In this document: positions 1-64,000 of the stretch, piece by piece
Layout of the letters: every line of letters starts with the position of its first letter
Numbering within the stretch: position 1 is the first letter of the stretch
Assembly (NCBI RefSeq): GCF_006345805.1
Contig: NW_021833033.1
Location: 22,291-86,290 of the forward strand
Source: Octopus sinensis
Taxonomy: Eukaryota
Length of the DNA stretch: 64,000 nucleotides
Reading direction: 5' to 3'
Translations under genes and position numbers: made by a program
The notes under the pieces: model-generated
Seen by the model: only the letters and a program-made list of their open reading frames with translations
What the model was told of the DNA's origin: nothing
The model's database searches: none

Positions 1-43
1 ATTGGAGTAGACAGACACACAACCTTTCTTTTATATATAAAGA
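1..43 (-). mobile_element. 5' end of a non-autonomous Helitron-like element, truncated by the window edge
   Basis: GGAGTAGACAGACACACAACC..TTTTATATATAAAGA matches the terminus of the complete copy at 51155-51543; on the minus strand it reads A|TC. Confidence 0.65.
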
Positions 44-336
44 TATATAACCATCCTCATCATATTCCTCATCATTGTCGTCCTCATCAACGCAATAACT
101 CTAACAGCAAAAAGAAAAACAACGACAATAATGGCTTCAAATCTTGACCCAAGGCCAATTAGTTCGAGTGAGGCGCAAAATCGATTACCTCGACCACAGT
201 GCCGAACTGGTATTTATTTTATTCGTCTCGAAAGGATGAAAGGTATAGGAGACCTCGGCAGGAATTCGGTCAGTTTTCTTTTAGTGCCGAGGTCTACTAT
301 ACCTTTCATCCTTCCGAGACGAATAAAATAGATACC

Positions 337-568
337 TATTTCTTTATTACCCACAAGGGGATAAACATAGAGGGGACAAATATGGACAGACATAGGTATT
401 AAGTCGATTACATCGACCCCAGTGCGTAACTGGTACTTTAATTTATCGACCCCGAAAGGATGAAAGGCAAAGTCGACCTCGGCGGAATTTGAACTCAGAA
501 CGTAACGGCAGACAAAATACCGCAAAGCATTTCGCCCGGCGTGTTAACGTTTCTGCCAGCTCGCCGCC
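337..568 (-). mobile_element. Full-length tRNA-derived SINE (family A) with 13-bp target-site duplication
   Basis: Minus-strand head GGCGGCGAGCTGGCAG..GAGTTCAAATTCC, core GTCGACTTTGCCTTTCATCC, tail ..GGGTAATAAAGAAATA; direct repeat TAAAATAGATACC at 324-336 and 569-581. Confidence 0.85.
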
Positions 569-821
569 TAAAATAGATACCAGTGTGGCACTGGGGTCGA
601 AGTACTCGATTTTGTGCCTCACTCGAACTAATTGGCCTTGGGTCAAAATTTGAAGCCATTATTGTCGTTGTTTTTCTTTTTGCTGTTAGAGTTATCACGT
701 TGATGAGGACGACAATAATGAGGAAGGAATATGGTGAGGATGGTTGTGGTAGCATTGGTGAATGGGGAGAAGGAGGAGGGAGAGGAAGTGGAGAAGGGGA
801 AGAAAAAGAAGAAGAAAAAGA

Positions 822-986
822 TGATGACGATGATGATGATGACGACGACGACAATGATGATGATAATAACAAGGAAGGGAAAGGAGGAGAAGAAGAAGAA
901 GAAGAACAACAACAACAACAACAACAACAACTAGGAGGAGGTGGGACTCATGACGATGATGACGTCGACGACGACGATGATGATGA

Positions 987-1025
<39 letters not shown>

Positions 1026-1188
1026 TGATGATGATGATGATGACGACGACGATGACGACGACGACGATGATGATGATGATGATGACGACGACGACGACGA
1101 CGACGACGATGATGATGATGATGATGATGATGATGACGACGACGACGACGACGACGATGATGATGATGATGATGACGACGACGACGAC

Positions 1189-1220
<32 letters not shown>

Positions 1221-1330
1221 CGACGACGACGACGACGACGACGATGATGTTGATAATGATGATTTTGACGACGCTGACGATAATGATGATGATGATGACG
1301 ATAATGCTGATGATGATGACGATGACGATT
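822..1330. repeat. Compound (GAT/GAC)n, (GAA)n, (CAA)n trinucleotide microsatellite
   Basis: About 370 bp of uninterrupted GAT/GAC at 951-1327; source of the poly-Asp/Ser/His ORFs. Confidence 0.9.
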
Positions 1331-1509
1331 CAAGACAGTGGAACTGGAAAAAAAAAAAGTGGAATAAGCAGCCAGAAAGGCAACAGAAGCAGAAAGTAGA
1401 TCGGAAAGAGGAAAATAAACAAACACGGGAAATATTGGCAGACCTGCAGCAAATACAAGAATAAGGCATAAAAACACCAGTAAATACATGACATAGGTAG
1501 ACTACAAAG

Positions 1510-2040
<531 letters not shown>

Positions 2041-2758
2041 GCTTTGAAAAATATACATAAAATAAACAAATATTTAGACAGGGACGTCGAGATATGTTTA
2101 CAGATATTCTGGAACAGACGAATGTACACACACACTTATATATATACACTAAAATAGAATATATACAAAAATATACCAAATATCAAAGGCGCAGAGACTC
2201 GCAGATATACATTATTAGAGACAGCCAAAAGCATACACACGTAACTATAATCACACATGTATATGAATGCAAATTGTATTGCACAGAACAATGTGTATGT
2301 GTATGCATGTGTGTGTGTGTTTACAGATATAGATATGGAGATAAGTGTATATTTATACATATCTGCATGTTTCATACACACACACACACACACACACCAC
2401 AACACACACATGCGTCTGTGTCTCGGTGTACACATATAAGTATACAAAAATATGAAGTAAACAAACACGATTTGGAAATCCTAAATCTACAAAGATATAT
2501 TAAAAGTAAGCGAGCAAATACCAAAATACTTTAACGAAGAAAAATAGACAAACGACTGGGAAAATATATACGTAAGTATACTGAAAAAAAAAACATCAAG
2601 GTATATATAGGTATATATTATATATATACACATGCAAATATACACAAATACACAAATACATACCTGTACATATATATGTGTATATATATGTTATATATAA
2701 TATATATATATATATATTATATATATATATCTATATATATATATATAATACACAAATG

Positions 2759-2800
<42 letters not shown>

Positions 2801-2933
2801 TTGTATGTATGTATGTATATAAAGTTTTGTCTTTATGTATGTATTCTCACAAAGTTTTACAGATATTATGAAAACACAAAATTTACAAATACACACCACA
2901 ATAAACTGAACAATCATATTAATAAAAATGCAG

Positions 2934-2964
<31 letters not shown>

Positions 2965-3952
2965 ATAAATAAATGTAATGTTGCTGTCATATCCATGTTA
3001 AATACATTTTATACGCATGTAATACGCGAGCAATACGGCGGAAACATATAAATATTGCAGATTTCATACCAATACATTATGTATTAACTATAATATTTAG
3101 TTACCTGTATATAATGTCCAAACTATTATTGAATTTACAACCCTTATACGCATATATATAATCCCATATACACACACACAAATCACACAGACACATACGC
3201 AAGCACGCACCGCCATATATGTGTGTGTTTATGCTTAAGGGAGATAATCATTTCTTCCGTAGTATTCGGCAGGATTAGAAGTTTAACATGAAGGAATTAG
3301 AAGGTAAGCGCATAGACCATACGGATTTAATCTTTACTGTATTACTTTTCTTCTTCCCTGCGTATTATGAAGGTCTTGGATTTTCTTCCCAGTGGTAAAC
3401 ATGTACTGCATCATTTGATTCTCTTTAGATATCATCGGCTTGACATAACCTGACATATAAATTAAAGATTTAATGATTCGTCACTTCTCTTATAATTTGA
3501 AACTAAATTCCGTCTGGAAGAAATTCACGGACGGTGTGTTTTTCTTATCTTTCCTTTTGCCTCTATTTCTTCATCGAGCGTTAGTATTTACCAATCGTGA
3601 GAGAAAAGAAAGTTCATGGTATCTATACACAGAGTGAATGTTTCCAGACAGTTCTACCTTACAAAGTGTTCTTATCATAGCAAATATTTTAGTGTAAACA
3701 ACAAGCGAAATTTACGAGTCATTTTCGGTATCTTCTTTCGGGAGCAGGTATTGGATTCAGGCTACTATTTCATAGTAGCAAACCATTGTTATATAGTGCA
3801 AACAACTTCTCTTTGAAAAGATAACACCAAAACCATTCATCAACTCTCTGGTTCCAGCTTGACTCTAAGACAAAATGAAACAATTCCTTAAGATAATCTC
3901 TAACGAATCTCATAGAAAAAGGAATAAAATTTCGAGATATTCGTTTCGAATT

Positions 3953-4153
3953 TTGGCACCAGACCAGCAATTTTGAGGGAAAGGTAAGTCTATTATATTG
4001 ACCCCAGTGCACAACTGGTACTTATTTTATTGAATCTGAAAGGGTGAAAGGCAAAGTCGACTTCTGCGGAATTTGAACTCCAAACCCGAAAACGGACGAA
4101 ATGCCGCTTCGCAATTCCCCCCACCTGCTAGCGATTCTGTTAGCTCACCGGCT
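3953..4153 (-). mobile_element. Diverged SINE family A copy
   Basis: Contains GAAAGGCAAAGTCGAC..GGAATTTGAACTC, the reverse complement of the family core and B box. Confidence 0.75.
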
Positions 4154-4234
4154 TCACAATTTCAAGATGTTAAGAAATAGTTTCAAATGAAGTATAATTG
4201 TTCTGTATGGTGAATGAAATCTTTATTTACATGG

Positions 4235-4440
4235 TTCCGGGTCCTCCTCCCACTGCGTGGCACCCTTCCTTTTGAATGGTAAGCCAGTCCATCGTAGGCC
4301 GACCTATTTATAGCTGAGTGGACTGGAGGAATGTGAAATCTCTTTAAAGACAGTGCTCGACAACACAACATTTCGCCGGCCTTGGAGTCGAACCCACGAT
4401 CTTGTAATCGCGAATGCAATCCTCTAACTGTTGGCTATGC
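4235..4440 (-). mobile_element. Diverged tRNA-derived SINE
   Basis: Minus strand shows a tRNA-like head (GGTTCGACTCC B box) followed by CCAGTCCACTCAGCT, as in the copy at 63568. Confidence 0.55.
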
Positions 4441-6649
4441 ATTTTCACACACACACATACAAATATGCCCCACCGTATACATATTCACACCCACACACAC
4501 ACACACATATACACACACACGTATAGGAATATGTTCATGCTATGTGGTTGTATGGTAGATCCATTTAGTTCGGTTGTCGTTCATATTTTCAATTAGTTAA
4601 AAGGAACTTCCACAAATGTCTATTTTTTAAAAATTTCTCTGATCTTATACTTAAATTGTCAACAACCTTGTTAAGATTCATAAGTATTAGATTTTTCAGA
4701 ATTATGTAGTTCATAAGACTTGCTTTCATTTATATATGGCTTTCATCTTTCAAGAATTTTCTGTTGGATATCGAGTACAGCATCACGTTCTTTGAATACC
4801 CAGTCATAGTTGAACAAATTGGTTCATTATTCTTTTCTATTTCTGAAGGAGGAAGTTATGATTCAAATAGTTTTAGATTTAGCTTTTGGTCCTCCTGCCC
4901 TGCTTAGCACATTGCGCGGCAAGTTTCCTTTACCTAGAAGCAGCTTGCCGCCCCTCCGCTCGGCTGCTCCTCGCACACATCTTTTCTACTTAAGACTGTC
5001 TTTATCTTGCAACGTTTGCCGCCAAGTAAGTTTCGGCAGCGGAATTCTGGTTTAAGCACTCCATATAACCCTTCATACCGTTTTTACTTCGTGGAATTTT
5101 GAGAAAATTTTTGCGAATTTGTATTTTACATACAGGAATTCATAAGATTATGAAAAATATCCCATAATTTTTACTGTGTGATATAAGGGCAATTTAGCTG
5201 TTATTTTTTGCGCATCTCACGGCCACCAGATACCTTCCTCATTTCTTTGACACTCTGAAATATATTGATATTTTTCAATATTCCTCTCCTCCAAAACATT
5301 CAATGGTTCATTGCTGGGATTGAGGTAAAATTTCGGAATGCCCTTATTTTAAACTCTGATTTTAAAGAATTCGAAAGAGTGAAAATTTTAGGATATATGA
5401 GGGGTGGGAGTGGAGTGGGTATAAAATAACTTTGAAAAAAGAAAAATTGTTTTCATAATCGTATGAATTCTTTTTGAACTCATAATATTCTGTACGTGTA
5501 TACTGAACTTTTTTAATAATTCCTTCTGGAAATTATCTTGAGAATGTATAATATATTTGTTGTAATCTTTTGCGCCCATTATTTCAATGAGCTTGTTAAA
5601 CTTTTTTATATTCTCAACATGCTCTTGTCACCAAAGAATGTATATCTATATGGATTGTAGTACTCTGTGTCAACCAATATTCTGTGCATGTTTGAATATA
5701 CAGATACAATACCAATACCAATATCAATTCCTTCTGGAAACTATCTTAAGCACGTCCTTGAGAACGATTATTTATGTAGTAATCTTTTGTGCCCAATATT
5801 TTAAGGAACTTGTTGAACTTTTTTATGTCCTTAACATGTCCCTGTTACCAAAGACTGTATATATGTAATGTAGTAATTTGTAACAACCAATAATTAACGC
5901 AACCAAACTTCTACATGTTACTTTTGACAATCCTTTTCCAAAGAGTGAAACCGGTAAAGTAAATAAAAATTATTAAATTGCATTTTCAAACCTTCTTTCG
6001 TATATATATACATATACACATACAGTGCGAAATATGCTCAGCAAGTACCAAAAGTGATATAATATTCGACAATATGTTGAAACCAAAACGTTTGCGAATT
6101 CCCCATCGGGGTAGAGAGACATATTCTATTTTATTTCATTTTATATAAAATATTTTATATAATATAACATATAATATAAAATACAAAATATAAAGCTATA
6201 ATATCATCAGAGAATTAAATATCATGAAACAAGAGTGTGTGTGTGTGTGTTTGTGTTTGTATGTGTGTGTGTGTGTGCGTTTGTGCGTGTATGTCGAGAA
6301 AGCAAAAGTAATGTAAAGTTGTATATACTTATAGAAAGAAAACACATAAAATGAACAGTTGAGTATCTTTTAATGAAAACATATATAGAACGAAGATGGA
6401 TATCTTTGGAAGAAAAACATATAACGAAGCTGGATATCCTTCAAAACACGCGCGATGATCTTCGCCGTGATTCTCTGTATTAGCAAAGACTTGAATTAAG
6501 AGGAACTTTTTTTTTTAAAGAAGCTATATATACAACACATAATGAAGAATTTCTCTTGTAATCTTACTCCGCGAAATAGAATTTTCCTTATTTCCGTTTC
6601 TACCGGAATGTTTTCATGATGTAGCGGAAGTTAAATGTCAAATTAAAGC

Positions 6650-6734
6650 GTGTATATACATGTATGTACGTATGCATGTTATATGTATATATGTATATAT
6701 GTATATATATGTATATATATATATATATATATAT

Positions 6735-6786
<52 letters not shown>

Positions 6787-6823
6787 ATAACATATATATA
6801 CATAATATATACACATATATGTA

Positions 6824-6854
<31 letters not shown>

Positions 6855-9800
6855 CTATACACATATTATATATGTATCTATTATGCATATATATATACAT
6901 ATATATATGCATATATATACACATATATATGTATATATTATATGTATATTGCGTGTGTGTGTATATATATATGGTGGTGTATGTATTTTTATATATATTT
7001 TTTTTTTTTTTTGTGGACACACCACCCACACACACACACCAACCTACCTCCACACGCACACACCCACCCACCTACCTCCCCCCACCCACCCACCCACCTA
7101 CCTCCCACACGCCTGTTCACACACACACATACGTAGACCCATCTACGTACATACATTCACACATTTAATCACACACACTACAGACATACTACCACACACT
7201 AACATACAAACCAACATGCACATACACACACACATACATACATACGCACACACATACATACTTACACACACACACACACACAACACGACATACATACAAA
7301 CAGACACCACACACACATACATACGCACATACAATACACACACACTCACACACACACCGCACGTACACTTCACACACACACATGCAAACATACATGTAGG
7401 CACTACATACATACATACCTACACATGCACACCCTTACACTGAATGCACAACACATACACCTTTTTGCATCCAGGAGCCCCACCCTCTTTTCTGCTTTCC
7501 GGTTTTGGCTGATGGATCCTCGGCTCCCGCGTAGCGGGCGTTCGAGGGCCTTTGCGCTCGCACGCCTTGGCGGCGCGCTGGCGGCTTGGTCGGCCCCTTG
7601 GGCTTGCGTTGTACTGCTTGTGCGTTGTGTGCGTGGGCGCGCTTCGTGTGTGTGGGCTTGCTTCGGATGTGCGCGTGCGTATGTATGCATACATACCCAC
7701 ACACTCGCATGCATCCCTACCCACACATACATACACGCACACCTCTCACACACACACACACACACATACCTGCACACACACACACACATACATACATACA
7801 CAACATACCTACTTCAGACATAACACAACACAGACATACACCCATACACTCACACTCACACCGCATACACACACCACACATACACACGCACACGTACACA
7901 TACACACACACCACCTACATACATACATTACACTTGTATACACACACACTTACATTCATACACACACACACCTAAACAGCCATACCCTCACTCAGACACA
8001 CACATCTACCTACACACACACACAAACACACACGGACACACACCCATACATACATACATCTACACACACACACGCCTACACACTACATACACACATACAA
8101 TCAACACACACACACATACACATATACACACATACGCACACAACACATATACTTATACACATGCACACACACACACACATACATACATACACCCATATAC
8201 ATACACACACACATACCCACATACTCCTATACGCACATACTACACCACAGACATACACACATACACACTCACAAACAACATACACACACACATACTTACA
8301 CACACACTCACCTGCACGCGCACCACACATCTGACAAACACCCATACACTCTCACACTCACATACGCACACACCACCACATAAACACGCACACGCACACG
8401 CACACACACACCTACACTCCCACACACATACACACGCACCTACATACACACACACGCACGCATACACACGCATACACACATACTTACACACGTACACACA
8501 CACCTACATACACATGCATACACACAACACACACAAACATGCACGGACACACCCAGACATACACACATACACCTATATACCACGCCCACACACACCTACA
8601 TACACACACATATACACACACGCCCACACACCTACATACACACACATACATACACACATACACGGACACCCCATACATACTTACATACATACACCTATAT
8701 ACACCACGCCTACACACCTACATACACACACATGCATACACACACACACACATGTACGCACTTACACACACATATACGCACATACATATATACCCACACA
8801 CATGCACACAACACACACACATACGCACATGCATGCATGCATGCACACGCGCACACCTACACTCATACACACACACACACGCACGTACACATACTACATA
8901 CACACACACACGCATACATACACCCTACACATACTGCATCCTACACCACATACATACACACTCACACATACATACACACACACACACTCACTCACACACC
9001 TGTATGTACGCGCCACACACATGCACATATACACACACTTCCCCACACCCACACGTACATACATACACACTCACACACACATACACACACACACACACAC
9101 ACGGACATACATCTATGTACACACATACATACACACATACTCTCACATACATTCATCGGACACACTACTGCCACCTGGACATATACACAGACACACTCAC
9201 ACATCCACACACATACATACTTACGCACATACTCGCAGGCGCGCGCACGCACGCGCTTGCGCCGGTTCACGCACGCATACGCTCCGCAGGCCCTCGCTCT
9301 TGGACCGACAAGACCTCCGCCCGTTCCTGGGACCGTCGCGTGTCGTTGGTTTTTCCCACGCCCGCCTCCGCGGGACCACTCTTCCATCTTCCCCTCACTG
9401 GAGTCCTTTTCCTTAACCCCCTTTTTCGTTACACACACCGCGCACACATATCACACACATTGCTTAAATATATACATTACTCTTACACACATTCAATCTA
9501 CTCTACTCGCCATTTATACACAACACGACACTGGACACACACACACACTACTACTCAACACACGCTGGCACGCTACATACGCCCCCACCCTTCCCCTCCC
9601 TCCTTCCTCCTTCCTTCTTTTTCTTACTACTGACCTTTGTCTGCTAAGCTGACCACTGTCCTCGCCCTACCTCACACGCCTACACACAGACGCACACACT
9701 AACACCACATATATATTTTTTTTTGTTTTTTTTTCATCGCCTCACACACACACATACACACACGCACACGCACACACTCACACATACACACCACATCTGT
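6650..9800. repeat. About 3 kb degenerate (TA)n/(CA)n compound microsatellite with two GC-rich islands
   Basis: Read directly; islands at ~7460-7680 and ~9230-9430. Confidence 0.9.
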
Positions 9801-9819
9801 TGCGTTACCAACCTTGTCT

Positions 9820-10090
9820 CCACTCTTTTGCCTTTAAAAACCCTTTTGCTCTGTTTTCGTAAACACCGCCGCTTTCACCATGTGCACTCGTAAACACCAG
9901 TCGTCTTTTTTCTCTTTCCCTGTTGCCCGCTCTGGGATCTTTCTTTCCTCCTCTCTTCCTTTCTTTATGTTTCCGACGAAGAGCTCCGCTCGAAACGTCA
10001 TACCCTCCCTCTCCCTTTTCCTGAGCGCCTATTAATAATAATACTGTAATTGTTCCATTGTTGTTGTTTTTTTTGTTTCCCGTTTGGATT
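9820..10090 (+). mobile_element. Penelope-like terminal repeat (pLTR) with a minimal hammerhead-like motif
   Basis: Shares TATGTTTC(C/T)GACGAAGAGCTCCGCTCGAAACG..CCTGAGCG..GTTTGGATTAA with the minus-strand copy at 21690-21901; CUGANGA/GAAA arrangement typical of PLE pLTRs. Confidence 0.55.
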
Positions 10091-10198
10091 AAAATTATAT
10101 ATATATTATATATATATATATATATTATACATGTTTCTATACATATTTTATATGTAGAGCTTATACATGTATATATGTATGTGTATTGGTATATTATA

Positions 10199-10237
<39 letters not shown>

Positions 10238-10400
10238 TATATATGTATATATATATATATATAAATATACACACACTCATGCAACGAGCACACGCGTACG
10301 CACACTCACAAGAGTGTTACATTTTTCGAGTTTCAACATTACAATTTCGAACCACACAATCCTTATATATTTGCATACACAAACGAGAAGCAGACGCACC

Positions 10401-10434
<34 letters not shown>

Positions 10435-10683
10435 TATAATATATATATATATATATTATAATATATAACATATACACTAACATGAAAACATATATACGCC
10501 GTAATATAACATATATATATATACCTATCTGGAATATACATAAAAAATAAAAATACATATACAAAAAATATCAAAGGCAAGCACCCCAAGTCTAAGTGAG
10601 GTGATATATCGCTGTGTACTGGATGGAGGGAACGCTCGCCTCTCAGATAACTATATGGATATATAGGTTATATATAGATAATA

Positions 10684-10723
<40 letters not shown>

Positions 10724-10817
10724 TATATGTATGTTGTATATATATAATATCTATAATATAAATATAGATATATGAAAATAAAAAAAATGGATATATGGTA
10801 TGATATATATATATATC

Positions 10818-11075
10818 GGCGCAGGCGTTGCTTTGTGGTAAGAACCTTGCTTCCCAATCACATGATTCCGACTGCGTGCTACCTGGGGCAAGTGTCTTCA
10901 ACTATAGCCTCAGGTAGACCAAAACTTTGCTAATGGATTTGGTAGGCGAAAACTGAAAGAAGCCCGTCATATATATGCGTATATGTATATATCTACGAAT
11001 GCAACTTTGTGTCTGTGTTTGTTCCCTCTCCTACCGCTTGACAAACTGGTATTGGTGTGTTCAAATCCTCGTAAC
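10818..11075 (+). mobile_element. SINE family B, 5' part
   Basis: GGCGCAGG..GTGGTAAG..GGGCAAGTGTCTTC..GGATTTGGTAG..AACTGAAAGAAGCCCGTC, matching 50308-50730. Confidence 0.8.
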
Positions 11076-11095
11076 AGCCCACAGTGAGGCTCAGA

Positions 11096-11222
11096 CGATT
11101 CTGGCGTAGCAAAGGTCGACATCCGAAACTTTCGCCAAAAGGACCCCTTGTGCAAAAGATGGTCATGATGATCTCAGTTTGGTGGGATTGCCGTGGTGTG
11201 ATCATGTTGGATCTCCTCCCAT
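11096..11222 (+). pseudogene. Mariner transposase fragment (catalytic domain, after the first Asp)
   Basis: Translates to RFWRSKGRHPKLSPKGPLVQKMVMMISVWWDCRGVIMLDLLP, resembling the mariner KVMLSVWWDxxGVIxxELLP motif. Confidence 0.6.
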
Positions 11223-11259
11223 GCATATATATTTTTGATTTTTGATTTTTCCAGTTTCA

Positions 11260-11372
11260 GCTGCGGCCATGCTGCGGCCATGCTGCGGCCATGCTGCGGC
11301 CATGCTGCGGCCATGCTGCGGCCATGCTGCGGCCATGCTTCGGCCATGCTGCGGCCATGCTGGGGCACCGCC
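11260..11372 (+). repeat. 11-bp minisatellite (GCTGCGGCCAT)n, about 9 copies
   Basis: Tandem copies running into GCTGGGGCACCGCC, a motif found once in other interspersed repeats in this window. Confidence 0.9.
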
Positions 11373-11520
11373 GTTTGGTTTGCTACAGGATTTTACCTCA
11401 CGAATGCTTTTTAGCAACTGCCATTTGGTGCATGAGAGAGTTCGATGCAGCTGCCCTCATCTGCACCTCCTGCCGTGAAGTTGGTTCATCCGGGACACCT
11501 GACAGGAAGAGATCCAGTCC

Positions 11521-11544
<24 letters not shown>

Positions 11545-11551
<7 letters not shown>

Positions 11552-12925
11552 TTAATAAGGGTGAGAGAATTAGATACTAATTTAATAGTATACCTATTCA
11601 ACAGCAAGTGGCCCAGTGCCCCGAGAAACCTGGATTATTATAATATTTTATAACATATAATATTTTATACAAAAATAAATATAAGAGAGTGGTCACTATG
11701 TGACTCACTCTAGCACTAGTAAATCCAAAAGGTTTCAACCACAAAAATACATGTTTCCAATGAAAGTCAGTACGATTGTTAGCTCACACGAACAGGGCAA
11801 ATAAAAAATAACAAAAATACAGATTATTTTGGGACAATTGTTTCGCTATTAATGAATTAAATGTAATTTTACTCACAAAAAACTCACTTGTAGCTCCTCA
11901 GCCAAAACTATCTGGATGAAATCCACTCAATCACACGCCAGATTTTACCATAACGATAAATACACGTGTGGTTCAATTGATTACATCCGACGTTATAATT
12001 CAAGTGCCCCTACCAACAGCGCGCCAAACCTTCACGGAAACAAATACTACTTTTAGAAATAAATGTAGCATAATTATAATTAATTAATAAGGGTGAGAGA
12101 ATTAGATACTAATTTAATAGTATACCTATTCAACACCATGTGGCCCAGTGCCCCGAGAAACCTGGATTATTATAATATTTTATAACATATAATATTTTAT
12201 ACAAAAATAAATATAAGAGAGTGGTCACTATGTGGCTCACTCTAGCACTAGTAAATCCAAAAGGTTTCAACCACAAAAATACATGTTTCCCATGAAAGTC
12301 AGTACGATTGTTAGCTCACACGAACAGGGCAAATAAAAAATAACAAAAATACAGATTATTTTGGGACAATTGTTTCGCTATTAATGAATTAAATGTAATT
12401 TTACTCACAAAAAACTCACTTGTAGCTCCTCAGCCAAAACTATCTGGATGAAATCCACTCAATCACACGCCAGATTTTACCATAACGATAAATACACGTG
12501 TGGTTCAATGATTACATCCGACGTTATAATTCAAGTGCCCCTACCAACAGCGCGCCAAACCTTCACGGAAACAAATACTACATTTAGAAATAAATGTAGC
12601 ATATTATAATTAATTAATAAGGGTGAGAGAATTAGATACTATTTAATAGTATACCTATTCAACACCAAGTGGCCAGTGCCCCGAGAAACCTGGATCATTA
12701 TAATATTTTATAACATATTATAATATTTTGTACAAAAATAAATAAGAGAGTGGTCACTATGTGGCTCACTCTAGCACTAGTAAATCCAAAAGGTTTCAAC
12801 CACAAAAATACATGTTTCCCATGAAAGTCAGTACGATTGTTAGCTCACACGAACAGGGCAAATAAAAAATAACAAAAATACAGATTATTTTGGGACAATT
12901 GTTTCGCTATTAATGAATTAAATGT
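11545..12925. repeat. Tandem array of a ~531-bp unit, about 2.6 copies
   Basis: TAATTAATTAATAAGGGTGAGAG recurs with GGG at 11559, 12091 and 12621; the units are near-identical. Confidence 0.95.
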
Positions 12926-12942
12926 ATATTCTATATATATAA

Positions 12943-13584
12943 ATTCTGTAAATAATAGTATCATTTTATAAGCTTAAAGTTTATAAGCGATCACTCCACA
13001 ATGACTAATGGGGCATATAAGCCCGCGACGGAAAAAAGTACGCGTGGGACTTTAACCTACAGTTTTTTCTTTACGCGACAAGAAGCTACCATTACAGGAG
13101 CACACAACCTGCCTCATTCTGTCAGATTTAAGAACTATAATTATTTCGTAGTGTTGTTTTTGTAAACAAACCTTCCTGTGCTTTTACTGCGATGATTTTG
13201 TTTTTCTTAAGCAGTGTGTCGAGGGCTTATATGCCCCATTATTAGACTATTTTCATTAGTCATTGTGCGTTGATTGATTATGAAATACTATTATTATTAT
13301 TTACAGAATTGTAAAAATCGGCGCTGCTTAACAAAAACCATCGCAGTAAAAGTACATGAAAGTTTGTTTACAAAACATCACGAACTAATTATAGTTCTTC
13401 AATCTGACGGAATGAAGGAGATTATGCACTAGTATAATGGTATCATTCTTATCGCGAAAACAAAGAAGTGTGGTTCGAATCCAACTTTTTTCCGTCAACA
13501 ACTTATATGCCACATTGCCAGACTATTTTCTTTGGTCATAGCACAATGATCGCTTGTAAGCTTTAAGCTTATAAAATACTATTA
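12943..13584. mobile_element. Palindromic MITE/foldback-like element
   Basis: AATAGTATCATTTTATAAGCTTAAAGTTTATAAGCGATC is the inverse of GATCGCTTGTAAGCTTTAAGCTTATAAAATACTATT; internal arms 13118-13215 and 13321-13415 are also inverted. Confidence 0.7.
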
Positions 13585-14081
13585 TATATATATATACATA
13601 CATATATACGTGTATGGCGCAAGAAGCGAGTACCTTTAATTTAATAACCTCGACATTAATGTCTGTCCAATTGAGGAATTATTAAATCCGTCAATTTACG
13701 GATGAAAGACAACATAAAAACCTCTATTGATTGCACTATTTCTCTCTCTCTCTCTCATTCATTCTCTTTCCCTCCCCCTCTCGCCCGCACGCATACTGGC
13801 ACTCACGCACACACATCAGATACATAAAAAACAATTATACTACAACAAGCATGTCTCTATATAAATGTCTTCCACAGACATACGTGACAGCAAAGTACAC
13901 ACTCACGCACGCACACGACGTTTCTTAAATGATGCTGGCGTTTTGCTAAGTATATTAATTCACCATAAGAACTAAATTTCACAACATCGACTGTTCTCCT
14001 AGTGTTAAGTGTCATCAAGTCAAACAAAATCCTTTAATGTACGCTCCCACTCACTTCCTACTGAATACGTTTTGGAGCAAA

Positions 14082-14482
14082 TCCCTATATATATAAAGAT
14101 GAAGTTGTCTGTGTATGGCAGGTTTGGTAGCCTTCAATTAACACTATTTCCTCCGAGACCCTGCGGCACAAGTTCACCAAAATTGAGATTATGATAGAAG
14201 AAGGCTTGCTCTTCATTCCGTAGAAGAAAAAAATCAAATCGGACCATGTTAAGACCAAATATTATTTACATCAAAAAGGTGGGGTTTTTTTCTATGAAAA
14301 ATCCCTATTTTTTACGATTTTTTGACTGCTGTATCGCCGTTTTTCGGTGTATTTCAACCAGAGAAATGTTCACTTAAAGAGAATAACAAGCTACATAATG
14401 CAAAATTTTTACTTTTCAAAAATTCCAATTCTAAAGGGGCGAAAAGAAAACAAGCCCGAGCAACGCTGGGCGATACTGCTAG
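14082..14482 (+). mobile_element. Non-autonomous Helitron-like element
   Basis: A|TC start, subterminal hairpin CCCGAGCAACGCTGGG, CTAG|T end. Confidence 0.8.
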
Positions 14483-15093
14483 TTCTCAATAAAAGCAAAA
14501 TATCACAGAATTATAAGCAGTCAACACTTTTTTTTTTTTTAAGAATAAATACAATTTGTCAGAGTGAGACATTGAGACTAAGAGAAAGAGATAGAAGGGG
14601 AAAACGTGTCGTACGAAGAGAAAATAAAGATAACTTTTTTTTTTTCAAGACATACGTCTATCCTCGTTTATCACTGATGTATACATCATTGATCTGGGAT
14701 AACACTGTTCACTCGATGTTAACTGTTTCGCTTGACAGAAATTGGTTAGCGATGACATTGTTTGGAATCAGTCAATGATGCTTCTTGGGGCGCAAAAGGG
14801 CACCAGCGTCCATTCACAATTCGAAGACAACTTGATGTCTCGGGATATAATCTACTTTTCTCGTGTTCTACCATTCATTTATCGCTGATTCATTTAATAC
14901 TGTGATTGTTTTTTTAAGAACTAATCACACGTGATAAGCGAGGATGGCTGTACAAGAAAAGTCATTTTATGGGTTTATAGTTGTATTATGTGTAATAATG
15001 TATGCCATTTCTTACTGAAAATGTTTAGGAACAAAATGACTGCGTTGTCTAGTAATCAACTGAATGTTGATCCGTCAGTAGGTCTATCCTCAA

Positions 15094-15484
15094 TCTCAAT
15101 ATATATAAAGCTGAAGTTGTCTGTGTATGGCAGGTTTGGTAGCTTTCAACTAACACTATCTCCTCCGAGACCCTGCGGCGCAAGTTGACCAAAATTGAGA
15201 ATATGATAGAAGAAGGCTTGCTCTTCATTCCGTAGAAGAAAAAATTCAAATCGGACCATGTTAAGACCAAAAATTATTTACATTAAAAACGTGCTTTTGT
15301 TCTATGAAAATCTCTATTTTTTACGATTTTTTGACTGCTGTGTCGCCATTTTTCGGTGTATTTCATCCAGAAAAATGTTCACTTAAAGAGAATAAGCTAC
15401 ATAATGCAATTTTTTTTTACTTTTCAAAATTTCCAATTCTAAAGGGTCGAAACAAACCCGAGCAACGCCGGATGATACTGCTAG
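15094..15484 (+). mobile_element. Non-autonomous Helitron-like element, same family as 14082-14482
   Basis: A|TC start, CCCGAGCAACGCCGGA hairpin, CTAG|T end; body closely similar to 14082-14482. Confidence 0.8.
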
Positions 15485-15513
15485 TACTTAATAATATTAT
15501 TCTTCAGATTAAG

Positions 15514-15738
15514 CTGCCGAACTGGTAGAGTCGTTTGCGCGCCGAGCAAAATGCTTAACTGCATTTCTTCTGTCATTGCATTCTGAGTCCAAATTCCACC
15601 GAGGTCGATTTTGCGTTTCATCCTTTCGGAGGGGGGGGGGTCGATAAAATGATTACCAGTTGTACACTAGGGGGTAGATGTATTCGACTTCCTACTTCCC
15701 TAAAATTACTGGCTTTGTGCCAAAATTTGAAGCCAATA
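15514..15738 (+). mobile_element. Diverged SINE family A copy
   Basis: GAGGTCGATTTTGCGTTTCATCCTTTCGG core. Confidence 0.75.
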
Positions 15739-15799
15739 ATGTTCTTCACTTTGACAGAGATGAGGGAGAGACCAGAATCGCTATCTAATAAATTGAATG

Positions 15800-16130
15800 G
15801 TGCTCACCTGTAGACAATCGTGCTCTCAATCATGAAGTAGTGAGTTCGATTCCCAGGCTCGACAGTGTGTTGTGGTCTTAAGCAAGATATTTTATTTCAC
15901 GTTGCTTCAGTACTCATCTGTAGAAATGAGTTGCGACGTCACTGGTGCCAAGTTGTATCAGCCTTTGACTTTCCCTTGGATAATATTAGTGGCATGGATG
16001 GGGGAGGCTGGTATGCATGGGCGACTGCTAGTCTTCCATAAAAACAACCTTTCCCAGACTTGTGTCTCAGAGGGTAACTTTCTGGATGCAACCTCATGGT
16101 CATTCATCAACGAAGTGGATCTTTACCATT
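15800..16130 (+). mobile_element. Diverged tRNA-derived SINE
   Basis: B box GAGTTCGATTCCC followed by GTCTTAAGCAAGAT..TTTCACGTTGCT, as in the copy at 63568. Confidence 0.55.
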
Positions 16131-16369
16131 CTAATTGAAACATTAGCTGGTCTTAATCGCATAATTTTACCTGCAAGAATTAAAATATGGGATGGCCTAA
16201 CATAGGTTTTCTTAAATATATTGGCAAGAATTTATTATCTCTCATAGTGATTAGTGGGAACACACCTTTATCGTAGTAAAATAAAATGGAATCGTTTACA
16301 GTGGAAACTTTTGGAATTCATTTTCTAACTTTTTTGTTTTTCTTTTTTGATTAAGCCCTTCGTTCCCTA

Positions 16370-16586
<217 letters not shown>

Positions 16587-17420
16587 TGTTGAGATTTCTC
16601 GGAGAACATTTGTTCTGCGCATAAAAGTTTGTTCCCCAAATGCTAGCATGCAAGAAAGCAAGCAAGCAAACAGACATCCGCACGTTACTAGAGCTTTGCA
16701 TTATTCGCCTAAGGACAGAGCACGAACAGATGAGACCCAATTGATTAAAACTCGTCTCTGTTCTGAGATTTCTTTTCGTTTCCTATACACACAATATCAT
16801 TCATCAGAGTTTACTGCATTCTATTTTCTACTTATTTTTACTATTCTCGCTCTACACATGAGTATGTGTGCGTGTCCGTTTGTGTGTTGGAATTGTTTCA
16901 TGGCGCATGCGTGCACCCACACACACACAAAATTACACACACAGACACGTATATATAATATGTGATTGAGTGAGTGAGTGAGTGAGTGAGTGTGTATCTA
17001 CGACTTTGTAAAAATTCTAGTCCTGTGTGAGTTGCTTGGCACGTATTTGTGCACAATAGCCTCATCAGACGATCGGATCCGAAGGCGAAGCCTAAGGGGA
17101 GATAATCAATGCTTCACTGCATTTCTCAGAGAACAAGTGACAGCAGTTATTCCTACAATCGACTTTTGAGTGTTTTTATTCGCTTCTCTTTCTCTTCCTC
17201 TCTCACTTTCTAATTCTTTCTCTCCTTCTCTTTCTCCCTTTTTCTCCATTTATCTCTTTCCTCTCTAACTTCTAGTAACTCTCTCCCCCTCACTTTTTCC
17301 CTCCCAATCTCTTTTCTTTAATTTTACTCTGTATATACAAATATATATGTGTGTGTATGTATTTCTGTATATATATACTCACATATATATATATATATAT
17401 ATATATACTACATATATATA

Positions 17421-17487
<67 letters not shown>

Positions 17488-18241
17488 TATATTTACATAT
17501 AAGACTTTACGTACAAACATACATGAATTCATACAAATATGATATAGACATATACATACACATATGTACATATATATATATAGACACATGGTATATATAC
17601 ATATACATATAAATATACATATCTTTTACACATATATATATATATATAAATTCATACACAAATGCTTATGCACAAAAACGTAGGTGTGGTTTCCCTTTAC
17701 TTTCTCTATCAACTCACAAGGTGACATGCATCAACGTTGGTTCATCTGCCACTAATCAGATGGTGGAGTCTTGTTATCGTGACTTCTGCGGTATTTCTAT
17801 GTCATCTCTGTACCTTGTAATCTTCACTGCCATAATATTCCATTTACACATTCATACATATATGCATGCATGCCTACATACATATATGCATACATGTAAG
17901 TATTTATGGATGCGTTTATGTTTATATATGTGTGAGTGTATGTATGTATATATATATATATATATATATTACACAGAGAGAGAAATTCAGCCGAGTATAT
18001 CCATATATAGCCATATATAGAATGTGAGGGGGGTGAGTGAAATCAGTGGGAACAGGAATAAAGTACGTTTGTGTATGTAGCTTCTTATATGTGTATATAT
18101 ATATATATGTGTGTGTGTGTGTATGTGTGTGTGTATATGTTTGTGTGTGTGTGTGTACGCACACACATACATACAACTATATGTATGAATGTATGTATGT
18201 ATATGTTCGTGTATTTATACATATGTATATATGTATGTGTA

Positions 18242-18283
<42 letters not shown>

Positions 18284-18328
18284 TATATATATATATATAT
18301 ACATATATGAGTAACAAAGAGGTACAAG

Positions 18329-18360
<32 letters not shown>

Positions 18361-18896
18361 CGCATATGTGTGTTTATCCCTCTGCGTGTGTGTTTATGAA
18401 TAACTGTGTTTTTGTGAAGTGCTCGAAGTGCTCTTGGCAACCAAATTGTTCCTGGCTCAGTCTCACTGCGCGCCAAATTTGGTACTTGTCTTCTGCTATT
18501 ACCTTGGGCGGATCGATGCCTTCTGAATTAATTTGAGAAACAAAAGCTACGTGAAAGCCTAATGTATACATATCCGCGTGTGTGTATGTGTGTGTGTATG
18601 TGTGTGTATGTGTGTAAATGTGTGTGTGTTCATCTGCTACATATTCCATCATTCTTGTTTGGGAACGGTAAAATCCAAAGTAGATAACGCTATAGATAAT
18701 GCTGTTCAAATAACGGGTAAGAAACCACTTCGGATAGGAAATATCAAAGGCTGCCGATGAGATCCGAATCCACATGTCTAAATCATGATACATAATTGGT
18801 ACAAAACAATCCATCGAATTTACGTTGTCCTGTTTAGAAACTTTATCCCCACCAATGAGAACGTTATATCTGTGTGTATGTGTATCGTGTATTGTA

Positions 18897-18984
<88 letters not shown>

Positions 18985-18992
18985 GTATATAT

Positions 18993-19045
<53 letters not shown>

Positions 19046-19106
19046 TTATACATATATATATATATATGTCTGTATCAATGTATGTATGTGTATGTATGTA
19101 TGTAAG

Positions 19107-19140
<34 letters not shown>

Positions 19141-20119
19141 TGTATGTATGTATGTATGTATGTAGGTATGTATGTATGTATGTATATATATATATGTAAT
19201 AGCCGCTGCTGTGTATTAGTAACTAGAGAAAATGGTGCCTTGCATAAAGTCAGGTATATAATTTTTACTTGTCGATCTTCAGTGATTCAACGGCTAGAAG
19301 TTCCATGCTAAGCAATTCGTCAATGTTTAACAAATGTATTAACACAAGATTCTATGCTTTTACAACACGGGAACTTTTCGACTAATAAGTATATTTGTAT
19401 GTGAGTTTGTGACTCAGAATATATACATATAAATATATATTTAGATATATATAGATGTTGTGTGGTTGGGCCCTGGGCAAATAAGCCCGGAAGCCTATGA
19501 AGCCTGCTTGGTAAGGATGGTGTTTTTTCTGGGTTTATTTTTTTTTTGCTGGACACCCTGGAGGATGAATAATGAGCCTTATCAAAAGGCCAGTGGACAC
19601 ACTACAGTCATCGGCTATCCAACAGCTGGGAGTGAGAGGCACCAAGTCTTTGTTTGGACATCTATCTAAGTAGCGGAAATTCCGAAATAATACCCGCCTC
19701 ATTGTGAAACCGGAAATCTTACTCTTGCTTGTTACTCGACTACTTCACTTTTTCGGAGTTTTTAGGGTGTTGTACAAGCTGTTATCGATTATAAATTTCA
19801 GCGCGGGCATTGCTTGCAGCCATTGTCTTTAACATCTAGAATAAGATAACTTGTCAGTGATGTTCATAGTCGTCTTCGAGTTGACAACTATCACGTAGGC
19901 AGAGAGGTCCAAACATGTGTAAGATGAATAGAATTTTTAAAATTTGCGAGTGGATTTGGATTATGAACTCTATTACAATTTTAAAATGTGATAGGTGCGT
20001 TTTTAAATGTAGTTGCTATCTCAAATTCCTACAAAACATCAACAACAGCAAAAGACGTGATCTCCTTTTAAGGCATACCTCTTATTTCATTAAGTGTATA
20101 TTTATTTTATTCGTTACAA

Positions 20120-20295
20120 GCAATATAACCCGGCTTTGGCCGGGATTAAGTTAGGATTATTAGGTAATCAAGTTCTTTCTTTCAAACCAAACTAAGTAAC
20201 ATCGACGTCAAATTTGGGCGAAATCTGTTGAAATTGTTATATATATATATATGGGCAACACACACACGTACGTACGTACACCTGTTTATATATGT
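20120..20295 (-). mobile_element. Helitron-like 3' fragment (family 2)
   Basis: Hairpin CCCGGCTTTGGCCGGG; similar to 29429-29665; terminal CTAG is degenerate. Confidence 0.5.
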
Positions 20296-20723
20296 TTTAT
20301 GTACTCTTGTATGTTCGTGTGTGTGTGTGTGTGTTGCCCATCTATCAACAAGACACTTTTTCCTCGATGGAAGAAAAACAACAAAAGTCTTAACAAAAAC
20401 TTACTCGTTGCTAGAAGGGGACTTAACTCCTATTTGCAAACAATGGTGATTTCTCAGAATTGAAAATTGTTAAAAGTTTTCGTTGAAAATTTATTTTTAC
20501 TGCTATTCGCTGATGCCTCTGGTAAAAATAAGTTGACAAAAACGCAGCTATGATCATGACGAATTTCCTCCTAAAATTTGAGCGACATGCATGCTTATTT
20601 GTGGACGTGCATAAATTACATTCACGTACACACACACACACACACACATCCTGCCTTTTATATATTATACAGATTTGTTACACTAGTGCATAAGGCAAAC
20701 ATATATCCATGTCATACACACAC

Positions 20724-20782
<59 letters not shown>

Positions 20783-21689
20783 GATGTAGATGTATATTTA
20801 TATATTTATTTGTATATATATACACACACATATGCATATTTGTGTGTGTGTTTGCGTGTGCGTAGGTGTTTTAGCATACAAGTCTATGCACTGGCCGTGT
20901 GAGTGTATTTCTATATACTGTGTATGCACTGAGCGTATGTGTGCGTGCGTATGCATGCGTAAGCTTACGTATGCGTGCGTATGCATATGTGTGCGTTACT
21001 GTTTTCTATCTCGCTCACGCCTGACTCCAAACAACCGAGGAATAATTATTGAACCCAATAGATAAGAGATCACGACTAAGGAAATGACACGAAATAGGAG
21101 CTATGCACCGCATATACCATAGTAGTTTAACCGTCATAATCACCACAAAGAAAAACACTACTACACGGAAAAACTATCAGCATTACCATTGTCATTAATA
21201 GCAACAACCGCCACTATTGTTAACTGAAAATCCGTCGCCTACGACGACGTGTGTTCCATTTCATCCGATCAACGGAACAGCTTGCTCGTGAAAATGACGT
21301 GCAAGTGGTTGAGTACTTCACAGACACGAGTACCCTTAGCGATTACTGTAATATGTGCTGCAGCTGTGCTTTCTGCCCTGTAACATCAAGCTCAGTGAGC
21401 AGCTCAATGAGGATTCTGTGTTTTTTCTTCGCAGGTCCTTAGAACTTGGATGTTTATTTTTAATTACTCCATTACTCATTGCCTACCTCCACGTCGCTAC
21501 AAATATGATAGTCAGTCAAGCACCAAGATCTGTGGTCATATATTACAGGACAAGCTTCTGGAATAATGTCACATATTACCAAACTTCATCTCAAGTCTTC
21601 ATGGCTAGGACGCACACCTTATACCCAACCAAAATCGACACCGGGCATGTCTTTCCTCGCATGTTCTTGGCCTAAATAAATAAATACGT

Positions 21690-21901
21690 ATATAAAGTTA
21701 ATCCAAACAAGAAAGCACAAAAATACACAACAACGCGAGGACGTGCAACAAATATAGTATTATTGGACGCTCAGGAAAGAAGGAAAGAAGGAGGGTTTAG
21801 CGTTTCGAGCGGAGCTCTTCGTCAGAAACATAGGAGGAGGAAAAATCCAGAGAAGGGAAGACAGAGGGGAAAAATCGCCAACGGTACACACGCGGTCACA
21901 T
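21690..21901 (-). mobile_element. Penelope-like pLTR with a minimal hammerhead-like motif
   Basis: Minus strand GTTTCTGACGAAGAGCTCCGCTCGAAACGCTAAAC; homologous to 9820-10090; followed by (TA)n. Confidence 0.55.
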
Positions 21902-21911
21902 TTTAAATACG

Positions 21912-21991
<80 letters not shown>

Positions 21992-22049
21992 TCATACATA
22001 CATACATACATACATATATATATATACATACATACATACATACATACAC

Positions 22050-22110
<61 letters not shown>

Positions 22111-22213
22111 AACATAAATTTATAAATAAGGATAATATCGATATTTAAATATCGGTATTAGCAAGTGGTCAGCATGGGAATAAATACCATACAAAGGTAA
22201 TACATTTTTTACA

Positions 22214-22518
22214 ACTAAATATAAGGGTTTCTGAGAGACACCACCATGCCGAAATACCAGTCAAAACCCTGACTCTAAAAACCACCTTAAATATTCATAT
22301 CGCACCATGAGATAAGACAGAGAGACAAGATGAACTAGCAAAAAAATATTACTGAATAATTCAAGATCCTGGATTTCTAGCTTTGCTTCAAATAAGCTCT
22401 GCCTTCATCAGTTGAATATATCAGATGGGCACATAAATACAGATATAAGGTTCTTAGAGTCAGGAATTTGACAGCTATTTCGGCTTGGTGGTGTCTCTCA
22501 GACACCCTTATTTTTAGT
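22214..22518. mobile_element. MITE-like element with ~75-bp terminal inverted repeats
   Basis: ACTAAATATAAGGGTTTCTGAGAGACACCACCATGCCGAAATA.. is the inverse of ..TATTTCGGCTTGGTGGTGTCTCTCAGACACCCTTATTTTTAGT. Confidence 0.7.
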
Positions 22519-22528
22519 ATATATACAA

Positions 22529-22629
<101 letters not shown>

Positions 22630-22672
22630 TATATACATACATATATATATACATACATATATATATACATAC

Positions 22673-22703
<31 letters not shown>

Positions 22704-23377
22704 CATACATATAGATAGATAGATAGATAGAGATATAGATATACGTGCGCGCGGAAGTCTGTGTATACGCAGACAAGGCACAGATACACAAGCACTTCTG
22801 CGTGTAACATCACGTTTGAAGAATACGAAGAGAAGAAAGAGATTGTCATTTCTATGCAAGACACGAACTTTTGCTGGAAATTTACACCAACTCTTCCAAC
22901 TCCCCATTGGTTTATACACATACACACGCACACATACACACACACACACAAACACAAACACACATACACACACACTCACATGCACTCACTTCGCAAACAC
23001 ATCGCGTGTGCTCACGACTTCTTTCAGATTTGCGTGTATATATATATATATATGTAAAGAGATTGTACGTAGTTGTATATACGTACTTACATACGTGTAT
23101 ATGTGTGTATGTGCGTGAGTACGCTTGCGTGTAGTGTATGTGTGTGTGAATGTGTACGTGTGTATATACGTGCACATGCGACTGTATACATACATATATA
23201 TATTTATATGTATATATATTTGTATGTATATATATATATATATGTAAATATACATGTATTTATGTATTTATATATGTATGTGTATGTATGTGTATATTTG
23301 TATATATGTGTGTTTGCGTGTATTTGAGTGTTTGTTTTGTATGTATGTGCGTATGTATGTATATGCAGGTATGTCAG

Positions 23378-23738
23378 TGGAGACGCAATGGCCCAGTGGT
23401 TAGGGCAGCGGACTCACGGTCATAGGATCGCGGTTTCGATTCCCAGACCGGGCGTTGTGAGTGTTTATTGAGCGAAAACACCTAAAGCTCCACGAGGCTC
23501 CGGCAGGGGATGGTGGTGATCCCTGCTGTACCCTTTCACCACAACTTTCTCTCACTCTTACTTCCTGTTTCTGTTGTACCTGTATTTCAAAGGGCCGGCC
23601 TTGTCACTCTCTGTGTCACGCTGAATATCCCCGAGAACTACGTTAAGGGTACACGTGTCTGTGGAGTGCTCAGCCACTTACACGTTAATTTCACGAGCAG
23701 GCTGTTCCGTTGATTCGGATCAACTGGAACCCTCGTCG
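23378..23738 (+). mobile_element. tRNA-derived SINE family C, full length
   Basis: A box TGGCCCAGTGG, B box GGTTTCGATTCC, core GAGCGAAAACACCTAAAGCTCCACG; its 3' part recurs inverted at ~21230-21340. Confidence 0.85.
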
Positions 23739-23847
23739 TATATATAAGTGTGTGTGTGTATGTGTGTCCATTTCGAGTCATAACAATCCGATCATAAGTA
23801 TACTGAGTGAGAGAAGCAATCATGGTCATAATGTGGACATGACTGTG

Positions 23848-24550
23848 TGGTCATAAAACTTTGTTATCAGCCACACGATATCGGGTTCAATCTAAATGTG
23901 CGGCGCTTTACACAGTTTTCCTGGGCCGACAAATGCTTCGGAGGAAATTTAGTAGACGGAAACCGTGTGGAATCCCGCTGTGTGTACCTTTTTTTTTACT
24001 TATTTACTTATTTCAGTCACTGAACTGCGGCCATGCTGGGGCACTGGCTTCTAGTGTTTACTTGAACAGATCGACTCCAGCATTTAGATTTGTTAAATCT
24101 TTTGCCGAACCGCTAAGTTACAGCAAACTAACACCATTTGTCAAGCGGTGATTGGGTCAAACACAAAGTTTCATTCAGATATTATGCAAACGTATGACGG
24201 TCATATTTCTGTTTCCGTCTACCAAATCAAATTACAAGGCTTTTTTCGGCTCGGTTTATGGTAAAAACATTTGCTCAAAGTGCCATGCATCGAGACCGAA
24301 CACAAAACCATGCGGTTTGGAAGTAAATTTCTTACTTCACAGACACGCCTGTGTGTATATGTTTCTCAGCCCCGCCTCACTACTTGGAAACCGGTGTTAG
24401 TTCGTTTATGTTCCCATAACTTAGCGGTTTGACAATCGAATAAGAGATTTACGAAAAGATAGATAAAGGCATAAATACTGGGGTTCAGTTTTTTCGATTG
24501 AAGTTTCCAAAGCGGTGCCCCAGCATGGCCGCTATGCAAAGACTGAATCA
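23848..24550. mobile_element. Cluster of three diverged SINE family B copies (+, -, +)
   Basis: TAGACGGAAAC, GCCGAACCGCTAAG and CAGCATGGCCGC motifs in alternating orientation. Confidence 0.65.
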
Positions 24551-24712
24551 AGTGAGAAAATACATTCTTAATAGTTTTTAAGGCAAAGTTCTGGTCTTTT
24601 TCGCCTTTCAGGTCCAGCAAGTTTTTCACTTCAAAGCTAGATTTAGGATTGTTCTTCATCGTCCTCCCCTACTCTAACAAACCTCCACATACATACATAT
24701 ATATAGATATAC

Positions 24713-24759
<47 letters not shown>

Positions 24760-24894
24760 TTATAGAGCAATAAGAAAATGGAGGGGATCAATAGGTGGTT
24801 CATCAACTTTTAGACATATTATGTCAACTTATTTATTTATTTACTAAAATGACAATTACAAAAATATACTTACATACATACATATTATATATAT

Positions 24895-24941
<47 letters not shown>

Positions 24942-24957
24942 GTACATATAATGTATG

Positions 24958-25002
<45 letters not shown>

Positions 25003-26410
25003 ATATATATATATATAATATATATATATATAAACGACTGGCTTCCATACACTTTATGCTACCAACTTCATTCACAAAGCATTGTTGGTCGTGGAGCTAT
25101 AGTAGACAATAGGTTCCCAAACTGTGACGTAGCGAGATTGAACTCTGTAGTCACGTGGCTGCAAAGGGGGATTCTTAACCTCACATCATGGAAATTATGG
25201 GCTTTGAAGCTATGTACTTTTCAAGCAAGATATCGCCGTAATTGGCCAGTAGCTATTTCATAATAGTTTTCAAATTATAGAACTTGTCTGCTTGTGTGTG
25301 TTTGTGACAAATAGAAGCCATCTTTATCAAATTATTTGTCATATATTCTAAATGTTGCGTATGCATCTGCAGCAACTTGTATGTGATATGGTGTAAATTC
25401 TATCAATATTTTTGTTGTCTAGTCGTGCTGACTCATTTAATTACAAGTTCAGAATATATTAACAGTAGCTTATATCGGGAACAGTTAGGATGTTGACACC
25501 TATTACTAGATATTAATCAGTAACACCACAAAGAAACAGAAATACCAGCAACCGATATTACGATCACTGACCTACCGCAACTATCATTATTATCATCGAT
25601 TATATATGTATCACGACCGCAAATATATAAAAAAAATTATATCATTAATACACTAGGAGTTCGCTGAGGAAAAATGTATTTGCTACTTATTTACAGAAGA
25701 GCCACTGTTTATGAATGCCTCTCATCACGAATAAATTAATTTATGAAAAATGTTTCGAACATAAAACATCTCGGATGACGAACAGCGTCTCATGTAATGA
25801 ACATGCAAGCCGGCAACAACGGTTGACAACAAGCTGCGAGTATCGGCAAGAGAGGACCAGTTGCTGTCTAGCTTTCGCTCAGTGCACATCCCTGCTTGAA
25901 TTCACCGTGCCTCGTCTTGAATTTCCAATATAAAAAATAGTTTCAGTTTACGAACATTTTAGGTGAGGAATGGCCTTCAGGAACGAATTAAATTCGTAAA
26001 CCGAAGTCCTACTGTATTTACTTACTTATTCACTTACTTAAGCCCTTTACTCCTTATGAAGTAACGGCGAGGACAGCAAAATGTTTTCAATGAAAAAATA
26101 TTGCAATACAAATGTATTACATTCCAGTAAAATAAAGCCCCAAAATATATGTTCTCGTTCTGTTCACGGCTCAGCGTTCAGGCGAGTATAGTGGCATTGA
26201 TGTAGCAACATTTGAAATATTGTCTAGGTAAATGCAGCTGATGAAGACTGATCAAATTTACGTTGACAAACGTATATGAAAAGTCAGAAACCGGTCCTGC
26301 ATTATCCAATTCTAGGTTTCCCATCTATCGAATGTTCTTCCTAGAGGTAAGAGAACTTTTTAATGTTTTTTGCACACACACGTCTTTGCCAGTATATACG
26401 CAGTGAAGCG

Positions 26411-26487
<77 letters not shown>

Positions 26488-26903
26488 ATTATTATTTGAG
26501 AGAATAAAATCCAAACTTACAAGGAAAAAATTCAATTTAGAAATGCTAAATCAAATTTCACACAATATGATATATATATAAAAAATTAGAAAAAAAAACA
26601 CCTTTTATCAATTCAAAATGAACAAGTATATTGCACCATCTAGAAAATTACATATAATAGAAATATTAAAATTAAAATAACAATAAAATGTCAATGATTA
26701 CGTAAATTGCAAAAAAATAATTAAAACGTATATAATTCCAGTAAAATAAAGCCCCAAAATATATTTTCTCGTTCTGTTAACAAATTTACTTAATCATTGA
26801 TATTTTATTGTTATTTTAATTTTAATATTTCTATTATATGTAATTTTCTAGATGGTGTAATTTACCTGTTCATTTTGAATCGATAAAAGGTAGGGTTTTT
26901 TTC

Positions 26904-26946
<43 letters not shown>

Positions 26947-28029
26947 GTATATTTTGTGGCTTCCACGTAGACTTAGTTGAAAAGTAGGCAAACCTCAGGC
27001 GGTATCCACATAATAAATGATGGCCGAGTGCATTAATATAAATTTACTACCGGGAAAATTCAAATATGTTAAATTAGAATGTCGATAATACAATGGTTGA
27101 AATCTGCCACAGTATTCGCTGTCTCCAAAAAATGTGAAATGTCTGACAGTTTAACAAACCACGTGCCTCCCAAAAGCATCTACAATGGAAAACGGACTGC
27201 GTGTTGCACAACAATATAAAACAGTAGTGTACAATAGACTGTGGATGACAGGAAACAACCATTTGGTGCCCATCCTCTCGTCAATGCTATCTGCAGCACG
27301 CTGTATTACTCCAAATACAACGTACACCAGTACACACATATACGCAGACATACATATCTTGTCGTTCACTCACAAATACATTTCTCTCACTTTCTCTTTC
27401 TCTCTTTGTTGCTCTCTCTCTCTCTCTCTCTGTTTTTTTCTCTTTCTTTTTCTCTAAAAGAGGACGCCATTAACACGAATAACGTAAAAGAAAAGAAAAC
27501 AAAAGATAAACATCCATTATTCGTTCTGGAAAGTTAAAACCAAATTATAAATTGACCAATCAGAGAAGAGCATTTTCAAATATTTAGGATGCACCGAATC
27601 TGGGATAATTTATTGTCTGCTGATTGGAATTTTCCTCATTGCAGGGAATCGGTGATTCGCTGCGATGTTTTCGACCTTCCTGTGAGAAACCAATTAATAA
27701 ATAAAAGGCCCTGAATGGACAGGTTATTCTAAAAACATATAAAGGGTGAAAGTACTCTTTAAACCAGGGGTCGGCTAACCGGAGTAAATTACCCCAAGTC
27801 GGGTAAAAATGAAATTCTTGAGGTGGGGAGGTAATGAGGACTCATTGGACGTAAGTAAAATTATCTAAAATATGTCTTCTTTTTTACGAAGGAAATTTTT
27901 CTTCTGGCAACATCCCATCAGTCCAATGTAATGCACGTATAAATAGATTCAATAAAACTCTTGAATTCAAAGAATCTATGATTTTCTTCCTTTCAAATTA
28001 TGGGGATAACGTCGGAGTAAATACAAATA

Positions 28030-28594
28030 TTGGGTTGTCCGGAAAGTTCGTGCCGATTTATAGTAGCTTACCTTTCGACTTATTTTAAAACATGGTTGAG
28101 TCCATCAAATAGGATTTGACTACACCTCCATTTAGAGCACAGTTTAAGCTATCTTTTCGTGGAAGAAGGTTTATGTTTATTAAACTGTGTTAATTCTGTA
28201 ACCCTTTAAAATGGAATATAAGAAAGTTCATTTTCGGCACTTGATGCTTTGGGAACCAGACAAAAACTGCTGCAGCTCGGCTGGGATGTGTTACCCCACC
28301 CTCCATATTCACCAGATATTGCTCCTTCGGATTTCCACTTATTCAGGTCTCTGCAGAATAGTCTTAATGGTAAAATTTCAATTCCTTGGACGACGTAAAA
28401 AGATACCTTGATGAATTATTTGCTATGAAACCACCTTGATTCTGGGAAAGAGGCTATTTTCAACTTAAAAGAAAGATGGAGATGCATTGTGCAACAAAAT
28501 AGTTCATATTTGGCTGATTAAAAATGTAATGGCAAGTATTTATTGGCCTTCTTCTTTCCTTTAAAAATCGGCACGAACTTTCCGGACAATCCAA
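28030..28594 (+). mobile_element. Internally deleted mariner (Tc1/mariner) transposon
   Basis: TIRs TTGGGTTGTCCGGAAAGTTCGTGCCGATTT / AAATCGGCACGAACTTTCCGGACAATCCAA with TA on both sides; N-terminal MEYKKVHFRHLMLWE joined at ~28255 to TRQKLLQLGWDVLPHPPYSPDIAPSDFHLFRSLQNSLNG (YSPDxAPSD motif). Confidence 0.92.
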
Positions 28595-28706
28595 TATTTT
28601 GAAGTAATTGGTTAATAAAGTTCCCCGATCCTGGCTTTAAAAAATTACACATGGAAGACCAGTTTTAATCTTGCTTTTGAAGTATTATATATTGTGAACA
28701 CTTGCG

Positions 28707-28905
28707 GAATTTTCTTCAGGTCGAGTAATGCATCCCGCTCAAAAGGTCCCTGAATAAGGGTTGTTTAAGGATGTTGAACGAAAAACCCATGTTTCCAGAG
28801 GTGAATTATCCAAACCGCTAAGAATTCCATTCAACACACGACTATGTTGCTACCTCATTACTTCTGCTCCTGATCAGAGATGCACATATCGTCAGCCACT
28901 AAGCA
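28707..28905 (+). mobile_element. Internal fragment of interspersed repeat family D
   Basis: AAAAGGTCCCTGAATA..GATCAGAGATGCACATATCGTCAGCCACTAAG matches the middle of 58421-58960. Confidence 0.75.
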
Positions 28906-29329
28906 ATATAATGCTTTTGAAGTATATAATGCTTTTGAAGTATTATATATTGTGAACACTTGCGAAGTAGTGATATACATCGGGAATTAAACTGCAAATG
29001 CATTCTGAGAATAATACTTGACATGGAGAGGAATGGAAAGTTGACAGTCAATGGAAAGTAATTTAGGAAACCGTGGACATTTGAATATTTTTTGCCTTTA
29101 AAAAAGAATACAATTAGCAACAGTGATAGCAACAGAGTGAATAGCAGTTTCGTTAGCATTATCGATAATTACATTATATTTTACCACTGATACCGGTTAC
29201 AGTCATTGGACTGCTGCCATGCTGGAGGCTGACGTGTTCAACTCACCTAATGAATGCAGTACATCAGTGTGAGATAGCCCAAAGTTCAATGGCTGACGCA
29301 AAGAAAATATAAAAGATGTATGAGCATGC

Positions 29330-29366
<37 letters not shown>

Positions 29367-29428
29367 GGTGCCCCAGCATGGCCACAGCTCGTGAGCTGAA
29401 ACTAGAATCAATCAATCATATATATATA

Positions 29429-29665
29429 CTAGCAGTATAATCCGGCCTTGCCCGGGATTAAGTAACGATTATCAAGCTAATCAAGTTCTTTATTTCAAAC
29501 CAAACTCAGTAATATCGACGTCAAATTTGGGCAAAATCCGTTGAAATTGGTTATATTACATATATTATATATATTATATATATATAATATAATATAATAT
29601 AAATATATATGGGCAACAGACACGAACACACATGTTCGTACGTACACCTATTGCATGTTTTGTGC
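29429..29665 (-). mobile_element. Helitron-like 3' fragment (family 2)
   Basis: A|CTAG, then hairpin TCCGGCCTTGCCCGGGA; homologous to 20120-20295. Confidence 0.6.
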
Positions 29666-30114
29666 AGGTTCATAAACAGAAATGAATGGGAAAATGTTGT
29701 CAAATTTGTAGATTAACACTCGCACGATTTTCACTAAGAAAAATAATCGTTTTTTTTTGCGTGGAATCAATTACTCTCGCCTCCTAATATGCTACAAAAC
29801 CCTTTTTGTGGTCCGTGAAACGGAGTGGGTGTGGTGGAAGCCTCGGAAATTGTACCCATTTATATTGTGCAATTCACTGACAAATTGCTACTCACCTCTT
29901 TGTTTCTTTGTTGTTAAATAAATGGATAGTCAACAAAACACTTTTTTACTCGGCGTAAAATAAGAACAAAACCCTTTTGCACCCAAAGTAATGTGTGTGA
30001 GGGAGAGGGGGAGAAAGACGAACGATTTAAAATAAATATATTGTAATTGTTGTGTGAGAAAGTATATATACTATGATTGTAAAATATAGTGTCTTTCAAA
30101 AACATCCTGAATTT

Positions 30115-33100
30115 GAACAATTTTTCAAAATTTTTTGTCGAAAATTTTCAAAGAATTATCAAAAAATCTTACAAAAATTTTGATTAAAATTTTCTAAAGA
30201 ATTTTCAAAAATTTTCGTGAAAATTGTCGAAAAAGTTTTCAAAAATTTTGGAGAAGTATTTTTGGCCAAAATTTTCAGAAAATTTTTATAAAATTTTGGT
30301 GAAAATTTTCAAAAAATTTTTCAAAATTTTTGGGGAAAATTTTCCAAAAATTTTTCTATAGTTTTGGGGAAAATTTTTTAAACTTTTTAAAAATTTGCGA
30401 AAAGTTTCGAAACATTCTTCAAAAATTTTTGAAAAATATTTTGAAAATTTTTGGCGAAAATTTTCAAAACATTTTTCAAAATTTTTGGGGAAAATTTTCA
30501 AAAACTTTTTCTCAAATTTTGGGGAAAATTTTCAAAAAATTTTTCTCAAATTTTGGGGAAAATTTTCAAAAAATTTTTCAAAAATCTTTGGAGAGGTGCC
30601 AAAATCACAAAGTATGGAAAGCCAGCGGTGCCAAAATCACCGAAAATTTTACCCAAAAGTTTTTCGAAAATTTTCCCCAAAAATTTTTCGAAAATTTCCA
30701 CCGAAGATTTTCCCCAAAAATTTTTCGAAAATTTTCCCCGAGCTAAAAATAGAATTTTAGGTGGCTGCTTCTGCTGCTTTCTGTGTATAGATTGAATTCT
30801 GGTTTAATATTACAGTCAAGATGCCTCACGATCAACGATACACCAGATTCTGCACTACACTTAACACCTATGACCATATCGATGTTATAGACTTCAGCAT
30901 ATGGAGAATATTCGTAATTGGGTTTTCGAATTTTCACACCGAAAATTTTCCCCAAAAATTTTTCGAGAATTTTCACCGAAAATTTTCCACTAAAATTTTT
31001 CGAAAGTTTTCAACCGAAAATTTACAAAAAGATCTTTCGAAAATTTTCCCCAAAGTATGGAATGCCAGCGGTGCCAAAATCACAAAGTATGGAAAGCCAG
31101 CTGTGCCAAAATCACAAAGTATGGAAAGCCACGATGCCAAATCACTAAGTATGGAAAGCTAGCGGGGCCAAAATCACAAAGTATAGAAGGCCAGAGGTGC
31201 AAAATGATAAAGTATGGATGGCCAATGGTGCCAAAATCGCAGAAAAATTTTACCCGAAAATTTTTGGAAATTTTACCCAAAAATTTTCCAAAGTTTTACC
31301 CAAATTTTTTCGAAAATTTTCCCCAAAAATTTTTCGAAAATTTTCGCCAAAAATTTTACCCAAAAATTTTACGAAAATTTTTCGAAAATTTTCCCCAAAA
31401 ATTTTTCGAAAATTTTCCCCAAAAATTTTACGAAAGTTTTCCGCAAAAATTTTTCGAAAATTTTCACAAAAAATTTTACCAAAAAATTTTAGAGAATTTT
31501 CACCGAAAATTTTGTCCAAAAATATTTCGATAATTTTCATCGAAGATTTTCCCAAAAAATTTTTGGAAAATTTTCACTGAAAATTTTACCCAAAAATTTT
31601 ACGAAAATTTTTCGCAAAAATTTTTCGAAAATTTCCACCGAAGATTTTCCCCAAAAATTTTTGGAAAATTTTCCCCGAGCTAAAAATAGAATTTTAGGTG
31701 GCTGCTTCTGCTGCTTTCTGTGTATAGATTGAATTCTGGTTTAATATTACAGTCAAGATGCCTCACGATCAACGATACACCAGATTCTGCACTACACTTA
31801 ACACCTATGACCATATCGATGTTTATAGACTTCAGCATATGGAGAATATTCGTAATATGGGTTTTCGAAATTTTCACCGAAAATTTTCCCCAAAAATTTT
31901 TCGAGAATTTTCACCGAAAATTTTCCACTAAAATTTTTCGAAAGTTTTCACCGAAAAATTTACAAAAAGATCTTTCGAAAATTTTCCCCAAAGTATGGAA
32001 TGCCAGCGGTGCCAAAATCACAAAGTATGGAAAGCCAGCTGTGCCAAAATCACAAAGTATGGAAAGCCAGCGATGCCAAAATCACTAAGTATGGAAAGCT
32101 AGCGGGGCCAAAATCACAAAGTATAGAAGGCCAGAGGTGCCAAAATGATAAAGTATGGATGGCCAATGGTGCCAAAATCGCAGAAAAATTTTACCCGAAA
32201 ATTTTTGGAAATTTTACCCCAAAAATTTTTCCAAAGTTTTACCCAAATTTTTTCGAAAATTTTCCCAAAAATTTTTCGAAAATTTTCGCCAAAAATTTTA
32301 CCCAAAAATTTTTAGAAAATTTTCACCGAAAATTTTACTCAAAAATTTTTCGAAAATTTTCCCCAAAAATTTTACGAAAGTTTTCCGCAAAAATTTTTCG
32401 AAAATTTTCACAAAAAATTTTACCAAAAAATTTTAGAGAATTTTCACCGAAAATTTTGTCCAAAAATATTTCGATAATTTTCATCGAAGATTTTCCCAAA
32501 AAATTTTTGGAAAATTTTCACTGAAAATTTTACCCAAAAATTTTACGAAAATTTTTCGCAAAAATTTTTCGAAAATTTTCACCGAAAATTTTACCCAAAA
32601 ATTTTCCCCGAGCTAAAAATAGAATTTTAGGTGGTTGCTTCTGCTGCTTTCTGTGTATAGAGTAGAATCTGGTGTATCGTTGATCGTGAGGTATCTTGAC
32701 TGTAATATTAAACCAGAATTCACTCTATACACAGAAAGCAGCGGAAGCAGCCACCTAAAATTCTATTTTTAGCTATAACATCTATTTTTAGCTCGGGGAA
32801 AATTTTCGAAAAATTTTTGGGGAAAGTTTTCGGTGGAAATTTTCCAAAAGTGTCCTTGGGTAAATTTTTCGGTGAAAATTTTCGGAAAATTTTTAGTGAA
32901 AATTTTCGAAAAATTTTGGGGGAAAATTTTTGGGGAAAATTTTCGATGAAAATTATCGAAAAATTTTTGGACAAAATTTCGGTGAAAATTCTCTAAAAAT
33001 TTTTGGGGGAAAATTTTCTGGAAAATTTTCGAAAAAATTTGGGTAAAATTTTGGAAAAATTTTGGGGGAAAGTTTTCGAAAAATTTTCGGGTAAAATTTT

Positions 33101-34060
33101 CTGTGATTTTGGCACCATTGGCCTTCCATACTTTATGATTTTGGCACCGCTAGCTTTCCGTACGTTGTGATTTTGGCACCGCTGGCTTTCCATACTTTGT
33201 GATTTTGGCACCGCTGGCTTTCCATAGTTTGTGATTTTGGCACCGCTGGTTTTCCATACTTTGTGATTTTGGTACCGCTGGGGAGAAAATTCGAAAGGTC
33301 TTTTTGTAAATTTTTCGGTGCAAACTTTCGAAAAGTTTTAGTGGAAAATTTTCGGTGATAATTTTCGAAAACCCATCTAACGAATATGCTCCATATGCTG
33401 AAGTCTATAAACGTCGATATGGTCATAGTTGTTAAGTGTAGAGTAGAATCTGGTGTATCGTTGATCGTGAGGCATCTTGACTGTAATATTAAACCAGGAT
33501 TCACTCTATACACAGAAAGCAGCAGAAGCAGCCACCTAAAATTCTATTTTTAGCCATAACATCTATTTTCGGTGGAAATTTTCGAAAAATTTTTGGGTAA
33601 AATTTTCGGTGAAAATTTTCCAAAAATCTTTGGAGAAAATTTTCAAAAAATTTTTCAAAAATTTTTGGGGAATATTTTCATAAAATTTTACAAAACTTTT
33701 GGGGGAAAATTTTCAAACAATTTTTCAAAAATCTTTGGAGAAAATTTTCAAATATTTTTGGGGAAAAGTTTAAAAAAATCTTTCTATAGTTTGGGGGAAA
33801 ATTTTTTTAATATTTTTTAAAAATTTGGGGAAAACTTTCCAAAAATCCTTCAAAAATCTTTGGCGAAAATTTTTGAAAAATGTTTTGAAAATTTTCTGCA
33901 AAAGTTTTCGAAAAATTTTGGGGAAAATTTTCAAAAAATTTTTCAAAAATTTTTGGGGAAAATTTTCAAAAAATTTTCTAAAATTTGGGGGAAAATTTTC
34001 AATACATTTTTCAAAAATTGTTGGGGAAAATTTTCAAAGCGTTTTTCAAAAATTCTTTTT
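30115..34060. repeat. Modular A-tract satellite / foldback-like structure
   Basis: AAAATTTT-based arrays, 32-bp tandem repeats and a ~190-bp module, arranged as ~935-bp direct units plus an inverted block. Confidence 0.9.
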
Positions 34061-34475
34061 GGACTTTCTTTTATCGAAAGCATTTTAACAAAAATGCTTC
34101 CGTAAAGACGGTGAAAATTTTGTCAATTTCCCCAAACCGGGACACATTTCAATTTTTAAACAATAACCAAACATTTTCGGAGAAGGGTTACGGTTTACAA
34201 TTATTTACCAAATGCAACACAACAACCCTTCCCTGACGAGGAACCAACAAACGTGATTACAATAGTCAAACAGTAATAATAATAACAAACCTTTTTAATT
34301 TATCCCCATTTATGTCAAACCACTTATTCAAGTTCAAGTCATTGATGCAATTTTATACGAATTGCTAATACACACACACACACACACATAGTAAGGGTGA
34401 AAAATAGAATATTAATTTGATTAATATGAATTGAAAACCAGTGGTTTAGCATATAAGACCATAGCGGATCTTCTT

Positions 34476-34789
34476 CTAGCAAAATGGATGACCATTGTTA
34501 ATGGTTCATCCCTGTTATATAGTGAAAGTGTCTGCATTATTAAAGAGAGATATTTTTGTTTCACTTTTAACATGTAATACTGAAATAGTGGAGAAGATAT
34601 GATATTGCTGTTGGGTCGCCCGAGGGAAAAAGTTAAGATTTTTTGCCGATGACACTCCCCGGACCTTAAGTAAGGCATGTGTAAAATTTGAATGAAATTG
34701 GATGTGTAGTTCTCAAGTTTTAGGGAAACACACAGACAGACAGACAGAATACAGACAGACACACATTTTCAGTTTTATATATAGAGAGA
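34476..34789 (-). mobile_element. Non-autonomous Helitron-like element (family 3)
   Basis: Minus strand starts A|TCTCTCTATATATAAAACTGAAAATGTGTGTCTGTC; CTAG at 34476 next to hairpin GGATGACCATT-GTT-AATGGTTCATCC. Confidence 0.55.
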
Positions 34790-34796
34790 TACATAC

Positions 34797-34848
<52 letters not shown>

Positions 34849-34849
<1 letters not shown>

Positions 34850-35100
34850 GGGCGACTTCTTTCATATTTTAAACCGTCGAGCTGCCAGAATCGTTAGCAC
34901 ACCGGACGAAATGCTTAGCGCTATTTCGTCTTCCGCTAAGTTCTGAGTTCAAATCCCACCGAGGTCGACTTTGCCTTTCATCTTTTCGGGGTCGGTAAAA
35001 TTAAGTACCAGTGAAATACTGTAATTTACTAGTTCCCTCTTCAGGTGTCTGCCAATTTGACCGTGTGTTAAGGCAGCACAATTGGCCATTTTGTCTCTTC
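34849..35100 (+). mobile_element. SINE family A copy
   Basis: GAGCTGCCAGAATCGTTAGCAC..GAGGTCGACTTTGCCTTTCATC. Confidence 0.8.
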
Positions 35101-35199
35101 GTCTCCTCAGATTTAGTATGTGATTTGAGAAACGTTTAGCTCCTATTTCTAGCAGGTCATATCGGTATAAGGAATATCCTACATTGCTATTGTTATTGC

Positions 35200-35775
35200 G
35201 TTTTTTGTTGTCTTTGTCGTTGTTGCTGTTGGCGTTTGTTGCTGTTGTTGTTGTTGTTGTTGATGATGATGAAGAGGAGGAGGAGGATGATGACGACGGA
35301 CGATGTCCATGATGATGGCGATGATGTTGTTGATGATGATGATGAAGAGGAGGAGGAGGAGGATGACGGTGGTGATGGTGACGATGTCCATGATGTTTAT
35401 GGTGATGGTGATGCTGATAATGATAATGATGTTGATGATGATGATGACGGACGATGTCCCTGATGATGGTGGTGATGTTGTTGATGATGAGGAGGATGAG
35501 GAGGATGAAGATGGTGACGGTGGTGATAGTGACGATGTCCATGACGTTGATGATGATGCTGATGATGAAGATGATGAGGAGGAGGAGGATGATGATGGTG
35601 GTGGTGGTGTAGGTGGTGGTGGTGTAGGTGGTGGTGGTGGTGGTGGTGGTGGTGGTGACGATGTCCATGATGATGATGACGACGACGACGATGATAACGA
35701 CGACGGCTACAAGGATGTTGATGACGATGATGACGCTGACGTTGACGCTGACGACGACGACGATGATGTTTATGT
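35200..35775. repeat. Compound (GTT)/(GAT)/(GAG)/(GGT) microsatellite with a higher-order duplication
   Basis: Motif GACGATGTCC(A/C)TGA occurs five times. Confidence 0.85.
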
Positions 35776-36829
35776 TGTGGCTGTCTTTATTTTTTTGTTT
35801 TGTTTTGTCTCATGTTGGTTCTGATTCAATTGTGTCTCTCTTTTGCTTATCAGTATTTACAGACATGTCCCCGAACGGCGTAATCTCATTTTGGAAAACA
35901 GATATTGGCGCGGGAATGCGCATGTGTCACTGAATATGTGCGTGTGTGTGTGTACTTGAGTACGTGTGTCCCTCTGTGTATGTGTGTGTGTACATGAGTA
36001 CGTGTGTGACTGTGTATGTGTGTGTGTCTGTACGTGAGTACGTGTATCCCTCTGTGTGTGTGTGTATGTATGCGTGTGTGAGGAGTGGGAATGATGTTGC
36101 TGTGCATATGTATGTGTATATGTATGTGTCTGTCCTCTTTTGTCCAATGCTATTTCTCTCTATGGAGAACTATTGTGTGTGTGTGTGAGTGTGTGCGTGT
36201 GTGTGAGTGTGTGCGTGTGTGTGGTGGGTGTCTAAGTATGAAACCGTGTATTTGTGTCTGTGTGTGTAAGTTTGTCTGTTTCTGTTTGTGTGTGTGAGTG
36301 TTTGGGTCACTCATGCATCAACACACATATGTCTGTGAAAGCGTATTTGGGTGTATGCGTGTTGTGTGTGTGTGAGTGACAGAGAGAGTGTGTGTGTCTG
36401 TGAGAGAGAGTAAGAGACAAACAAGAGTGTGTCTCTGTGTGTGTGCTATCAAGAGAGAGAGAGAATGTAAGAGTGAGAGTGTGTGTGTGCGCGCGCGTGT
36501 GTTGGTGTGTGTGTATGCACGTGTGTTAGTGTGTTCGCGTGTGTTGGTGTGTGTGTGTGTGTGTGCTATCGAGAGAGAATGAGAGACTATGCGTTTGTGT
36601 GTGCTATCAAGAGAACGAGTGAGAGAAAGAGAGAGAGTGAGAGAGAGAAAGAGAGTGTGTGTGTGAGTGTGCGTGTGTGTGTGTGTGTGTGTGTGCGTAT
36701 GCATATGCGTGTACAATCTGTTTTCTGTCTTGCCATGTAGTTGTAAGAGGAAAAGAGAAGAGAACGAGAGGGAGTAAGGGGAGGAAAATGGGTACGAGGG
36801 ATGGAGGTCGAGCGGTCTTTGACGAGGCA

Positions 36830-37575
36830 ATGGTGTTGTTGCTGCTGCTGCTGGTAATGCTGTTGCTGTTGTTGTTGTTGATGGTGGTGGTGGTGGTTGT
36901 GGGTCTGGTGGTGGTAGTGTTAGTGGTGTTGGTGGTAGTGTTAGTGGTGGTGGTGGTGGTGGTGGTGGTGGTGGTAGTGGTAGTGGTGGTGATGGTGGTG
37001 GTGGTGGTGGTGGTGGTAGTGGTGGTGGTAGTGGTGGTGGTGGCGGTAGTAGTGTTAGTGGTGGTGGTACTGGTGGTGGTGGTGGTGGTGGTGGTGGTGG
37101 TAGTAGTAGTAGTGTTGGTGGTGGTGGTGGTGGTGGTGGTGGTGGTGGGGTGGTGGTGGTAGTAGTAGTGTTGGTGGTGGTGTGGTGGTGGTGGTGGTGG
37201 TGGTGGTGGTGGTGGTGGTGGTGGTGGTGGTGGTGTGGTGTGGTGGTGGTAGTAGTGTTAGTGGTGGTGGTACTGGTGGTGGTGGGGTGGTGGTGGGGTG
37301 TGGTGTGGTGGTGGTGGTGGGTGGTGGTGGTGGTGGTGGTGGTGGTGGTGGTGGCGGTAGTAGTGTTAGTGGTGGTGGTGGTGGTGGTGGTGGTAGTAGT
37401 AGTAGTGTTAGTGGTGGTGGTAGTGGTGGTGGTGGCGGTAGTAGTGTTAGTGGTGGTGGTACTGGTGGTGGTGGTGGTGGTGGTGGTGGTAGTAGTAGTG
37501 TTGGTGGTGGTGGTGGTGGTGGTGGTAGTAGTAGTAGTGTTGGTGGTGGTGGTGGTGGCGGTGGTGGTGGTGCTT
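36830..37575. repeat. (GGT)n-based compound microsatellite with repeated AGTAGTGTTAGT interruptions
   Basis: Read directly from the sequence. Confidence 0.9.
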
Positions 37576-38029
37576 CTGCTGGTAATGGTGGTGCTTATTG
37601 GCGCATTGCCCAAAACCACATATCTACTTGGTGCAGCACAGCCAGTCGTGCATTCAAACTTGGATAAGTCTTCTCACACTTGGCTGCCGGCACTGAACAC
37701 CTGGAGACAGCGTATAATTTATTGATTATCGTCATTACACAAACGACGTCCAATGTCTTTCGAAAGGCACCACCAGGAGAGAAAGGTGCTGGGCAAGTTG
37801 GAAAGAGAGGGGGGGGGGGATGGAATGGGATGAGATGTGGAGGGTGAGATACAGTCCATAAAATCTACTCCAGGACGTTACGAAACCAAAATAAAGAAAT
37901 AATGATTAATCATAACGATAAACATTTATTCAGCCTCAGCTATCTTCTATCCATCAATGGGTATTGAACTCAAGTCTGCTGATTCCTATGAACTGAGCTT
38001 ACGAGAGTTGTGATTCATGAAGGGTATTA

Positions 38030-38230
38030 ACGCGAGTAAAGAGTTCTATATTTAAGAGATGAGGAATTATGTACATTATTTACAGTATTTACATTATTTA
38101 CATTCGATGGATATTTGTCCTCATCTTGTTTGTTGTTAACACGTTTCGACTGATATACCCCCCAGCCTTCATCAGGTAGCTTGGGGAAATTTCGAACCTG
38201 GGTTCTCATTCCTAAGGTATTTTTCAATGT
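38030..38230 (-). mobile_element. Penelope-like pLTR with a hammerhead-like motif, adjoining (ATT)n
   Basis: Minus strand CCTGATGAAGGCTG-GGGGTATAT-CAGTCGAAACGTGTT at 38136-38180. Confidence 0.5.
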
Positions 38231-38242
38231 TATTATTATTGC

Positions 38243-38360
<118 letters not shown>

Positions 38361-38732
38361 ATTCAGGACCGTGGGCATATGGCGTAGTGGTTAACCCCAA
38401 GATTCTAAGTTCCATTCCAAGGAGTGACCTGAATATTTAAATTTACCGTACTTCGATGAGAAAAATATCCACAACCTTCCATCTCAATAAACCACTATTT
38501 ACCCTGAAAGTTGATTTTTATATTTACTACGGATTGCACGAAGCTAAATTTCTTCCTATCTTCCTTCTCTAACGATGGATTTTATACCTATTTGTGTGTA
38601 CTCACACATACTCATACAAATACATACATATATATACAAACACACATGCACACACGCATATAAATACAAATATATAGACAGATGAACAGATAGATAGCTA
38701 GACAGACAGATAGACTAATAGATGCTCTAGAG

Positions 38733-39094
38733 CAGTGGTTCACAACCGGGGTCCACATGGCCCCTGAGAGTCCACATGGCCCCCGAGGGTCCATACAAGA
38801 TATTTGGGGTCCACGTAACAAAATATTAAATCCACAATAGAATTTTAAGGGCCTCTGAAAAATATTTTCTTTAGATGTATGTATTGGTATGTATTGCAAG
38901 AAACAGTCAAGTGACTTTCTCTAATATTTCACATAGTTCAACCTACAGAAGTTAACATGTGAAAAGCGAAACAGGAATTATGAAAGAATTATCTATAAAA
39001 CTAGTTTTTAAACATCGAATGGCTATGGGGGTTCACCACAATAAAATAGTAATAAATAGGTTCATTGATTAAAAAAAATGGCTGCGAATCCTTG
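38733..39094. mobile_element. hAT (Charlie-like) MITE
   Basis: Starts CAGTGGTTCACAACC, ends with degenerate GGCTGCGAATCCTTG; 8-bp flanks CTCTAGAG / CTCTAGTT fit the nTCTAGAn target consensus. Confidence 0.65.
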
Positions 39095-39290
39095 CTCTAG
39101 TTTCTTAAATTCAGAAGCCAAAATTCACCTTGAATGTAAAAATAAATGATAGTATCGAATCTCTGTACTAGCCAAACTATATTTCACTTTCAATGACCAC
39201 AAAAGAAACGTCATGACTTTTTCACACATTTTCAAAATAATTCTTGCCAAAGCAGGCATAGTTTTTTAAAAGAATGTAGATAAATATAAC

Positions 39291-39528
39291 CATTTCTTTA
39301 CTACCCGCAAGGGGCTACACACAGAGAGGACAATCAAGGACAGGCAAACGGATTAAGTCGATTACATCGACACCAGTGCGTAACTGGTACTTAATTTATC
39401 GACCCCAGAAGGATGAAAGGCAAAGTCGACCGCGGTGGAATTTGAACTCAGAACGTAACGGCAGATGAAATACCGCTTAGTATTTTGCCCGGCGTGCTAA
39501 CGTTTCTGCCAGCTTGCCACCTTAATAC
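39291..39528 (-). mobile_element. Full-length SINE family A with 13-bp TSD
   Basis: AGATAAATATAAC at 39278-39290 and 39529-39541; head and tail as in 337-568. Confidence 0.85.
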
Positions 39529-40789
39529 AGATAAATATAACACTAAATGTTAACTATAGAATAAGTCGCCTCAATCATGACGCATCCGTTGCTTAAAGAT
39601 TAATTCAAAGAATGAGATGATTTTCCCAAAGACTACTCCCAGACTTATGATTCTGAGATTAACATATTATAATGTATGCAAGAAGAGCTGTGGTATCTTT
39701 TGTTAATACCATATGGATTAAGAAAGAAGCATTGTTTCGTTCAATGCTATTACAGATTCGGAGAAAGTTTGAGAAAGTATTGAATTATATATTTTTGCAT
39801 TTAATCCAAATAATTCCCATGTTTAAAAAGCGGATTATACCGTGATGATGGCCTGTTAAGTCTTAAAAATCAAAGTAAACCACAAGCTGGTAACTTAAAA
39901 AAAGTAAACAACCTTATTGAATTATTCAATGAAATGAGATTTAAAGATCATAGTAGTCTGAAATAGTTTATATTTTTCTGAAATCACCTTAACCTTAGTT
40001 ATCAGCTTTACAAAAAAAAAAAAGGCAAGTTAAAATACACCAGTGCATTGACATTAAAGTGGACAGCTCGCCAGAAAGCAATACTGTGAAACATATTGGC
40101 ATATGTTTCTCCATAAAAAAAAAATTGTAGATGGTATAATTGGTAGACAAGCGGTATAATTACTTTTACCGTCTCTTTACATTGAAGGTTCAAATCTTGT
40201 AAAAAATCGATTATGTCTTTCATACTTCCGAAAAATCGAATTTATCGTATCCACTCCCCAAAATTTGTAACTTGTAAGTAATCAATATTTAATGTTGAGA
40301 ATATATCAGGTCAACATTTCAATAAAGGTACGAGGCTGATGGTGGTGGTGGTGGTGGTGGTAGTAGTAGTAGTAGTAGTGCATCTAGCTTAATGCCTTAA
40401 TAAATGTTATAATATCAAGGCTTAATACCTTGATACCAGATATTATGCCTGGTCTGGTTCTAATGCTTAGTATTAGACCAGGTCTAATCAACGATCGACA
40501 AGTCTTTTTAAAATGATAGGTTTTAATTAGAGTGCAATTTAGTTGAAATAGTAGCAGGGGAGTTCACATGTAATGCAGGGGCAGGGAAACTGTTTAGTAG
40601 AAGATTCAAATTACGGTGCATAAGAACCTGTGGAATGGGTCACACATGAGCTGAGGAAAAATAGGCATTTGAATTCTTCTGCAGAGCGTAGGCACTGGTT
40701 GACTATTTTACAGGGATACCATCTCAAGACTTTTCATGTAATACATCACGCTCAATATTTAGACTACTATAGAAGGCCGAGCGATATGT

Positions 40790-41140
40790 ATACCGGATAT
40801 TTCGTCTGTCTTTACGTTCTGAGTTCAAATTCTGCCGAGGTCGACTTTGCCTTTCATCCTTTCGCCGTCGATTAAATAAGTACCAGTTACGCACTGGGGT
40901 CGATATAATCGACTTAATCTGTTTGTTTGTCCTTGTTTGTCCCTTCTGTGTTTAGCCCCTTGTGGGTAGTAAAGAATTAGGTATTTCGTCTGTCTTTACG
41001 TTCTGTGTTCAAATTCCACCGAGGTCGAATTTGCCTTTCATCATTTCAGTGTCGATAAATTAAGTACCAGCTGCGTATCTAATTAAGTGGCTCCTCTCCC
41101 AAAAATTCGGTCCTAGTGCCTAGAGTAGAAAAGAATATTT
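40790..41140 (+). mobile_element. Nested SINE family A pair
   Basis: Two cores; the first copy's tail GGGTAGTAAAGAATTA runs into GGTATTTCG of the second. Confidence 0.75.
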
Positions 41141-41264
41141 ACACTAGTATGTTCGCAAACTGTTTTTACGAAATAACCATTTCGTAAAAACAGTTTGAGA
41201 ACATACTAGTGTAAGTATACTAGTGTAAAAGTTTATTTACAGAGTTATTTTATTTTAAGAACAT

Positions 41265-41625
41265 AAATATTCTTTTCTACACTAGGCTACACAAGGCCCG
41301 AAATTTTGGGGGAGGAGGCCAGTTGATTAAATTTACACCAGTACACAACTGGTACTTAATTATCGACCCTGAAAGGATGAAAGACAAAGTAGACCTTGGC
41401 GGAATTTGAACTCAGAACGTAGCGGCAGATGAAATACCTGTTTCTTTACTACCCACAAGGGGCTAAACACAGAGAGGACGAACAGGTACTTATTTAATCG
41501 ACCCCGAAAGGATGAAAGGCAAGTTGACTTCGGCGGAATTTGAAACATAGAACTTAAAGACAAACGAAATACCACTAAGAATTTCGCCCGGCGCGCTCAC
41601 GTTTCTGCTAGCTCGGCGCCTTCAG
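41265..41625 (-). mobile_element. Nested SINE family A pair
   Basis: Mirror arrangement of 40790-41140 on the minus strand. Confidence 0.75.
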
Positions 41626-41815
41626 AACATAAATATTACATCGAGTGCAAGAAAGAGTGGTATGTGTGGGTAGGTGCGTGCGCGAACGTCATATATATAT
41701 TCCTATATACATACATACATATATATATATATGTATAATATATATATATATATATATATGTTTGTTTGTTCCTTCTCGAGCAATATATTTATATATATTT
41801 ATATATATATATATA

Positions 41816-42365
41816 TTAATTAATAAGGGTGAGAGAATTAGATACTAATTTAATAGTATATCTATTCAACACCAAGTGGCCTAGTGCTCCGAGAAACCTG
41901 GATTATTATAATATTTTATAATATATATAATATTTTTACAAAATAAATATAAGAGAGTGGTCATTATATGGCTCACTCTAGCACTAGTTAATCCAAAGGT
42001 TTCAACCACAAAAATACATGTTTCCCATGAAAGTCAGTACGATTGTTAGCTCACACGGACAGGGCAAATAAAAATAACAAAAATACAGATTATTTTGGGA
42101 CAATTGTTTCGCTATTATGAATTAAATGTAATTTTACTTACAAAAAAATCCACTTGTAGCTCGTCAGCCAAAACTATCTGGATGAAATCCACTCAATCAC
42201 ACGCCAGATTTTACCATAACGATAAATACACGTGTGGTTCAATTGATTACATCCGACGTTATAATTCAAATGCCCCAACTAACAGCGCGCCAAACTTTCA
42301 CGGAAAACAAATACTGCTTTTAGAAATAAATGTAGCATAATTATAATTAATTAATAAGGGTGAGA
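41816..42365. repeat. Solitary copy of the ~531-bp unit with a ~22-bp terminal direct repeat
   Basis: Same sequence as the 11545 array; TTAATTAATAAGGGTGAGA at both ends (GGG at 41827 and 42358). Confidence 0.9.
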
Positions 42366-43051
42366 CAGACTGCCATTTTGACTTTTCATTTCTAATTCAA
42401 AGTGATAAATATTTAATACGCAATACGAGTATACCTTCTTAAATATTCTACGTGCTGTCATAAATAGAATTGAATTATGATTAGAAAAGCACTTCTTTGC
42501 ACCGTTTTTTGATTTCTACCATATTTATTTATCCCAGTAAGACAGGCTGCAGCTCAGGAAGTTCAGGAGCTCCATTTGAAAGGGCTCTATGATAAGTTTG
42601 CTTCCCAACCACATGGTACCGACTTCAGTCCCACCAGATAAGTCACACAGGCCCTACTTGTGTATATACATCCAGATGAGGCCTGTATGACACATGTAGA
42701 TATACCCATACCCTGATGTTATCTTAAAAAGTCCACCTCGGGGTTAACAAGTCCCAGTGCCTCGGGTAAGTTTAGGAGAGCAAGTAACTGTCAGATTAAA
42801 CTGTGAATAAACAGATCGAAAGCAACGAGGAAATTCTGATGTACTTTTCTCTTGGTTTTAGCATAGAGATCCATGATCGACGAAGGCTATGGGCTTTGCG
42901 CATTAATAGAGAGAGAGCATGTATCTACATATGTCTGTAATACAATTGTAAAACGGACTTTCCACACACTGATAATCTGGAATGTCTAATAATCTGTACT
43001 AGTTTACGAACAGGAACTTTAAATTCTCACAGCCGCCAGACTAGTCTAATT

Positions 43052-43345
43052 GTTTGTTCCTTCTCGACCCACGCCTGGCTCATAAGGGCAGGTTTCCCGG
43101 TTTCATTGGCGTATAGGTTCCCCATCTGGACGGGACGCCGGTCCGTTGCAGGTGAGCTGCAAGATGCAGGAGGGAAGAGTGAGAGAAAGTTGTGGCGAAA
43201 GAGTCAGCAGAAGTTCGCCATTACCTTCTACCGGAGCCGCGTGGAGCTTAGGCTCATAAAGACACACATCGCCCGGTCTGAGATTCGAACCCGCGATCCC
43301 TCGACCGTGAGTCCGCTGCTCTAACCACTAGGCCATGTTCCCCCA
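43052..43345 (-). mobile_element. SINE family C copy
   Basis: Reverse complement of the tRNA head (TGGCCTAGTGGTTAGAGC, GGTTCGAATCTC) and the GAGAGAAAGTTGTGGCGAAAGAG segment. Confidence 0.8.
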
Positions 43346-43744
43346 CAGACTAGTCTAATGGGCGGCTATGTCTCACAATACCTTGCACAGTACTGAATTA
43401 ATAAACTTGTATCTTTTATACCAACGAACGTATACCTGTAATTCATTTGATTATTTAAGTAAATTTAATATTTGCTTAATTTTGAAATGACCATTTTTGG
43501 TGCAGGAAAATCAGCCATCAGGAAGTGCTTTAGAACCAATGGTTCTTTGGCTCTTTAGGTTCTGTGTTCAAATTCCGCTCAGGTCGACATTGCCGTTCAT
43601 CCTTTCAGGAGTTGATAAAATAAGTGCCAGCTAACAATGGGGGCTATGTAATCAACTGGCTCCTTCCCTTCAAAATTACTGGTCTTGTATAAAATTAAGA
43701 AGAATTAATAATAACCAAGCATGTTGTTGCTGCCGCTGCTGCCG

Positions 43745-44050
43745 CTGCTGCTGCTGCTGTTGTTGTTGTTGTTGTTGTTAAGCAACAAGACGGGTGAGGG
43801 TGATTAGGTAATGATCTAGGGCTTAGGAGCGGGAGACCCCAGACGTTGGCGAAAAAACTTTGGTCGTCTTGTTGTAGTCAAGGGCTCTTCGTTGACGCCC
43901 GACACCGCTGGGAGGTGGCCCTCAAAGTCACTGGAAATGGAGATCTCCGGGTCCAAATTCTTGAACGGCTGTTGCCGCTGCTGATCGAAGAGATCCATGA
44001 CCAAAGACAATCTAGCCGTGATCATCTTGTCTAATTTTATCAGTATATCC
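43745..44050 (-). mobile_element. Retroposon 3' end with an (AAC)n tail
   Basis: Minus strand ends ..CACCCGTCTTGTTGCTTAACAACAAC; second copy at 54110-54390. Confidence 0.6.
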
Positions 44051-45561
44051 ACGCTATTTTAAAAGTGTGTTCTTTCCTTATGGCAGATAATAATGTCGTG
44101 ATTGTAGTGTCTCCCTTGGTACAATCCACTAAGCCAAGGTGTGGGAAATGAATTCACACTATAATTCGATTTCAAAACTTGACATCAAGAATACAACACA
44201 CATTCAAGCAATTCTTGTTTTTCTGGCCGCCAGTTTTTTTCTAAATATCCTTGTTATATTGAATGCACTGCAATGTCATAAAATTATTAATTATTTTTGT
44301 ATTTTAAATATTAGTAAAAATGAATTAAAAAAATTTTCAATAGACAGTTAAATTTTATCACAAAACCAAAAACAAAAGCGAACCATTTGACTCTGCGAAC
44401 ATCAAATGCTCATCACCCACCTAAACATTTTGACCAAAATCGTCGTGGTGGTCGTAAAATGGAGGGGCCTTCAAAGAAGTTTTTGTCTATGATCAGACAA
44501 GTAGTTTCACGTAATATTTCGTCACGAAACTGAAGCCATTTTGACAGTGAGCATTTCTTTTGAAAGGTGTGATGAGAACGTATCTTGTATATTGATCAAG
44601 TGATTGCTATAGTGTTATAATATTTATTATTTTCGATTTTGAAAAAAAAATTATTTATCAAAGAATGTTATTGAAATTATGTTTGACATAATGAAACATC
44701 AGGCAAAGTATAATTAACCTAAGGTTTCATGTTGTCACAAATAGTTTCTTTTGATATTATTAATTATTGGGACATAAAAAACATCTTGTTTTTTTCAACT
44801 AATGTCTGGATTGACCTCTCCTCGCAGTACACGAATTCATCATATTTTAAAACTAGTATGTGAATCGGAGGAAGAAAAAAAATCGGAAATATAAATCTAA
44901 TCCAAAAATTAAGCGGAACCAACGAAATTTAACGTCTTAAAGTTTACAAATTTACAAATCTATCTTCTTTAATTTTACCAATTCATAAGAATGTTTTTAG
45001 TAAGTTTATTGACCAAATAGTTACAATAGTTTAAATACCACACAGAATGCCACAAAGTATAATGTTTTGCATTTAATAAAAAAACGTAACCACGTTATAT
45101 CTTAATATCAAGTTTGTTTCTGCCTTATTAGACGGAACAAATAATGCGGCATGTTTCTACTTTGATAGACGGAACAAATAATACGGTATTTCTTAAATTG
45201 TACATTCGTCATCCAGATTATTATGTCAAGAAATAATATGGCTCTTTGCTAATTTTAAATCTTAAGAAAAATTCTTCCGAGTCGTAGGAAAGAGTGGCAC
45301 GTGATCACACAAAAGTATGTATTTTTGATACGTGAGCAAGTGAAAAATAGTCCTGTTAGCCTACTAAACGCTTGCTCAGTGGAACTATTTACGTTACATG
45401 CGGGTATTTCTACGCACAGATAAAGCTGTAGGACGGGAACGTGAAACTCTGTGTTACAGCTTTTGTTATATTTCTGCTGCTTTTAAACAAAGCATATTAC
45501 TCAACCTCTGGTATTTGAGTACTCTTTTTTCTACATTGTTTCACATTTATGTGCTTACTCC

Positions 45562-45598
<37 letters not shown>

Positions 45599-46071
45599 CA
45601 ATTATATCGATATAGCAATTATATCATTAAAAAAAATATTAATATCATTAAGAATGATGACAACGTATTTTTACTTGAATTCTCAATAAATTTTAAACTC
45701 ATAATTTTCAAATGAAAATTACCTGCCTTCAATTAAATTTGAATACTTGTACAAAAAAAATTAATGGATGAAGATGTAAGCATTATTTTTCTTTCTTTGC
45801 TGAACTGCATGTTTATTCTTGCTGTCGGGAAATCTAAACATTTAACCATTTGGAAGACTTGATATTTTGCCTTGTGCTTATAGTAGAAAGGATATTTCTA
45901 GACTGAGCAACCATATATAGTTTCCCACGTTGTCAGATGTTTTGTTTGTATTTGTTAAAAACCATATGATTTTCGTTGCTTATGTTTAAACTAAGGCTAA
46001 ACACCACCGAGTAGAACTGTGATCAGAAACATTCTAATCCTGATATTGGGGTGGTCGTATACCTTAAATAT

Positions 46072-46240
46072 TGGTTTCAAGTTTTGGCTCGAAGTCAGAA
46101 ATTTTGAGGAATGGGTACGTTCGATTACTTCGACGCCAGTGCTCAGCTAGTACTTATTTGATCAACCTCAAAAGGGTGACGAGTAAAGTCGACCGCTAGG
46201 CATTTTGCTCGGGGTGCTAACCATTCTGCCGGTTCATCGC
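46072..46240 (-). mobile_element. Diverged SINE family A copy
   Basis: TAAAGTCGACC core remnant plus head remnant. Confidence 0.55.
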
Positions 46241-47104
46241 CTTAGGTATACCTTTAATATTATCAAGTATGTAACTATTACCAATGCCACACACTTAACA
46301 TACGAGTATTGTTCAAACGCCAAATGCAGCGGTTTTTCGAACCGAAAATATTTCATAAAAGATGGGGTAGTGTTAGGAAGCATAATATACATCAAAGCTA
46401 AGCGAAAAGAAATTGCCCTATGAGTGATCGCGTAAGTGGCAAATGCCGTATTTCGTCGTAATTTCGACTTCGATCTCGTAATCACTTCTGGTGTGATTTT
46501 CTTTCACCCAGCTCTAAAGTATATTGTACTTTTTAACACTATACATATTTAAGGCGATTTTTCCTGCACCAACAAGCGCAGCTTATGTCGTTTAAGAGTG
46601 TAGTATTGGTAATATTTTTTTATTATAGAGCTGTTTCTATTGTATTAACTGAATTTACTACCAAATGTGCCCTTCTTATTTTATAGCAGTTTAGCGCGAT
46701 TTTAGAAAATGTGGTAGTCATTTCTACCAGGCTGATAGTCCTTTGCCGTGGCTTACGTATTGTCTGGAAGTATTATAGATGGTCACTTGTAAACAACTTG
46801 TTTGCTTCATAAAAAACGCTATCGGCTTTTTTGTGAGTTCGCTAGGGGTTGTTTGCTTGTTTTTTTTTGTTTTTTTTGTTTTTCATTTCTTCCAAACTCC
46901 TTCTCCATTGTGATTACACCAGAATCATTTATCCTAATTTTTTTTCTCCTCTTTCTTCATTTTCGACGATTTCCTTTTTCTTCCCCCCTTTTAAATGTTT
47001 TTTTTTATGTTATATTTGAGTGTCGTGAATCGATTTTTACTCAGAATAGATTGGGATATGATCAATTCTATCATTATATTATATATCTCTTAAAGGTGTT
47101 TATT

Positions 47105-48815
<1,711 letters not shown>

Positions 48816-50307
48816 ACACCTTATTATCCTTGTAGCTTCCTTAAGTGGTTTCACCTCTCAAGATCCTTTATTGACTTTGACGTATATCTGGGTTTGCTTT
48901 ATGTCTTATTTTTAAAGCTATGGAAAGATAACTTTATTTTATTGTCTCTTTTCTTCTAACTTCCATCCTTCTCATAAACTCGATTTTCCTCTGCTTCTTG
49001 TATAGACATATTTTTTTTCTTCTCTTTGTTTCCTGACAGTTATACAGCTTTTACATACATGTTTTATAATAGCGTTTTTGTCTATGTCTGGACATTTTTA
49101 TTTCCCTAGTTTATCCATTTAAACATAAAGCTTCTGATATTCGCTTATTCGTTGGCATATAAATGTAATATTTCCTCTGTTTATCCTTCTCCTTATGTGA
49201 TATATTTGTTTTTAAGGCTTTGTTTGGCTTCTTATATGTAATACGGCAACTCATTTATCCAAAGACCATCTTTAAATTTATTTATGCGTTCATTTGTTTT
49301 GTTTCTATTTGTTTTTCTTCCGTGCTCTTTTATTAAGTGACATGTTTCTGTGATACCATTTTCACGTCAGCATTGGTTCGAGGTTTTCCATTGATGATGT
49401 AATAATATCAACACTCGGCGTTCCGGGCATTGAGTGTGTCAATATCTAACTATTTATTACCGTTATTAACATGAATAAGAGAAGGCTGCAATAGAATGAC
49501 ATGATAGCGCGTCCCATATGAGGCCTTGCGGTTTTACTTTCGGCTGCTCTAAGTTCAAATCCCGAGTATCAATAAACAACATAATAAAAACATGAATGGA
49601 CCGAAATGAAAGAGCGTTGGACGAGGTATCTTATAGTGTTCTAACTTTTTTGTGTGCGACATAAGTTCAAATTCCAATCCCCGTTATCAGCTTCCTCCTG
49701 GCGGATGTCAGTTATGAAGCATGTCATTGGCTAACGGAGATGTGATCCGAATATCCTTTCTGCTATAAGCAGAGTACCTGAAATGTATGGGATTTCATCG
49801 CACCCCAATGCTCAATTGATACTTGTTTTATCGACCCTGAAAAGATGAAAGGCAAAGTGGAACCTCGGCGACATTTGAACTCAGAACGTAATGTCGGAAG
49901 AAATGCCACTAATCATTTTGTCCAGCATGATAACGACTCAGCCAGCTTGTCGTCTTGATGCGACCCTAATATCACACAGAGCGAGATATCGATTGATGCA
50001 GTATCTCCGATGCATCACTCAGGGCAAACGTGCTCTGAAAACGCCGGCATAAACACTAGTATTGAACGCTAAAAACTACCTTATTCCATAGAAATGGAAT
50101 GGGAAAGCGAATAGGGAGTCGAATAACACGTAAAATGCGTTTATTTACCCTTACATTCAGAGTTCAAGATCCCTTGTATTCAAATTTGTCTGTTTTCAAT
50201 CGACATTTGATGAAATTGTGGTTGACTTATTCCGTTATAGACCACGCGACATGTTAGTAACAACGACTATTTCTGTTGTTTTATTATTATTATTCTGTAC
50301 TTACATA

Positions 50308-50478
50308 GGCGCAGGAGTGGCTGTGTGGTAAGTACCTTGTTTACCAACCACATGGTTCCGAGTTCAGTCCCACTGCGTGGCACCTTGGGCAAGTGTCTTC
50401 TACTATAGTCTCGGGCCGACCAAAGCCTTGTGAGTGGATTTGGTAGACGGAAACTGAAAGAAGCCCGTCGTATATATG

Positions 50479-50517
<39 letters not shown>

Positions 50518-50730
50518 TTGTGCGTCTGTGTCTGTCCCCCTAGCATTGCTTGACAACTGATGCTGGTGTGTTTATGTCCCCGTTACTTAGCGGTTCGGCA
50601 AAAGAGACCGATAGAATAAGTACTGGGCTTACAAAAAAAGAATAAGTCCCGGGGTCGAGTTGCTCGATTAAAGGCGGTGCTCCAGTCTGGCCGCAGTCAA
50701 ATGACTGAAACAAGTAAAAGAGAGTAAAAA
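50308..50730 (+). mobile_element. Full-length SINE family B
   Basis: GGCGCAGGAGTGGCTGTGTGGTAAG head, internal (TA)/(TG) tract, end CAGTCAAATGACTGAAACAAGTAAAAGAG. Confidence 0.9.
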
Positions 50731-51154
50731 AGAGAGTAACATCCATCTGTAGCTGAGAATATATATTCGTTGTCTTGTCACGACTTTTACGAAGCTGTCT
50801 TCGTGATTTTTCGTGTCATCATCGACCTCGTTTATATTTTTGTTAATTTTTTTTTTACTTCAAGTCCTTTTCGTGTGTGTTGACACACTCTTTGTGTTTA
50901 TGAATTTTTTCGGGTCTAGAGTTTTCTGTTTTTTGAATAGTTCTTCTACTACATTTGTGATCATCTCTGGTAAGTTCTTCTCTTTATCGTATGACATCTC
51001 AGCTTCTTCACGTGTAGTCCGTGATGCTGTGCTACTTCCAAGAACATATTTATAACATATTGCTTTGTGTCTCCATTTGATCCTTGCTTGTTACATTTTC
51101 AGCGTCATTTTCCTTTGTTTGACTTGACTGTATCCATTTCTTGTTTATTATAAA

Positions 51155-51543
51155 CTAGCAGTATCGCCCGGCGTTGCTCGGGTTTGTAAGGGAAATAACT
51201 ATATAGCATTTTCAGAGAGTTATAGCCAAAAGATAGCAAAAAATGCATTAAAAATGGAAAAAATATGATGGTAAATTTTTTTTTAAATCGTTGACTCATC
51301 GTAGACATTTTTAGAGAGTTACTTCCCTTTAAAAAAAATATGCATTAAAATGGAAAAAATGATGGTAAATTATTTTTAAAATCGTAGACTCATCGTAGAC
51401 GCGCGCTAGTACCCAGAAGGGCTCGATATGAATCACGACTATAAGATACCCGGTTTTGGTTAAACTGCACCGCAAAATGTGGGAGTAGTTAGGAATCTAA
51501 ATCGGAGTAGACAGACACACAACCTTACTTTTATATATAAAGA
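51155..51543 (-). mobile_element. Non-autonomous Helitron-like element
   Basis: Minus strand A|TCTTTATATATAAAAG ... CCCGAGCAACGCCGGGCGATACTG-CTAG|T. Confidence 0.85.
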
Positions 51544-52654
51544 TTTCCATACCTTTGCTAATATATTTGCAGGAAGTATTTTTTTTTTCTCGTGCAGCTT
51601 TGGTTTTCCTCCTTCACATCTCGGAGCCTACTTAATGATACTTGAATGCGTTGAGAGAATTATAACCGTGTACCATGCATCCAAGACTTTTATATATTTG
51701 GGGAATCATTTCTTTCCGTGCATTAAGTCTTTTTATATTATTTTGACAGGTGCTAATCGTAAAAAGTGGACCCTTTTGAGAAAGAAGGGTTAAACCTCTT
51801 TGAAGTTTATATCACGCGTGCTTTATAACATATTGCTTTAACAACATACTACAGCATACTCATAAATCTTTGCCCGGCAGGTAGTGTTTCACCTACTATT
51901 TGTATTATCCGTCATGTTTCTCTTTATTTACACTTACTGGTCTACTGTCTTACAATTGCATACTACGATTTGTTATTGTAAGCAATATTTTTGTGTGTAA
52001 TCAAGACAAGGAAGATAGCAAATAATGATTAGTTATACTCACTAGATGGATGGGGAGATTGAATACCATCAAAATCTAATTATTTTCTAAATTTTGTTCC
52101 TAGATTCAGTAATGTTATTCAATATTTTTGTCTTCTGAAGGAGCGCCACGTTTCGCTTATATTTGCTGTCCTTTATCTTGGAGCTATTTTCCTCTTCTTC
52201 TACTGCATCCCCACCCCTTTTCTTCTTCAGATTCTTCCACCGACGAACAGCTTTCAAAGTGGGAAGGTATGGCTGTCAGAGATGTGTTGTATTGGTAGTA
52301 AACACGTTTAGTAGCCAGTAGTTTTGAGTGGGGCTCTTGGTGTTTTGTTTGTTTTAGAGAATTAATATTGTTTCCCTTGTAGAAAGCAGTTCGATGTTGA
52401 TTCTGTTCTCTTTAGTAATTCGTCGTCTGTTTCATGTAAAGTATTTAAATATTTTAACTAGAAATTGGAAACTTTATCAACTCAAAGACATTTATTCCTA
52501 TTGTCCTCGTTCTTTATTTCATTAGTAAATTACTTTGGATAATATTTGCATCATTGCATTGTTTCATCAATTAATGTACTTATCCGTTGTGATCCTTAAA
52601 TGTGCTGTGTAAGTTCGTTTATTATTTTTATTTCACAACATAGGTACAGTCATG

Positions 52655-52877
52655 GCTGTCTGGTTATGAAGCTCGCTTTGCAGCCACGAGGTTTCACGGT
52701 TCAGTCCAAGCGCAGGAGTGGCTGTGTGGTAAGTAGCTTGCTAAACAACCACATGGTTCCGGGTTCAGTCCCACTGCGTGGCATCTTGGGCAAGTGTCTT
52801 CTGCTATAGACCCGGGCCGAATAATGCCTTGTGAGTGGATTTGGTAGACGGAAACTGAAAGAAGCCTGTAGTATATA

Positions 52878-52931
<54 letters not shown>

Positions 52932-53116
52932 TTGTGTGTCTGTGTTTGTCCTCCTAGCATTGCTTGACAACCGATACTGGTGTGTTTACGTCCCCGTCAC
53001 TTAGCGGTTCGGCAAAGAATAAGTACTGGGCTTACAAAGAATAAGTCCCGGGGTCGATTTGCTCGACTAAAGGCAGTGCTCCAGCATGGCCGCAGTCAAA
53101 TGACTGAAACAAGTAA
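52655..53116 (+). mobile_element. Full-length SINE family B preceded by a second head fragment
   Basis: Near-identical to 50308-50730 from ~52710. Confidence 0.85.
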
Positions 53117-53209
53117 CTGCACGACAACTTGGGCAAGTGTCTTCTAATATATAGATTTAAGCTCATCATTAAGTCGTGAATTTGTTAAACGGAAACAGTA
53201 TAGAAACCG

Positions 53210-53253
<44 letters not shown>

Positions 53254-53421
53254 TTCATATTATTAAGCAATTCAGTAGTAAAATACATTATCCATATTAA
53301 ATACAAAAATTTAAATATACTATAATATATATTATTCAAAATGAATAATATCATGAAATTTTATTTAGAATTGCTAAAATTTAATTTTTGCCTGTAAGTT
53401 TGGAATTATATTCCCTACTAT

Positions 53422-53478
<57 letters not shown>

Positions 53479-54109
53479 ATATATATATATATATAATATA
53501 TATATAATTTATTTATTTATTTATTTATTTATTTATAATGTATGTATGCATGTATATATATATGTATGTACATACACATAAGCTGTCGTATATATAGATA
53601 GACAGATATAGTCTAATAAGCGGTAACTCAAGAAACTCTCGGCCTTTGAGTCATGTTATTTCTACCAAATAATATGTGTGTGTTTGTGTGTGTGTATGTG
53701 TGTGTTTGTGCGTGTGTGTTTGTGCGTGTGTGTGTGCGCGCATGAGAAAAAGAGAAAGAAGAAAAGAAAGAAAGAAAGAAAGAAAGAAAGAGAGTTTATT
53801 TATGTCTATGTTTGTAATTGGCCCTCTACGGCTTGACAACCGGTGTTTGGTCATTTACGTCCGTGTAAAAACCTAGCGGTTCAGCAAAAGAGACCCGATA
53901 GGATATGTAAGAGACTTTTAAAAGCATATAATTACTGAGGCCGATTTGTTTATCTAAATCATTCAAGGTGATAAACCCAGCATGGTCGCAATACAATGAT
54001 CGAAAAAGGAAGAACAATTAAAAGAACTTGTTTGAAGTATTTTTCATCAAATTTTTAAGTAATTCAGTTTGATGTTGTTGCTAATGTTATTGTCGTTGTT
54101 ATCGTTACT

Positions 54110-54390
54110 GTTGTAGTAGTTGTTGTTGCTGCTGTTGTTGTTGCTGTTGCTGCTGCTGCTGTTGTTTTGTTGTTGTTGTTGTTGTGGTTGTTAAGCAACA
54201 AGACGGGTAAGGGTGATAAGGTGATGGTCTAGGGCTTAGGGGCGGGAGACCCCAGACCTTGGAAGAAAAAAAAAACTTTGGTCGTCTTGTTGTAGTCGAG
54301 GGCTCTTCGTTGACGCCTGACACCACTGGGAGGTGGCCCCCGAAGTCGCTGGAAATGGAGATCTCCAGGTTCAAATTCTTGAACGCCTGC
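54110..54390 (-). mobile_element. Retroposon 3' end with an (AAC)n tail, second copy
   Basis: Homologous to 43745-44050; flanked by GTT/GCT repeats on both sides. Confidence 0.6.
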
Positions 54391-55144
54391 TGCTGCTGCT
54401 GTTGCTATTGTTGTTGTTGTGGTTGATGTTCTTGTTGCTGTTAGTCATCTTCACATCTAGGTAGGTATGATTGGTTAGTATTTTCTCAACATGGATTTAT
54501 TCTAGCAAAAGCAATGCTCGCGTTTTTCAAATAATTTTATCCGTCGTAACATTACCGGAATGGGATATTTTAGTATTTCTCATTTCAGTTTCATATATTT
54601 CCTTTTTTAATATTTGAGTTTTATTCCGTATTTTCATCTGAGACATCAGATATCCTATTTCGCTATGTAAAGTTAATTACATGTGACGACCTCTGGTAAT
54701 GGCCGCAAATAGAAGGGAGGTAACTATCTGCTTACAACATTAGAAATTTGAATTGGAAATTGAGGAGTGCGAAGAAGACATACAAAATTCGCGTATCTAA
54801 TTTTTATCACCTATTGCGAATTCTTACAATTTCTAGTTGGTGGTAATCATGTATACCTCAATTTTATTCTTTTTAGAGATTTTCAACATCACGTCGCTGT
54901 TTGGTCAATTTGGTAGAAATAATTGTATAGCAGCCAGTATGCTCGAAATGATGAGTAGATAGACAGCCGACAACTGATGAAGGGTCCTTTATCTGTGTTA
55001 ACTTGTCCTGTTCTTTTTCTCGCTGTTTACGTAATTTACTCGTTTATGTCCTATAATTACTTTCCACGTCTTGTATCTATCTCTCGTGTGTATGTTATTT
55101 GCACCGTTGATGACGTCTTGTACACATATATGCATGTATGTATG

Positions 55145-55455
55145 TATATATATATATCACCGTGACCGACCAGGCTATCAGATGTTGCAACACATCGCTG
55201 GTCACCATGCACTTTGCATTGTTAAACCTTCAAATGATGCCACCCTGCTGGCTAAGCGAGCAGGCCAATAGAGGAAAGAGTGAGAGAAAGTTGTGGCGAA
55301 AGAGTACAGCAGGGATCGCCACAACCCCCTGCCGGAGCCCCGTGGATCTTTTAGGTGTTTTCGCTCAATAAACACTCACAACACCCGGTCTGGGAATCTA
55401 AACCGCGATCCTACGACCGCGAGTCCGCTGTCCTAACCACTGGCCATTGCGCCTC
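55145..55455 (-). mobile_element. SINE family C copy
   Basis: Reverse complement of the head TGGCCCAGTGGTTAGG-like and the core GAGCGAAAACACCTAAA. Confidence 0.8.
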
Positions 55456-55458
55456 TAC

Positions 55459-55515
<57 letters not shown>

Positions 55516-55522
55516 ATATATG

Positions 55523-55560
<38 letters not shown>

Positions 55561-56197
55561 TATATATATATAGTATATATAGGGGGAAATATGAAAAATC
55601 AACGAAAATGCACATTGTAAATAAAAAAAAATGCTTTTTATGAAAGGTAACGACAAATATATACATTAAGATGGACTGAGGTAGTAATAAAAGTCATCAA
55701 AGTCATTATTACGAGATGATTATAAAGTCAGAAAACAAAGCATAACATGGTTTCCGTAAAGCTATTCATTGCTTTGTATACACCGGCTAATACACACACA
55801 CACACACACATACACACACACACACACATACAAACACACACACACACACATACACACACACACACATATATATATATATACATAAATATATATGTGTGTG
55901 TGTGTATGTGTGTGTGCGTGTGTGATGTATGCATTAATACACAGAGTATGTGTGTATCTTTGTATTTGTGGCAACACCCACCCATTGTTTGACAGCTGAT
56001 GTCGATTTATTAACGTCCATATCACCTAGCGTTTCGGCCAAATGGGTCGATAAAATAAGTACCACATTCTAAATATAAGTACTAAGGTTGATTTGTTGGG
56101 CTAAACCATTCAACCCGGTGCCCCATATAGTCTTAGTGCAATGATTGAAAAAAGTAAAAGCTGAAAAGATGTTTTCTTTCCGCTATTTTGGAGTATG

Positions 56198-56500
56198 TGG
56201 AGGCGCAATGACCCAGTGGTTAGGGCCGCGGAATTGCGGTCGGAGGATCACGGTTTCGACTCCAAGACCGGGCGTTGCGTGTGTTTATTGAGCGAAGACA
56301 CCTAAAAGTTCCACGCGGCTCCGGCAGGCGGTGGTGGCGACCACTGTTGTACTCTTTCGCCACAACTTTCTCTCACTCTCTCTCTCTTCCTGTTTCTTGA
56401 GTAACGCTGCGATGGACTGGCGTCCCGTTCATCTGGGGGGGGGAACACATACGCCACAGAAACCGGGAAACCGGACCCATGAGCCTGGCTAGGCTTGAAA
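56198..56500 (+). mobile_element. SINE family C copy
   Basis: GGAGGCGCAATGACCCAGTGGTTAGGG..GGTTTCGACTCC..GAGCGAAGACACCTAAAAG. Confidence 0.8.
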
Positions 56501-57026
56501 AGGGCTGCAGCCCATCTGTTATACCAAGACGAAACAGTGCAAAGGATAACACCTCCAATCAGCTAAAATAAGAAACCATGGGAGCTTTTGTTGAAGGCGT
56601 TTAAATACCAGGCTCTCAATTCTTGTTCGTTTTCTGTACGTGCGGAGGCTACAACGTGTTCGTGTGTGAATTGTATAAACACAAATATTATATTGGTTGG
56701 TGTATAATCGACACATAACTTATATATGATTACATCTAGTACGCACAGTTCCGATGTAAATAGTTCTCGCAGTCCCACGTGTTGTTTACACCTTCACACG
56801 TAAATTGTGCAACGTGACGTTTACAATTTTGAGAAAAATCGTTCGTTTTTTAGGATGCTTTACATTAAAAAGTAGTTTTCTTCCATTTTTTTTTTTTTTG
56901 TGGGGCGGGGGCTGTTTCTTTAAATACAGCTTGATGATGATCTCAGATTTAATCTTTTCTCCCAGGGAACTTGTTGAAGCACGTCCAGGTTGTTCGTTAT
57001 TCGCTGCAGAGCAATTATTATTATTA

Positions 57027-57082
<56 letters not shown>

Positions 57083-57111
57083 TTTTTTTTTTTTTTTATT
57101 ATATTATTATT

Positions 57112-57143
<32 letters not shown>

Positions 57144-57164
57144 TATTATCATCATCATTATTGT

Positions 57165-57300
57165 CGCCGTCGAGGTCGACTTTGCTTTTCATTCTTTCAG
57201 GGTCAGTAAATTAAGTACCAGTTGAGTACTGGGGTCGATGTAATCGACTATCCCCTCCCCAAATTTCAAGCCTTGTGCCTATAATAGAAAGGGTTATTGT
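57165..57300 (+). mobile_element. 5'-truncated SINE family A ending in an (ATT)n tail
   Basis: GAGGTCGACTTTGC core, ending ..ATAGAAAGGGTTATT. Confidence 0.75.
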
Positions 57301-57301
57301 C

Positions 57302-58284
57302 ATTATTATTATTATTATTATTCTATGTTTGACTTTTGCTTTATATTTGTACAAGTTGGCTCCAAGTCTCACCCAGAGACCTCAAGAGACAACAGGTTGG
57401 AAGTTCACGTTGTTGTTATGCCTAGTGTGCCATATATTTGGGGGGTGGGGATGTTGTACTAATGAATGTCTAAAAAAAAAGGTTTTTTTGTTTTGTTTTT
57501 TTTAAACCGAAAATTATGTTTGTTTTAAACCTTGAGACTACATAGAGAGTATTTTGCGTAGGATATGAGCAGTTCCCATGAGCACTATCTTTTGAACTTC
57601 TGCCTTTTGGGGTTTCCTGGTATCTGAGTTAGGTAGCTATCAGCCCCTTTTGCTATCATTCCAGGGACCTATGACAACAGGTATTGTTTTAGTCTTCAGC
57701 TTCCACATTTTGCTGATTTCTATTTCAAGATCTTTATTTTGCTCAGTTTTTGGTAGGTCTTGACAGATACGTTTATATCGATTGGGACAGTCATATCAAT
57801 GAGGAGGCATGTTCTTTGTTTGAAGTCTTTCAATATGATGTCTGGCCTATTTGCATCTATCTTCCTGTCAGTTGAATGGTGAAGTTCCAGAGGAGTGAGA
57901 TGTGGTCATTTTCAAGCACTGGGGGTGGTTTGTGTTCCCACCAGTTTTTTTCATGGGGCAAATCCAGGTTTTAAGATTACCCAGTGAATATATTGTGCAG
58001 CTCAATCGTGCCTGTTGAGATACTCTGTAGGCGCTAGAAGACTGCACTTGGAGACCACATGGTCAATGGTTTCATTTTGTTGCTTGCATACACGACACGT
58101 TGGACTGCTTCTGATCTTTAATATGTTGGCCTGGTAGTTCTTGTTGGTAGGCATTGATCTTGAGCTGCTATGATAAACCCCTCTGTTTCAGATTTTAAGC
58201 CAGAGGCCATTAGCCATTGATGGGTCAGGGCTTTGTCGATATCTGCATTATTCGCTCTCTTTGGGTATTGCCATAGAGAGGGTT
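57302..58284 (-). mobile_element. 5'-truncated R4/Dong-like non-LTR retrotransposon (RLE clade), pseudogenised
   Basis: Minus-strand translation across several frameshifts: GLKSETEGFIIAAQDQ, CRVCKQQNETIDHVVSKC (CCHC, 58044-58097), RHD, NRPDIILKDFKQRTCLLIDMTVP (PD..D nuclease), KDLEIEISKMW, IPVVIGPLG, GTAHILRKILSM-stop at 57538; ~215-bp 3' UTR and an (AAT)n tail. Confidence 0.9.
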
Positions 58285-58420
58285 TATATTATTATTTTAT
58301 TATTTTATTATTATTATTATTATTATTATATTATTATTATATTATTATTATTAATATTATTATTATTATTATTATTATTTTATTATTATTATATATTATT
58401 ATTATTATTATTATTATTAT

Positions 58421-58960
58421 TGTGTGAGAGAGCAGAGTGATGCCATTAAAGTACACTGGGGTAAAATATACGAAGCCCAATATACCCATCATGACTACCC
58501 TTCTGATAAGGGTACACCAGGCACATGCATCACAACCATGGTGATCTCATATCAAGATAAACTGTGTATGACCTTGCAGGTGGGGCTCAGTTAGAATTTT
58601 ATTCTGGTCGAACAGCCCATCCCGCCCAAAAGGTCCCTGAATAGGGAATGTTTAAGGATGTTGAACGAACAACCCATGTTTCCAAAGCTGAATTATCCAA
58701 ACCTCAAAGAATTCCTTTCAACACACGTTTATGATGCTCCCTCACTACTTCTGCTCATGATCAGAGATGCACATATCGTCAGCCACTAAGAGACATGCTC
58801 AACTGGTTAAGGTCAAGCAACTGACAAGCAAATCTGTGGTATTGAGCAGAATATTTGCTGTAGCCCATCTTTTATACCAACACAAAACAATGTACATGAT
58901 AACACTTCCAATCAGTTAAGATCAGGAGCAATTAGAGCCACTGTCTGGTACTGCATCAAA
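58421..58960. mobile_element. Interspersed repeat family D (~540 bp) between two (ATT)n tracts
   Basis: Partial copies at 28707-28905 and ~56505-56600. Confidence 0.7.
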
Positions 58961-59042
58961 GCATTTTTTATTATTATTATCATCATCGTCATCAACATCA
59001 TCATTATTATTATTATTATTGTTATTATTATTGTTATTATTA

Positions 59043-59093
<51 letters not shown>

Positions 59094-59494
59094 TATTATT
59101 ATCATTACTATTATTATTATTATTCATGGGTTGTACGACGCCTCATGATATTTCATCCATTCCTACAGCACGAATAATTGAAATATCTCTCTCGGAAAAA
59201 TGAAAAGAAAAAAATATGCATTCAAATCTACAAGGCTAACAAATGCTTCGCACGATTGTTCTAACCACATTTACAGATTCTACTATGAAAAAGTGGAATA
59301 TTACAGTCGTACCAATTATAAATGAAATGTTGGACATATTTAAAAGCCATAATGTCTTTACTTGAAGTCATTATAATTATTAGCTTTTCAGAACACCTCT
59401 GCTGCAATATTGTAGTTATACGCTATTTCAATTCGTATTATTAACACACAATTGTGGAATTTTGTCATGTAGAAGGAAGTAATGATTAGTATGT

Positions 59495-59575
59495 TCCATC
59501 TAGAAGTACGTATGTATGCATGTATGTATGTATATATATACATATATGTATATATATTATATATATATATATATG

Positions 59576-59607
<32 letters not shown>

Positions 59608-60240
59608 TGTATGTATGTATGTATGTATGTATGTATGCATTTATGTATGCATGTATATATATATATAAATGTATGTATGCATGTATGTATGTGTGCGCAT
59701 GTATGCTTGTATCTATGTATGTAAATATGTGTGTAATTATATATGCACCTACGTATGTACGCATGCAGGTTTGCATTATCTATGCATATATATATGCATA
59801 TGAATGAGTATATATATATATATGTGTGTATGTATGTATGTATATATATATACATATGCATTCATGTATATACGCATGTATATATACATATACGTAAATG
59901 TGTATTCAAGTATGCAACCATATATACAGGCATGTATATACGAATGTATGCATTCGTGTATGTACGCATGCATGTATAAATATATGTGTGTGTGTACGCG
60001 CGTGCGTAGGTGAGTGTGTATGCATGTATACAGGTTTTTATTTAAATATTCAGATAATAATGTATACACCTATGTATGAATGCAGATATGCATGTATTAA
60101 TGTGTGTATGCGTGAACGTATGAATGTATGCATGCATGCAAGTATATGTGTATTATGCAAGCATGTATGTATGAATCTATATAACTATATGTGTATGTGT
60201 ATGTGCGTGTGTGTGGTGTGTGTGTATTCATGCATATATA
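59495..60240. repeat. Degenerate (TATG)/(TA)/(TG) microsatellite complex
   Basis: Read directly from the sequence. Confidence 0.9.
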
Positions 60241-60738
60241 AATGAAGGCAAAATTTCCGTGCTATTTTTGAATCATCATTTTCAAAGAGAGACGGCCGTT
60301 CATATAAATACAACAGAACTAACCACGATTTGGCACTTCAAATTGTACTTAACGGATGATAATTCTACACACACCGATGATGCACGCGGACTATTACATT
60401 GATAGCATGCCATTATAACCCGGTGTAAAGGAAAGATCTTTCTTGAGACTCATATTTGAGCGTATATTTTAGGTAAATGCTTATACATAAGCCTTGTGTA
60501 ATATCATAATGCAGGCAGATTTTCGTTTCAGATTCCATCACGTGTCACCCCGAAACATCTTGCGTGTAACTGCCGTCACTCGTTTCATAGCTTCTTCATT
60601 ACTGGTGCATTGTTTGCGAAATACTTCACATAGGCAACATGTGTCTGATATATATATATATTTCCTGACGCTATACTAATACAGTTCTTTGTTTGTACTC
60701 CACCGCCTTCGTCTTTTGTTTGTTTTCGTAAACTTTCC

Positions 60739-60788
<50 letters not shown>

Positions 60789-61055
60789 TATCTATACATA
60801 TATATATATACATACACATATATATATATATATACACTATATATACACATATACATATACATAATATACACACACATAGCTTTGCTCATGGCGCAGTTAT
60901 CTACCCTGTCAGTATATATAAATGTACTTTTGATGCAGTTATAAGAGTTTTATTCTAGCAATAACTGTTTTAGCACACATTTTAGCAATAAGAAACGACT
61001 AAATTTTGTCCTATATGGCTTTGTATTACGCTAGCCGTTTACATCAACGTTTAGC

Positions 61056-61107
<52 letters not shown>

Positions 61108-61115
61108 TATATATA

Positions 61116-61165
<50 letters not shown>

Positions 61166-61714
61166 CATATATATATATGATTATATAGGATATATAATAT
61201 ATTTATATCGCTCTATATATAGATCTATATATAGTTCAAATTTTCAGATTTTATAGAAAACAAAGGCGGTGCCCCAACAGGCTGCAGTCAAATGACTGAA
61301 ACCAGTAAAGACTAAAAGAGTAAAAAGTAAATACACGGCTGAATGGAGGAAATGGCGTTCATTTACTTACACCAATTAAACCAATATAATCTTGTCTCAT
61401 TTTATTTTTCAACAAAATTCTTTCTATGTGACTTTGTTGCCTCATAACGTTCATCAAATTGGTTATTTTGTGATAAGATTCTCAGCAAATATTTTTCATA
61501 TGGTGTAGATTGTGATTCTATAAGAGGTTTTGCGAAAAATAATTTTTCAGGGATACCTGTATAATCTGGAAACAAAAATTATCACAGGTGGATTATTGAC
61601 ATGCTTGTTGTTCGAAATAGGCTCATGGATCAGTGGGCAGAGTGTCGGACTTACAACTAGGAGCTAGTGAGTTCAGTTCCCGGACTGGTCTGTGTGTTGT
61701 GTTCTTGAGCGAAA

Positions 61715-61969
61715 TACTTTGTTTTTTACTCTTTTACTTGTTTCAGTCATTTGACTGCGGCCATGCTGGAGCACCACCTTTAGTCGAGCAAATCGACCCC
61801 AGGATTTATTATTTGTAAGCCTAGTACTTATTTTATCGGTCCCTTTCCGAAAAGCTAATGTTATGGGGACGTAAACACACCACATCGGTTATCAAGTGAT
61901 GTTGGGGGGACAAACACAGACATACAACATATACACACACATACATATATATATCACATATATATCATC

Positions 61970-62034
<65 letters not shown>

Positions 62035-62055
62035 ATATATATCATATATATATAT

Positions 62056-62100
<45 letters not shown>

Positions 62101-62245
62101 TTGTATACGACGGACTTCTTTCAGTTTCCGTCTACTAAATCCACTCACAAGTCTTTGGTCGGCCGAGGTTATAGTAGAAGATACTTGTCCAGGTGCCACG
62201 CAGTGGACTGAACCCGTGGCCATATGGTTGGTAAGCAAGCTACTT
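61715..62245 (-). mobile_element. Full-length SINE family B
   Basis: Reverse complement of 50308-50730 with an expanded internal (TA)n. Confidence 0.85.
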
Positions 62246-63567
62246 TATTTCATTATTTCATTAAAATTTGCCATAATGTCACTACAAGGAGCAGCTTGCG
62301 AGCTGGATATATACATTGATAAGGTGAATGATGAAGTAAGGATGATATTGATGAGAGAAGGCAAAAATGCCCGCCGATTTTCTTCTCTAAAACATTGTTT
62401 TTTTTTTTCAACCTCTCACAACAGTTTTTATAGTTTTGGGACTTAATAGTCCATTACAAATATTAACATGCAAAAATATACAAAATATACAATCAACACT
62501 AGTCCATTTAAAAATGAGGCGCTGGGCCTCTTACACTTTATAACAGTGAGGCTTTTCAACCTCTTGTCAATTTTTCCACCTCAACGAAGTATTGAACATC
62601 TTACTACAGTTCTTACAATTATTGGATTTAATAGTCAATAACATGCAATAATAAACAATGAAATATACAATATATTATCAACACTAGTCCACTTATAAAT
62701 GAGGCGCTGAGCCTCTTACACATTATAACACTGAGGCTTTCAAATTCTTGCCAATTTTCCACATAATTGCTTGTGTCCGTGTATTCCACCGTAGGAAGGT
62801 CTGTAAAATTTAAGCGATAAAACAGCGGTTGCAGGCCGCAAAAGTTACTGTTACGAGCGCACAACTCAGCGTATCAGGTCGAATAACATTACCAGGTCTT
62901 GTGTTCTATGAGGCGACGAAACATGCGATACCGTCTCTGATCATCACCCACAGTATCATTGCATCGCCGTGCGATAATGAAGACAAGGTGGAGATTGAGC
63001 TGTGTTGTTGGCATGCTAGATACAGCAGTGAAGGCAAGAAAAGAAAAGCCGAGAAACGGCTGAAGATAAAGATTCTAAGACAAGACAAAGAAACATGTTT
63101 GACATTGTAATTTGCAATTCTTCGCACGACAAACGTCATTAGATGCAAGTTATAAATTATCTATAACGACTATTTGAAACAACTGCTGAGATGAGCTTCG
63201 ATTATGTTGAATCTACGAAAGACAAAACAATAATGAAAAAAAACCTTCGATCAATCTTAAGGACTTGGGCCTTTGCTGGCTGCACTAAGCCCAAAATTGA
63301 TCGCAGGTATTTCTGAAATGAGTCAACTAGATGGCCTATTAGACCAGATAAAATGATAGATCAGATGGAAGGGATCAGTCTTTTCGAGTCCCTATCAGAT
63401 CCAGATTGAGATATTTTTCTCCTATTCATGGATGCATAACTCAATTTGTAGTTTCTTGTTTTCAATTTCATCTTGATTGAATTCTTGTTTGTTTTATGTA
63501 AATTTATCTCTGCGGATGACTAAACTACATCCAGTTGTGGAGCCCTAGTTCGGGAGTTCGAGCGTTT

Positions 63568-63825
63568 GTGGAGGCGTGTGGTTTAGTGGTTAATGTGACG
63601 GACTCATGATCGTAAGATTGTGGTTTCGATTCCTGGAACGAGCAACGCGTTATGTCCTTGAGCAAGACACTTCATTTCATGTTGCTCCAGTCCACTCAGC
63701 TGGCAAAAATGAGTAATCCTGCGACGGACCAGCGTCCCGTACAGGTGGGAAATTTTTACTCCATGGAAACCAGGAAACCAAACCTTGTGAGTCGGTATGT
63801 CTCGAGAAGATAACTTTTACCTTTT
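63568..63825 (+). mobile_element. tRNA-derived SINE with a CCTTGAGCAAGACACTT central domain
   Basis: A box TGGTTTAGTGG, B box GGTTTCGATTCC; 3' part CTGCGACGGACCAGCGTCCCGT..GAAACC is shared with family C copies at 43052 and 56198. Confidence 0.75.
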
Positions 63826-64000
63826 TTTTACTTTAGTTCCAGTGTTTTGAGAAGTGTGAAACCACCCCTTAGCCATTATTGTCCAAGGGTAAGTGATATC
63901 TGTCAGGGTCCCAGCCATGATTTAATTAGCATATTATGACTTACCTACCTATGCATGCGAAGACTGGGTCCGATATGCTATGCGGAAAAGCCCCATGATT

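What the first reader, a model, noticed from the sequence alone, without database searches (positions are those of the whole stretch)
30115..34060. 4-kb modular foldback-like element: three module types, ~935-bp higher-order units and an inverted block
Seen: three modules interleave: (i) AAAATTTT-tract arrays, (ii) 32-bp repeat arrays, (iii) a ~190-bp module starting GAGCTAAAAATAGAATTTTAGGTGGCTGC. Module iii starts at 30740, 31677 and 32610 (periods 937 and 933), then appears inverted at ~32660-32795 and ~33365-33555. The two outer ~500-bp A-tract blocks are in the same orientation and share the marker CTATAGTT(T)TGGGG (30356, 33784). Established: Foldback-type transposons such as Drosophila FB have long inverted arms built of short tandem repeats. 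Inference: a non-autonomous Foldback-like element or complex satellite family. No transposase is visible.
Basis: partly seen in the sequence, partly recalled or inferred. Interest (0 to 1): 0.7.

Follow-up and report, generated by a model that had tools for sequence, protein, structure and literature searches.

The report
Composite tandem repeat with inverted arm
A 4-kb stretch of non-coding repetitive DNA, built from three interleaved repeat types, was copied head-to-tail and flipped once at a small built-in hairpin site, so it looks like an ordinary, locally rearranged satellite-type repeat, and nothing here shows it to be a jumping gene.

Summary
Window 30115-34058 holds AAAATTTT-tract arrays, 32-bp arrays and a 186-bp unique module (iii). 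These are organised as two ~935-bp units that are 99.1% identical, followed by an inverted copy of one unit that is 91.7% identical.

New findings:
- The orientation switch at 32662/32663 lies inside an imperfect, interrupted inverted repeat within module iii (stems about 18-20 nt, loop about 40 nt).
- The centre is exactly the product expected if a strand snapped back at that repeat: 160 of 168 columns match, with no indel at the junction.
- The three forward copies and the two inverted copies of iii form two sub-variants, so each arm was homogenised separately after the inversion.
- The two outer ~480-bp tracts are direct copies of one block (78% identical). They have no terminal inverted repeats and no target-site duplication.

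No transposase, RNA family or other copy occurs in the 64 kb. No searchable collection or paper holds the sequence, but none of those collections covers eukaryotic repeats.

Best reading: a local composite tandem repeat, shaped by slippage, unequal exchange and one fold-back template switch. Membership of the Foldback transposons fails on the features I could test. Whether the modules are dispersed across the genome could not be tested. Interest is low.

The parts
30115..30590 (.). Outer tract, left. An A4T4 array with a 34-35-bp period and spacers 'C' and 'GGGG' (G orientation, the same as the right outer tract).
   Evidence: TRF period 34, score 260. Spacer counts and CpG o/e 1.37. Direct match to 33576-34027 at 78.5%.
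30591..30739 (+). Truncated unit 0: 1.5 forward 32-mers followed by 100 bp of inner-type (CG-spacer) tract. Junction J1 with the outer tract lies at 30590/30591.
   Evidence: Read directly. 86% complementary to 33031-33151 (pair I24). J1 shows at most 3 bp of microhomology (AGA) and no palindromic signature.
30740..31676 (+). Unit 1 (937 bp): module iii variant A 30740-30925; short tract 30926-31050 (37-bp period); 32-mer x6 31051-31238; long tract 31239-31676 (24/37-bp periods).
31677..32609 (+). Unit 2 (933 bp): module iii variant A 31677-31862; short tract 31863-31988; 32-mer x6 31989-32179; long tract 32180-32609.
   Evidence: 99.1% identical to unit 1 at aligned bases (8 mismatches, 34 gap columns, mostly 1-bp).
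32610..32662 (+). Module iii positions 1-53, forward. This is the last segment of the left arm.
32663..32795 (-). Module iii variant B, positions 112->1, plus a variant-specific ~20-bp prefix. Positions 32663-32722 are the single-copy centre (iii 55-112), which includes the ~40-nt loop of the internal inverted repeat. Junction J2 lies at 32662/32663.
   Evidence: The predicted snap-back product matches at 160/168 columns. Hairpin -88.4 kcal/mol, z = -18.1.
32796..33371 (-). Inverted unit body: long tract 32796-33101 (about 120 bp shorter than in the forward units); 32-mer x5.6 33102-33281; short tract 33282-33371.
   Evidence: Colinear with unit 2 at 91.7% identity. The indels are multiples of the tract period. 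Position-specific 32-mer variants are shared with the forward arrays.
33372..33569 (-). Module iii variant B, full length, with the same prefix (AAAATAGATGTTAT) as the other inverted copy.
   Evidence: 95.1% identical to variant A. It shares G53, ACTCTAC at positions 113-119 and the prefix with the copy at 32663-32795.
33570..34058 (.). Outer tract, right. The first ~50 bp are inner-type and the rest is outer-type (35-bp period, C spacer). It is a direct copy of the left outer tract.
   Evidence: The flank beyond 34058 is unique within 300 bp.

Best explanation
This is a local, non-coding composite tandem repeat (a small higher-order satellite-type array). It is not shown to be a mobile element. 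I infer the following build-up.

(1) A ~12-bp motif with a self-complementary AAAATTTT core expanded by replication slippage into arrays with 24-, 35- and 37-bp super-periods. A 32-bp minisatellite expanded beside them.

(2) The whole package became a ~935-bp unit: the 186-bp module iii, a short tract, six 32-mers and a long tract.

(3) During replication or break repair, a 3' end snapped back at an imperfect interrupted inverted repeat inside module iii. The repeat pairs positions 43-63 with 104-121, leaving a ~40-nt loop. Copying the other strand then produced an inverted duplicate of at least one unit.

(4) The two arms diverged by about 8% and were homogenised separately, giving variant A in the forward arm and variant B in the inverted arm.

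(5) Most recently, unequal exchange or slippage duplicated the unit in the forward arm (units 1 and 2).

Shown directly: the architecture, the identities, the position and exact sequence of the junction, and the two variants. Inferred: the order of events and the enzymology. The second orientation switch (J1, 30590/30591) and the direct duplication of the outer tracts are not explained by a single fold-back. They need a further template switch or a secondary rearrangement.
For: - Units 1 and 2 are 99.1% identical over 935 bp.
- The inverted arm is colinear with a whole unit at 91.7% identity. Its indels are multiples of the tract period.
- Position-specific 32-mer variants are shared between the arms (GGCCAATGG in the last repeat, GCTAGCGG in the fourth). 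The array order therefore predates the inversion.
- Module iii has an internal interrupted inverted repeat, stronger in variant B (-8.3 against -4.5 kcal/mol). The observed centre equals iii(1-112) followed by the reverse complement of iii(1-54), matching 160/168 columns with no indel at the join.
- A short interrupted inverted repeat with a 40-80-nt spacer that stays single-copy at the centre is the published signature of fold-back/ODIRA junctions (PMC10766186, read).
- Both inverted iii copies share three derived characters that all three forward copies lack.
- The locus lacks terminal inverted repeats and a target-site duplication. The ORFs in the window translate only as low-complexity sequence, and the nine non-repeat ORFs plus one repeat ORF scanned against Pfam gave no transposase or other supra-threshold family. 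No Rfam family is detected, nor any tRNA. No module recurs elsewhere in the 64 kb.
Against: - Only one locus could be examined. No eukaryotic genome or repeat library (Dfam, Repbase) was available, so a dispersed family cannot be excluded.
- J1 has no palindromic signature, and the outer tracts are direct repeats. Neither is predicted by a simple fold-back, so the history is incomplete.
- Variant B's better inverted repeat could be a consequence of the palindrome (quasi-palindrome correction) rather than its cause.
- Most differences between units 1 and 2 are 1-bp indels. That pattern could reflect long-read consensus error, although nothing here shows how the assembly was made. If it does, the unit copy number is the least secure feature.
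Confidence: 0.6

Rival explanations
1. The locus is one, possibly rearranged, copy of a genome-wide family of non-autonomous mobile elements that carry internal tandem repeats. Candidates are Foldback/Tetris-like elements or Helentron-associated HINE-like elements. The 935-bp unit or the whole complex would then be moved by a transposase encoded elsewhere.
For: - The modular make-up (a unique module plus simple-repeat tracts plus a short satellite-like array) resembles Tetris/FB and oyster Cg_HINE elements (PMC4079207; PMC7492417).
- The inverted arms are built of tandem repeats.
- Whole Helitron-type elements can also occur in tandem.
- The surrounding window is packed with interspersed repeats, so a multi-copy origin for module iii is plausible a priori.
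Against: - The outer ends are direct repeats, not inverted ones.
- There is no target-site duplication, and there is no subterminal inverted repeat pair beyond a 7-mer expected by chance.
- There is only one kind of unique module rather than a left/right flank pair.
- The inversion junction is explained by an internal inverted repeat.
- No second copy or fragment occurs in 60 kb of flanking DNA.
- No transposase is present.
Confidence: 0.2
2. The inversion, or the number of units, is an assembly artefact. The cause would be a chimeric fold-back long read or a mis-joined repeat.
For: - Palindromic junctions and near-identical tandem units are classic trouble spots for assemblers.
- Units 1 and 2 differ mostly by 1-bp indels, which may be consensus errors.
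Against: - A chimeric fold-back read would give near-identical arms. Here the arms differ by 8% in substitutions and by several 11-36-bp indels.
- The two inverted iii copies, about 700 bp apart, share derived characters absent from all forward copies.
- The junction sits at a natural inverted repeat.
Confidence: 0.07
3. The dyad is a selected structure. It could be a source of hairpin RNA feeding small-RNA pathways, or a structural DNA element (phased A-tracts or a cruciform affecting chromatin), as proposed for the macro-dyad satellite arrays of Tribolium.
For: - The centre has a very stable predicted hairpin (-88 kcal/mol, z = -18).
- The arms are about 0.9-1 kb long at 92% identity.
- A4T4 cores are spaced regularly at 11-13 bp.
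- Tribolium satellite arrays show conserved inversion sites that are argued to be functional (PMC13081366).
Against: - There is no evidence of transcription or conservation.
- All Rfam hits are sub-threshold miRNA-hairpin noise caused by the self-complementary AAAATTTT core.
- The arms are decaying (8% divergence plus indels), as expected for neutral DNA.
- The A-tract spacing of about 12 bp is out of phase with the ~10.5-bp helical repeat (established knowledge), so strong planar bending is not expected.
Confidence: 0.05

Closest known systems
Foldback transposons (Drosophila FB; Tetris of D. virilis, PMC4079207)
   Same: - Inverted arms are built of tandem repeats.
- The design is modular.
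- There is no coding capacity.
- The internal repeats can seed satellite-like arrays.
   Different: - FB/Tetris have long inverted repeats at the two ends of the element, a middle domain and 8-10-bp target-site duplications.
- Here the two ends are direct repeats and no duplication is present.
- The 'middle' is only the ~40-60-nt spacer of an internal inverted repeat.
- One arm continues as a head-to-tail array.
Helentron-associated non-autonomous elements (HINE / DINE-1 / Cg_HINE of the Pacific oyster, PMC7492417)
   Same: - A short satellite-like array is embedded next to unique sequence and microsatellite-like tracts.
- There is no target-site duplication.
- The surroundings are T/A-rich.
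- Tandem arrangement of whole elements is known for the superfamily.
   Different: - HINEs have two different flanking modules with 11-12-bp subterminal inverted repeats and a 3' palindrome, all in one fixed orientation. None of these was found at the ends of the unit or of the complex.
- The only palindrome near an end (34077-34098) lies outside the repeat and has no partner.
Fold-back / ODIRA inverted duplications and triplications (PMC10766186, PMC4689423, PMC3907307)
   Same: - The inversion junction lies at a short interrupted inverted repeat whose ~40-nt spacer stays single-copy at the centre.
- The arms are colinear.
- The overall orientation pattern is direct-inverted-direct.
- The second junction looks secondarily rearranged, as those papers describe for unstable palindromes.
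   Different: - Those events are described for unique-sequence loci tens to hundreds of kb long, in yeast, human disease and cancer.
- Here the substrate is a 1-kb repeat unit.
- The second junction (J1) shows no inverted-repeat signature.
- The first 'direct' copy would be represented only by the outer tract.
Satellite arrays with dyad symmetry (Tribolium madens, T. freemani, T. castaneum; PMC13081366)
   Same: - Tandem arrays switch orientation at a defined inversion site that can form a long-stem hairpin.
- Two repeat types are interleaved.
   Different: - The Tribolium arrays span kilobases to megabases, with thousands of conserved inversion sites in (peri)centromeric regions.
- Here there is a single 4-kb locus of unknown genomic context with about 3.3 units.

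Membership tests
Foldback (FB/Tetris-type) transposon | Long terminal inverted repeats at the two ends of the element | tested here: not met
   The outer 476- and 489-bp blocks match in direct orientation (78.5%). A local alignment of the two ends scores higher in direct orientation (35) than in inverted orientation (24).
Foldback (FB/Tetris-type) transposon | Inverted arms composed of tandem repeats | tested here: met
   The internal arms (31677-32662 and 32723-33570) are colinear in inverted orientation and consist of 12/24/37-bp and 32-bp tandem repeats plus module iii.
Foldback (FB/Tetris-type) transposon | Target-site duplication of 8-10 bp flanking the element | tested here: not met
   The only shared words of 8 bp or more across the two boundaries are tract motifs (TTTTTCAAAA and the like). 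The 16-bp CAAAAATCTTTGGAGA at 30579 and 33622 recurs at 33729, so it is a repeat motif and not a duplication.
Foldback (FB/Tetris-type) transposon | Multiple dispersed copies with conserved termini, and an autonomous partner encoding a transposase | not testable with these tools
   No eukaryotic genome or repeat library was available. No further copy occurs in the 64 kb. There were no hits in metagenome, prokaryote-genome or viral collections, in the protein collection or in paper texts.
Helentron-associated non-autonomous element (HINE) | Two distinct flanking modules with 11-12-bp subterminal inverted repeats and a 3' palindrome, with the central tandem repeat between them | tested here: not met
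   There is only one unique module (iii). The best inverted word between the boundaries is a 7-mer, which is expected by chance. The hairpin at 34077-34098 lies outside the repeat and has no matching subterminal repeat.
Composite (higher-order) tandem repeat / satellite-type array | Head-to-tail repetition of a composite unit, with higher identity between units than between the sub-repeats inside them | tested here: met
   Units 1 and 2 are 99.1% identical. Inside them the 32-mers match at 83-86% and the tract repeats at 64-73%.
Composite (higher-order) tandem repeat / satellite-type array | Long arrays or high genomic abundance (satellite DNA in the strict sense) | not testable with these tools
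   Only about 2.2 forward and 1.1 inverted units are seen at this locus. Genome-wide abundance is unknown.
Fold-back / ODIRA-type inverted duplication | Junction at a pre-existing short interrupted inverted repeat, with its spacer kept single-copy at the centre | tested here: met
   The inverted repeat pairs iii 43-63 with 104-121 and has a ~40-nt loop. The predicted product, iii(1-112) plus the reverse complement of iii(1-54), matches the observed centre at 160/168 columns with no indel at the join.
Fold-back / ODIRA-type inverted duplication | A second inversion junction also at a short inverted repeat (for an intact inverted triplication) | tested here: not met
   J1 (30590/30591) joins the outer tract to a forward 32-mer with at most 3 bp of shared sequence and no palindrome. 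A secondary rearrangement would have to be assumed.

The most novel reading that the evidence does not exclude
The locus is one copy of an undescribed, genome-wide family of modular non-autonomous elements in a cephalopod-like genome. In this reading, A4T4 tracts and 32-bp arrays act as amplifiable building blocks for new satellites. The internal inverted repeat in module iii would repeatedly generate dyads (conserved inversion sites) that could yield hairpin RNAs.
Probability: 0.12. Interest if true: 0.45.

Novelty: new member of a known kind. Interest (0 to 1): 0.2.

Why it matters
If the reading is right, the locus is a clean small-scale example of how a satellite-type array acquires dyad symmetry. 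A short interrupted inverted repeat inside the repeat unit serves as the turn-around point, and the arms are then homogenised independently. That links the fold-back/ODIRA mechanism, known from yeast, human disease and tumours, to ordinary repeat evolution in an invertebrate-like genome. It is useful as an annotation and as a warning about a difficult assembly spot. It does not open a new question. It would become more interesting only if the same junction recurs at many loci.

Tried and rejected
1. **Outside copies, by several routes.**
   - Exact-product look-ups of three ORFs from the repeat and three from the flanks found nothing.
   - A protein search with a 288-aa conceptual translation of one unit gave 0 hits.
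   - DNA pattern scans of metagenome, prokaryote-genome and viral contigs with module iii, 32-mer and tract motifs gave 0 hits.
   - A string search of paper texts gave 0 hits.
   - These collections do not cover eukaryotic repeats, so the negatives say little about novelty.
2. **RNA gene or SINE origin.** Rfam gave only sub-threshold miRNA-hairpin matches, caused by the self-complementary AAAATTTT core. No tRNA was found. Rejected.
3. **Coding potential.** Long ORFs cross the tracts only because AAAATTTTC-type repeats lack stop codons. They have no Pfam family and no homologue. Rejected.
4. **Simple inversion of a segment of a uniform array.** Undoing it does not restore a regular array at either junction (worked through). 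Rejected.
5. **Intact ODIRA-type inverted triplication.** The first direct copy lacks the unit, and J1 lacks an inverted repeat. It fits only with extra deletions, so it is kept as a partial analogy.
6. **The 16-bp direct repeat CAAAAATCTTTGGAGA at the inner/outer transitions as a target-site duplication.** Rejected, because the motif recurs inside the right tract and the two outer tracts align in register as copies of one block, not as halves of a split array.
7. **Identifying the organism.**
   - A weak RRP40_S1 Pfam hit at 62814-63107 had no homologue.
   - A SINE-derived peptide had none either, and SINE strings were not found in papers.
   - From memory, two interspersed repeats resemble abundant octopus SINEs. 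This is a lead only and was not tested.
Full report
**Setting.** The 64-kb window is AT-rich (35% G+C) and crowded with microsatellites. It has no tRNA, no Rfam family above threshold and no convincing protein-coding ORF. Several interspersed repeat families recur in it. It reads as intergenic or intronic DNA of a repeat-rich animal genome. I could not establish the organism.

**Check of the observation.**
- Module iii (186 bp) occurs as two full forward copies at 30740 and 31677, which are 99.4% identical.
- A forward fragment (positions 1-52) starts at 32610.
- Inverted copies lie at 32664-32774 and 33380-33554. E-values run from 1e-22 to 1e-105.
- Tandem Repeats Finder reports 32-bp arrays at 31051-31238, 31989-32179 and 33102-33281, and A/T-tract arrays with periods of 12, 24, 34-35 and 37 bp.
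- AAAATTTT occurs 134 times in the window against 6.0 +/- 2.6 in shuffles, and 128 of these lie inside 30127-34034. Its permuted form TTTTAAAA is almost absent from the tracts.
- The marker CTATAGTT(T)TGGGG sits at 30356 and 33784.
- None of the modules occurs elsewhere in the window.

**Anatomy.** From left to right on the + strand:
- 30115-30590: outer tract.
- 30591-30739: a truncated unit (1.5 32-mers plus 100 bp of tract).
- 30740-31676: unit 1.
- 31677-32609: unit 2.
- 32610-32662: iii positions 1-53.
- 32663-32795: iii positions 112->1 in reverse.
- 32796-33371: the reverse body of one unit.
- 33372-33569: a full reverse iii.
- 33570-34058: outer tract.

Each unit consists of iii, a ~125-bp tract, six 32-mers and a ~430-bp tract. 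Units 1 and 2 are 99.1% identical at aligned bases. Most of their differences are single-base indels. The inverted arm aligns colinearly with unit 2 over the whole unit at 91.7% identity, and its indels of 11-36 bp are multiples of the tract period. The order of 32-mer variants is partly shared between the arms: the last repeat carries GGCCAATGG and the fourth carries GCTAGCGG. The internal order of the array therefore predates the split of the arms.

**Two kinds of tract.** The inner tracts have the spacer CG (TTTTCGAAAA) and a CpG observed/expected ratio near 3. The outer tracts have the spacer C (TTTTCAAAAA) and a ratio of 1.0-1.4. The window average is 0.92. A single CG-to-CA change turns the inner motif into the outer one. 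I therefore infer, without proof, that the outer tracts are an older, decayed version of the same repeat. The two outer tracts align in register, in direct orientation, at 78%. They are two copies of one ~470-bp block, not two halves of a split array and not inverted termini.

**The inversion junction.** Module iii contains an imperfect interrupted inverted repeat. GTGTATAGAGTGAATTCTGG (positions 43-63) pairs with CCAGATTCTACTCTACAC (positions 104-121), leaving a loop of about 40 nt. The repeat is stronger in the variant carried by the inverted copies (-8.3 against -4.5 kcal/mol). Read on the minus strand, the centre of the complex is iii 1-112 followed directly by the reverse complement of iii 54-1. 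That is the product expected if a strand folded back on this repeat and was extended. A model product built from the full inverted copy matches the observed centre in 160 of 168 columns, with no indel at the join. As single-stranded DNA the centre folds at -88.4 kcal/mol, z = -18. Short interrupted inverted repeats with 40-80-nt spacers that remain single-copy at the junction are the published signature of fold-back/ODIRA events (PMC10766186; see also PMC4689423 and PMC3907307, listed).

**Two variants of module iii.** The three forward copies are one variant (A). The two inverted copies are another (B). Variant B shares a ~20-bp prefix duplication (AAAATAGATGTTAT), a G at position 53 and ACTCTAC at positions 113-119. 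Each arm has therefore been homogenised on its own since the inversion. This also argues against a chimeric-read artefact, which would give near-identical arms.

**What remains unexplained.** The left orientation switch (J1, 30590/30591) joins the G-oriented outer tract to a forward 32-mer, with at most 3 bp of shared sequence and no palindrome. The direct duplication of the outer tracts also does not follow from a single fold-back. A simple inversion does not restore a regular array. An intact inverted triplication does not fit without extra deletions. The overall pattern is direct-inverted-direct, with one palindromic and one non-palindromic junction. That is what the ODIRA authors describe as a secondarily rearranged triplication. 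I offer it as an analogy, not as a demonstration.

**Transposon tests.** Foldback elements are defined by long inverted repeats at their ends, a middle domain and 8-10-bp target-site duplications (PMC4079207). Here the ends are direct repeats, no duplication is present and the flanks share nothing beyond tract motifs. HINE elements need two different flanking modules with subterminal inverted repeats and a 3' palindrome (PMC7492417), and these were not found. No transposase or other domain is encoded. Dispersal across the genome, the decisive feature, could not be tested. All searches outside the window were negative, but they were made in collections that do not hold eukaryotic repeats.

**Verdict.** The best explanation (confidence 0.6) is a local composite tandem repeat shaped by slippage, one fold-back template switch at an internal inverted repeat, separate homogenisation of the two arms and a recent unit duplication. 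The rivals are:
- a copy of a dispersed modular mobile element (0.2);
- an assembly artefact (0.07);
- a selected dyad structure or hairpin-RNA source (0.05).

The closest known analogues are the dyad-symmetric satellite arrays of Tribolium (PMC13081366) and fold-back/ODIRA junctions. The finding is a new member of a known kind and of low general interest.

Noticed in passing
window 400-575, 34880-35012 (-), 39354-39516, 40798-41070, 41288-41438, 49791-49947: A ~170-bp interspersed repeat family with 6-9 matches per copy inside the 64 kb. From memory it resembles an abundant octopus SINE, but this was not tested.
   Followed up: partly
window 50312-50521, 52713-52921, ~61860-62100: A ~200-bp repeat that looks tRNA-related (GGTTCCGGGTTCAGTCCC...) and ends in (TA)n(TG)n microsatellites. 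It is probably a SINE family. ARAGORN calls no tRNA, and a peptide translated from it had no homologue.
   Followed up: partly
window 11543-11865, 12075-12397, 12601-12926: Three copies of a ~320-bp sequence spaced about 530 bp apart. This is a second, unrelated tandem-like repeat.
   Followed up: no
window 7722-9102; 36882-37572; 950-1329; 35205-35768; 11260-11366: Unusually long simple-repeat blocks: 1.4 kb of CA-rich repeat with strong GC skew; 0.7 kb of (TGG)n; (ATG/GAC)n blocks; and an 11-bp repeat GCTGCGGCCAT x9.7.
   Followed up: no
window 34077-34098 and 34107-34121: A perfect 9-bp-stem hairpin, AAGCATTTT-AACA-AAAATGCTT, lies 20 bp beyond the right end of the tract. It is followed by an isolated inner-type motif, CGGTGAAAATTTTG. 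The true right boundary of the repeat may therefore lie near 34125.
   Followed up: partly
window 62814-63107 (+): A sub-threshold Pfam match to the RRP40 S1 domain (E = 2.8e-4, below the gathering score). The protein search found no homologue. It is probably spurious, or possibly a decayed exon.
   Followed up: yes
window 30740-32609 (unit 1 against unit 2): 34 of the 42 differing columns between the two units are gap columns, mostly 1-bp indels, some of them in base runs. This may reflect consensus errors in the assembly rather than real divergence.
   Followed up: no
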